Below, piece by piece: positions 1 to 64,000 of a stretch of DNA of 64,000 nt. Location of the stretch: assembly GCF_000143415.4 (NCBI RefSeq), contig NW_003314284.1, forward strand, positions 1,346,693-1,410,692, in the 5' to 3' direction. This stretch comes from Selaginella moellendorffii. Taxonomy: Eukaryota; Plantae; Lycopodiophyta. The notes below the pieces were generated by a model. The model did no database searches. It was given only the letters and a program-made list of their open reading frames with translations, and had not been told where the DNA came from. Numbering within the stretch: position 1 is the first letter of the stretch; the number at the start of each line of letters is the position of its first letter. The translations under genes and the position numbers were made by a program.

Positions 1-17400: not shown

Positions 17401-19000
17401 AAGAGATGTGGCTTTTTATCTTGAGTTGATATTCTAGAGTTTAGATGCAAAAGATACAATATAAATACATAAATTTCATGCAACTTGGGTAAGGAGTTTA
17501 TTTCTTGCAGTGGTTCTGATTTTTTTGCATAGAAGAATGCTCTTGATAAATGAATATCTATATATATTTTAATGACTACGTAGTATTACATCTATATATA
17601 TTTGCAGTGTATTGCAATTACATATGAAAGCACATATATAAGCTTCTATACATAAGACCTATAGTGTTTATGCAAAATTCACACAATAAGAAGCCTTAAT
17701 TTTGTAAAAATTCTCTTCAAATTAAGTGGATTTGAGGTGAAAGAATTTTTAAGGCATATAATCTAGAATTTTAGTATAGTTTATAAGATTTTGGGTTTCC
17801 CACAATTAATTTATAAAAAGTAGCTGCCACAAATTATTGCTTCTAGTTTTAAGATTTTGTAACATGATTTATTATACAAGACATTCAATTAGTTGCAGGA
17901 TTTGTAACAACTTTATACTTTATTCCTTAATCTTGCATTTAAATGTGTTTTCCCCTCAAGAGCATAAAAAATGGGAAGGATAAGGCACCTTGTATTATAT
18001 GGTAAAATATTTAAGATCTCTTTGTTAAACTCTTGAACAAGATTACAAACAATAGCAATTTATAAGTAAATGCTTGTATGAATGTATAGATACTTTATTG
18101 CTTTATTGTTTTTTTGGTCGAAAGGATTCATTGAGCTCGGCTTTCTTGAACAGATATATTAGTTTGGTTATACTATCTCACTCTATGAATGAATCGTCAA
18201 TTGATATATCAAGTTAAAATATGCCACATTACTGTAATTTATATTTATATGCCTATTATTAATATTTATTTTTTATTTTTGTCTTTGGAGTGAGATGTTT
18301 CAAGAAAATAACAAAACTATAAATCTATTTTAAAAATATTTAAGATTAGTATCTTAACTAATAAATTTTAAGCTGAAATAAATAAAATCTATGCAATAAG
18401 TCAAAATAACTAGAATATATTATTATTTAATATTGTACAACTCATGTATTCTTCTTTTATTACTTATTAATCATGTTAACAAAATATTTAATTTTATATT
18501 GCTCTTTTTAATTTATGAATATTTAGAATACTTTTATATAAGAGTATATAATCCTTTTTAAAATCACTAATTTACATTTGTCACTAATTTACATTGGACA
18601 CAATTATCATGTAAATCATGTAATACAAACAAGCATTTTCAAAGGTTCTTCACCATATTTTTTTTTAAAAACCTAATCTCATGAATATTCCTAGATTGGC
18701 CATGAGATTGGTTATTTTTAAAATCCTCTTGCTAATGAAGGCATAATTTATTTTATAAAACATTCTTTATAGATAATTTAAAATTTTAGATTGTTTTTAA
18801 CAAATAGCATATTATAAAACTTATAACTTCTTAAAATGTTTTATTTTAAAAAATAATTATATATAAAAATTGATAATTAGAAATCAATATTTTAAAGTTC
18901 TAGACTCAATTTTATAGAAGTTTTATATAAAACTAAATATCTTTTTTGAAGATACAGAAAATATTCTGAAGTGCATAACCGACCGTTTTGAATTTTATTT
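14410..19000. repeat. AT-rich, CpG-poor region of probable degraded transposon debris
   Basis: Very high AT, no intact ORFs, decayed coding-like repeats (EVEV/P units at ~16830-17090), imperfect inverted repeat at ~18663-18723; family not identifiable. Confidence 0.45.
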
Positions 19001-19009
19001 CTAGGGCTC

Positions 19010-22000
19010 ATGGAGCATGGATCATCGCGCAAGTCCTCGGTGGTGAGGCCCTTCTCGCTCCAGCTGTCGGCGTCGCTGGTCGAGGATCTCTACGCGCCGA
19101 TCGCCATGCCGCACCCGATGAGCAGCTCTTCTAGCTCTCAGGAACAGGAAGAATCGCCTCCATCGCCGGTTGATGAGTCGGCGCCACGGGCGAGGAGCCC
19201 GGAGGAAAATGCTGGCCCGGGATTTTGTCCAATGTGTGCCACAAGGCGTTCCTTTGGTGATGTCAGCCATGAATCTCCATCCACTTCCAAGGAGAAATCC
19301 CCTCCCTGGACTCTAGTAAGTTCCCTTTTTCTACCGTGGAGGGATCTTACGTTCCATTCAGGTTCTTCGCTTCAAAGCCATCAGTGTTACGATGGATCAC
19401 ACCGAAGTTGGTCCGGGCTATGATACCTTTGGCAAGAAGCTACTTGGATGCCTTCTAGGAGTTTGCATTAAGCTGGCTCGTTCCAAGAAGAAATCCAGCA
19501 AGATCAAGGTTCTCAAGGACGTGAGTGGCTATGTGATGCCGGGTTCCATGACTCTTGTTCTCGGTCCGCCAGGTTCGTGACCTTGATTTTTGTTTCTTTT
19601 GAGACCTTTTCCTTCTAAACAGGCAGTGGGAAGAGCACTCTCCTCAAGGTAGCATGGTGATTGTTTGGAGATATGAAATGCTTTGTTTCATATGCTACAT
19701 TGGCTGTTAATTCTACAGACAGTGGTGATAACAGGTGATGGGAGGAAAGCTACGTCCTAACAGACGACTCAGGCTGGAGGGCGTTGTGCTTTACAACAAC
19801 GACCCTTTGTCGCCCAGACTTGCTATAAAGCGGCCCATCGCTTATGTGACTCAACACGACAACGTGTAAGTAGGCTCGTTGATGTTTCTCAGCCGTATAA
19901 ACTGGCCTACACTTGCAGGCATTTGCCGTTTTTCACAGTCCGAGAAACTATCGAGTTTGTTCAACGGTGTGCTCTATGGCAGCGTTGTATGCCACAGTCC
20001 GATGCTGTACAGGGCCGGGACTCGTACGTGGACTACATCCTACACATGTTTGGTCTCAAAAAGATTGAAAACGAACGGGTTGGGACTCTTGCTGATGGCA
20101 TCAAGGATAGCGACCGAAACAGACTGGCAACTGCGGAGATTGCTATGGGTACATACTCTGTGTTGCTGTATGATCAGACAAGTTCTGGACAGGACTCGCT
20201 TATCACGTATGACTTGCTTCAAATGCTGCAAAGCGTGGTTCACGTACAGCATTGTGCTGCCGTCATATCGCTGGTTCAGATTTCACCGGAATCCTTCGAT
20301 CTTTTCGACCGTGTTATCCTTCTCAGCGAGGGTGAGGTTCTCTATCAAGGCCCGCGTGAATGCGTCGAGAGCTACTTCTTAAAGCTTGGGTATGTGTTTG
20401 GCACACTTTGTTCTTCGTTTTATTTTTGCCTGGCAGGTTCAAGAAGCCCGCTCACGTAGACTCTGGAACATTTTTACAGGATATTGCAGCTGGCGAGGGT
20501 GGACAGTATTCACAGCAGCCTTCATCGCTTAGTATTGAGGAGCTTATAAAGTTCTATAAAGGATCGGACTACTATAAAGACGTTTTTCGGCTTGTTTCAA
20601 CTGAAAAGGCGACTCAAGCAACCTTATTCAGAACTTCTAGCATTCGTGCTTCGCTGCAAGGGAATGGTATGGAAAAGAATATGTGTTCTTTTGCTACTAA
20701 AATGCAGTGAGCCGTGCAGATGTGTTGGTGACGGAAGCTCCGAGTGTAGAAAGTTGTGCTTGCGTTCGTGTTGGCGACAAGGTGACAGGAGTTTGCGTGC
20801 GTAGTGAAGAATTTCAATATGTTGAGAGCTCGGATTCAGCTTCGAAAGTATCCAACATGTTGAAGGCATCGTATAGCTCCATCCTTTTACAGTTGGAGCG
20901 AAATCTCGATGAGGTTGGGCATCTCGTAATTTGAAAGTCCCTTTATGTCTTTAGTTTGCAGGGAGGCAATGCTATGTATTATCAAAGACACTTCGGATGG
21001 CAACAATTTTGTTCGTGGTGGTTGTCGACCTGGTGTTTGATCCGGCGTCAAACAATATTTGTAATGCGACTTAAGGGATTAGCTATTGTACGACTTCTCC
21101 AGGTAATGACAGCGTCCGATTTAGTCATGCTAAATGCTGACTCTTCAGATTCTTTTAGTCGGCTTGTTCACTGGCTCCTTGTTCTATCATAAAGGAGGCA
21201 GACTTGATCAATACGAAATGAATTCTATGAGAACGATTGGATTTATATCTATGATGACTTTGATGTTAATTAACATCGTCCAGCTTCCGGTCCATATGGT
21301 GTTTCATCGACCCGTTTTCTACAAGCAGCAAGGTCAACACTTATTTCCTGTTTCTTCGTATGTAGTAGCACATGCCATTTTGAACATTCCTCAATCAGTT
21401 ACAGAGGTATGCTATTATTTTCTCGTATGACTTGAGCGTTGAAAGTATTACAGGCACTGCTTTACAGTTTGTGCGTGTATTTTTTAGCTTCGCTGTCTAA
21501 AGAGAAGGCAGCACATTATGTTCAGTACTTAGGATTGATTTTTGTCACTGCTTATTTGGGCTCACTTTGGATGTTGTTGGTAGGTGCCATTGCACCAATG
21601 CTGGAAGTAGCCACAACGATGGGAGGTATGACTTTTTCTGAGATAATGTAGCTTCAGCAACATGTCTACTTGTTTTTACAGGTTCATTTGTCGCTTTGAA
21701 CCTTCTATTTTCGGGCTCCACGATTATTCCAAGTGTAATCAGCTGGTACTGGCGATGGGTTCTATACATTACACCAACTCGTTGGGGAAATGTCATTTTT
21801 ACATCGACTCAAACCGACAACCGCTATGAATTACCTTGCACACTTTACCGCACGTATCCATTCTGTCTTCTTCATCCAACACTTTCTCTTGGCCAAGCAT
21901 TTCTCAAGTATTATGAGCTACAAGCTGGTGGAAAAAGGCTTGTTCTCGCATTCGGAGTCATCGTTGCATATATTCTGGTTCTCATTTATTTGGCATATCT

Positions 22001-24041
22001 TGCGTACAGCAAAGTCCGGATACAAGAAACGGCATCGGCTATACCAAGGCAGAAACAGTATGTTCGCGGCCCCAACAATGTGGAACAAGCAGAGAACGGA
22101 GGTACACGAGCACCTGGGAGGTGGACTTGCAAGTTATCTGTCAAGCCTGTAACGCTCTCCTTTCACCAGCTGAGGTTCACCAGGCGGGACGCGCGATCTT
22201 CTTTTGAGCAAGTAGTATTGGACAACGTCTCTGGCTATGCCAAGCCAGGAACAATGCTAGCAATTGCTGGGGGCACACGGTCGGGCAAGGCAACGTTACT
22301 CAACTGCATTGCAGGCAGGCTACCACCCGGCAAGCTCGAGGGTGACGTTTCTTTAAACGGTTTGAAACTGGACAGACTCGCCATCTGCCGGATATCTGGA
22401 TTTGCTGAGAAGTTGGAAGCTCACCAACAGTATCTTACTGTCAGAGAGTCCCTGGAGTTCAGTGCAAATCTCAGGCTGGGAAAACAAATCAGTGCGGACG
22501 ACAAAGCTCGGCATGTGACGGAGGTCCTGGAACTTTTGGGATTGTCAGCTATGAGCAATCAACTTGTTGGCAACTTGAAGCTCGTCACTGCTCGAATCCA
22601 GGAGACAAGAAGGAAACTTACTATAGCTGTGGAACTCGCCGTCAACCCCGGCATACTTTTCTTGGAGGATCCCACGGCGCAGCTGGATGGCACTAGCTCC
22701 AGAGAGATTCTGAGACTGCTCCAGAGTGTTGCTTTAAGCGGGCGTACTATCATCAGCATGCTGGATCATCCCAGTGGAGAGGCACTCAGCGTGTTCAACG
22801 ATGTGTTGGTACTAGCTATTGGCGGTCACACAGCCTATTTCGGCGCCGTTGGCTGGAACTGCAAGCAAGTGCTGCACTACTTCACGTCAGTGCCGAGTTC
22901 GCCACCTTACAACGAGCAGTGGAACCCTGTCACCTACATCCTCGAAGCACTTGGCGGAGGCATAAAGGAGCGAAAACCATTGCACGACTTCTCTCAGCTG
23001 TACCAGTCCAGCCCTCTACATCAGGCAAACGCGGAGGTACTCGAGAGGCTTCTCAAGCAGCAGCCAGATCCCGAGCTCAAGAACATCAGCTCTCGATACG
23101 CAGCTTCGTTCAAGACGCAGGCAGCCATGGTGTTCCTCCGGAACCAGCGTTTCTTATGGAGGAACGTGACATACACACTCCGCCGCCTCCTTGGGACCAT
23201 TCTCGTCGCTCTCGTCATGGGAACACTCTACCTCAACATCTCCGTGGAAAAGCTGCTGTTCATGACGTCCGCCAGCCTCTTCCCGTATATCCAGCTGATT
23301 ATGATCTCCGGGCTCACGGCCAACAACGTTATACCGCAGCTCGGAACGGACAGGCTCGTCTACTATCGAGAGAACCGAGCAAGGATGTACTCCCCGATGC
23401 TGTATCCGCTGTCCTGGGCCATCGCCGAGGTTCCATACTTGCTGCTCGGCACACTCGCCTTCGTCGGGATTGGAAACGGCCTGGCCAACCTTGCCGTCGA
23501 CTCCGTGTCCGCGTTCGTCCAGTACTGGATCGGCCTGTTTCTCTTCACCCTGGCCGTGACTTACTTCGGCATCTTCGTCACGCTGCTGTTTCCAAACTCG
23601 CTGCTGGCCATGACGGTCTCGTCGATATCGACTTCGGTGTGGGTGGCGTCCTCGGGGGTCTCCATTCCGCGCTACAACATCCAGTTTTACAAGTGGCTCT
23701 ACTGGATCAACCCGTATCAGTACGCCGTCAATATCCTCACCACGACTGCGTTCTACTGCGACACCGGAACTCCGGCGTGCAATGCTTGCACGATCGGCGC
23801 GAGTTGCCCTGGATGCAAGTGCAAGAGGCTGGTCGACTTGGAGAAGAAGCTGGTGCAAATCTATGGGCCGGTCTTCAGCCAGTTCATTCGAGCAAGCTTC
23901 GTGTGGGAGAGGCTGAGCAAGGCAAGAGTTCTTGAGAAGCACAGGATTGGGAAGGACTTCCTGGCTCTGGCTTTCATGGTGCTGCTCTTCGCGGTCCTGG
24001 CGATCGTATCCTTCGCTCGACTCAAGCACAACAGGAAGTAA
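19010..24041 (+). CDS. Full-size ABCG/PDR-like transporter, copy 1 (NBD1-PDZ-like-TMD1-NBD2-TMD2), degenerate ATPase motifs
   Basis: [118 protein letters not shown]; introns in 5' half, single ~2.36-kb terminal exon. Confidence 0.9.
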
Positions 24042-24530
24042 AACTCACGACGTTCTCGCGACGCTCTGGGCTATGACGAGAACTTTGGAGGACTAGAGTG
24101 AGGTACTTCGCAGTTTAGTTTTCTAAATTTCCTTCCCAGATGGTGGACCTTTCACGATTGAGCTCAAGGCTTACGTACTTCAAGACGACAATTTTTTTCT
24201 TTTCTTTTTTCAGCTTTCGTGCGAAACTTCGGAGGAAAAAATTAAGATCGATGGTGGCGGCTTGCTTGGATAATTGCGAGCGTCGTGGACTAACATATGG
24301 GAAGAAATACTATAAAATTTCTAGAGATATGGGAGCTATATGGAGGTGTTTGAGTTTGACTAGGATCTCTCTCCAGAGAGATAGGGCTTTTACGAATTTC
24401 AACGCAGTGACGTTTTTTGGAAATCTGGGCCAGGTAGAGCTTCTTCCAGTGATCTCTGCGCTTCTTTCTCCTTGATCTAGGAAATTTGGAGAATTTCTGT
24501 GAGAATACAGCTCCCGATCGTCGATCGGGG

Positions 24531-27500
24531 ATGGCTGCCACCGCGGATGATGGCGCCGATGATCGCCGCCACGAAATGGAGGCCGCGAGAGTCTCCAATT
24601 CCTCGTCCCTCCGCGAGCTCGTCGTCGATGAGGAGCTGCCAAGGGCTGTGAGCCTCAGCATTGCGAGATCGAGCTCGCTCAAGAGCGATCTGGAGCAGTA
24701 CCACGCTGCGACGGATCCATATGACCTGGTACCAGATATTTAAAATTTTCCTTGTTCTTTTCTTTCTGTCCGGGAAGATCTTTACCAGGCGAGCGTTTGC
24801 AGGTGATAAGATTCAAGGGTGTCACTGTGACCGTGAACAGTCCTCAGCAGCAAGCGCAGAGCTATGAAACGTTTGGAAGGAAGATTGTGGGCTGCTTTCT
24901 CGGTCCTCTAAAGCTTCTCGCGAAGAAAAGAGATCAACCGAGCAGTGTCAAGGTACTTGACGACGTGAGTGGCTACGTTATGCCTGGCTCCATGACTCTA
25001 GTGATCGGTCCGGCAGGTAATTCTCCAAAACTTAACGAACTCTAGCTACATTTTCACGGTTTTTTTCTTTTTTTTCTTTGTTCTAGGAAGTGGAAAGACT
25101 GCTCTTTTGAAGGTAATTTAGTGGTTTCTTATTACAATGTGACTTATCCATCTTTCTGTGATTATACCAGGTCCTTGCCGGACACTTTCATCCCAGCAAG
25201 CTCGTAAAGTTTGAAGGCCAGGTCTTATACAACGACTCCGTATTGACGCCAGATCTCGAGACCAAGCGTCCGATTGCTTATGCTACAGGCCTTCACAACG
25301 TGTACGTAATCTTTGTTTTGTTTTCTTCTTGTCTGAACTCCATTTAATGCTTTTTATCAGCCACTTGCCGGTGCTTACCATTCGAGAAACTCTCGAGTTT
25401 GCCGAGAAATGCACGCGACGGCTTCGACCGCAGGAACTCACGGCCCAAATGATCAGGTGCTTTGCTCCGGACTTGGCAGACAGCGACAATCCATTCCTGG
25501 AATATGTTCTACAGACTTTCGGCTTAAAGCAAATCGAGCATTTGGTGGTCGGGCCTCTCCTGAAGGAATCAGCGAAAGCCAGGCTTACGACAGCAGAGAT
25601 CGCGATGCGGACTTTTTCAGTCTTTCTATACGATCAGCCAGCAACGGCAGAGGACTCGTTACGCCTTTATGACAGGCTTCATAATCTCTTAGACACAGTG
25701 ATTCGTGTTCAAGAATGCGCTCTAGTAACTTGCATGGCTCAGGTAGCTCCGGAAGTTTTCGAGCTTTTTGACAGGATCATTATCTTGTCCGAGGGCCAGA
25801 TGATCTACCAAGGTCCTCGACACAGTGTGGAAAACTACTTCTTCAAGCTTGGGTATGTCTAAACTCTCTTATCTGCTGACGAACTAACTTCCTTGTTGCC
25901 TGCCAGATATAAAAAACCTAGCTATGTCGATCCTGCTGTGTTCCTTCAAGATATTTCTGCGGGGTCTGGAGCTGGATACCTGATGCCTGGTTTTACAAAA
26001 CTGGGAATTCCGGAGCTTGTTGTATCTTATAAAGCATCCGACCATTTCAAAGACGTCACGCGTATCGTTTCCAGCAAAGACGTGACTCACACTTACATGG
26101 CCGAGACTATCTCCGATATTGAGATCTCCATCCAGCATGACACTCTGAATGGCCCGGGTAACGATACGTGTTCCTCTTTAGTGTCGAATTATAAGGTTTT
26201 GTAGGTGTTTACGTGACAAATGTCTCCGAGGCCGGAGAGATCATAACCAATGGAGCGGTTCGAGTGGGAGACGAAATCACTGCTGTTGTGCTGCCTGACG
26301 GTAGTACTCACTACGTTAGAGGTGGCTCTCCAGCCGAACAGGCGGCTCAAGCTTGTAAAGTTGCCGACTTGCTAAACTCGAGAGAAGGATCACTTCACGT
26401 GCAACTGGAGCGTAAAATGCAAGAGGTGAGAACTCATACCAAATCTTCAGATGTTAATGGTAATCTCATGGAGTTTTCCTGTCCAGAAAGAAACCGGTGC
26501 GTGCTACAAAAAGCGGTTTGGATTTGTCAACGTGAAGGACTGGCTATGGTCTACGCAATGCCTTGTGAAGCGTCAATTTACATTTGCGATTCGTTTCAAA
26601 ATCCTGATCATACTTCGGCTGTTCCAGGTTTGAAAAGCTCTAGACTTTTTCTTAGCTTTCAACAATCGTATTCGTACAGATTACTGTTCTTGGACTCTTT
26701 GCTGGTTCTTTCTTCTACAAGAAAGGCGGCAAGATCGATCAATATGAGATGATTGCGCTACGAACCCTTGGCTTCGTCTCGATGATGGTCTTGATGCTTA
26801 TAAACCTCACACAACTCCCAATCCACCTCTTGATTCATCGGCCGGTTTTCCAAAAGCACCGCGAGCTGCATTTCTTCCCAGTTTCTTCATACGTCGTGGC
26901 TCAAGGCCTCGTGAGTCTCCCGCAATCACTTCTCGAGGTAAGAGTCGCTTGATTGTCGGAAGCTTCACACATACATGGTCATTCTCTTGAGCAGGCAATA
27001 ATCTATAGCATGTGTACGTACTTCCTCGCGGGCCTCTCACTGGAAAATGCTGCGCACTACTTCCAGTATTTGGCGCTGATCTTTGTGATAGGATACATGG
27101 GATCGTCGTTCGTGTTTCTCGTCGGCGGATTCGCTCCGCTGCTGGAGAATGCCGCAGCTTTGGCAGGTTTGAAACACCTTTTGACAAAACATTGGGTTTA
27201 TTTTCTTTCATCCACAGGACTTTTCATCCTCGTGTGTCTTCTCTTCTCTGGCGTGATTTTGCTACCCAGTGTGACACCCGCTTACTGGAAATGGATGCTC
27301 TACATCGTTCCAACGCGCTGGGGCAACATCATCTACTCCTCGACTCAGATGAAGACCCGGTACGACCAGCCATGCACGAGCCATCTCAACTTCCAGTTCT
27401 GTTTGGTAAACCCAAGGCTCACGCTCGGCCGGGCCTTTATCAAGTTCTATGACTTGGAAGCCTCCGGGGGAAGGCTGGTGCTCGCGTACGCAGCAATCGT

Positions 27501-29565
27501 CATCTTCATCCTCGCTCTCAACTTCCTCGCATACCTGGCGTACAAAAAGTCCCGCTTGCCGGAGCTGGCGCCATCTCCTGTCAGGAAAGGTCAGCTTCAT
27601 CCAGTTGCCGACGAAGAAGCTGTAAAACCAGATCCGGAGGAGCTGAGCAGAGTAGAGGACGGTAGCCTCCGCGACGGTCCCGGTCAAGAAGAAGCAGCCA
27701 AGTGGATGGAACTCCATCTTCCTGTGAGGCCTCTAGTTCTCACGTTCTTCGACATCACTCTTCCGACAGGGCACCTGAGCCTGATCTCCGGCTATGTCAA
27801 GCCAGGCCAGATGCTAGCTCTCGTCGGAAGCACTCGCGCAGGAAAGTCGACACTCCTCAAGTGCCTGGCCGGCAGGATGCCCTCGGAAGGCGAGGTACTC
27901 GTCAATGGTGTCCGGCTGAAGAAGACGTGCTTCCACCGCATCTCTGGCTTTGCCGAGAACGTCGAGATGCACCAGCCGTATCTCACAGTCCGAGAGTCTC
28001 TCGAGTTCAGCGCCAACCTCCGGCTCAGGCGTCACATAAGCTCCGCCGACAAGGCTCGTCACGTCGATCTCATACTCGAGCTCACAGGCCTCTCCCACGT
28101 AAGCAACAAGCTAGTCGGGGTGTTCCAGCAGATGAACAAGCGACCGCGGGAGATCACCAAGAAGCTCACCATAGCCATCGAGCTGGCAGCAAATCCCAGC
28201 ATCCTGTTTCTCGACGATCCAACTTCGCAGCTGGACGGAGCCAGCGCGAGAAACGTTCTGCACCTCTTGCAAACGGTGGCCATGAACGGACGCACGCTGC
28301 TCGTCACCTTGCACCATCCCAGCGCCGAGACACTAGGCCTCTTCCACAGCGTGCTGGTCTTGCGGGAGGGGAAGCAAGTCTACTTCGGACCACCCGGTAC
28401 CAACGGCAGCCAGCTCCTCGACTATTTCACGGCCATTCCAGGCGTGCCACCTTACGACCCGCGGCGGAGCCCGATGGTGTTCCTGCTGGACATCCTGGGT
28501 GGCGGAACCACGAAGCGGGAGCCCGCGGCGGACTTCGTCTCCGCATATCATAACAGCCCACTGCAGCTCGCAAACGCGGCCGAGCTCCAGTCCCTGCGTG
28601 ACCAGAAAGACGACGGCCTCCACCATCTCAACTCCCGCTACATCGCCCCCTACAAGACGCAGTTCGCTATGGTGTTCCTCCGCAACGCCAGGTTCCTGTG
28701 GCGCAACGTCCGCTACACTTTCAACCGGCTCACGGGCATTGTCATCATCGCGCTCGTCATCGGCACACTCTTCCTCAACATCGACGTCGAGCGGTCCACC
28801 TCCATGCAGTCGGCGTCGCTCATCATGTACATCGAGGCCATCCTCATCTGCGCCACCACCGCCAACAATCTCATCCCGCAGCTCGGCACCGACAGGCAGG
28901 TCTACGTCCGCGAGAGCCGAGCTCGCATGTACACCTCGCTGCTCTACCCGCTGTCCTGGCTCGTCTCGGAGATCCCATACATCCTCCTGGGAACGTTCGT
29001 CTTCGTCGGGATAGCAAACGGGATGGCCGGCGTCGGAGTCGACACCTTCACGATGTTCCTCAAGTACTGGACGTGCCTCTTCCTCTTCACCATGGTGGTG
29101 GTGTGCTACGGCGTCTTCCTGGCCTGCGCAGCTCCGATCCCGACCATAGCCGTCACCTTCTCCTCCATCATCATGTCCATGTGGATCTCCTCGTCCGGCG
29201 TCTCGGTTCCCAGGAACAGGATCCGCTTCTACAAGTGGCTCTACTGGATGAACCCGTTCCAGTACACGATCAACATCCTCACCCCGACCTCCTTCTACTG
29301 CGACACTGGGACCCCGGCCTGCTTGAGCTGCGTCATCCGCCAGCCGTGCCCCGGCTGCCACTGCAAGAGGCTTCACGACGTCGAGCAGCTCCTGACCCGG
29401 ACCAACACCACCCGGCCTGCGTTCGTGTGGGATAGACTGCTGGCTACCAGACCCATCGAGATGAGCCGCAACCACTGGGACTATCTGGCGCTGTGTGGGA
29501 TGGCGCTCTTCTTCGCGGCGCTGGCGGTCACGTCTTTCAAGTTTCTCAAACACAACAGAGCTTGA
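24531..29565 (+). CDS. Full-size ABCG/PDR-like transporter, copy 2 (tandem paralog with same architecture)
   Basis: [101 protein letters not shown]; intron positions match copy 1. Confidence 0.9.
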
Positions 29566-29625
29566 GGTTCTCGCTTCCTTCAGCGTTATGCTTTTCCAAG
29601 ATGATTTCCACCAGGAGAATGTAAC

Positions 29626-32570
29626 TTAGTGGCCTTTGCTGGGACTAAAGGCGCCAGCGACGAACAGCAAGTTCCTCCTAGAAAACTACAGTGGAAAATA
29701 ACGGTGTAAATCAGCGTGTAACTACAAAGAAAAAGCGTGTTGTTACTCACTCTTAGTGTGTAGATTGGAGTCGATTTGGTTGGCAGTGTCTTCAACAATC
29801 GCAATCTCCTTGTTCTGCACAAACAGAGAATAAAAAAAACAAATACAAAGCTCTCAGAGCTTTAAAAGAAGATGATTAAAATACTCACTTGTCTGCAGTG
29901 ACTTTAGAGCTCCCGTTCACATCCCACAGTCTGACAGTGTTATCAGCGGAACCAGAAGCCAGAATGGACCCTTCGCCACTGGAGGAAAAAAAATCAAGAA
30001 AAAAATCAATCGTTTTTCTCCAGAGGCTCTTGCTACCTGAAAGCGAGGCTCCAAACGCAGCCGGTGTGACCCAGCAGAGGAGTCACGCAGCGGCTGGATG
30101 CCAAATCCCACATCATAATGGCCCCATCCTCGTCACCCGATGCCATGAAGAGTCCATCAGGGGACATGGCAATCGACACGATCATCGACCTGTGGCCTGT
30201 GAAAATGCGTACACACTCTCCAGTTTGTACGTCCCACAGCCTGACAGTCTTGTCGCTTGAGCCTGTAGCAATATAATTGCAATTGACATGCCACTGCACG
30301 CACTGCAAACGCATGCAGCAACTCGCTCAAGTTTATGCGAGGGAGAGAAACGACATAAGCGGAAAGGTAGAACTTACATCCACGTCTGAGAGATGGCCAG
30401 CCATTATCCTCAGCGGTTGCAATCTATCCATGGACCACACTCTTGCAGTCCGGTCGTAAGACGCGCTCGCGAAATAATGTCCCACTGGACTATACTGCAA
30501 GAGTAGCCGGAGATCAGACCGACTATAAGGCCAAAAGCCTGTCATACCTGAACATCCCAGACGGGATAGTTATGTCCTTTGTAGCAAGCTAAGTTGGCAT
30601 TCAGCCTGGTGCTCCAAAGGCGTACTTCAAGACAGATAGCAAAACGTTTAGCAAGCTCCTGCAAAGACCAAGATAACTCACTTGTACAATCTCCTGATGC
30701 TGATAGCAGTGAATCACCCTCAGGGCTAAAGTCCACACCATATACTGGGCCAGCATGTCCAACCAATCGTATGTAGCTGGAACTGCGACCCTCAAACTGG
30801 CCCTTGCCTACAAAACTGACGAATTGATGTTGGTCTTTTATTTAGAGACTGCTTACCAGCATCCGAATACATTGAAGGCTCGCCCATCTTTACCATGTCC
30901 CAGAGCTATAAGAAGTTTCTAAAGTCAATACACGCAACGAATAACAATTATAGACGTACCTTAATTGCCGAATCAGAGAATCCTCCAGCCAGATAAGCAC
31001 CGTCTGCTGATATTGAAGCACAGTTCAGGCTGCCAGTGGCTCCAAGTTCACCAAATCATTCTCAAAACTCATCATGCATCCAAACCTGTTGTTTGTGTTC
31101 ACAAATGTGTAACAGCTCACTGATGGCAACGCAGTGCTTCCGAGCTTGACTCTATTACGCAGGTCATCCAGAGCTTGCCGTTCAAAGTCGTCAGTCCTGC
31201 AGAGAAGCCAGTTCAAATTCCTCGTGTTGCAGAATTGAAAAGCTTACAGCAGTGGCATCGTCAACTCCGGCTTCAATCGGGGGACAGATCTGGCAGCCGG
31301 TTCGGCCTTTAATCCTTTACCTGCTTTGTCCCTTTTCACTCTCTTTACTTTCCCGTCGGCAGCTCGTTTCTAAGAATCAATCTCGTAAGACGATGGATAT
31401 CACAAAGGAAAAACAAGGAAATCGCGCACTTTAGCTTCGTCTGTTTCCGCATCTTTATCCGCGTCAGCCTTCTCCAGCTCTGCCGCTATTTGCTTCTCAA
31501 ACTTATCTTCCAAGGATCCTTCAAGAATCTGCATAAAGAAAATGAAGGTCCAGCCCAACCAGAAAGGAAATTTACCCACCCCCCAGTGAATCTCCTTTTG
31601 ATTTGTCGCTTCAACCACTGCCTGGACCTTTGCAGGAAGAGAGCTAGATTCATCATCGTCCACTAAAGCTGCTGGTTGCCCAGGAAGGACTGCTTTCAAC
31701 AACCTGAAAGAGTTAGTCCAATGGAACCGACAAACTAGAGACGACCTTTCAAGTTGATATGTGAATTGACGATCCCAAGCATTAACATTGATTCTGTGCT
31801 CTGGAGATATTGCAGAAGTAACTCGAAAGAATACTGCATTTTAAACGGGATTATGAGCATTCCAGTTGCAGCACGAAATTTCTACCTGGCACATCTTGAC
31901 GTGTACTTTGTTCTCTTGAAGCGTGCATGCAGTCTCGTTTTCCTACGAAAAAACCAGAACCTTGAGACTCCAAGCTCGACCCTTAAAAGGAAAGCTACCT
32001 GGAGGTGCTGAGGAGTAATCACTCCCTCTAGTTTCTGAAGATCTCTTATATGTTGCGGTTGATGGTCATCCCGAAAACTTTGGAAGAATTCTCGTGCTGT
32101 AACTTTCCCCTCAGCGGGAAAACAACCATGCCAAATGGAACAGCGTACCTTCTTGCGCGAAACCTTTCGCCACCAATTCCATGTAACAGTGCACAAACAC
32201 CGGATAGAGTATACGAAGTAGCTCAGTCTGCCACAGAGAGAAAAATTCACAAAACCTTGAAAACAAGCAAGAGCTGCAATAAGAACCTTGTAGAGATCCA
32301 GAGAAGAGTGAACCCAGTTTCGGAGCTTACTATAGCTCTCCTTGTACCGCCCAGCCTCATTGTCAGCTCTAAGAATTTAGCACGCAATGCTGATCAAAAC
32401 CCTACACGCTAGAGAAGAGATTACCTGGAATGGTTGATAATGTGGCTGATGGCGCCAGACGTATCGCTATTCTGCTTCTGCTGCTCCTGGAGCAGCGCAA
32501 TCTCGGCGACGCGGTACTTCTTGCGCCGCAGGTACTCTAGCACGACCTTCTCCTCTGCGTCCTCCTCCAT
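29626..32570 (-). CDS. TAF5: Transcription initiation factor TFIID subunit 5 (LisH-like N-terminus, NTD2, WD40 repeats), multi-exon
   Basis: MEEDAEEKVVLEYLRRKKY, LPSVSCYTFVN, GHAGPVYGVDFSP, YKGHNYPVWDV, HYFASASYDRTARVWSMDRLQPLRIMAGHLSDVD, NYIATGSSDKTVRLWD, LPTKSTPIYTLR-FSRRNLL. Confidence 0.93.
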
Positions 32571-33079
32571 CGGAAGAACCCTAAAACCCCTTAACAATAT
32601 TAGAACCGGAGTCGAACCCGCAACCTCCTCCGCCCTAGTTAGCCCCAGGCATCATTCATGCATACATAGCCGACAATGCCATAGCCGACAAGGTGAGGTG
32701 GCGCCTGTGCACCCTGGAAGGCAGGCACGCGCGGACATCATGTCGCACGACTCCCCTCACGCCACATGCATGATCATCATCAACACCATCATGACCATCG
32801 TCGCCACCATGATGACAACCATGAGAGAGAGGGCGCAGCGCAGGCAGGAGAAAACGCGAGGCAACCATCATACCGCCAGTGCCAATGTATGATTGACCGC
32901 CGAGGGGCGCAACGTGTCCGCCACGTGGTTCCATTCGGCCCAATCACCGGCGGGTATTCCGCGGGGACCACGTGAGTCAGCACCAGTCCGTACCGTTGGG
33001 CGGTTGGATCCCATTATGGAGCATGTGGAAGATTCAAAGCCTTCTTTCCTCAAACTAAATCGCCTCTGCTGGCCAACAA

Positions 33080-33340
33080 TCAATCAGTCGCGAAAATCAT
33101 ACCAATAGTACAGTAAAATCTCATGACCATTGTGAAATCTCAAACCAAAAATTTCCTCCATCGATCTCGAACCAAATCTCCACGCCCAAATCAATCGCGA
33201 AAATCTCCAATAGTAAGTAAAAATAGAAATTTCCTCGATTCATCAAGGTCTTAAATCACCTCGCCCACCAAACCAATCGCGGCCGCAGCCAATAAATTCT
33301 CATGACCATCGTGAAAACCAAAAATTCCTCTCGATCTCGG
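33080..33340. repeat. Degenerate local duplications
   Basis: Repeated blocks tcgcgaaaatc..ccaatagta..gtaaaa and ctcatgaccat.gtgaaa..ccaaaaatt.ctc..cgatctcg. Confidence 0.55.
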
Positions 33341-34015
33341 TCCGTTGAATTCTCAGTCTTCTACGCTTCACCGCTAATTAGTCAAAACTCCAATCCAAGC
33401 AGCCGATGGCTATGAACACGTCCAGTCTACCTAGAGCAGTACACAAACTCTCACACGCGGCTAGCGTTAGTAGAGTAGTAGTAGCAGTCAGGTATGCCCG
33501 CCCTGGTCACGCATTAAATCACTTTTGTAAACACGAGATCCAGCGCCACGCAGTAAGAATGGATAAAAAAGGAAAAGCTCATTCAAAATCATCATCATTC
33601 ATGGCGATTGCATCACACACACACACGGCCCACTCATCATGATTCGTGCATGACTCATGCATGGCCCATGCATCTCCATGCATGCCCCCATTCAAGCTTA
33701 AACTTGATTTGATCAACTTGTCTATCTTCTTCCTCGTGGCTACTACCGCTCACAAGTCTCGAGTGAGCGAATTCCTGCGAATAATTTACACGAGCGAGCG
33801 CAAGAGCGCAAGAGCAGCAAAACAGCAGCAACAGTCCACAAGCAAGATAGATGCCACTGTCCTAAGTACCGCGGAATTCTTGTACCGCATGTAGAAACAA
33901 GCTTTACAAACACACACACACACCACATTTGTGTTGTTGAATCTCGGCACACCTCACGGGTCGCGCACGACTTCCTTCCTTTGCTGGGCTTGGCCCCATC
34001 CAAACTGTGGCTGGC

Positions 34016-34016
<1 letters not shown>

Positions 34017-34050
<34 letters not shown>
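34017..34050. repeat. (GA)n microsatellite
   Basis: Uninterrupted GA run. Confidence 0.95.
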
Positions 34051-34053
<3 letters not shown>

Positions 34054-34529
34054 TGTGTGTGTGAAAGGTTTTTTTGTGCTTGGGTGTAAGTACATATGTA
34101 TTTCTTGCTCTGTGTGGAAGAAGAAAATTTGTGTGTGAATGATTTCTCTGAGCCTGACTCGCTGCTTGCTGACTGATGACTGACCCATCCACTCAACTGA
34201 CTGTCCAAATTTTTCCAGCCTTTGCTTTTGACTTTGCCAAAGGCCAGGCGAGAGACAAGCCAAGCCCAGCTTTGCTTGCTCGCTTAAAATCGTCCCAAAA
34301 GTACGATAGCGATGACTCACAGTTGTTCTTGCTTGCTTTGCTTGCTTGCTGGTGCGAGTGTGAGTGCGTGTGTGTGTGTGGAGTGATCATGATCGAACGC
34401 GCGCAAGTTGGTAGTATATCCAGTCAGAAAGAAACTTTTGGAAACCTTCCACTTTTGGTCGCCATGGAACAGAGATCGGCCCTCGGATCTATCACCACTT
34501 TGCCGCTGGGTCGGGATGATCTTGGATGA

Positions 34530-35963
34530 TCAATCTCGCTTGCTTCGCTCGCGCGGAATCAGCTCTGGTAGGCGGCGGGGGGCTGGGAGTGAGGCGCGAA
34601 GTGATGGCCGCCGCCGATGGCTCCTGCTGCTTGTTGTTGAAGGTGGTGGGGGTGGTGGGATTTGGAGAAAGATGGTGGGATGTGGCCGGATCTGGTGTCC
34701 ACCGCCGCCAATCTCTCGCAGGATGGGCACATTGTAAGCGTGGCTGCAGGGAGCGGCATGTAAAAGTCCTGGGAGATGACGCAGGGAGGAGGGACTTTGA
34801 TGGCGCGGAGCTCCTGGAGCTCCTTTTGGAGCCGCCGGTTCTCCTCGGTCAGCGTCTCGCAGCAGCGCTTGAGGAGCTCGCAGTCGATCTCGGTCTGCTT
34901 GAGCTTGGTCCTGCAAGAACAAGAGAAACGAGATGAGCATCGATAGAAACGAGAAAAGAGAGCTTTGATCTTCTCCTACCTTGCGCGACGATTTTGGAAC
35001 CAGACTTCTACTTGGCGAGGCCTCAAATTGAGATGCTTGGCCAGTGCGTTCTTTTGCTTCTGCGAGAGCGAGAAAGAAAGAAAAAGATCCAGTCAGTCGA
35101 ATAGATCGAAACGAGATGAGACGTTCTTCCACTCTCCAACTCACCGGATTGAGAGTGCTGTGCTCTTTGAAACTCTTCTCGAGGAGAGCCGACTGCTCCT
35201 TGGATAGGCGGAGCTTCTTGCGCGGAGCTCCATCCTCCTCGTCACTCCCCCTGGAGCTGACTTCGCAATTGGCACGATCGCCAGCATCGCCGTCGCCGCC
35301 GCCGCTGGGGCGCGGATCTCTCTCCCTCTTGATGTTGACACTGCTGCTCTCGCCGCCCTTGCGAGCAATGTCGAACGCGAACGCGCCGGCGCTGCCGCCG
35401 GGCGAGACGCTGCAGCTCCGCGGGGACGATGCCCCTCCATCCACGTCCGCAGGGATCTCATTCATGTCGATGCCGCGCGGCGGCCCCGGCGACGCCCCCC
35501 TGCTCGACGAGTGCGTCTCAGGCGCAGCGATTTCCTCGCAATCTACACAGAAAGAAATGAATAATCGGTGAGAAACCCATCAAGACCCATTACTGGGATC
35601 GTCAATCTCACCATTGTGGATCCCCGAGCTCGCCGCTCCTCCAAACAGCGACTGCCGAGTGAGCTGCGACACGCAAGAGACGGGCGGTGGCGATTCGGTG
35701 TTGTGATTCGAGGCCGCCATCGCTGGCACCGCTGGAGCTCTCGGCAAGAGATCCAGCTGCACTGGAAAAGATCTTTGCTGCTGCTGCTGCTGCTGGTGAT
35801 GGTGATACTGCGCGGCCATCGCCATCTCGATCTCCTCCCTCCGCACGGCGCAAGAATTCTTGGCCATCGCGAAGCAGCTGCTGGTGGCAGTGTCGAGGCC
35901 CAGTGTGAGACCACTCGACATTGCTCGGAGGCGCTCGTGGTGGCTCTCCTCCCGTCGGAACAT
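34530..35963 (-). CDS. Class II HD-Zip transcription factor (HAT/ATHB2-like), 4 exons; start codon uncertain
   Basis: EAR motif [13 protein letters not shown], homeodomain [54 protein letters not shown], zipper [25 protein letters not shown] motif. Confidence 0.93.
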
Positions 35964-36242
35964 GGCGGCGCCGCTGCTCCTCCCGCCCACCTCTAGCGAC
36001 AACATGGGAAGCAAGAACGAGAAGGAACAAGATCCCCTCTTCGTTTTCCCTGATCTCTTGTGCTGGCTCGCTAAAACACGAAGAAGGCCGTGCGTGCGTG
36101 TGCTATCACTCCTCACAGCCAAACAAGAAATTTTCAAATCTCTCAACGGAGAAATCTAGAGCTCGCTGTGGCCTGCTAGCGATGATCCCACTGGAAGCTC
36201 TCTCGATCGATAATGTAGGGTTAAAAACCCTGGACCGTTTGG

Positions 36243-36651
36243 TTTTATAAAGAGAGGCCACCCAAATTACCGGGCATTCCCCCTGGCCAAAACAGTGTGG
36301 CCACCCGCCCGGCCATCCACGTCAGCAGCGCAGTAGCCGTTGACGGCATTGACGGACGGAGGCCCAGCCAACGACGTTCCGTTAGGATAACGCGCGGTAG
36401 CTACAAGCCACATGGCACAATCGTACCGTACGAATGTGTGACCACGTGAGTGGGCCCCGGTGGCAGCGTCCACGTGAAGCTGCCGGCGGGGGCGCGAATG
36501 ATGGGAGGACAGGAGCGCGGCAGCCAATGATGAGGCCGCGATGAGTGGGCCGTCCCCTGACAAGCCGGCGTGTCGAGCGTGGCAGCGTACGAAGCGGCCA
36601 CGTCAGGTTGTCGGCCTTGAGGGGGCAGGCCGGGAGCACACACAATCATTG
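36243..36651 (-). promoter_or_regulatory. HD-Zip II proximal promoter: TATA, G-boxes, TCP-like site, HD-Zip site
   Basis: TATAAAA (minus strand) 36243-36249; CACGTG 36443 and 36471; GTGGGCCC 36450; CCACGTCA x2; CAATCATTG 36643-36651. Confidence 0.6.
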
Positions 36652-39600
36652 GGAAGAGCATATCCATCCCACTTTATTCATTCAAATCAATCAGCGCAAC
36701 CAAACCAACCAGACCATAGGAAAGAAGAAACCACATATGATTAAACGAGGGAATATAGAAATGCCGCTGCTTTGGGCCTGTGCGGTGGCGGGCTGACTCG
36801 CGGCGGATTTGTGATTGCAGCAAGAATACATTAGAAAAATAACCACGCACACGCAACATATGTGGACATGATTCGTACGTATGGTGAAACTTTTTCAACC
36901 ATACTTTAACCCCATTTTTCTTATTAACCCTTTGGTCCGGGTTGGAAGCAGCAGCCCCCACGCTCTGTTTTTACGGTGGCGGTGAAATGTTCTTGTTCCG
37001 TGTGGCTGCCTCCGGGGACAAGAACTGACATTGCTTGCGGTAAATGTGCACAGCAAGGGAGAAAGAATTGTCCCACCCGACCCAGCTCCAACCCCCGCAC
37101 CACCACCAAAGCGTCCCCACAGAGTCGCAAGAAACTCATCGATTAGAGAATCACGCTTCTACTGCTGGCGTGTTGGTTCCGACCGACCCGACCCAACCGG
37201 CCGTCCGACCGACCCAAAAATCTCGTCTCATCGTCGGAAGGGAAGAATCATAGAGAATTTCTTTCACCGTCACCTTTTGCTTCATCCACACACATGCAAT
37301 CACTTGGAGTGATTGTTGACAATGGGGGCGGATAGAAAAAGAGAGAGAGAGAGAGAGGAGAGTGGGGTCATTCACTCACACGTCCCCCTTTTTCTTGCTT
37401 TGCCTTTTAACTTTTGCTTTGCTGCTGCTCGCTAGTAGTTTGTTGGTTGGTTAGTTGGACCCCACGGCAATAATTTTTGACCCCATGGGTGAGTCCACCA
37501 CCCCCGAAGAAGTGGAAACAAACATTCGGAAAATGGGAGGGAAATTCTGTGCTCATTGGCCATTGCCGGTAACGTTTTGCTTTTGCTTGCATTCCAAGGT
37601 AAAATAGGACTTGTCGTTATGATATCATCAATCAATCAAGCGGTGGTGGAACACTTGGAGATGATGGATGAATTCATTCGTCGGGTTTTGTTCTCTTCCT
37701 CTTGGCCTCTTCTGTTGGAACAGCAATACCAAAGATTCAACCAGATGGACGCCCGTGAGGCCTTTCGTTTGTTTTTGTCTGAGCAAGCGAGTGGATGTAT
37801 GATCTCTTCTAGGCTGCGAGTGTGTACTCATCTCCAACTCGAAAACTTCACCCAGCCTTCAAAAGCCCCGCCTACACGTCGATCTCTCCGTCAACCTTTT
37901 AAACAAAGGTAAATGTTGCGCAAGGTGGCAATCAGTCCTATCCAGCCTTCATTTGGCCACTGCTTCAAATTTGAAGCTCAAAGTTGACGTCGATCACGAG
38001 TTTCGATTGTTAAAAACGAGGAGCTTCATCTCCATTTTTCTCATCTTAGAAAACGAGGAACACGTCAAGCTAAGACTTAATGAGAGAAACAAAAGGGGAT
38101 TAAACCATAGATGCTTTCCAAGCAAGAAAGACCTTGTCCATCCTTGTCTGAGCTAGAGGGTCTCGTGTGGGCCTCTTTCCTTTTCCTTTACAGCATTTAC
38201 AAGGGAGTGAATGAATCAATGGTCTGATCCCATTGTCAATCCCATAATAGATCTGTGTTGGTTGGAGAAGAGAAAGGTGCCTGATGCTCGCTAGCTATAA
38301 ATTCCCTGGAAATTGATTGAAATCATACACATTCCGCCCCTTTGTTTGTTCCAGTCCCTTGTCACTCATTCATTTCACTCATTTCCTCAAGAATGGTCGA
38401 TGGATGCATAGATGAAAAAAAAGCTCTATGATCACACAACGGTAGGAGCCCACGCTTTCAATATGTGTAGTTGGAAGAGCACACATACACACAGAACGCA
38501 GTAGTCTCTTACACACAACAACCTCATCGTTTTCCCGATTGCTTTTGCTGCTCTCTCGCTTTTGGTACACGCCACGCCAAGCTCACGCCACTGAAAAAAA
38601 TACACATATATTTCTTTTCTCATGAAGCCAGTAGCTTTGGTTTTGGTTGTGGTCACCAGCCTACAACACTTTGTACACTGACTGGTTGATTGGGAGGATC
38701 CCTCCAAATTGACGTTTATATCTCTTTTTTATCTCTTTGGACCAACATAGCGATCCAAACCAGGCGATATAAACCTTCAGGAGCAGTGACCAGAGCCAAA
38801 TTGGTACGCAGGTGACCATACCAGTCGACACAAGCAAGACTTGGAAAAAATCTTCCAGATCGAATCAAAAGAGCCTTGCTAAAGTTCTGGCAATCAACTG
38901 TAGAGCTCTCAGGCTCAGCCCATACATGTATAACGTGAAGCCATGATAGTTTGGAAACGAAAGTTTGTGGCCGGCTTGTCGGCCTGAGAGATATGTCGGT
39001 GATTCGGCTGCCGGCCGGCGGTCCCCCACTGGCCGGCGACCGGCCCCTTATCATGGGGTCATGAATTATTGGATTTGTATCTCCGGGGTCGAATATGCGC
39101 GCGCAACTTGCCCAATGATACAGCAAAAGTGTAGAGAAATGTGGGCGTGTAATGCCAGATGGGGACATTTGGAGTTTGGAGCATATGCATTTCCACAGAG
39201 TTTCTTTCCTTTTCTTTTCCAACACCTCCCAGAGCACAACGAGCTTAGACTACTCAAAACAATTGCAATCACGTTATCATAGTTTTATGACTGGGCATTT
39301 TGGGCAAGCAACCCTCACTCACACCAACACCAAAGTGAAACATTAGATTCTCTGTTTGGATTTGTTGCATAATTCCATTGCTTGTTGTCGTTGGTCAGCT
39401 TGGGAGCTTGCGGGTGGTGTGGGGTCAAAGTCATGTGAATCATATGACGTGCCCCGCTTAACTCAAACTTTAATCAGGCTTTTGGCTGCAAACAAAGCCA
39501 TCCAGAGAACAATCACATGATTGACGCTGCCGAATCATGTCGGGCAGCAAAGCGCAGCCGCCAATCAGAGGATGCCAAAATTTAAAATAATCGCGAGGCT

Positions 39601-40572
39601 CCACCCAATCAACCCAAAAGTGCACGTGTGTGCTCGCGACGGTCTTTTCTCCATTTTCTTAGGTTTTAGACGAGCCACTCCACTCCACTGGGAGTTCTAA
39701 AACACCTCGACAACGACTTAAAGAATCAACGAAAAGTTAGCTCTAGAAGATGCATCACCAAGACACTTTAGTTCTTTCTTATCCACGGGAGTGAGAGGTC
39801 TTTCTCGATCACATAGTAGTAGTCGTAGTAGTAGGGAGGGCGATTCGTATGGGTGTCTTTTCTTCCCTCTTTCTTCCAATTTTCAACACCACATTCAATC
39901 AATCGCTCGATTCCTTCCCAGAGCTCTTTAAGGGGGCATTTCCCACTGCATGGCAGCTTTGTAAGGTACTTTGGTTGGCCAGCAACACATTCTAACCTTC
40001 CCGCCTATCCAATCCATTACACACTTGTACGCAAGACACGCAGAAAGGCAAAAAGGTGGTGCCTTCTAACCTATTATATCGTGCACCCATAACATTCATG
40101 GCCATTGTCATAAGCATATGCCCTTGTCGGCCATGGGCATGGAATCCCATGGCATGCATGGCCGCGAATAAATGCCCACATACATGCTATCCATGCATCC
40201 ACATGTTGGTACATAAATGCATCCCCTCCAACCCAATAATGCACGCCAATAAATATCGTTCGTTCCCACGTTACCGGTGCCGGGAAAGCAAGAAATTGAG
40301 ATTCCTGGCTGGCACTGACCGGCCGGTTGGTAGAAGGAGTGCTCTCCAGTGCCACGTCACCTTGTCGCGGGCCAGGGGGACAGCTACCCTGACGGTGACT
40401 GTGACGGGGAGCGACCCCTCCGGAGGCCCGCGGTCAAATCAGTCAGCCATTAAACGCCATCATGAGGTGATATGTACGTAGCTCGGAGAGCATCATACGG
40501 TAGAGTAGCGTAGATCACGCTCCGGTTCCGAGGAATATCTCTTCCGTACAGAAAAGTACGCGATCTTAGTGA

Positions 40573-42261
40573 TCACCTTGAGTGAATGCTGGAGAGCAGC
40601 ACGTACGGCGCCGAATCCTTGAGCTCCATGTTGAAGACCTTGCCCGCTGCTTGAGCCCCGCGCTGGGAATCGTGGTGCATCTTGCAGCCGTTGAGAAGCG
40701 CGAGCCACACGGCGTCGTCCTTGAGAGGCATGAGCTTGATCACGTCCTCGGCCTCGTTGAGCCAGCCCGCACGGCCCATGAGATCCACCAGGCATCCGAA
40801 GTGCTCCACGTCCGGTTGGATCCCATACTCTGGAAGCATCGATCCAAAGCACTTCACCGCCGGCTCCAGCAGCCCCGCATGGCTGAAGGCGTAGAGAACA
40901 TTGACAAAGGTGATAGGGTTTGTGCCGATACCCTCCTGTTGCATGAGGGCAAAGGTGTCCACCACCTCGCACACATGCCCACGCTGGGCATATGCCGCGA
41001 GAAGAGTATTCCAAGTGATGATATTTCTACACGCCATGCTGTGGAAAATGCCCTCGGCGTCGTTGACTGTGCCGCATTTCGCGTACATGTTGAGGAGCGA
41101 GGTCCACAGCACGACCCCAGACTCGGAGGTCAACGGGGCGGCGCCGCCTACCATTAGTGTGTGGATTGTCCTCCCCTGCTGCAGCGCCCCCGCAAACGCA
41201 CAGCCCTCTAGCGCGCTCGCGAGCGTCACGCTGTTGGGCTTTACACCCTCAAGGCTCATCTCCCGGAACAGCAGCACCGCCGACGCGCCGTGCCCGTTCT
41301 GGGCATTTGCGGCGATGACGGCGTTCCACGAGACGAGGTTGCGGACGAGCATCGCACGGAAGGCGGCGGTGGCGGCGTCAACGCATCCGCACCTGCCGTA
41401 CATGCTCACTAGTGCGGTGCCGACCATGACGTCGGTCTCCCAGCCGCGGATGCCGGCGTGCACGGATCGCCCCAGTGAGAGGTCCGCGGGGGCGACACAC
41501 GCCGACAGGATGTTGAGGAAGGTGACGGAGTTGGGGCGCACCGGCGAATCCCCGCTGCTCATCACGCGGTACACCTCGAACGCCTCGGCGGTATGCCCGT
41601 TCTGGGCATACGCCGCCACCATGGTGTTCCAGGCCACCACATTCCGCTTGCCGGGGGGCATGGCGTCAAAGGCGTGCCGCGCGTCTTGCGGGCAGCGGCA
41701 GCGACCGTAGACGTGGATCACGGCCGTGAGGACTTGGCAATGGGAGTGGAAACGCGTGTGAAGAATGCGCGCGTGGAGCGAGCGGGCCTCGCGGACGCTT
41801 CTCGTCGCCGCAAGAACTCCCAAGATAGTGATCAAAGTTATCTCGTTGGGCTCCATCCCTTCGCAGTCCATTTGCCGGAAGAGCGATAGCGCCCCGGAAT
41901 GATGCCCGTTCTGGGCATAGGCCGCGATGAGGATGGTCCACGAGAAGACGTTCCGTACGGGGAGGGAGTCAAAGGCGGTCTTGGCGTCGCGCACGCTGCC
42001 GCAGCGGCCGTACATCTGGACGACGAGATTGTTGAGCACGACATTCTTGTCCTGCCCCGAGGAGACAATATGCGCGTGGAGGCGCTTGCCGTAGGAGAGG
42101 GAGCAGTGGCGGAGGAGGGAGGCGTAGTTATCGAAACTAGGCGATGGGAGCTCCAGTTCTTGCGGATCATCCGAGGTGTGCTCCTGGCTGGCGACCGAGT
42201 TGTCGCGATCCACGGGACCTGGAAGCGCCGTGAGTAGTGAGCAGTGGACGCAAATGCCCAT
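40573..42261 (-). CDS. PLS-class pentatricopeptide repeat protein ending in a partial E domain, single exon
   Basis: Repeated MYGRCG...A...FD.MP.RNVVAWN.M..AYAQNGH...A motifs; HFGCLVDLMGRAGWLNEAE, WLALLNGCKMH, APYVLLSSI then stop. Confidence 0.93.
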   Translation of the reverse strand: MGICVHCSLLTALPGPVDRDNSVASQEHTSDDPQELELPSPSFDNYASLLRHCSLSYGKRLHAHIVSSGQDKNVVLNNLVVQMYGRCGSVRDAKTAFDSLPVRNVFSWTILIAAYAQNGHHSGALSLFRQMDCEGMEPNEITLITILGVLAATRSVREARSLHARILHTRFHSHCQVLTAVIHVYGRCRCPQDARHAFDAMPPGKRNVVAWNTMVAAYAQNGHTAEAFEVYRVMSSGDSPVRPNSVTFLNILSACVAPADLSLGRSVHAGIRGWETDVMVGTALVSMYGRCGCVDAATAAFRAMLVRNLVSWNAVIAANAQNGHGASAVLLFREMSLEGVKPNSVTLASALEGCAFAGALQQGRTIHTLMVGGAAPLTSESGVVLWTSLLNMYAKCGTVNDAEGIFHSMACRNIITWNTLLAAYAQRGHVCEVVDTFALMQQEGIGTNPITFVNVLYAFSHAGLLEPAVKCFGSMLPEYGIQPDVEHFGCLVDLMGRAGWLNEAEDVIKLMPLKDDAVWLALLNGCKMHHDSQRGAQAAGKVFNMELKDSAPYVLLSSIHSR

Positions 42262-42494
42262 TCTGGGCAAATGGAGAAAACTTTAGCCCTTTAGAATCGA
42301 GCCATTTGCCATGCGATCGAGACCAACAATGTAACGAATAGCTCCAAAACTTAAAGCACGGTAAGAATTGGACTGTCCAAGAAAATGGCCAGCGAAAGAA
42401 AACAAAAGGGCGCTAGCTTTTCTCCTCGTTCGTCTCGTGCCGATCGTGGATTATAAAAGAATGGGACGCTTTGTTAGTCTCAATGATAAGTGGA

Positions 42495-45400
42495 ATGGAA
42501 GTGGTGTTTCTTCTGCTTGTTTTATTAGGGCAATGTTGTTACGCTGCTTACATCACTAACGCGAGCGTTGTCGCTGGGAAGCTCAACGTCCATCTCGTTG
42601 CTCACAGTCACGACGATGTTGGGTGGATCAAAACGGTGGACGACTACTATGTAAGTTTTCTATCAAGACCAAGAGAGAAAAAAATGGCTTGTTCTCTCTT
42701 TCCCAGGACACTGTTAAGGGCATTCTTGACTCAGTCCTGGCTTCCCTGCAAGAGAACCCGGACAGGAAATTTGTGGAAGTTGAACAGGTTTGGCTTTGCG
42801 ATCGCGAACTTAATTCTTTTCCCAATGGTAAAAATGCTGTTTTTTTCAGGCATTCTTTAGCAGATGGTGGAACGAGCAGAACTCTAGCGTTCAGGGGGTC
42901 GTGAGGCGGCTTGTCAAGTCTGGGCAGCTCGAATTTGCGTAAGTAGCATCTGATCACTTTGTTTAGTTCGGTTCTACTATTTGAGACAAAACTTTGTGAA
43001 TGCTGGTTTTAGAAATGGTGGATGGTGCATGCACGATGAAGCCGCGACTCACTACGCGGATATGATCGATCAAACTACACTCGGTCACAGGTTTCTCAAG
43101 CAAGAGTTTGATGTAGTTCCTCGCATTGGATGGCAAATAGACCCGTTTGGACACTCCGCCGTGCAAGCATATCTCCTAGGCACTGAGGTGAGTTTGCAAA
43201 GTGACAAAACATCTCTGAGTTTCTCTGTTTTGAAAATTTAAAAACTTGTTTTTTGTTTTTCCAGCTTGGCTTTGATGGTCTGTTCTTCGCAAGGATCGAT
43301 TATCAAGACAGGCTTAGGAGGACCCGAGACAAGAACCTCGAATTCGTCTGGGAAGGATCAAACACCTTGAAGTCTGACAAACAGTTGTTTACGAGTGTGT
43401 TTCTTCGCCACTACAATCCCCCAAAAGGATTTGATTACGAAGGAAGCGGTGGAATTATCATGCAGGTATTTATGTTTTACTATATCTTTGCTCCTTGTAA
43501 AGTTTTTCCTATGTCCAGGATGACCCTTCCAAAGGCGCTACGAACATAGGGGAGCGTGTAGAAGCGTTTGTAAACGCAGCCAAGGTGTATGTAAGTTTTT
43601 CCACCACCATATCCATAAGAACGGTCTCATTTAGTTGTTCCACAGGCAAATGCGACTCAAACAAATCATGTCATGTGGACGATGGGAGACGATTTCAAAT
43701 ACTACCGCTCTGCAGAGTGGTACACTGAGATGGACAAGCTGATCCACTACGTGAATAAGGTAACCGCGATCATCTAAATCGTTTTCTTACATTTTTTTGT
43801 CAGGATGGTCGAGTGAACGCTCTGTACTCGACGCCATCCATATATCTGGATGCTAAGCACGCGGCTGATCAAGTGTGGAATGTCACAAAGAATGACTTCT
43901 TTCCGTGAGTATAATTGAATTATTCCAAGAGCTTTAGACTAAGAATTCTGATTCAGATACGCGGACAATAAGGACTCGTTCTGGACAGGATACTATACCA
44001 GTAGACCCGTCTTGAAGGGCTACGTTCGTGCTCTTTCTGGTTACTTACAGGTACGTGCTTTTCTATCTTAGAAGCCTGTTTAACGCGAGAAGGAAACTAT
44101 CGACAGGCGGCTCGGCAACTGGAGGCCTTGACAGGAAAAAGAGACCATCCAAACACAGATAATTTGTGGCGTGCCTTGAGTGTTGTACAGCATCACGATG
44201 GAGTCAGTGGCACCGAGCGGCAAAAGGTGGCTGACGACTATGCTAGACTACTTGCTATCGCAGCTTCCGAGGTTTGTGCTTGTGCTGTGTTTAATCTCTT
44301 CCCTGTTCTTCGATCATATCACCATCCATTCGTGCAGGCTGAGAAATCAATGAACTTGGCTGCTTCTTGCTTAGCAGCCGGCGTTTCTCCATCCGACTGC
44401 CTCAGAAAGAACGTTTCTTCCGACGCCGTTCAAGTGAGTTTACCATGGCCCTTGAAGCTTAGACTAGCCTGATTTTGTTTCAGTGTCCTCATCTCGATAT
44501 AAGTTTTTGCCCCTCGTCCGAAAACATTACCAGTGACAAGCCTTTGGTAAGAGTAGCTTTTATTGCTTGCTTGGCGCTGCTTAGCTTTCTATATCATTCA
44601 GGTTGTCACTGCCTATAATCCTCTTGGATGGGCTCGTGAGGAATACATTCAAATACCGGTAAGTTCTCTCGACATTTCATTATCGTAATCCTTCTCGCGT
44701 ATCCAAAGGCATTGTTTGTTCTTCTACCAGGTGAGCTCCAACGCTCTTATTGTCACAGACGCTACTGGCAAAGCAGTGGACTCACAGCTAGCACCCATCA
44801 GTGACGCAACCAAAAAGCTTAGAAAGCTTCATGCCGAGCTAGATATCGGCGTAATACCAGAAGACGAAACTCTTTACTCGCTCGTCTTTAAGGCAGTGGT
44901 TCCTCCTCTTGGCTTCAGCTCCTACCTTGTCAAGCCGTCCAAGCCCAATGAAAATGGCAAGTGGTTCGGTTTCTTGCATGTTTTCTGATTAACGTTCTAA
45001 GTGATCGATGCAGGTTCAGCTGGAAACTCTAGAGTATATGAGGCAAATATTACGGATTCGTCGACTGAGTACTTTTGGTACACTGGCGAAGTTGGAGGCC
45101 AGGTATTTCTTTACGTGATTTTTTAGTACCATAAACTTTTACTTTTACTCTTCTTTGATAGAACTCTGGTGCATATATCTTTCGACCAGCTGATAACAAT
45201 CCAACTCCAGTAACATCATCTGTAAGCTCCTTGTGTTTTTTAATTTCATTCTGAAGTTTTATTTTTCTTTTGCTTCAGGTTTGGCTGGCTGTGGAGGGGC
45301 CTTTGTACAAGGCACGCCGACGACAAGTTTCACCTTGGATTTACGAAGTGAGGCATTCTTTTTTGCTTCTACATCTGAAAGTTCTTTCCAGGAGCATCGT

Positions 45401-46836
45401 CTTTACAATGGCGAAACCCATAATGAGCTTGAGATCACGGTACATATCAGTCGTCCTTGCTAGCGTTTTATGTTTTGAGATTCTTCTATGCAGGTTGGCC
45501 CCATTCCACTGGATGATGGCGTTGGAAAGGAAGTCATTGTGAAGGTCAAGGCGAACACAACGAGCAACAGCAAGTTCTACACTGATTCAAACGGCCGGGA
45601 TTTTCTAGAACGAGTACGAGTTTCCATGAAACTTTCGAACTAAAAATTCATTCTTTGCATGGACGCTTAGGTGCGATCAAAGCAAGTGACTCAGCCCGTT
45701 GCTGGAAACTACTATCCCGTAAGTATTCACTTCTCTTTTTGGCACCGTAGTTTCTTAATCGTTGTCTTTCCGCAGGTAAACCTGGGAATTTATATCAACG
45801 ATAACCAAACGGACTTGTCACTTCTTGTCGATCGAGCTTCAGGAGCGTCGAGTATCAACGATGGTGAAGTTGAGCTCATGCTTCACAGGTATTCATTTGA
45901 TTCCAAACGCGTGTTTATCGTCGGGCTTTCACGCAGACGTCTAATGGCCGATGATGAAAGAGGAGTCTCCGAAGCTTTGGACGAGCAAGTTTGTATTGGG
46001 TCACAGGAATGCGAAGGTCTAACGGCAAGTAAAAGTCTCATTTTCGAACATCGTCTCAAATTTTTCTGCAGGTTAGAAGGATGGTTTACGTAAATTCGGG
46101 TCCCGTCAAGGAAGCAAGCCGATGGCGTCGTCTCAAAGGCCAGAGAATTTACTCTCCACTCCAGCTCTTTTTCAGCACTCCGGTAGATGATTATTTCTAG
46201 TTTGTTTCTTCTAACTTGTCCACCATGATCTTGTCTCAGAGTGGACAAAATGTTCCTAAGCAATTCTCGATGGTAAAGAGTGGATATGCTCTTCCAGACA
46301 ATGTCGCGCTTCTCACAATCCAGGTTCTGAAGAAGTAGCAAAGTTTTCTCCAGGTGTATAACCTTGCTGGTTTTGATTTTACGTAGGAGCTGGAGGATAA
46401 ATCCATCCTCGTGAGGCTGGCTCACTTGTTTGAGGTACGCAAGAACCTTTCCATCTCAAAAAAGACCAGCTTTTTACAAACGAAATGGCTTGTTTCTAGG
46501 CCGGGGAAGACGATACCCTCTCCAAGCCGGCAAATGTACAACTCAAACAGCTCTTCTGGCACTGGGAGGTATTCGTGCTCGAGTTTTCGATTCCGATCGC
46601 TTAAGGATTAACACTTCTTCCAGATACAAGGTGTGAACGAGCTCTCGCTGTCAACAAACCAAGACAAGAGCAGCATGAAGAGGCGTATGGAATGGAAAGT
46701 GGCCGAAAAAAGCGAAGGTGGAGCCAAGCGTGGAGCTCGGATCGACCAAAAGTCGCTGCTTGTGGAGCTCGGGCCGATGGAAATTCGTACCTTGCAGCTC
46801 ACTGTCAAGCCAAAGAATGTCGTAACATTGATTTGA
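42495..46836 (+). CDS. Glycoside hydrolase family 38 alpha-mannosidase (secreted/vacuolar), many short exons
   Basis: Signal peptide; [36 protein letters not shown] (nucleophile), [68 protein letters not shown]. Confidence 0.93.
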
Positions 46837-47021
46837 CCCAAGTATGTCACAACATAGATGGCTTTCCAAATTCTAGCAGTGTTCTTTCGTTACTATGGAA
46901 GGGTCCACTGGAAATCTCGCGCTCTCGATCGCTATGAGCGCTTGTCACCATCTTTGATCCAAACAGGGACTCCTCGCTCCAATCCTCCACGGGAGATTAC
47001 ATGGAGCAATCATGAAATTCT

Positions 47022-47339
47022 CTACTTTGTCCGCGAGTAACTTTGCGTGCTCTTCTCCTTCATCGCTCTCTATCGAATTCAAGCAGCAAAACCTTGAGAA
47101 ATCCAAAAGCCCGTGCGTCAATCCTGGCAGAAAAACATACCTCCTCTTCCAAGCAGCGCGCCACCTCACGCTTGAGACCTTTGCATTTCCCCGAAAAATT
47201 GGCGGCCGCGGCATGCTCCTTGTGGCAGCGCAAGAGGGAGGTGATGATCTGAGAGGCGACGAGTAAGGAGAAACCTACGCGCGCGATTGCCTACCTTGGC
47301 GCAGTGGGGATGCTGCTGGAGGACAAGTGGAGGCTGCAT
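47022..47339 (-). CDS. CMC2: CMC2/Cmc1-like twin CX9C mitochondrial COX assembly protein (exons 47339-47295, 47248-47141, 47069-47022)
   Basis: Spliced product MQPPLVLQQHPHCAKIITSLLRCHKEHAAAANFSGKCKGLKREVARCLEEERAMKEKSTQSYSRTK*; two exact CX9C motifs; GT-AG junctions; last exon less certain. Confidence 0.78.
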
Positions 47340-47618
47340 TCTTCGCCCACCAAGAACCCTAATTTTTTATAAAGAGAGCGCTCATACTTTCCACCACATT
47401 CACTTTACTATCATAAATTCCACGCTTGGGATCTATCTCGCGATCTCGATCGCTCTGAGCGCCCGTCACCATCTTTGATCCAATCCGAACTTCATTGATC
47501 CAATCGGAGCTCCGATTTGAGCTCACGCTCGCGAGAAAAACTTAAAATGTGTGTGGCGGGCGACTGGTAGCACGTCACACACAAATCTAGGGCTTATTGT
47601 CCTCTTCCCCTCTCGGCT

Positions 47619-49009
47619 ATGGCGGGAGGCGACAGGGAGGACGCCTCCTCGCTCCAATCCTCCGGTGGCGCTGGAAATGTGAGCGTCGGCGGCGGTGACG
47701 GAGGAGGCGGCGGCGTTCGCAGCTTCGTCTTGAAAGCGGTATGTCTGCTGGGTGGTGTTCTTCTGCTCCGCAAGCTCACCAAAGCAAAGACGCGGTGGGA
47801 TCACACTCGTCTCGTCGCCGATGCTCTCACAGGCGAGAAAGTAAGCGAGAGATCACCCTTTCGATCTTTCCATCGCTTTGTTTCTTCTTGTCTTCTTTGT
47901 TCTTCCCATTATCTTTGCTTGTGTGATCGTTTTGTTCCACTTTTCTTAGAGGTTGCTTTTCGTAGTTTTCCCAAGAGCAAGCGGCAAGGGATCCAATGAC
48001 GTACTTCAATCTGAGGTAAGCGCGCTGGTTGTCGAGAACAGGAAGAATATTGAAAAGCTTTTGATCGCAGGATGCTGGCATGCCCCGCGACTGTTCTGGA
48101 CGATGGAGCGAAAGTTCTCTACTTCGAACAGGTGCTCTTCTTGAGTATTTTTGGTTTTCATGCACTGAAACAAGAAAAATGATCTTTTGCGTTCTTCCAG
48201 GCATTCTGGAGAACGCCTGATAAGCCATATAGACAGGTATGCGCACGAACAACGCTTTTATGTATCAGATCAGAGAGTTCTTTCATTTTCTCTCCAGAGA
48301 TTCTACGTTGTGAGGCCCTGCCCGAAAGAAATGAAGTGCGATGTGGAGGTAAAACACATCTAGCTTTGTAGAGTAGAACTTTCAAGTTTTTCGATCGCTG
48401 TAGGTTGGATCCTACGCTGTTCGTGACATTGAGGAATACAAGAACTTCTGTGAGAGGCCAAAGGATCAGCGACCACAGCCGGAAGAGATCCCTGGAGTAA
48501 GTAACAACAAGCCTTTCGAGCTGGGAAAAGAATTCACCTCTTTTGTTTGGATTGTCAAGGACATCTCCGAGCATTTAACTTCCGTCTATCTCTCCGCCTG
48601 TGCGCGAGGCCAACGTTGTCTCTACGAAGGATCAACACCTCCCGGAGGCTTTCCAAACAACTGGGTAACGAAAAAAAAAAGCATTTTACTTTTTCTAGAG
48701 TTCTTCACATTTTCCTCTTCGTTTCTTGGCAGAACGGTGCTTCCCGGTGCACATCCGAGCTCACAATCCTCAAAAGTGGAGAGATCCACTGCTGGGATCG
48801 CGCCTACGACGACGAAGGAAATCAGGTTCCTCAAAGTCGCTCTCGATTCTAAAACTTGCGTTTTTCTTTCTCTTCGTTCTTCTTTTTTTTCTACGCTTTG
48901 TTTGCAGGTGTGGGGTGTAAGACAGGGGCCATACGAATTCAAGCCCGGAACCTCCAAGAACAGATCTTACGTTGAGCATGACACAGCGTCCCTTTCCATT
49001 GACAACTAG
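47619..49009 (+). CDS. CRL: CRUMPLED LEAF, plastid CpcT/CpeT-like chromophore lyase
   Basis: TRWDHTRLVADALTGEKFSQEQAARDPMTYFNLR, VLYFEQAFWRTPDKPYRQRFY, YEGSTPPGGFPN, IHCWDRAYDDEGNQVWG..GPYEFKP. Confidence 0.93.
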
Positions 49010-49099
49010 AAACTAAGATAGTGTGCCTTTTGTAACATAATAGATTTTGGAATAATCCTACTCGAGATTGGGTTTCTAGGGTTCTTGGATTGATCGGCA

Positions 49100-52000
49100 A
49101 TGGAGGACGAGGAGGAGCTGGAGCGCGCCGATGCCGACGACGAATGCGACGACGACGACGACGCCGCTGACGATTCCTCCTCGGCGCAGGAGGCGATCGA
49201 TGACGAGGACGAAGAGCCGCGCCTCAAGTACAAGCGCCTGGGAGGTAGTGTTCCCTCTCTTCTCTCCAGCGACACGGCCTCGTGCATCAGCGTCGCCGAG
49301 CGGATGATCGCGCTGGGGACGCACGGCGGCAGGGTGCATTTGCTGGATTACCAGGGAAACCAGGTGAGTCTCCTATCAGTTTTTTTGGATGGAAATGGAA
49401 TGGAATGGGATATCCAGGTGAAGGAATTCGCTGCTCACACTGCCACTGTGAACGAGCTGAGCTTCGATAGCGCTGGAGAATTCGTGGGGAGCTGCAGTGA
49501 CGATGGATCCGTGGTGGTGAGCAGCCTGTATACCGACAGTCACGAGAAGTTCCACTACCACCGGCCGATGAAGGCCGTCGCGCTGGATCCAGACTACTGC
49601 AAAACAAATCGTTTTGCTGGCGGGGGACTGGCAGGGCATCTCATACTCAACAGCAAAGGCTGGTTTGGTCCCAAAGATCAGGTAGCGACACTTGTGAAGA
49701 TTACTCTGCTCTCTCCATTTTTCTTTCATTCTTCAAAGCTTTGTCACGATCACTTCGGTTTTTCTACACCTTTTCTTTTGTTCTTTTGCAGGTGTTGCAC
49801 TCGGGAGAGGGTCCCATCCATGCTGTCAAATGGAGAACGAGCCTTATCGCGTGGGCGAATGACGAGGGTGTCAAACTGTTCGATACAGCCTCACAGCAGC
49901 GCCTTACTTTTATTGAGAAGCCGAAGAACAGTCCAGACGCCGAGTACTTGCGTCCGCATCTAGTTTGGCAGGTTCGTGCTCATCATCTTTGGTATTTCTT
50001 CTGTATAGCATATAGTTTTTGTTTTCCAGGATGATGTTCACCTGTTAGTCGGCTGGGGAAATTGCATCAAGATTGCTGCCCTCAGAGTGAGGGGAGCTGA
50101 CCTTCCTGGAGGCCTCAACTCCGAAACATTCTCTTTTGGGAAAAGGTTCAACCTTCTGCCGGGGACGAAGTATGTCGAGATTGTATCAGTTTTGCAAACT
50201 GAATACTTTATTTGCGGCCTGGCTCCGTATGGAGGCGCTCTCGTGGTCCTTGCTTACATCGAGAGGGAGGGCAGCAAAACGGAATCGGCAACGGGCTACT
50301 CTCCGAAACAGGTACATGACTTTGCTATTATTTCAGTACGTAACGTTAAACTACTAACTGTGCTAAGACAGGACATGCCCAACGGCCTGAAGTATGCATC
50401 TTGAACTGGAAAAACGAAGAACTGGCAACAGATGCGCTCTCTATGCATGGTTATGAACACTACAAGGCTAAGGATTACGAGCTTGCTCACGCTCCATTCT
50501 CTGGTACGATAAGATTTTAAAAAGCAAATTCATTTGCGTGTCGTGTGTAGGAAGTAGCACCGCTGGTGGCCAGTGGGCCGCTGGGTACGAGCCTTTGTAC
50601 TACATTGTGTCTCCAAAGGACGTGGTTGTTGCTCGACAAAGGTTTGGCTAGAACTATAAATTGTACAGGCAGCTGATTCTTCTGCAAACTCTCGCAGGGA
50701 TGCGGACGACCATGTTCAATGGCTTCTCAAGCATGGGTGGCACGAGAAAGCACTGGAAGCTGTAGAAGCTGGAAATGCTCGTGTCGAGCTTCTGGACGAG
50801 GTGTGTTCTTTTTCACGGTAAAAGACGATGGCCAATGCGTGTCCGTGCAGGTTGGTGCGCAATACTTAGATCACTTGATCCTGGGGAGGGAGTACGCGCT
50901 GGCAGCTTCTTTATGTCCAAAGATCTTGCGTGGTAGTGTTGAGGCTTGGGAAAGGTGAGGCTGCTATTTTTATTCCTGCAGATGTTCAGATGAGTAAAAG
51001 CAGGCGGGTATTTCATTTCGGCCAATTGAGACAGTTGCACGTCCTGGCCCCATACATACCAGTTGTCAATCCGCAGCTTCGCGATACTGTATATGAGGTG
51101 AGCTTCCGAATGTGCAGCGTGAGCTCTAACATGGACTTTTAAAAGTTTTAAGGTTGTCCTTGATCGGTTGCTTGTAAATCCGGCGCACCATGAGCAGTTC
51201 TTGGAGCTAGTTCGAAGCTGGCCCCAACACATTTATTCTGTACCCACCATTATATCTGCCGCTGAGATACAATGCAGTACCGGCGGAAAAACTCCTTTCT
51301 TACTCGAGGTAACTACTGGTGTTGTTTGAAGAGCGTAAGCTGATCCAGTGAGGATGAAGGCGCTTGCGATTCTTTACCTTTCTCAGAGGCAGCTTGAAAA
51401 CGTGCTGAACCTATATCTCGAGGTATAACCATTCAAATTTACATGCGATGTTAACTATAAATTGTGTTTTTGCAGCTGCAAAAGCCCGCAGCGTTTGACA
51501 TTATCGAGGAGCACCATCTTTATGATGCTCTTCATGGCAATGTAAGTTACATGTAAGCTACATGTGTAACCTCTGATCCATGTTGCATTTCTATTTTCTG
51601 ATCAGATTGCCCTTCTAATGAAGCTGGATTCGAAAAGAGCCATTGACTTACTTGTTCAGCAAAGGGACCGAATTAGTGCGAGCGAGGTGGTTTCCTCTTT
51701 AGAGAACCTGCCTCAGGAACAGAGCCGCCGGCGTCTTTTACACGACTATTTGCATACTCTGTTCGAACGAGACACAAATGCTGGAAGAAAGTATCATGAT
51801 TTACAGGTTTTGAAATTTATTTTATGGGAAGCTATAGACTATTAAATTTGTGTGCAGGTGGAATTGTATGCTGAATTTGAACCACGGCTATTGCTGCCTT
51901 TCTTGCGTAGCAGTCAGTACTACAGTCTTAATAAGGTACAAATTTGTTCATCTTGTTTTTTAAGATGTAATATATGTTTTTTACAGGCGTACGACGTTTG

Positions 52001-52934
52001 CACAAGGTTAAATCTTGCAAGGGAAAAAGTTTATCTACTGGGGCAAATGGGAAATGCGAAGGAAGCTTTAGCTCTGATTATCAATGAACTTAAGAGCATG
52101 CAAGCTGTAAGTATTTACAATGAATTTATTTCCTAGATGTAAACTCACAATAATTTTCGTCACTACAGGCTGTGGAGTTTGTGACATCTCGCAACGATGA
52201 TGATTTATGGAACGAGCTTATCAACCAGAGCTTGCACAATCCAGATATGGTCAGTATAACTAGGTCGATCCTCATATATTGATACTCACACGATGGCTGG
52301 TGCACAGATTGGCGCGCTTTTGGATCATACCGTGGGAAATATTGATCCCATGCAAGTCATAAACAGAATTCCCAAAGACATGCCAGTGCCACGGTACGAT
52401 ATCTCGCCGTGACGAGGGACAATCTCCGTTGACATTGCGCTGTTTTGCAGTTTGAGAGACAGGCTCGTGAAGGTGATCACAGATTACAAGACGGAGACAT
52501 CGCTCAGGGGCGGTTGCAATAACATTCTCAAGGTGTGTGTATCCGCTAAAAGATAGAGATCCTAGCTCTAAATTCCTCCCTTCCAGGCCGATCGTCGCGA
52601 TCTACAACTGAAGCGCTACAGCTCCTCCAGGACGGCAGTGGTTGCCGGCAAGAGCCCGTGCTGTATATGCTCGGACCTCCTGGCAAGTCAGAGAGTGGCA
52701 GTGGTAACCTTCTTCTGCGGCCACTTTTACCACGTTACGTGCCTCCAGGACTCATCAGTGGCTACGAGTCCTGGCCGATCACCGGGCAGCGACGAGGAGC
52801 AAAGCGAGCGGTGCATCCTTTGCACTGAAGGAAGCCACAAGAAGCAGCAGCAGCAGCAAAGCAACAAGCCGCAGGCGGCGAACGGCAGCGCGACCAGTAT
52901 TACCAGTACTCCAAACGCAAACTTCCTTGGGTGA
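49100..52934 (+). CDS. VPS41: Vacuolar protein sorting 41 (HOPS subunit; WD40, clathrin-like repeat, RING-H2)
   Basis: Acidic N-terminus then EEPRLKYKRLGG, IAWANDEGVK, YYIVSPKDVVVA, DHVQWLLKHGWHEKAL, LLPFLRSSQYY, C-terminal CCIC..FFCGHFYHVTC..CILC. Confidence 0.95.
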
Positions 52935-55389
52935 AAGAGTTCTAAAAAGAGAGATGGAAGAAGAGTACAGAGCTGCCGAAGGAAAGATAAGAAGAGTACC
53001 GCCGCTGTATCATCGATTACAATAAACAAGGGAGGACGACGTCTCATTTGTTTTATGGGAACTTTTGGGGATGCTCATTTGTGGCTTAAAAGACGGGCAT
53101 GTGATGCGCTACCAGAAAGCGAAAGGAATCTCAAATGCTTGCTTGCTCTTTTTTAACTTGAAAAGGTGGCGCTGATCTTTCAAATATACATACCCGAAAT
53201 AAAGAAACAGGATAAAAATACGTTTAAGCAACTTTTTAGTGCATGGAATGGATGGCGGCGGGTGTCCTGCAAAAGCTTACACAAATTGCCCGATTGGGAA
53301 GTTGTGCCAGCCCAAAGAGCCACGCCTCCGCCACCTTTTTCCATGTTACCACCTTTTGGCAATCACGCTTTGGTTTGGTGTATACGTAAATGCGTATGTA
53401 CGCAGGCTACAGTCGGGTTTCGCTTTCCACGTTTTGTGTTGTGTTTGTCAAATTCTTGGTCGACCGATCGGCTGCGTAGGTGGCGTGGAAACAGGTCGGC
53501 TTTGAAAAAAAAAGGAGGGATCTTGGCCGGCGGCAGTGCCCTACCTTCGATGCGATTCGAATATTACACGCTTGTTTCCATGGTTGGTTGGTTGCGCAAC
53601 TTTAAGCCGCCCCACATTCAACAGGATCATGTGTTTGGTTGCACAATAAGATAGAAGAAAAATGGAAGGGGAAAAAGGATATTTCTTTATATGTTTTCAG
53701 CTGATAAGACCATTTTGTCCAAAGATACAAATCCCAAGCGCGGGCTTTTTGTTTGGGGATTCAATCGCATTCGGGGCATCCCACTTCCCAATAACATGTC
53801 ATCATCTTCTCCTCCTGTTGGTGGTGGTGGAGAGGAGCATAGAGGCGTGGAGAGATTTCGATTCTAGGGCTTGACTCTCTTTCTCTCTCGGCCAAAGACC
53901 AAGAACAAAATGTCAACTTTGCTCGCAAATCCCCACGAGAACATTTGAAAACCACTAGTAGACAAACGCTGCGCAAAGAGCCTTTGAATCATGGGGCGCC
54001 CACTCATGTTACCATACAAAAAACTATACAACAAAAGTTCTTCAAATCGATTCTACCCTCTCCAATTAAGATATCAATCAATCAATCACTCCAATCGGTC
54101 AATCAATCTTCTATCCGGCCTTAAACAAATCCTCCTCTCATTCCTTGAAGAAAAAGCAGCAAAAGAAAAAAAGATGGAAGGGTCAGCCATTACCAGTACG
54201 GACGGCGCACGGCGTACGGCTGCGCCGCAGGAACCTGCCGGCCCGGTTTCCGACGGGGATTCGGACCGACAGCCCGCCGGCCGGCACGCGCGGGCAGACT
54301 GACAGGTGGCAGATACCGGGCGCCACGTCGGACGGCACCCCCGCCGTCGCCGTCACATCCGGCGTTTAAGAGCCTCCGTACGCCAAATGTGCGGCCGTCC
54401 GTTGATTCCCGGCCCTGGACGGTAGGGGTTTCGCCACGTCGGTTCTTTAGGGCTTTCTGCCGAAAAGTCAAAGCTCGCGTCAGTCTCGCTCTGTTACGTA
54501 GACGGAAGTGGTCCGAACGGAGGGATTGTTTTGTTTTGCCCACATTCTCACTTCACTCACTTGGGGGAGCTATAATCTCTCGAATGCTGTGCCAGACATT
54601 TTCTTCTTCCTCCTCCCTCGGCCTTTAGGGCAATCAAATCTCACCACCGCGAAGGGATCTGCGCAAATTCTCTCCGCTCTCCCCCTCTCTCTCCCTTTCT
54701 CTCTCGATCGCGTCGCTAATTCCAGCTCGTGAGTCGTGATTGCGCAATTCCCCCTCCCCTCCACTCGCCACCGGTGTGGGTTTTAGTGTCTAGATTTGGC
54801 GCCCAGATTGCTTGCGTCGGTAGAGCTCACTCACTCACCGGCTCTCGCGTGGAATCAACGACAGTGTCGAGAGAAGATCGTGTATATGTTCTTCGCCATC
54901 ACAATCTAGCAGCCTTGAAAGTTTTCACCGATTCTCTCTGCAGTCCCCAGGCTTGCTCGCTCGCTCGATCGCTAATCGCGGTATCAAGTTCACACGCACG
55001 CGCGCGAGCGAATTCCCTCGTATATCTCTACAGATTGAAAACACAAACACTCTCCACAATAAAATTCCGATTTTGCAGCCATGGTTAGGTGAGTGAGCGC
55101 ATTTCATCCCTGTCCAAATCCTCCATCCGCAAAAACATATAAAAATTTGCTGGCTTTCCTCCCTTCTCTCTTGTTTATCCTTTTTCTATCGTAGCGCCAT
55201 AGCTAGGAAGCTTTCAAATAAGGAGGAGAGAGAAGATCGTCACTTCACACACTATGCCGTCTGACCCAATGTCTTGTACAGGCATACGCTGCTGGCTCCA
55301 GTAACTACCTAGAGCTCGTACTACACACCAAAGAAATATGGAGGAGGAGAGGATGAGATCAAATAACTAGAGGACCAAAGCCCGAGCTC

Positions 55390-55392
<3 letters not shown>

Positions 55393-55429
<37 letters not shown>
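55393..55429. repeat. (CT)n microsatellite in KNOX leader region
   Basis: Uninterrupted CT run. Confidence 0.9.
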
Positions 55430-55432
<3 letters not shown>

Positions 55433-55849
55433 TTCTCTCTCGCAAGATCTTGCACAGTCGGCCTTTTAGGATCAATCCCCACTTATCTCTCCAGGCAATT
55501 TGAGGGTAGCTTCTCTTCACTCTCTCAAATCCAAGCTCAAGTTCAACTTTAGCTCATTTTCTTCTTTTCTTGTCCATTTTTTCGGCGATTTATTCTTGCT
55601 GGACGCTGCTGCTGGGCTTTCAATCTTCCATCTTGCCTCTGGCCAGAAAGCTAAAACGAGAACGAGGAAGGAAGAAAAGAAGGAGAGAGGATATGGCAGT
55701 GGCAGACTTACAGGGTCGTTAAGTGTAGTTCTTTGGAGCCCAGGTGTGTGGAAGAACACAAGGCCAGGACAGGGAGAAATTCAAGGAGAGCGGCCAGTAG
55801 CGGGGAAATCGTGCGCGTAGCTCTCCTTTAAAGTAGAGTTCCCGAGGCT

Positions 55850-58439
55850 ATGGCTTTCAACTTGCCCCATAATATGTCACTGCAGCAATTGACAGAGCTC
55901 CAGGAGGCAGTGGTCGCGTCCACCGCCGCCACCACCACCAGCGCCACCACTTCCAGATTTAATGCTTCCACCGCCGCTGCGAGCGACACCAGGCATGCTG
56001 GTACCACTACCTCCTCCACCGCGATCACTATAGCCACTGCCGGGAGCACCAAAGATCAAGCCGCCACTGATGCCACAGTCTCGCGAGCTCGATCTCGCCA
56101 GCACGACGACGATGGCGATGGCGGGGTGGAGGACGAGGACGACGAGGAGGAGCAAGCTGTGGAGGCCGGCGGTGGGAGGAGGAGAGAAGAAGATGGAGGC
56201 GGCCGGGATCAACGGGAACAAGCTCTAGACGAAGGAGGAGATCAGGATGATCAAGGCGGGGATAGCAGGAATCCCTCGCTGCTACTGCTGCGCGGTAAGA
56301 ATCACAAGGCTGGAGGTGGAGGTGGACTAGCTCCCAGTGGCCCGACATGGCTGAGCAACGCAGTGATGCCCCGGCAGCCATCGCCATCGCCAGTAGCGGC
56401 TGCGGGAGCTCCGAATTACAGTCAGTGGTTGGCAATGCCTCAGCCGCAAGTGACTTCCACGGATCTTGGAGAGCAATCGCACGACGCCGCCGCGGCCGCC
56501 GCGGCCGCTGCCAAGGGGTTTCTGGAGCATTTGCATGGCGACACCGCTAACAGTGGCGGCGGGGGTGGCGGCGACATGGTGGCGGAGGAGCAAGGTGGCG
56601 GCGGCGGGGGGATGGATTCCAAGCTCTGGCAGAGCGCGCGGCTCAAGGCGGACTTGGTCACGCATCCGCTCTACGAGCAGCTGCTGTCGGCACACATCTC
56701 GTGCCTGCGCACCGCCACGCCGGTGGATCAGCTGCCCAAGATCGACGCGCAGCTCGCGCATTCCAGCCAGGTTGCTGCAAAGTATTCCATTCTCGCGGCC
56801 AACGAGCAAGGCCTCAGCAAAGACAAGGACGAAGTGAACGAATTCATGGTAAGTTCTCTCTCGATCGCCCCCTCTAGAAGAAGTTCTAGATAGATCGTGA
56901 ACTTGAGAGAGAGTGAGAGAGAGAAACACTGGAAGCATAGTGACTGCATTCTTCTTCTCCTACAAATCCATTCGAAGGCCAGGAATTTGCTGCTAGACTC
57001 GTGCTCTTGTTCTTGTTCTTTCTCTTGGTTTTCTTGTCGTTTTAGTGTGTTTTTCGTTTTTTTTTTTCTTTTTGTTTCCTGCAACTTTACATTGACCGAC
57101 ACTTTTGCGTGTTTTCTTTTTTTTTTTTCTCTCTTTTTCCTTTATATTTTTTTCTTGTCTGATCAGGCACACTATGTGACTTTGCTACGCTCGTTCAAGG
57201 ATCAGCTCCAACAACACGTCCGTGTGCACGCCATGGAAGCCGTCGTGGCATGCTGGGAGCTAGAACAGTCCTTGTTCACGCTAACAGGCAAGCATAACTT
57301 TACAAGCCGCTCCAAAAGAGAGGTTTTTTTTTTTTTTCCCTCCTTTTCCAGTTTTCTTATGATCGTTTGTCAAAAAGTAAGTCAGTCAGGACAATCCTTC
57401 CCTCCTTTTTCTTCAAGGCAAAGAGAAGAAGAAGAAGAAGAAGAAGAAGAAGAAGAAGAAGAAGCGTCCATAACTCAAAGTCACTCAAAGTCATGACTTA
57501 AAAGCTCCTCCTTTCTCCTCCAAGGGAGAGAATTCTAGACGAGTGAGAGCGTCTGCCAGCTTTTTCTACTGCTTTCTCCACTGTTCCTGGTTTGGTCGAG
57601 TGGGTTCTTGCGGGAAAAAACAGGAAAAATCTAATTTTTATCCTACAAAACTTGCAGGCGTTTCTCCCGGCGAGGGAACTGGCGCGACAATGTCCGAGGA
57701 CGAGGACGATCAGCAAGCCGACAGTGATTCCGGCTACTACGACGCGGGGATGGACGGCCACGATTTCACAGGCTTTGGGCCCCTCATCCCCACCGAGACA
57801 GAGCGGACTCTCATGGAGCGCGTCAGACACGAGCTCAAGATCGAGTTAAAACAGGTAAAGCGACACAAACTCCCTTTGGTTTTCTGGAGTGACAAAATCG
57901 AATTTTGATGACCACGCAGGGATACAAGGCTAAGATCAACGACGTACGCGAGGAGATTCTTCGAAAGCGCAGGGCCGGAAAGCTTCCAGGCGATACAACG
58001 TCCGTGCTCAAGACGTGGTGGCATGCACACTCCAAATGGCCGTATCCATCCGTAAGTTCTTCTTTTCTACGCCCATACGCTTGCTTCTACAAGCGAGCCT
58101 CTATTGACAAGATTGATAGATTTTGGATCCACAACCGAAAGAAAGAAGAAGCATGGAATCGTTTATGCTTATTTTTTTTTCGCCTTCTAATTTCTACGCG
58201 TTCTTCCAGGAAGATGACAAGGCACGTCTTGTCCAGGAGACCGGATTGGAGCTCAAGCAGATCAACAATTGGTTTATAAACCAGAGGAAGCGAAACTGGC
58301 ACAGCAATCCATCCTCGTCCACGTCTCTAAAAAACAAGCGCAAGAGGTGAGTGATTGCGTTTTTCTTGCTAAAACTGCGAAGTCGCGCTTCTTGTTCTTC
58401 GTAAACTTGACTTGTAGTTCTTCTCATGATTTCAGGTGA
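55850..58439 (+). CDS. Class II KNOX homeodomain protein (KNAT3/4/5-like)
   Basis: KNOX1 [34 protein letters not shown]2 [54 protein letters not shown] homeodomain [20 protein letters not shown]; protein ends KRKR whether or not the last intron is spliced. Confidence 0.95.
57425..57463. repeat. (GAA)n intronic microsatellite
   Basis: About 13 GAA units inside a KNOX intron. Confidence 0.9.
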
Positions 58440-58807
58440 TCCACCGTACACGGAAAGAAACAAAGAGCGAAAAAAGAAAGGAAAATTACACAAAGAAAGA
58501 GAAAGCGAGCGAGCGAGCTTTATAAAAGTTAAGCCAGCACTCACACAAACAAGGCGTGCCAAAGGATTTGCATCATAGCATTGCCAAAACTAAACTTTTG
58601 CTCCACATGATTACAGGTTTTGCTGATTTGACGAGCCATAGATTCAATCGAGCGATCCCTCCCCCTTGGCCTCCATCCTGTTTTGCTTTTTTGGCTTCTC
58701 GATCCGATCGAAGATCATCTACGAAAGAGTAATAGTCCCGAGGAAGTAAAGTTTCAAAGTCACCTGTGAGTGTTTTTTAAGTTGGTGGTGGCCTGGATTT
58801 GTTTTTG

Positions 58808-59474
58808 TCACTCGAGCAAAGCGATGCATCTCTTCAACTCCTTGCAGGAGCACTGCGGGTGGCCGTATTGAGCCCAGCCATTGAATCCTCTCTCCAGCAC
58901 GAAAACTTCGGGACCGCCACCACTGCTGGAAATCGAGTGGAGGAAAGCCTTGGCACACTTTGGTCCGCGAACCTGATTATCCAATCCAAACATGAGAATC
59001 ACCAATCCCGAAGAGAAAAAAGAAAGAACTTTAGAAGGAAGAATATCTAGTCTAGTAGCAGTGGATGAGAATAGTTGAGCTAGAAAGTAGTTCTTCCTGC
59101 TAGATCTTCCGTGGAAAGAGATGTGAATTATACCTGGCTCAAGGCACAGTGGAAAACGACCGTCTTGTGGCGGCTCAAATCTTGCAGCAGTCGCGGCAGA
59201 TCGTCTTGGAAACTGTGACTCTCGCAGTGGAGGGAGCCAGCTATGTGGCCGTCGTAGGCTCGCTCATCCTCGTCCCTGGGAAAGGAAGGAGAGATCTCTC
59301 AAGGGCTCTGCAATGCGTGAAAAATCGCTACGCATTTCCTTCTTACCGGACATCGATGATCGCTACGTCCGGCGATCCGCGCAGGGCCAGTAGCTGCGCG
59401 GCGCTCATGAAGCGCAGCTGGGGCGATGCCCCCGCCGCCGCCGCCGCTAGCGCGGCCATTGCCGTCGCCGCCAT
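58808..59474 (-). CDS. CDC25: Plant CDC25-like/ACR2 rhodanese-fold phosphatase/arsenate reductase, 3 exons
   Basis: [21 protein letters not shown], active loop [25 protein letters not shown]-terminal CSC..C. Confidence 0.92.
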
Positions 59475-59659
59475 CGCTTGGAACGAGGAGCCCTAAAAAA
59501 AAATTTGGGCGCCGGCCTTTTCACCCTTTTGACTTTTAACAAGTTACAAAAGGTGAGTTTCTTTTTTTTTTTCCTTTGATTCAAAGAAGAACCAACTTGC
59601 TTCCCAAGAACAGTGGAACAACTTTCCTCTTCCTTGCGAAGAGAGACAAAAAATCCAAC

Positions 59660-60148
59660 TTATAGATCGATCACTCCCGCGGCCAAGGAGCTCAAAACTC
59701 CCACTTGGACCTCCAAGAACATCATGTAATCCACCGCCTCCTGGAGCAACACCGCCGAGCTCTTCACGAGCCGGCCTCCGGGAATCAAATCCTTGAGCAC
59801 TTCAATGCGGCCCTCCGTGATCTCGCATGATTGCCGCCGAGACTTTCGCAAGCTCCGCCTCAGGCATACGCGGCTCCTCCTCTTGGACACACAGCTCCAC
59901 ACTCTAGATGATCCGGAAGCTCTGCGAGCTCGATGGACTCGGCGACGATCTCCTCCAAGAACCTGGCGAGCCAGAGCTCCACTCCAGCAGCAGCTAGTTC
60001 CTCGAGCAGTGGCCGCCAGCGATCCATCCGCGACCAGTTTTATCACCTGATCTCTCTCGTCCACGCTCAAGCTCGACGAGCTCCTCATCACCGCGGCCAG
60101 GGAAGGGAGGAGATAGCCGGCATACTTCCTTCCGTAGTACTCCTCCAT
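59660..60148 (-). CDS. Atypical non-DNA-binding bHLH (IBH1/AIF/UPB1-like), single exon
   Basis: IKLVADGSLAATARG..WSGAL motif and HLH RIEVLKDLIPGG...LLQEAVDYMMFLEVQVGVL. Confidence 0.85.
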   Translation of the reverse strand: MEEYYGRKYAGYLLPSLAAVMRSSSSLSVDERDQVIKLVADGSLAATARGTSCCWSGALARQVLGGDRRRVHRARRASGSSRVWSCVSKRRSRVCLRRSLRKSRRQSCEITEGRIEVLKDLIPGGRLVKSSAVLLQEAVDYMMFLEVQVGVLSSLAAGVIDL

Positions 60149-60793
60149 TCCTCTCACCTCGATCGATCGATATATAAGTTACATCCACCGATTAAACAAC
60201 AAAGATCTTGCTATATTCTAGAGTGACACGAGAGAACCTTGGAGGGGGGAAGATTCAGCGCACACACACACACAAAAATAAAAGATCTTTGCGAGGCTCG
60301 CGGTCGTGAACAGTGAAGCGCGAGTGGCTTTTTATACACCCGTCCATTAAGAGAGGAGTTTCCCTCCTTCAATCTCACACTTCCTCTCTCGCTGGAGTGG
60401 ATTGAGAGCATCGCAAAGGCAACGACCGCGACGCGGCTTAATCAATGGGAAAGCAAAGCCAAAAGAGTACCGCTTCCCTGGCTATGGGCTTAAATTCACT
60501 CGCTCTCTCTCTTTCGATCATGTGTGTGGAGGAGAGCATTCCATTTCCCAGGCTGGAACCACCAGGGCGATCGAGCCCCAAGCTCAATCAATCAATCAAT
60601 CAATTGGACAGGAGCGAGCAATCAAAGTTAACAACAGCAAGAGCAAAGGTTTTCCATCCCATCCTCCAACCAAACGCGAAAACGATAACGGGCCAAGCCT
60701 CACAGCATGTGGATTGTGGCAGCAAGTTTTTAAAATTTTTATTTATCTATTTCTTCGGTTCTTTTTTTTCTTCCGATATTTTTTCTTTTGTTT

Positions 60794-60879
60794 TTTTTGC
60801 TTTCTCCGTTAAATGCGTGGGAGTAATTGCGATTCTTTTCTTTTTGTTTTTGCTTTCTCCGTTAAGTGCGTGGGAGTAA
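60794..60879. repeat. Short tandem duplication (period ~53 bp)
   Basis: tttttgctttctccgttaaRtgcgtgggagtaa present twice. Confidence 0.85.
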
Positions 60880-61297
60880 ATTCACCAAGCGGGATCCGCA
60901 GGCAGATCTCCAACTTCCAGACACAAAATTTATAAGCATTTTGATTCCCAGCCAGCAAAGCTACTGAAACTTCTGGCAATTTTTATTCTTTTTCACAGAA
61001 AGAAAGAATTATAAGATTTAAAAAAAACTATAGAAAAATCCAACAAAAGACAAACACACGCACAAGTGTAAGAAGCGCAAATGCCGCATCACGGGATTTC
61101 AATCCAGCCAGTAGCACATGCCCCCACATGGGCCAATCAAACGCACCGTACGCATCCGACGGCGCCCGTCGCATGGACCACCGCAGCCGCCAGATCGGGA
61201 CACGTCCGTACGTACGCTTCTCAGTGTAAAATGTACGGCTCTTCTCTTCTCGTTTTTTCTTTCTCGTTCCTTTTTTCTCGTCCTTTTTTTTTTCTGC

Positions 61298-62642
61298 TCA
61301 AGTCGCAGCCTGGACCGTAACCTTTTGCGGAGGTGGCGGCTTGTCCGACACCGATCTCAGCAGCTCCAAGTTGAAAACGAGGCCCAGAAAGTGAGAGAGG
61401 AGCGCGTTGGCACAGGCCTGGAAACAAAGCAGAGAGAGAAGAGCACGGAGCATTAGCACAGCTTTCTTCTTCGCTGTTTTCCCTGAGAACTGGGCAGAGG
61501 AGGACTGGACAACTTACAGTATGGATGGAATGGACGCAATGAAATGAAAATGCAAGCGCGAGAGAGTGAAGACGGGAGAGTTAATGCTCTCTTCTCTCGC
61601 CCGGAAATCTAGACGAATTCAAGGCGGATGGGCGAGGACGATACCTGGACGAGGAAGACGTCGAGAGCTAGCACTGGGCTCTGGCCGGCGTAGGGGCCTT
61701 GCAAAAACGGCGTTGCCGGGGAGTTCAACGCCTTTGCAACGAGCAGCCCCACCGTTGCCTGCAAGCCGACCACCGTTGACGCTAGGCCGAGAACGTTGAC
61801 TATGATCCCGGTTTTGAGCTTGTCAATGACCTCCGTTCTGGGAGGAGCCTGTACGAAAACAGGAAGTTAAAAGCTAGCTTACGAGTAAACCAACAAAGGA
61901 AAGAACAAAGTAAAAAACCAACAAAGAATGGAAAAAACTAAACGAGAAAACGAACAAAGAAAAGAAAAAAAACTAAGTTTTTACCTTTGAGGGATCGTTC
62001 ATAGCGCTTTCTAGCCTTCCAGACAATCGTATGTATCCAAAGGAGCGGAACACCGAGATAAATCCCACAGCAATCCCCGCGGCCGTGAGATATTTGGTCA
62101 CAGTGGCTGTGGCAGTCCCGCTAACAAAGATCGAGAATGCGAGAATTGCCGCGGAGACTAGAGTGCACAGGAACTGACTCCAAAATCCGAGCGATCCCAT
62201 CGTCTTGAAATGGCGAGCAGTCTCTTCGAGACGCTTTGCGACCTGCAAAAGAGAAAGAAAAAGGGGAGAGTTAGAACTTCACAAGAACTTCCGAAAAGCT
62301 TCTTCAAGAAAAACGATTTCTAGAGAAAAGAAAGAACTAAAATTCGGCATTTTTACTGACCAAGTTTCGCATGTTGATCTCCGCTGCATCCACAGTAGTC
62401 GTGTAGCTCGATCCAAACCCTGACGCTTCTTTTGTTCCATACTGAGCCTGCGCCTTGATTGACGACACATTGGAATTCTTGAATTGGATCGAAGAAGTGG
62501 TGAATTGCCTCGGAGAAGAAGAATGCGCCTGGAGAAGATTCAAGAGATTACCTCGGGGCCGGTGCTGGAGCTGGGATCGCGCGCGCAGCGGCGCGGCGGC
62601 GACGAGCCCGGCGTGGGGGAGGAGCAGTAGCGCCTGCTGCAT
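61298..62642 (-). CDS. TIC21: TIC21/PIC1 chloroplast inner-envelope permease, 4 exons
   Basis: Transit peptide; VAKRLEETARHFKTMGSLGFWSQFLCTLVSA, SFGYIRLS, APPRTEVI, GLQATVGLLVAKAL, VLALDVFLVQA.ANALLSHFLGL..LELL. Confidence 0.93.
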
Positions 62643-62714
62643 GCTGATAAGCCCTAAACACCCCTGTTGGTTGATTAGCGCTAAGCAAAACCCGTGTTTA
62701 TCGCTTACGAATGT

Positions 62715-62833
62715 GTCGGTGCCACGATACCCCTTGACGTGTCTAGCCCTGGGCACGTGTCTTATTACTGGCGAGAAATGCCACTTGGAAAGATAGCGAT
62801 GGAAGTGCACGCGTCCCACTTCTTCGTATAAAA
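62715..62833 (+). promoter_or_regulatory. ABA/dehydration-type promoter cluster (DRE core, 2 ABREs, CE3-like, TATA)
   Basis: GTCGGT (ACCGAC reverse complement) 62715; ACGTGTC 62737 and 62755; ACGCGTC 62809; TATAAAA 62827. Confidence 0.65.
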
Positions 62834-62872
62834 TGAGAGGAAATCCAAATCGAATCGTGTGAAAGAATTGCA

Positions 62873-64000
62873 ATGTCTTACGAGCAGCCCATTCGCGATC
62901 AATCCGGCATGGATCAGCAGGAGAACAGCCCCTACGTCGCTCACTCGGACGCAGTTGGGCACCTCGGGCAGCCCAGCTCGGAGAGGCCGTCGCAAGCTCC
63001 TGGAGATCGCGGCGTCCACTTTGGTAAGAACGCAGGATATGGCGACACCGAGGCGGTAAATCCCCAGTCCGGGCAGCAGCAGCAGCACCATCCCCTCGAG
63101 GCGACGCACGACACCAACATCGGCCACGGGCACGAGCCCTTCTCGGCCTCCACGACGGAGTCCGGCTACGTTGCTCCAGCCGGGGCCGACCAGCGTCACC
63201 GCGGAATGGGCGAGAAGATGAAGGACGCGGTGAAAGGCGCCGTCGGTGGTGGCCCGAAAAGCTCGTCTCACGATCAAGTTCATGGAGTTCCTGCTGGCCA
63301 GGGACCTGGAGGAGCTCACGATCAGCTTCATGGAGTTCCTGCTGGCCAGGGGACTGGAGTTCCACCCGAGCAGCAGTCAAAGAGTCCTGGATTCGTCGGC
63401 AAGATGAAGGACGCCTTGACTGGGCAGAAGCCTGGATACGGTGCTGCTACCGGACACGCCACCACTGGGGGTGCTGTTCCTGGCGAGGAGGACTACGCTG
63501 GGAAGTTCCAAGGCGAGCATGATACCAAGTGGCCTCGACCAGCTCCTCCTCCAGGTATGTCCAAAGCATCTGTTACCAGTGATCGACCTGGAGAGACCCA
63601 CTATCCTTCTAATCGTCCTGACGCTGGTACTCCGGAGAGTTACTCTACTGGTCCTGGACCTTATGGTGAAGAGAAGGCCTCGAGATACCAGAATGTTGGC
63701 AAGCCTGGTCACGAGGGTACTACGTATAATCCAGAGCAGCAGCACTATGGTGGACAGAACGTCGCCGAGCCTGGTACTGGAGGTTTGATGGGAACGACTT
63801 ATAATGGCGGAGAGAAGACTGGTCCTGGAACTGGAACCGAGTACGGTGCTGGAGATCATGCAACTGGAACTGCATACGGTGCTGGAGATCCGAATTATCA
63901 GAAGTCCGGTGCTGGAACTGGAACTGAGTATGGTGCTGGAGATCATGCAACTGGAACTGCGTACGGTGCTGGAGATCCAAATTATCAGAAGTCCGCTGCT
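62873..64000 (+). CDS. Dehydrin/LEA-like Gly-rich hydrophilic repeat protein (3' end outside window)
   Basis: Open frame of 376 codons from MSYEQPIRDQ; K-segment-like HRGMGEKMKDAVKG and PGFVGKMKDALTG; no Cys; 16-aa and 29-aa tandem repeats; absent from ORF track because it has no stop in the window. Confidence 0.75.
   Translation, partial: MSYEQPIRDQSGMDQQENSPYVAHSDAVGHLGQPSSERPSQAPGDRGVHFGKNAGYGDTEAVNPQSGQQQQHHPLEATHDTNIGHGHEPFSASTTESGYVAPAGADQRHRGMGEKMKDAVKGAVGGGPKSSSHDQVHGVPAGQGPGGAHDQLHGVPAGQGTGVPPEQQSKSPGFVGKMKDALTGQKPGYGAATGHATTGGAVPGEEDYAGKFQGEHDTKWPRPAPPPGMSKASVTSDRPGETHYPSNRPDAGTPESYSTGPGPYGEEKASRYQNVGKPGHEGTTYNPEQQHYGGQNVAEPGTGGLMGTTYNGGEKTGPGTGTEYGAGDHATGTAYGAGDPNYQKSGAGTGTEYGAGDHATGTAYGAGDPNYQKSAA

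Follow-up and report, generated by a model that had tools for sequence, protein, structure and literature searches.

ABC transporters are understood to need at least one hydrolytic site for reset after each transport step, and, to our knowledge, the few ABC proteins with a channel or regulator role (CFTR and SUR) all keep one such site. Among full-size ABCG (PDR-type) proteins, what defines PDRs is degeneracy of NBS1 alone (PMC7756269). The same review describes CFTR (ABCC7) and the sulfonylurea receptors (ABCC8/9) as ABC folds reused as an ATP-gated channel and a channel regulator, respectively, in which the degenerate site holds ATP without hydrolysis (PMC7756269). These are type I (ABCC) exporters with a non-ABCG fold, and their one remaining hydrolytic site times the cycle; in contrast, neither site is canonical in the two Selaginella proteins described here.

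The best solved-structure matches of these proteins are Cdr1 and Pdr5 (PDB 7p03, 9s2c and 9iuk; the NBD2-TMD2 half is matched at E 3e-69 and NBD1 at E 6e-29), followed by ABCG1, G2, G5/G8, G16 and G25. Pdr5 and Cdr1 share with them the NBD-TMD-NBD-TMD order, a non-His NBD1 H-loop and a degenerate site 1, with a non-Glu residue following the Walker B1 Asp and a non-LSGGQ signature in NBD2. However, site 2 is fully canonical in Pdr5 and Cdr1 (GxSGAGKTT, Q-loop Gln, LDEP, HQPS and the NBD1 signature VSGGE) and is not in the Selaginella clade, whereas the Walker A1 Lys is retained by the clade and replaced by Cys in Pdr5. Plant PDRs (Arabidopsis ABCG29-43 class) and oomycete PDRs (P0161, P0162 and P0164) likewise have the architecture in common with the clade, as well as the flavour of NBD1 (GPPGSGK[ST], ..TTGE/TTAE and Gln in the H-loop). 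In the alignment, both Walker B motifs of the oomycete PDRs read D-E, their signature 1 contains S-G-G and their NBD2 motifs are canonical, whereas the clade carries Y-D-Q, S-D-x-D, a drifting NBD2 P-loop and a PDZ-like insert. Canonical plant PDRs probably show the same canonical motifs as the oomycete proteins.

Two further comparisons are close. E-to-Q mutants serve to trap ATP-bound ABC proteins, and in the Arabidopsis ABCG25 chain (PDB 8i3a) the engineered LVLDQP aligns residue by residue with FLYDQP of copy 2. The engineered change blocks hydrolysis, keeps ATP binding and abolishes transport; it is artificial, whereas the change in the Selaginella clade is natural, invariant (45/45) and maintained by selection. 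'V1-type' proteins are early-diverged full-size ABCGs in Selaginella, mosses, charophytes and Amborella, reported absent from other angiosperms, and their motifs and any PDZ insert are undiscussed (Cho et al. 2020, PMC8359288). The Amborella member P0129 belongs to our clade, although the two groups are compared by description only and our clade, unlike the V1-type, is present in many eudicots, magnoliids and monocots.

Two intact tandem ABCG genes

We analysed a 64-kb stretch of Selaginella moellendorffii DNA (the window; all coordinates are positions within it, on the + strand) and found a tandem pair of intact full-size ABCG (PDR-type) genes with 11 exons each, encoding 1499 and 1483 aa (Table 1). 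The proteins are 52% identical and align end to end, and the intron positions of the two intact gene models are conserved. The domain order is NBD1-TMD1-NBD2-TMD2, with two Pfam ABC_tran and two ABC2_membrane matches in P0187 (copy 2), P0191 and orthologs. For copy 1, all introns of the model are GT..AG, the frame is free of stop codons, and RefSeq isoform X1 from the other haplotype matches residues 183-1499.

Table 1. Positions and states of the two tandem ABCG genes and their motifs in the window.
Feature	Position	Strand	Sequence or state	Evidence
Copy 1 gene	19010..24041	+	1499 aa + TAA stop	homology-guided model
Copy 1 exons	19010-19315, 19362-19572, 19623-19648, 19735-19865, 19919-20389, 20437-20666, 20720-20913, 20962-21102, 21149-21406, 21454-21625, 21682-24038	+		
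Copy 1 NBD1 Walker A	19563..19639	+	GPPGSGKST, canonical; split between exon 2 and 26-nt exon 3	
Copy 1 NBD1 signature	20097..20126	+	GIKDSDRNRL replacing S-G-G-type C-loop	
Copy 1 NBD1 Walker B	20163..20177	+	LLYDQ, catalytic Glu to Gln	
Copy 1 PDZ-like insert	20618..20904	+	NBD1-TMD1 interval, one intron crossed	predicted
Copy 1 NBD2 Walker A	22269..22295	+	GGTRSGKAT; Lys kept, Ser/Thr to Ala	
Copy 1 NBD2 Q-loop	22398..22418	+	GFAEKLE, Gln to Lys; aligns with Cdr1 GYCQQQD	
Copy 1 NBD2 signature	22593-22619	+	RIQETRRKL	
Copy 1 NBD2 Walker B	22656-22673	+	LFLEDP, Asp-Glu to Glu-Asp	
Copy 1 NBD2 H-loop	22758..22775	+	MLDHPS, His shifted one position	
Copy 2 gene	24531..29565	+	1483 aa + TGA stop	translation equals RefSeq XP_024534527.1 (P0187) exactly
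Copy 2 exons	24531-24728, 24803-25016, 25087-25112, 25171-25301, 25361-25852, 25907-26157, 26205-26425, 26487-26627, 26680-26937, 26995-27166, 27218-29562	+		
Copy 2 NBD1 Walker A	25007..25103	+	GPAGSGKTA, spans 26-nt micro-exon 25087-25112	junctions RNA-confirmed
Copy 2 NBD1 Q-loop	25276..25296	+	AYATGLH, Gln lost	
Copy 2 NBD1 signature	25557-25586	+	LLKESAKARL	
Copy 2 NBD1 Walker B	25623-25637	+	FLYDQ	
Copy 2 PDZ-like insert	26088..26416	+	NBD1-TMD1 interval, one intron crossed	AlphaFold2 + Foldseek
Copy 2 NBD2 Walker A	27826..27852	+	GSTRAGKST, canonical	
Copy 2 NBD2 Q-loop	27946..27966	+	GFAENVE, Gln to Asn	
Copy 2 NBD2 signature	28141-28167	+	RPREITKKL	
Copy 2 NBD2 Walker B	28204-28221	+	LFLDDP, catalytic Glu to Asp	
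Copy 2 NBD2 H-loop	28306..28323	+	TLHHPS, His kept	

The RNA data show transcripts derived from the + strand. Junctions E1 to E8 of copy 1 were found in RNA contigs and reads, the first three junctions of copy 2 were found in 17-21 raw RNA reads and in contigs from three runs, and splicing of the 26-nt Walker A micro-exons is backed by RNA in both. Copy 1 is expressed at a low level, and its 5' exons have lower RNA depth than its later exons, so a copy 1 transcript without Walker A1 may occur; this counts against the explanation we prefer below.

The genes might instead be decaying: they would be recent pseudogenes or artefacts of annotation, and relaxed selection would account for their motif losses. 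The low expression of copy 1 and its fragmented models in RefSeq and GenBank (split as 152+1317 aa or 488+890 aa, or with an internal start in isoform X2) would fit such decay, but we consider it very improbable and already contradicted. In the second haplotype, both frames are uninterrupted (1499 and 1483 aa), and the two haplotypes differ by zero indels or stops over 4.5 kb of coding sequence in each gene, against 49 gap positions in the surrounding alignment. Between haplotypes, dN/dS is 0.19 for copy 1 and 0.125 for copy 2 (binomial P 1e-8 and 4e-9), the junctions that preserve the long frame are those present in RNA, and conserved orthologs range from liverwort to eudicots. The earlier note had called the genes intact and had named dN/dS near 1 with no expression as the sign of early pseudogenisation; we found dN/dS of 0.13-0.19 and RNA. 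Hence, because they are spliced, transcribed, intact in the second haplotype and under purifying selection, these are not pseudogenes. In a Parasponia/Trema ortholog comparison, however, dN/dS is fairly high (about 0.3-0.5), which counts against our preferred explanation, and constraint is therefore moderate, not strong, in at least one lineage.

Both ATPase sites are altered in both copies

The motif strings quoted in the earlier note, which had proposed that both composite sites are degenerate, were all found in the rebuilt spliced gene models, and HMMER alignment of the NBDs to Cdr1, Pdr5, ABCG2 and ABCG25 placed them at the motif positions; for example, the NBD1 signature and Walker B of copy 2 (25557..25637) align with VSGGERKRVSIAE of Cdr1. 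In this motif alignment, neither composite site is canonical in either paralog. The Walker A pattern (GxxxxGK[ST]) is matched by both NBDs of copy 2 and by NBD1 of copy 1; copy 1 NBD2 has Ala after the Lys. The catalytic Glu after the Walker B Asp is absent from NBD1 (D-Q in both copies) and from NBD2 (where copy 1 reads E-D and copy 2 D-D), S-G-G is found in none of the four signature regions, and the NBD2 Q-loop Gln is lost in both copies; the NBD1 Q-loop Gln is retained in copy 1 (AYVTQHD). Site 1 is degenerate, as in other full-size ABCGs, in its Walker B1 and signature 2 (Table 1). The canonical hydrolytic site 2 of a full-size ABCG is missing from both copies, with 0/5 canonical features in copy 1 and 2/5 in copy 2.

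The earlier note had also stated that PDR pumps normally retain one canonical site, in agreement with the review (PMC7756269) and with our outgroup PDRs, in which site 2 has 5/5 canonical features in 8/9 sequences and 4/5 in the ninth. It is scarcely credible that the Selaginella proteins are ordinary PDR pumps with a single degenerate site, the second being an alignment error: a degenerate NBD2 signature and a non-His NBD1 H-loop are indeed normal in PDRs (PMC7756269; outgroups), but the HMMER alignments place the motif columns just as a 58-sequence MAFFT alignment does, conserved flanks (..TTAE, ..TIAVE, ..P.SGLD and LDAH) anchor them, and these same columns give the outgroup scores above.

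The altered state marks an old land-plant clade

Motif columns across relatives were taken from the MAFFT alignment, with which the independent HMMER alignments to solved ABCG structures agree; the outgroup PDRs were all oomycete, fungal, amoebozoan or brown-algal, which limits our preferred explanation. We found a clade with the same motif state and the insert that spans liverwort to angiosperms, with members in many eudicots, magnoliids and monocots. Its gene tree tracks the species tree over the span between liverwort and eudicots. At site 1, the NBD1 Walker A Lys is kept in 42/42 clade sequences and Walker B is Y-D-Q in 45/45. Site 2 is different: S-G-G in signature 1 occurs in 0/43 members, and in NBD2 28/48 retain the Walker A Lys, 8/48 the P-loop Gly and 5/47 the Q-loop Gln. 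Of the five canonical features, 38/48 members have 0/5 and the maximum is 2. On the tree, the Walker A2 Lys changes state at least six times and the Walker B2 Glu at least eight times. Glu is retained at the NBD2 catalytic position in most angiosperm members (Glu-Glu), which counts against our preferred explanation. As judged from the alignments, the substitutions are not due to chance, because 40-48 relatives carry them at the same columns.

The earlier note had taken the same losses in two diverged paralogs to imply selection, an argument that finds no support in this form. In the gene tree, the two copies are sister tandem duplicates, specific to Selaginella, and their losses are ancestral to the land-plant clade; hence, the losses in the two copies are not independent.

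The plant PDR_assoc domain (PF08370) expected after TMD1 gave zero Pfam matches in the Selaginella proteins; it was found in the liverwort ortholog (27.9 bits against a cut-off of 24.9) and is precomputed for the Diphasiastrum ortholog. RefSeq names the clade proteins 'ABC transporter G family member 31/43/51', and we found no description of the clade's motif losses in the literature searched.

A PDZ-like insert between NBD1 and TMD1

Both copies carry an insert that is specific to the clade; the outgroup PDRs, like Pdr5 and Cdr1, are without it. Pfam PDZ families gave no listed match at E up to 0.1 in six clade members. In an AlphaFold2 model of P0187:385-565 built with 33 family sequences (mean pLDDT 72.6), however, the best 50 Foldseek matches to the PDB were all PDZ domains (probability 0.99-1.00; target TM-score 0.32-0.63, mostly >0.5). 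With moderate confidence, this predicts a PDZ fold.

The insert bears on a nucleotide-independent function, in which the ABC fold would serve the membrane domains and the PDZ-like module only as a scaffold, and the protein could be a receptor or anchor, or a passive route for lipids or solutes. We give this reading little credence. A family-specific PDZ-fold insert suggests protein docking, and a vestigial site 2 would suit it, but Walker A1 (GPPGSGK[ST]) and the Asp-Gln pair of Walker B1 have been invariant for ~450 million years across 42-45 sequences, which argues for selection on nucleotide binding at site 1.

Proposed mechanism

Since both sites are non-canonical and this state is the hallmark of an old land-plant branch, both proteins probably bind ATP yet are not ordinary ATP-driven pumps. 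We put a probability of about 0.6 on one conserved ATP-binding, non-hydrolysing site plus one vestigial site, with an ATP-gated or structural non-pump role. The genes are tandem duplicates within a full-size ABCG clade of land plants that is ancient and has been inherited vertically. Site 1, which combines the NBD1 Walker A and B motifs with the NBD2 signature, has a conserved P-loop, Gln always in place of Glu and a degenerate partner signature; it probably binds ATP while being incapable of hydrolysis, as a natural counterpart of E-to-Q mutants. Site 2 combines the NBD2 Walker A and B motifs, Q-loop and H-loop with the NBD1 signature, and is the working site in Pdr5-type pumps; the loss of its canonical residues and its continued drift suggest that it is vestigial for catalysis.

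Alternatively, these could be slow yet genuine ATP-driven exporters of a low-flux substrate, with low-rate hydrolysis at site 2 through the Asp or a neighbouring base. Asp replacing the catalytic Glu can permit slow hydrolysis in some ABC proteins, and ABCC NBD1 domains carry Asp for Glu, as does Walker B2 of copy 2. Because NBD2 of copy 2 still has the Walker B Asp, the H-loop His and a canonical Walker A, residual or slow hydrolysis at that site is possible, which counts against our preferred explanation, as does the NBD2 H-loop His of copy 1, which is displaced by one residue only and could still contact nucleotide. Both TMDs are also well conserved (family identity 56-67%; ABC2_membrane E 1e-52 to 1e-68), in favour of an exporter, and residual ATPase, the only activity left when both Walker B Glu of ABCB1 are changed to Gln, Asp or Ala, has precedent (PMC7756269). 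We nevertheless consider slow export unlikely. In both copies, the partner signature in NBD1 is without S-G-G and NBD2 has no Q-loop Gln. Copy 1 combines Glu-Asp with Ala following the Walker A2 Lys and a displaced His, and at least six independent losses of the Walker A2 Lys across the clade fit poorly with an energy-coupling site.

Returning to a conserved ATP-binding site 1, the bound ATP may serve as a structural or gating ligand. Rather than pumping in a primary active way, the proteins would be a nucleotide-gated channel or facilitator, a receptor or a scaffold, and partners would probably dock through the PDZ-like domain. The channel, sensor or regulator role with ATP binding and no or weak hydrolysis that the earlier note had proposed may be inferred from the motifs. 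More tentatively, and with some doubt, the clade may be the first natural ABC family with a complete architecture and without any hydrolysis, in which one site is permanently occupied by ATP, a PDZ fold docks partners and the whole serves as an ATP-sensing channel, facilitator or receptor.

Significance

This ABCG branch is ~450 million years old and under purifying selection, its site 1 base is always Gln and its site 2 drifts freely; therefore, whether the architecture can run on ATP binding alone is directly testable. The gene family is widespread and apparently unstudied in plants, including crops and trees, and its automated names ('ABCG31/36/43-like'), which imply ordinary drug pumps, are probably misleading.

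Two adjacent full-size ABCG genes with intact frames

Gene models for the two tandem full-size ABCG (PDR-type) genes, copy 1 and copy 2, were rebuilt on the + strand, guided by the paralog and by a 1483-aa S. moellendorffii 'ATP-binding cassette transporter' that a word search found to be 100% identical to the long 3' exon of copy 2. We found GT..AG introns throughout; they measure 46-86 nt and their positions correspond between the two genes, and in each gene a 26-nt micro-exon encodes the first Walker A core. The copy 2 model is an exact match to RefSeq XP_024534527.1, and the two proteins are 52% identical. Pfam detected ABC_tran and ABC2_membrane twice each, in the order NBD-TMD-NBD-TMD, and among solved structures the fungal PDR pumps Cdr1 and Pdr5 ranked as the best relatives, ahead of ABCG1, G2, G5/G8, G16 and G25.

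Coordinates of the features in the window
Feature	Position	Strand	Remark
AT-rich stretch upstream of copy 1	12000-20000		GC 30-36% vs 45-57% elsewhere
Copy 1	19010-24041	+	11 exons, 1499 aa
Predicted PDZ-like insert, copy 1	20618-20904
Copy 1 intron 9	21407-21453
TMD2 compared, copy 1	23247-24038
Intergenic spacer	24042-24530		490 nt
Spacer ORF	24140-24475
Copy 2	24531-29565	+	11 exons, 1483 aa
Predicted PDZ-like insert, copy 2	26088-26416
TMD2 compared, copy 2	28771-29562
TFIID/WD40 beta-propeller gene	~29590-32570	-	671 aa
Homeodomain-leucine-zipper gene	~34590-36030	-	406 aa; downstream neighbour

The positions of the two downstream neighbours are gene calls of L001, the locus of the second S. 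moellendorffii haplotype, shifted by +14529; the first begins ~20 nt past the copy 2 stop codon. GC skew swings strongly in the upstream region, from -0.21 at 12-14 kb to +0.21 at 16-18 kb.

The copy 1 sequence is a single uninterrupted frame despite fragmented public models. In public annotation (19010-24041; 4569-9493 in L001), one haplotype has it divided into a 152-aa product, which covers exons 1-3 and includes Walker A1, and a 1317-aa product; on the other haplotype the products measure 488 aa and 890 aa, and RefSeq isoform X2 starts from an internal, out-of-frame ATG. RNA evidence came from the raw reads of a single stranded RNA-seq run and from Logan contigs of three more runs, each from a study of its own. 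It showed the copy 1 junctions 19315>19362, 19572>19623, 19648>19735, 19865>19919, 20389>20437 (acceptor 20437 preserves the long frame), 20666>20720, 20913>20962 and 21102>21149, and a loose RNA end compatible with 21406>21454; the isoform X2 acceptor, 20480, was not seen in these data. For copy 2, which has ~5-10 times the RNA depth of copy 1, the first three junctions had 17-21 reads each. These RNA junctions support copy 1 as one gene. Read depth over its 5' exons is about one third of that over exons 5-6, and the junctions there come from a single contig and individual reads, so copy 1 may also give a shorter transcript without Walker A1.

A run X1 contig (21232-21605) spans intron 9 of copy 1 unspliced, as a retained intron, where RefSeq divides the gene on this haplotype. 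Two run X5 joints, 23144>23688 and 25249>23111, were rejected as splicing since they are chimeric contig assemblies between the paralogs. The intergenic spacer is transcribed at a low level, and RefSeq model P0192 splices out the copy 1 stop codon and reads into the spacer ORF; read-through transcripts from copy 1 into the spacer may occur.

The second haplotype is 98.4% identical across 10.8 kb with 49 gap positions, and it has both frames intact, with zero indels between haplotypes in either coding sequence. We found 31 synonymous and 19 non-synonymous differences in copy 1 (dN/dS 0.19) and 25 and 10 in copy 2 (dN/dS 0.125), with binomial probabilities under neutrality of 1e-8 and 4e-9, respectively. 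Hence, early pseudogenisation, which the earlier note had set against its proposal of pseudo-ATPase transporters, is excluded by the RNA junctions, the indel-free frames and the low dN/dS; gene decay as the source of the degenerate motifs is contradicted by the same evidence and is very improbable. The haplotypes differ by 3.7% in the intergenic spacer vs 1.4% in introns.

Between copy 1 and copy 2, dN/dS is 0.16, a value made unreliable by saturated dS. TMD2 is the one region in which synonymous divergence is not saturated (pS 0.53 and dS 0.93, vs pS 0.73-0.84 in the rest). Past gene conversion between the paralogs at their 3' ends could account for the lower pS, as could strong GC3 codon bias, GC3 being 0.575 for copy 1 and 0.685 for copy 2.

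Both ATPase sites are degenerate

All the motif strings on which the proposal was built are present, at positions that agree with HMMER alignments to solved ABCGs and with a 58-sequence alignment. Both alignments contradict misplacement of the motifs as the cause of their unusual appearance, which is the least credible explanation considered here. Site 1 comprises Walker A and B of NBD1 with the NBD2 signature, and site 2 comprises the NBD2 motifs with the NBD1 signature. Both copies have a canonical NBD1 Walker A, and Gln occupies the catalytic Glu position of Walker B. In the alignment, each residue of the copy 2 string FLYDQP pairs with its counterpart in LVLDQP of ABCG25 chain 8i3a, in which the E-to-Q change is a laboratory one made as an ATP trap.

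Motif states in the two copies, in the land-plant clade that includes them and in outgroup PDRs
Motif	Copy 1	Copy 2	Clade	Outgroup PDRs
NBD1 Walker A	GPPGSGKST	GPAGSGKTA	Lys 42/42	Lys or Cys
NBD1 Q-loop Gln	present	absent
NBD1 signature	GIKDSDRNRL	LLKESAKARL	S-G-G 0/43, consensus S-D-x-D	S-G-G 9/9
NBD1 Walker B	LLYDQ	FLYDQ	Y-D-Q 45/45	Glu, Asn or Ser following Asp
NBD1 H-loop	Gln	Gln		Gln usual for PDR NBD1
NBD2 Walker A	GGTRSGKAT	GSTRAGKST	Lys 28/48; P-loop Gly preceding Lys 8/48	Lys 9/9; Gly 9/9
NBD2 Q-loop	Gln to Lys	Gln to Asn	Gln 5/47, mostly Lys or Arg	Gln 9/9
NBD2 signature	RIQETRRKL	RPREITKKL
NBD2 Walker B	LFLEDP	LFLDDP	mostly Glu-Glu; also Asp-Glu, Glu-Asp, Asp-Asp, Asp-Asn	Asp-Glu 9/9
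NBD2 H-loop	LDHPS	LHHPS	His shifted one position later	His at canonical position

The losses are inherited within a land-plant clade

Using the NBD1 half as query, we found relatives of 1400-1840 aa with 36-45% identity in the liverwort Calypogeia, the fern Adiantum, a third Selaginella paralog, Amborella, magnoliids, Dioscorea, grasses and many eudicots; a C-terminal query added Diphasiastrum, Taxus and panicoid grasses. In a maximum-likelihood tree of the NBD2-TMD2 half, these relatives form one clade (SH-aLRT 100) vs the outgroup PDRs sampled, which came from oomycetes, brown algae, amoebozoans and fungi, and the order of branching within the clade matches that of the plant species. Sister to each other with support 100, copies 1 and 2 represent a lycophyte-specific tandem duplication. 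Therefore, their shared motif losses were inherited within the clade, and the earlier note's argument from the same losses in two diverged paralogs does not count as independent evidence. Half-size 'ABC' proteins (P0011-P0018), 576-607 aa long and found in environmental assemblies of JGI and Logan, carry the grass-type motifs GGANGSxAT, GYAERLDAH and FLEEP; they correspond to the one large 3' exon in orthologs from grasses, and a reading as bacterial half-transporters was rejected.

Site 2 was scored for five canonical features (Walker A2, Q-loop 2, Walker B2 Asp-Glu, H-loop 2 and the S-G-G of signature 1). We found a score of 0 in 38 of the 48 clade rows, 1 in eight and 2 in two, the last being copy 2 and a Taxus protein; eight of the nine outgroup PDRs scored 5 and the ninth 4. 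When the Walker A2 columns were omitted from tree building, the resulting tree implied at least 6 state changes for the Walker A2 Lys and at least 8 for the Glu after Walker B2. Site 2 is disabled differently by lineage: lycophytes lack the catalytic Glu, and seed plants lack the P-loop glycine and often the Lys too. Identity across the family is 57% in NBD2 vs 70% in NBD1. Such lineage-specific losses are the pattern expected if catalysis ended early in the clade while structural constraint persisted.

For Parasponia vs Trema, the raw dN/dS of 0.50 is inflated by misaligned residues 808-931, where the gene models differ; without this stretch it is ~0.3-0.4, from small counts, with 0.26 in NBD1 and 0.32 in TMD2. 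These values indicate purifying but moderate constraint, on small counts.

A PDZ-like insert marks the clade

Between NBD1 and TMD1, clade members carry an insert of ~110-130 residues; PDRs of oomycetes, fungi, amoebozoans and brown algae lack it. Copy 2 residues 385-565, modelled by AlphaFold2 with 33 family sequences, gave a mean pLDDT of 72.6, and the best 50 Foldseek matches in the PDB were all PDZ domains. Pfam detected no PDZ family in the insert; the fold search alone predicts that it folds as a PDZ domain.

ATP as a putative structural or gating ligand

Degeneracy in PDR pumps is confined to site 1, and hydrolysis takes place at site 2 (PMC7756269). When both Walker B glutamates of ABCB1 are replaced by Gln, Asp or Ala, the ATPase activity that remains is only residual (PMC7756269). 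The Selaginella proteins are natural equivalents of these double mutants, with both signatures degenerate in addition. Because both the P-loop and the Gln of site 1 are invariant, this site would bind but not split ATP, as though selected for binding alone; a role as a scaffold independent of nucleotide is hard to square with an invariant Walker A1 and is unlikely. Because site 2 drifts, it would be vestigial. The strongest competing reading is that of a slow pump, given that copy 2 retains the H-loop His, the Walker B Asp and a canonical Walker A2 and that slow hydrolysis with Asp is possible in some ABC proteins. We consider this rival possible, though on the improbable side. The motif pattern points instead, with a probability of about 0.6, to a protein that would hold ATP as a structural or gating ligand and would not be a primary pump.

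In the open-access texts searched, PMC8359288, PMC7756269 and PMC13257379 among them, we came across no account of either the motif state or the insert of this clade. Cho et al. (2020) reported early-diverged 'V1-type' full-size ABCGs in charophytes, mosses, Selaginella and Amborella, a phylogenetic remark that does not treat motifs (PMC8359288); this V1-type group may be the same as the clade described here. The finding is of interest to ABC-transporter specialists.

What the first reader, a model, noticed from the sequence alone, without database searches (positions are those of the whole stretch)
26085..26413. PDZ domain built into a full-size ABCG transporter (clearest in copy 2)
Seen: the spliced sequence between NBD1 and TMD1 is THTYMAETISDIEISIQHDTLNGP-GVYVTNVSEAGEIITNGAVRVGDEITAVVLPDGSTHYVRGGSPAEQAAQACKVADLLNSREGSLHVQLER. 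Known: PDZ consensus is G-I-F-V-x-x-V...G-x-L-x-x-G-D-x-I-x-x-V...helix(V-x-x-L-L)...V-x-L-x-x-x-R, which this follows element by element, though the GLGF loop is atypical (SDIEI). ABC transporters usually bind PDZ scaffolds via C-terminal tails; I know of no characterised PDR/ABCG with its own PDZ domain. Inference: together with dead-looking ATPase sites and a Cys-rich outer loop, this may be an undescribed class of ABC-derived sensor or scaffold that couples a membrane signal to a cytosolic partner.
Basis: partly seen in the sequence, partly recalled or inferred. Interest (0 to 1): 0.88.

Follow-up and report, generated by a model that had tools for sequence, protein, structure and literature searches.

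The report
PDZ domain inside plant ABCG transporter
A Selaginella membrane-transporter gene carries a built-in PDZ protein-binding domain, and the same insert marks an old, unstudied green-plant branch of ABCG transporters that was not found in the model-plant families checked (Arabidopsis's, the legumes, the tomato family, cultivated rice).

Summary
Confirmed. The window is Selaginella moellendorffii. The segment lies in exons 6-7 of a transcribed, correctly spliced full-size ABCG gene (RefSeq XP_024534527.1, window 24531-29565), the second of a tandem pair.

The ~100-aa insert between NBD1 and the helix before TM1 folds as a canonical-order PDZ domain. AF2 pLDDT is 73 alone and mostly 82-94 in context. 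All top-50 hits in Foldseek, and in a Foldseek-independent scan of 48,161 PDB chains, are PDZ domains (Z 9.8-7.7). Sequence evidence agrees but is sub-threshold (Pfam PDZ 16.8 vs 23.2 bits), and no clade member carries a precomputed Pfam PDZ.

The insert marks one clade (SH-aLRT 100): Cymbomonas, Chlorokybus, Zygnematophyceae, liverworts, lycophytes, a fern, Amborella and scattered angiosperms. It is absent from canonical PDRs and was not found in Brassicaceae, legumes, Solanaceae or Oryza sativa. The clade very probably equals the 'V1-type' ABCGs of Cho et al. 2020, who mention no PDZ. No paper found describes one.

Algal and liverwort members keep canonical ATPase motifs; vascular-plant members have lost them. 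The PDZ therefore predates the 'dead' sites. This copy has I-E-I where PDZ domains have the Φ-G-Φ carboxylate loop, so classical peptide binding is doubtful here. A regulatory or scaffolding role in cis is inferred, not tested.

The parts
24531..29565 (+). ABCG copy 2: full-size (NBD-TMD)x2 ABCG gene with 11 exons, encoding 1483 aa (P0149 = XP_024534527.1).
   Evidence: P0149 maps exactly to exons 24531-24728, 24803-25016, 25087-25112, 25171-25301, 25361-25852, 25907-26157, 26205-26425, 26487-26627, 26680-26937, 26995-27166 and 27218-29562, plus the stop. All introns are confirmed by RNA contigs. Pfam finds ABC_tran x2 and ABC2_membrane x2.
25907..26157 (+). Exon 6: the end of NBD1, a conserved pre-PDZ helix region (ELVVSYKASDHFKDV.RIV), and PDZ strands betaA-betaB.
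   Evidence: Secondary structure of the in-context model: E414-421 and E425-432.
26158..26204 (+). 47-nt GT..AG intron inside the PDZ-coding region (phase 1, splits Gly438).
   Evidence: Sequence. The 'skips 47' joint is present in all four RNA runs.
26205..26425 (+). Exon 7: PDZ strands betaC, betaD and betaE, helix alphaB, strand betaF, and the start of the acidic linker to the elbow helix.
   Evidence: Model elements: E436-444, E461-466, E472-474, H480-496, E501-508.
26079..26416 (+). PDZ domain proper, residues ~412-508 (intron 26158-26204 excluded). It is inserted between NBD1 and the helix preceding TM1.
   Evidence: AF2 models. Foldseek and VIA hits are all PDZ, with Z up to 9.8. The insert is absent from canonical PDR, oomycete and fungal ABCGs.
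26109..26126 (+). Position of the carboxylate-binding (GLGF) loop and the start of betaB. It reads I-S-D-I-E-I here, so the conserved Gly is replaced by Glu.
   Evidence: Alignments A1 and A2 and the family alignment. Angiosperms have PGLGLSL, liverworts KPLGLKL, and Selaginella paralog 3 has PSIGLSV.
25545..25658 (+). NBD1 signature, Walker B and D-loop region (residues 252-289). The signature is lost (LLKESAKARL instead of VSGGERHRV). Walker B reads LYDQP, so the catalytic Glu is Gln.
   Evidence: Motif alignment.
28111..28239 (+). NBD2 signature, Walker B and D-loop region (residues 1000-1042). The signature is lost (NKRPREITKKL instead of GLSVEQAKRL). Walker B reads LFLDDP, so the catalytic Glu is Asp.
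   Evidence: Motif alignment.
19359..24041 (+). ABCG copy 1, the tandem paralog (about 52-54% identical). It carries a shorter, more degenerate PDZ-like insert at about 20610-20913.
   Evidence: tblastn. It is sister to copy 2 in the tree with support 100.

Best explanation
The segment encodes a real PDZ-fold domain of the canonical eukaryotic strand order (betaA-betaB-betaC-[alphaA loop]-betaD-betaE-alphaB-betaF). It is inserted in the cytosolic linker between the end of NBD1 and the helix that leads into TM1 of a full-size ABCG/PDR-type protein. SHOWN: the gene is transcribed and spliced as read. The fold is PDZ. The insert sits at the same site in one monophyletic, ancient green-plant ABCG clade and in no other ABCG examined. 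Early-branching members combine it with canonical ATPase motifs, while vascular-plant members, this gene included, have lost both signature motifs and altered both Walker B motifs. INFERRED: the PDZ began as a built-in cytosolic interaction or regulatory module of an active exporter. That would be an in-cis version of the PDZ-scaffold contacts that animal ABC transporters make through their C-terminal tails, placed where it can influence how NBD1 couples to TMD1. In vascular plants the protein has probably stopped being a conventional ATP-hydrolysing pump, and the PDZ was kept. In this Selaginella copy the Phi-G-Phi loop is I-E-I. Here the domain more likely works through an internal or non-carboxylate contact, or as an allosteric or structural element, than by classical C-terminal peptide capture.
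For: Gene and splicing.
Fold: the isolated model has pLDDT 72.9 and pTM 0.66. In the 770-aa N-half model (pLDDT 84, pTM 0.80) the domain scores 82-94, apart from the betaC-betaD loop at 70-78. The Foldseek PDB top 50 are all PDZ at probability 1.00. VIA-align gives Z 9.0-9.8 with rmsd 2.3-3.7 A over 83-94 residues. A scan of 48,161 PDB representatives that does not use Foldseek returns 50 of 50 PDZ domains, Z 9.8 falling to 7.7; the tool's stated background at rank 50 is 4-5.
Sequence: Pfam PDZ, PDZ_2 or PDZ_6 is the top hit for five family segments, four of them with no other hit, all sub-threshold. PDB profile hits are Scribble, PSD-95 and Dlg PDZ domains. hhalign against a true PDZ gives 77.7% probability and E 1.9e-5. 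The family profile finds the three PDZ domains of P0142. Protein-language-model neighbours are mostly PDZ clusters.
Clade: the insert is at the same site in Marchantia, Riccia, Calypogeia, Spirogloea, Closterium, Chlorokybus, Cymbomonas, lycophytes, Adiantum, Amborella and angiosperms, and is absent in canonical PDR, oomycete and fungal proteins. In a tree built without the insert columns, all bearers form one clade with SH-aLRT 100.
Motifs.
The PDZ has been kept since before the split of streptophyte algae from land plants. Between distant members it is the least conserved domain, but identity remains 45-66% between vascular-plant members.
Against: No sequence model reaches its curated threshold (16.8 vs 23.2 bits). 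The PDZ call therefore rests mainly on predicted structures. The isolated model came from only 14 sequences. About 27 of the 92 rows in the in-context alignment carry the insert.
I could not read model coordinates or PAE, so how the PDZ docks and whether its groove is open are unknown.
No ligand is known. The protein's own C-terminus ends in basic residues (KHNRA, FDKR), as in PDZ-less PDRs, so it is not an obvious ligand.
In this copy the key loop Gly is Glu, and in copy 1 the loop reads SIRA.
The same profile search also scored a NACHT-LRR protein (P0140) at E 4e-6. That hit is repeat-driven and false; it disappears with the broader profile. Summed E-values from that search need care.
Confidence: 0.6

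Rival explanations
1. The fold is PDZ but the domain is a passive structural linker. It would brace NBD1 against the TMD1 elbow helix, much as the linker domain of yeast Pdr5 packs against the NBDs, and would bind no ligand.
For: Between distant members the PDZ is the least conserved part of the protein: 35% identity between the two tandem Selaginella copies against 48-58% for the NBDs and TMDs. The Phi-G-Phi loop is lost in copy 2, copy 1 and Diphasiastrum. The high in-context pLDDT suggests a fixed position in the protein. The Pdr5 comparison comes from my own knowledge of the 7P03/7P04 structures, which are among the closest solved folds.
Against: Most members across roughly half a billion years keep an x-Phi-G-Phi loop (PGLGL, KPLGL, PSIGL, RPLGC), the G-D motif and the alphaB helix. 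These are the ligand-groove elements, and a mere spacer would not need them. Canonical PDRs manage with a ~54-residue linker at this site.
Confidence: 0.25
2. The PDZ is a membrane-lipid (phosphoinositide) binding module that senses or anchors to the inner leaflet next to TM1.
For: The domain sits just before the membrane-proximal helix. From general knowledge, a minority of PDZ domains bind phosphoinositides.
Against: The domain is acidic to neutral in almost all members: net charge -8 and pI 4.8 in this copy, -9 to +1 across the family. That argues against electrostatic binding to anionic lipids.
Confidence: 0.07
3. The segment is not a real domain: a chance PDZ-like pattern, a mis-annotated exon, or an AlphaFold artefact.
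For: All sequence-model matches are below threshold. The Foldseek E-values are modest, about 3e-3.
Against: RNA contigs from four studies contain the exons with exact splicing. The insert is conserved at the same site from green algae to angiosperms. Two independent AF2 runs give the same strand and helix order. A Foldseek-independent scan returns PDZ domains only.
Confidence: 0.03

Closest known systems
Canonical eukaryotic PDZ domains (Pfam PF00595), e.g. ZO-1 PDZ1 (2H2B), GRASP/tamalin PDZ (2PNT), NHERF1 PDZ1 (1G9O), Scribble and Dlg PDZs
   Same: Same fold and same strand order. Z is 9.0-9.8 with 83-94 aligned residues. The G-D motif before betaD and a long alphaB are shared. Most family members keep an x-Phi-G-Phi loop.
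   Different: Sequence scores are below Pfam's threshold. The betaB-betaC loop is long in angiosperm members. This copy has I-E-I instead of Phi-G-Phi. The domain is embedded in a transporter rather than a soluble scaffold.
Full-size ABCG / PDR transporters (yeast Pdr5 7P03/7P04, Candida Cdr1 9IUK, plant PDRs such as the Gossypium PDR1 and Riccia PDR rows used here)
   Same: Reverse NBD-TMD-NBD-TMD order, ABC_tran plus ABC2_membrane twice, and a type V exporter fold. The best NCBIfam model is TIGR00956, the PDR family.
   Different: It forms a separate clade from canonical plant PDRs. The NBD1-TMD1 linker segment (P0149 residues 405-522) is 118 aa against ~54 aa because of the PDZ. It scores 570 bits against the 1959-bit cut-off of TIGR00956. 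Both signature motifs are lost and both Walker B motifs altered in vascular-plant members.
'V1-type' early-diverged full-size ABCGs of Viridiplantae (Cho et al. 2020, Physiol Plant, PMC8359288)
   Same: The distribution they report (charophytes, mosses, Selaginella, and Amborella as the only angiosperm sampled) matches the clade found here.
   Different: They describe a tree branch only, with no PDZ, no motif degeneration and no function. They state that it is missing from other angiosperms, whereas one search finds it in about 40 angiosperm clusters (Vitis, Euphorbiaceae, Myrtaceae, Fagaceae, Ericales, Rubiaceae, panicoid grasses and others). Identity at accession level could not be checked because no supplement is held.
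PDZ scaffolds acting on ABC transporters in trans (ABCG2 with PDZK1 in the urate literature; from my own knowledge NHERF1-CFTR and PDZK1-MRP2)
   Same: A PDZ domain is paired with an ABC transporter at the cytosolic face. NHERF1 PDZ1 is among the best structural matches.
   Different: There the PDZ belongs to a separate protein and binds the transporter's C-terminal tail. Here it is part of the transporter chain, and the transporter's own tail does not look like a PDZ ligand.

Membership tests
PDZ domain (Pfam clan PDZ-like; PF00595) | Fold of about 90 aa with six strands and two helices in the order betaA-betaB-betaC-alphaA-betaD-betaE-alphaB-betaF | tested here: met
   AF2 secondary structure. 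Only PDZ domains appear among the top 50 in Foldseek, VIA-align and the Foldseek-independent VIA scan, with Z up to 9.8. The alphaA element is a loop, not a helix, in the models.
PDZ domain (Pfam clan PDZ-like; PF00595) | Sequence score above Pfam's gathering threshold | tested here: not met
   The best score is 16.8 bits (E 0.009) against the 23.2-bit cut-off for the Selaginella segment. Other members score 12-14 bits or nothing.
PDZ domain (Pfam clan PDZ-like; PF00595) | Carboxylate-binding loop x-Phi-G-Phi (GLGF) between betaA and betaB | tested here: not met
   This copy reads S-D-I-E-I and copy 1 reads S-I-R-A. The feature is met in most relatives: PGLGL (angiosperms), KPLGL (liverworts), PSIGL (Selaginella paralog 3), RPLGC (Chlorokybus).
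PDZ domain (Pfam clan PDZ-like; PF00595) | Binds C-terminal or internal peptide motifs in the betaB/alphaB groove | not testable with these tools
   No coordinates or PAE were accessible and no partner is known. The protein's own C-terminus is an unlikely ligand.
Full-size ABCG / PDR transporter (TIGR00956) | NBD-TMD-NBD-TMD architecture with ABC_tran and ABC2_membrane in each half | tested here: met
   Pfam hits in both halves. The fold of the N-half matches ABCG16, Pdr5, Cdr1 and ABCG2.
Full-size ABCG / PDR transporter (TIGR00956) | Score above the family model's curated cut-off; placement inside the canonical plant PDR clade | tested here: not met
   570 bits against the 1959-bit cut-off. 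The tree puts it in a separate clade from the canonical plant PDRs; both clades have support 100.
Full-size ABCG / PDR transporter (TIGR00956) | At least one consensus ATPase site: Walker A and Walker B-Glu and H-loop of NBD2, with the signature of NBD1 | tested here: not met
   The NBD1 signature is lost. NBD2 Walker A reads GSTRAGKS, Walker B LFLDDP and the H-loop LHHPS. NBD1 Walker B reads LYDQP. Algal and liverwort members of the same clade do meet this feature.
V1-type early-diverged full-size ABCG (Cho et al. 2020) | Branch outside the main plant PDR radiation, present in charophytes, bryophytes, Selaginella and Amborella | tested here: inconclusive
   The distribution and tree position match. 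Their accession list was not available.

The most novel reading that the evidence does not exclude
In vascular plants the PDZ-ABCG clade has turned from a pump into an ATP-hydrolysis-independent membrane receptor or scaffold. The conserved Cys-rich extracellular loops would sense a ligand or redox state, the transmembrane domains would relay it, and the built-in PDZ would recruit a cytosolic partner. That would make it a signalling protein class derived from an ABC transporter, overlooked because Arabidopsis, legumes, Solanaceae and cultivated rice lack it.
Probability: 0.12. Interest if true: 0.85.

Novelty: new variant of a known kind. Interest (0 to 1): 0.62.

Why it matters
[quoted passage not shown] A PDZ domain fused into the transporter chain itself appears undescribed for ABCG/PDR proteins. 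Here it is the defining feature of a whole clade reaching from green algae to flowering plants, not a one-off. The clade was not found in the model-plant families that dominate functional work, so nothing is known about what it does. It also offers a natural series: PDZ plus intact ATPase sites in Marchantia and algae, PDZ plus degenerate sites in lycophytes and angiosperms, and a degenerate PDZ loop in the Selaginella tandem pair. That series could show how a primary active transporter is remodelled into something else. Marchantia and Setaria carry family members and are tractable for genetics.

Tried and rejected
1. Own C-terminus as PDZ ligand. The tails end in K/R-rich residues (…LKHNRA, …FDKR, …NSPPQS), are not conserved at the last positions, and resemble those of PDZ-less PDRs. 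Rejected as the obvious ligand.
2. Lipid-binding PDZ. The domain is acidic. Disfavoured.
3. Sequence-only proof. Pfam, NCBIfam and PDB sequence searches stay below threshold, so the sequence evidence is only supportive.
4. The NACHT-LRR protein P0140, hit at E 4e-6 by the first family profile, has no PDZ. It was matched on LRR repeats and vanished with the broader profile. Treated as a false positive.
5. Matching the clade to Cho et al.'s V1-type by accession. No supplement is held.
6. Docking geometry of the PDZ on NBD1 and TMD1. The tools return no coordinates or PAE, so this was left open.
7. Selection test between haplotypes. I saw three amino-acid differences at residues 346-410 and none in the PDZ core between P0001 and P0149, plus one apparently silent RNA variant at 26293. 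That is too few to test.
8. Literature. Six searches combining PDZ, ABCG, PDR, plant and full-size found only animal PDZK1/ABCG2 work or unrelated papers. The 2026 Marchantia ABCG paper does not mention a PDZ.
Full report
WHAT IS THERE

The window is from Selaginella moellendorffii. An 870-aa ORF next to the finding is 97% identical to an annotated S. moellendorffii ABC transporter from the other haplotype (P0001). The RefSeq protein P0149 (XP_024534527.1, 1483 aa) is the window's own product. P0149 maps without a mismatch onto 11 exons at 24531-29562, with all introns GT..AG and 47-74 nt long.

Two tandem paralogs lie on the + strand: copy 1 at about 19359-24041 and copy 2 at 24531-29565. They are 52-54% identical.

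Thr414 starts at 26085 and Arg507 ends at 26413. A 47-nt intron (26158-26204) splits Gly438.

RNA contigs from four runs in four studies carry every one of the ten joints of the model, including 'skips 47' at 26156/26204. Single contigs run through exons 6 and 7. This answers the refutation test 'the exon is not spliced in': the exon is spliced in.

IS IT A PDZ DOMAIN?

Sequence methods point one way but weakly.
- Pfam PDZ is the top hit for the segment, at E 0.009 and 16.8 bits against a 23.2-bit cut-off.
- PDZ, PDZ_2 or PDZ_6 is the top hit for segments of Linum, Marchantia, Manihot and the third Selaginella paralog, all sub-threshold. The other segments gave nothing or a 4HBT match at E > 0.1.
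- Searches of PDB sequences with the single segment and with family profiles return Dlg, PSD-95 and Scribble PDZ domains at E 0.06-0.3.
- A family profile run with HMMER against 1.84 billion representatives found only 28 proteins. One is a metagenomic protein with a C2 domain and three bona fide PDZ domains (P0142, E 9e-5). Each of its three PDZ domains was matched, and they were matched again by a broader profile.
- A NACHT-LRR protein in the same list is a repeat-driven false positive that the broader profile drops.
- hhalign of the family alignment against one P0142 PDZ gives 77.7% probability and E 1.9e-5. The family loop p-L-G-L-s-L aligns to G-L-G-L-a-L, and V-x-V-G-D aligns to V-R-V-G-D.

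Structure prediction settles the question as far as prediction can.
- The isolated 121-aa segment, with a 14-sequence alignment, gives pLDDT 72.9 and pTM 0.66, with strands and helices in PDZ order.
- In a 770-aa model of the N-terminal half (92-sequence alignment, pLDDT 84.1, pTM 0.80), the domain has block pLDDT 82-94, except 70-78 in the betaC-betaD loop. Its elements are E414-421, E425-432, E436-444, E461-466, E472-474, H480-496 and E501-508.
- Foldseek against the PDB returns PDZ domains for all top 50 hits at probability 1.00.
- VIA-align re-scoring gives Z 9.0-9.8 and rmsd 2.3-3.7 A over 83-94 of the ~90-100 residues of ZO-1, GRASP, Par-3, Dlg and Scribble PDZs.
- A scan of 48,161 PDB cluster representatives that does not rely on Foldseek again returns 50 PDZ domains out of 50. 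Z falls from 9.8 to 7.7 at rank 50, against the tool's stated background of 4-5 at that rank. NHERF1 PDZ1 and the PDZ of plant LSF1 are among the hits.
- The alignments are sequential, so this is the canonical eukaryotic strand order, not the circularly permuted HtrA type.
- Protein-language-model neighbours are also mostly PDZ clusters.

I put the PDZ fold at about 0.9.

WHERE IT SITS AND WHO HAS IT

The domain is an insert of about 65 residues over what PDZ-less relatives have at the same place. Canonical plant PDRs and a yeast PDR have ~54-56 residues across the aligned span, and an oomycete ABCG has 32. This protein has 118 and relatives have 99-157. It follows the conserved helix ...YKASDHYKDVMRIV and precedes the acidic stretch and the W-x-S-T-K-x-L-x-x-R-Q helix that leads into TM1.

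The same insert at the same site is present in many lineages:
- the third Selaginella paralog, Diphasiastrum, the fern Adiantum, Amborella, and magnoliids;
- about 40 angiosperm clusters, including Vitis, Hevea, Manihot, Euphorbia, Myrtaceae, Fagaceae, Camellia, Actinidia, Coffea, Cinchona, Linum, Trema, Parasponia, Dioscorea and panicoid and chloridoid grasses; Oryza brachyantha carries a partial segment;
- the liverworts Marchantia, Riccia and Calypogeia;
- the Zygnematophyceae Spirogloea and Closterium, and Chlorokybus;
- the prasinophyte Cymbomonas, with only 15% identity in the insert.

Taxus (P0004) belongs to the family on its C-terminal half, but that model is truncated and its PDZ region was not seen.

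None of roughly 250 other ABCGs gathered (canonical plant PDRs, oomycete, fungal, dictyostelid, other protists) is hit by the family profile.

A maximum-likelihood tree of 43 full-length proteins excluded the insert columns automatically, because they were filled in under 60% of rows. It places all PDZ bearers, plus a truncated Physcomitrium model (P0231, in which the profile found no PDZ), in one clade with SH-aLRT 100. That clade is separate from the canonical plant PDR clade, which also has support 100. The vascular-plant members sit on a long stem of 0.96 substitutions per site.

No cluster from Brassicaceae, Fabaceae, Solanaceae, Asteraceae, Rosaceae, Oryza sativa, maize or Triticeae appeared among the 43 hits of the PDZ-targeted search. 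That search is word-based, so this is absence of detection, not proof of loss.

The distribution matches the 'V1-type' early-diverged full-size ABCGs of Cho et al. 2020: Chara, Klebsormidium, mosses, Selaginella, and Amborella as the only angiosperm sampled (PMC8359288). Their text mentions no PDZ. Their statement that other angiosperms lack the type needs amending.

THE ATPase SITES AND THE ORDER OF EVENTS

Algal and liverwort members have canonical motifs:
- NBD1 signature VSGGERHRV and Walker B LLDEIS;
- NBD2 Walker A GSSGAGKTT, signature GLSVEE/QAKRL, Walker B LFLDEPTSGLD and H-loop TIHQPS.

All vascular-plant members deviate at both composite sites:
- the NBD1 signature is lost (ISDxDRQKL; LLKESAKARL here);
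- NBD1 Walker B reads LYDQP, the natural equivalent of the E-to-Q mutations used to trap ABCG2, ABCG1 and ABCG25 with ATP, structures of which appear;
- NBD2 Walker A is irregular (GSTRAGKS here; the Lys is lost in Diphasiastrum);
- the NBD2 signature is lost;
- NBD2 Walker B reads LEEP, LEDP, LDDP or LDNP, and the H-loop has shifted.

The PDZ is therefore older than the decay of the ATPase sites and independent of it. The decay coincides with the long stem of the vascular-plant subclade.

THIS COPY COMPARED WITH THE FAMILY

Most members keep an x-Phi-G-Phi loop: PGLGL in angiosperms, KPLGL in liverworts, PSIGL in Selaginella paralog 3 and RPLGC in Chlorokybus. The window's copy 2 has S-D-I-E-I and copy 1 has S-I-R-A. 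In Diphasiastrum the loop is D-I-E-L.

Between the two tandem copies the PDZ is 35% identical, against 48-58% for the NBDs and TMDs. Among angiosperms it is 51-66% identical, and between Marchantia and Calypogeia 65%.

The tandem Selaginella pair is thus a lineage-specific, fast-evolving offshoot. The family consensus, not this copy, looks like a working peptide-binding PDZ.

HOW IT MOST LIKELY WORKS

What is shown: a PDZ fold, expressed, in the NBD1-TMD1 linker, and clade-defining.

What is inferred: it began as a cytosolic interaction or regulatory module of an active exporter. It sits at the joint through which NBD movements reach the first transmembrane helix, so a bound partner or internal segment could gate coupling or direct localisation. 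This would be the in-cis counterpart of PDZ scaffolds that bind animal ABC transporters' tails (the ABCG2/PDZK1 literature; NHERF1-CFTR from general knowledge).

In vascular plants the protein is unlikely to run a normal ATP-hydrolysis cycle. ATP binding at NBD1, whose Walker A is intact, may persist.

In this copy, with Glu in the loop, classical carboxylate capture is doubtful.

Rivals are a purely structural brace (0.25), lipid binding (0.07; the domain is acidic) and an artefact (0.03). The protein's own C-terminus is not a convincing ligand.

NOVELTY

No paper in the searchable library describes a plant, or any, ABCG/PDR with an intrinsic PDZ. No clade member carries a precomputed Pfam PDZ. 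I could not check Gene3D, SUPERFAMILY or InterPro.

I rate it a new variant of a known kind: a known transporter family with a previously undescribed integrated domain, defining a neglected clade.

LIMITS

The isolated model used a shallow alignment. Absence from model-plant families rests on a word-indexed search. The equation with the V1-type rests on distribution, not on accessions.

Noticed in passing
P0130 (NCBI KAJ7300328.1, filed under Phrynocephalus forsythii, contig 19,930 bp): A 220-aa 'lizard' protein is 91-94% identical to Selaginella ABCG copy 1 (P0155), including part of the PDZ-like insert. This looks like Selaginella-like plant DNA in a lizard genome assembly.
   Followed up: partly
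window 19359-19577 and 19622-19651: Copy 1 has 5' exons with an intact Walker A (GPPGSGKST) that are outside the RefSeq models. On this haplotype RefSeq splits copy 1 into two proteins of 488 and 890 aa.
   Followed up: partly
window 27167-27217: The 870-aa ORF 26953-29565 is not one exon. Its first 14 codons (26953-26994) are intron 9. A 51-nt in-frame intron, which would read KHLLTKHWVYFLSSTG and sits in TMD1, is removed in all RNA contigs.
   Followed up: yes
window 12000-20000: An AT-rich block (GC 0.30-0.36 against ~0.5 elsewhere) lies directly upstream of copy 1. Not analysed here.
   Followed up: no
P0149 residues ~1395-1440 (window ~29300-29435) and ~745-760: The extracellular loops before the last helix of each TMD carry conserved cysteines: FYCDTGTPACLSCVIRQPCPGCHCKRL in TMD2 and PCTSHLNFQFC in TMD1. 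A shorter Cys pattern is kept in angiosperm members. It was not analysed further.
   Followed up: no
window 29685: In all four runs the RNA contigs diverge from the genome at 29685, about 120 nt after the stop codon, and continue with the same unmatched sequence (TCTTAGTGTGTAGATT...). This could be a 3'-UTR intron or a haplotype difference.
   Followed up: no
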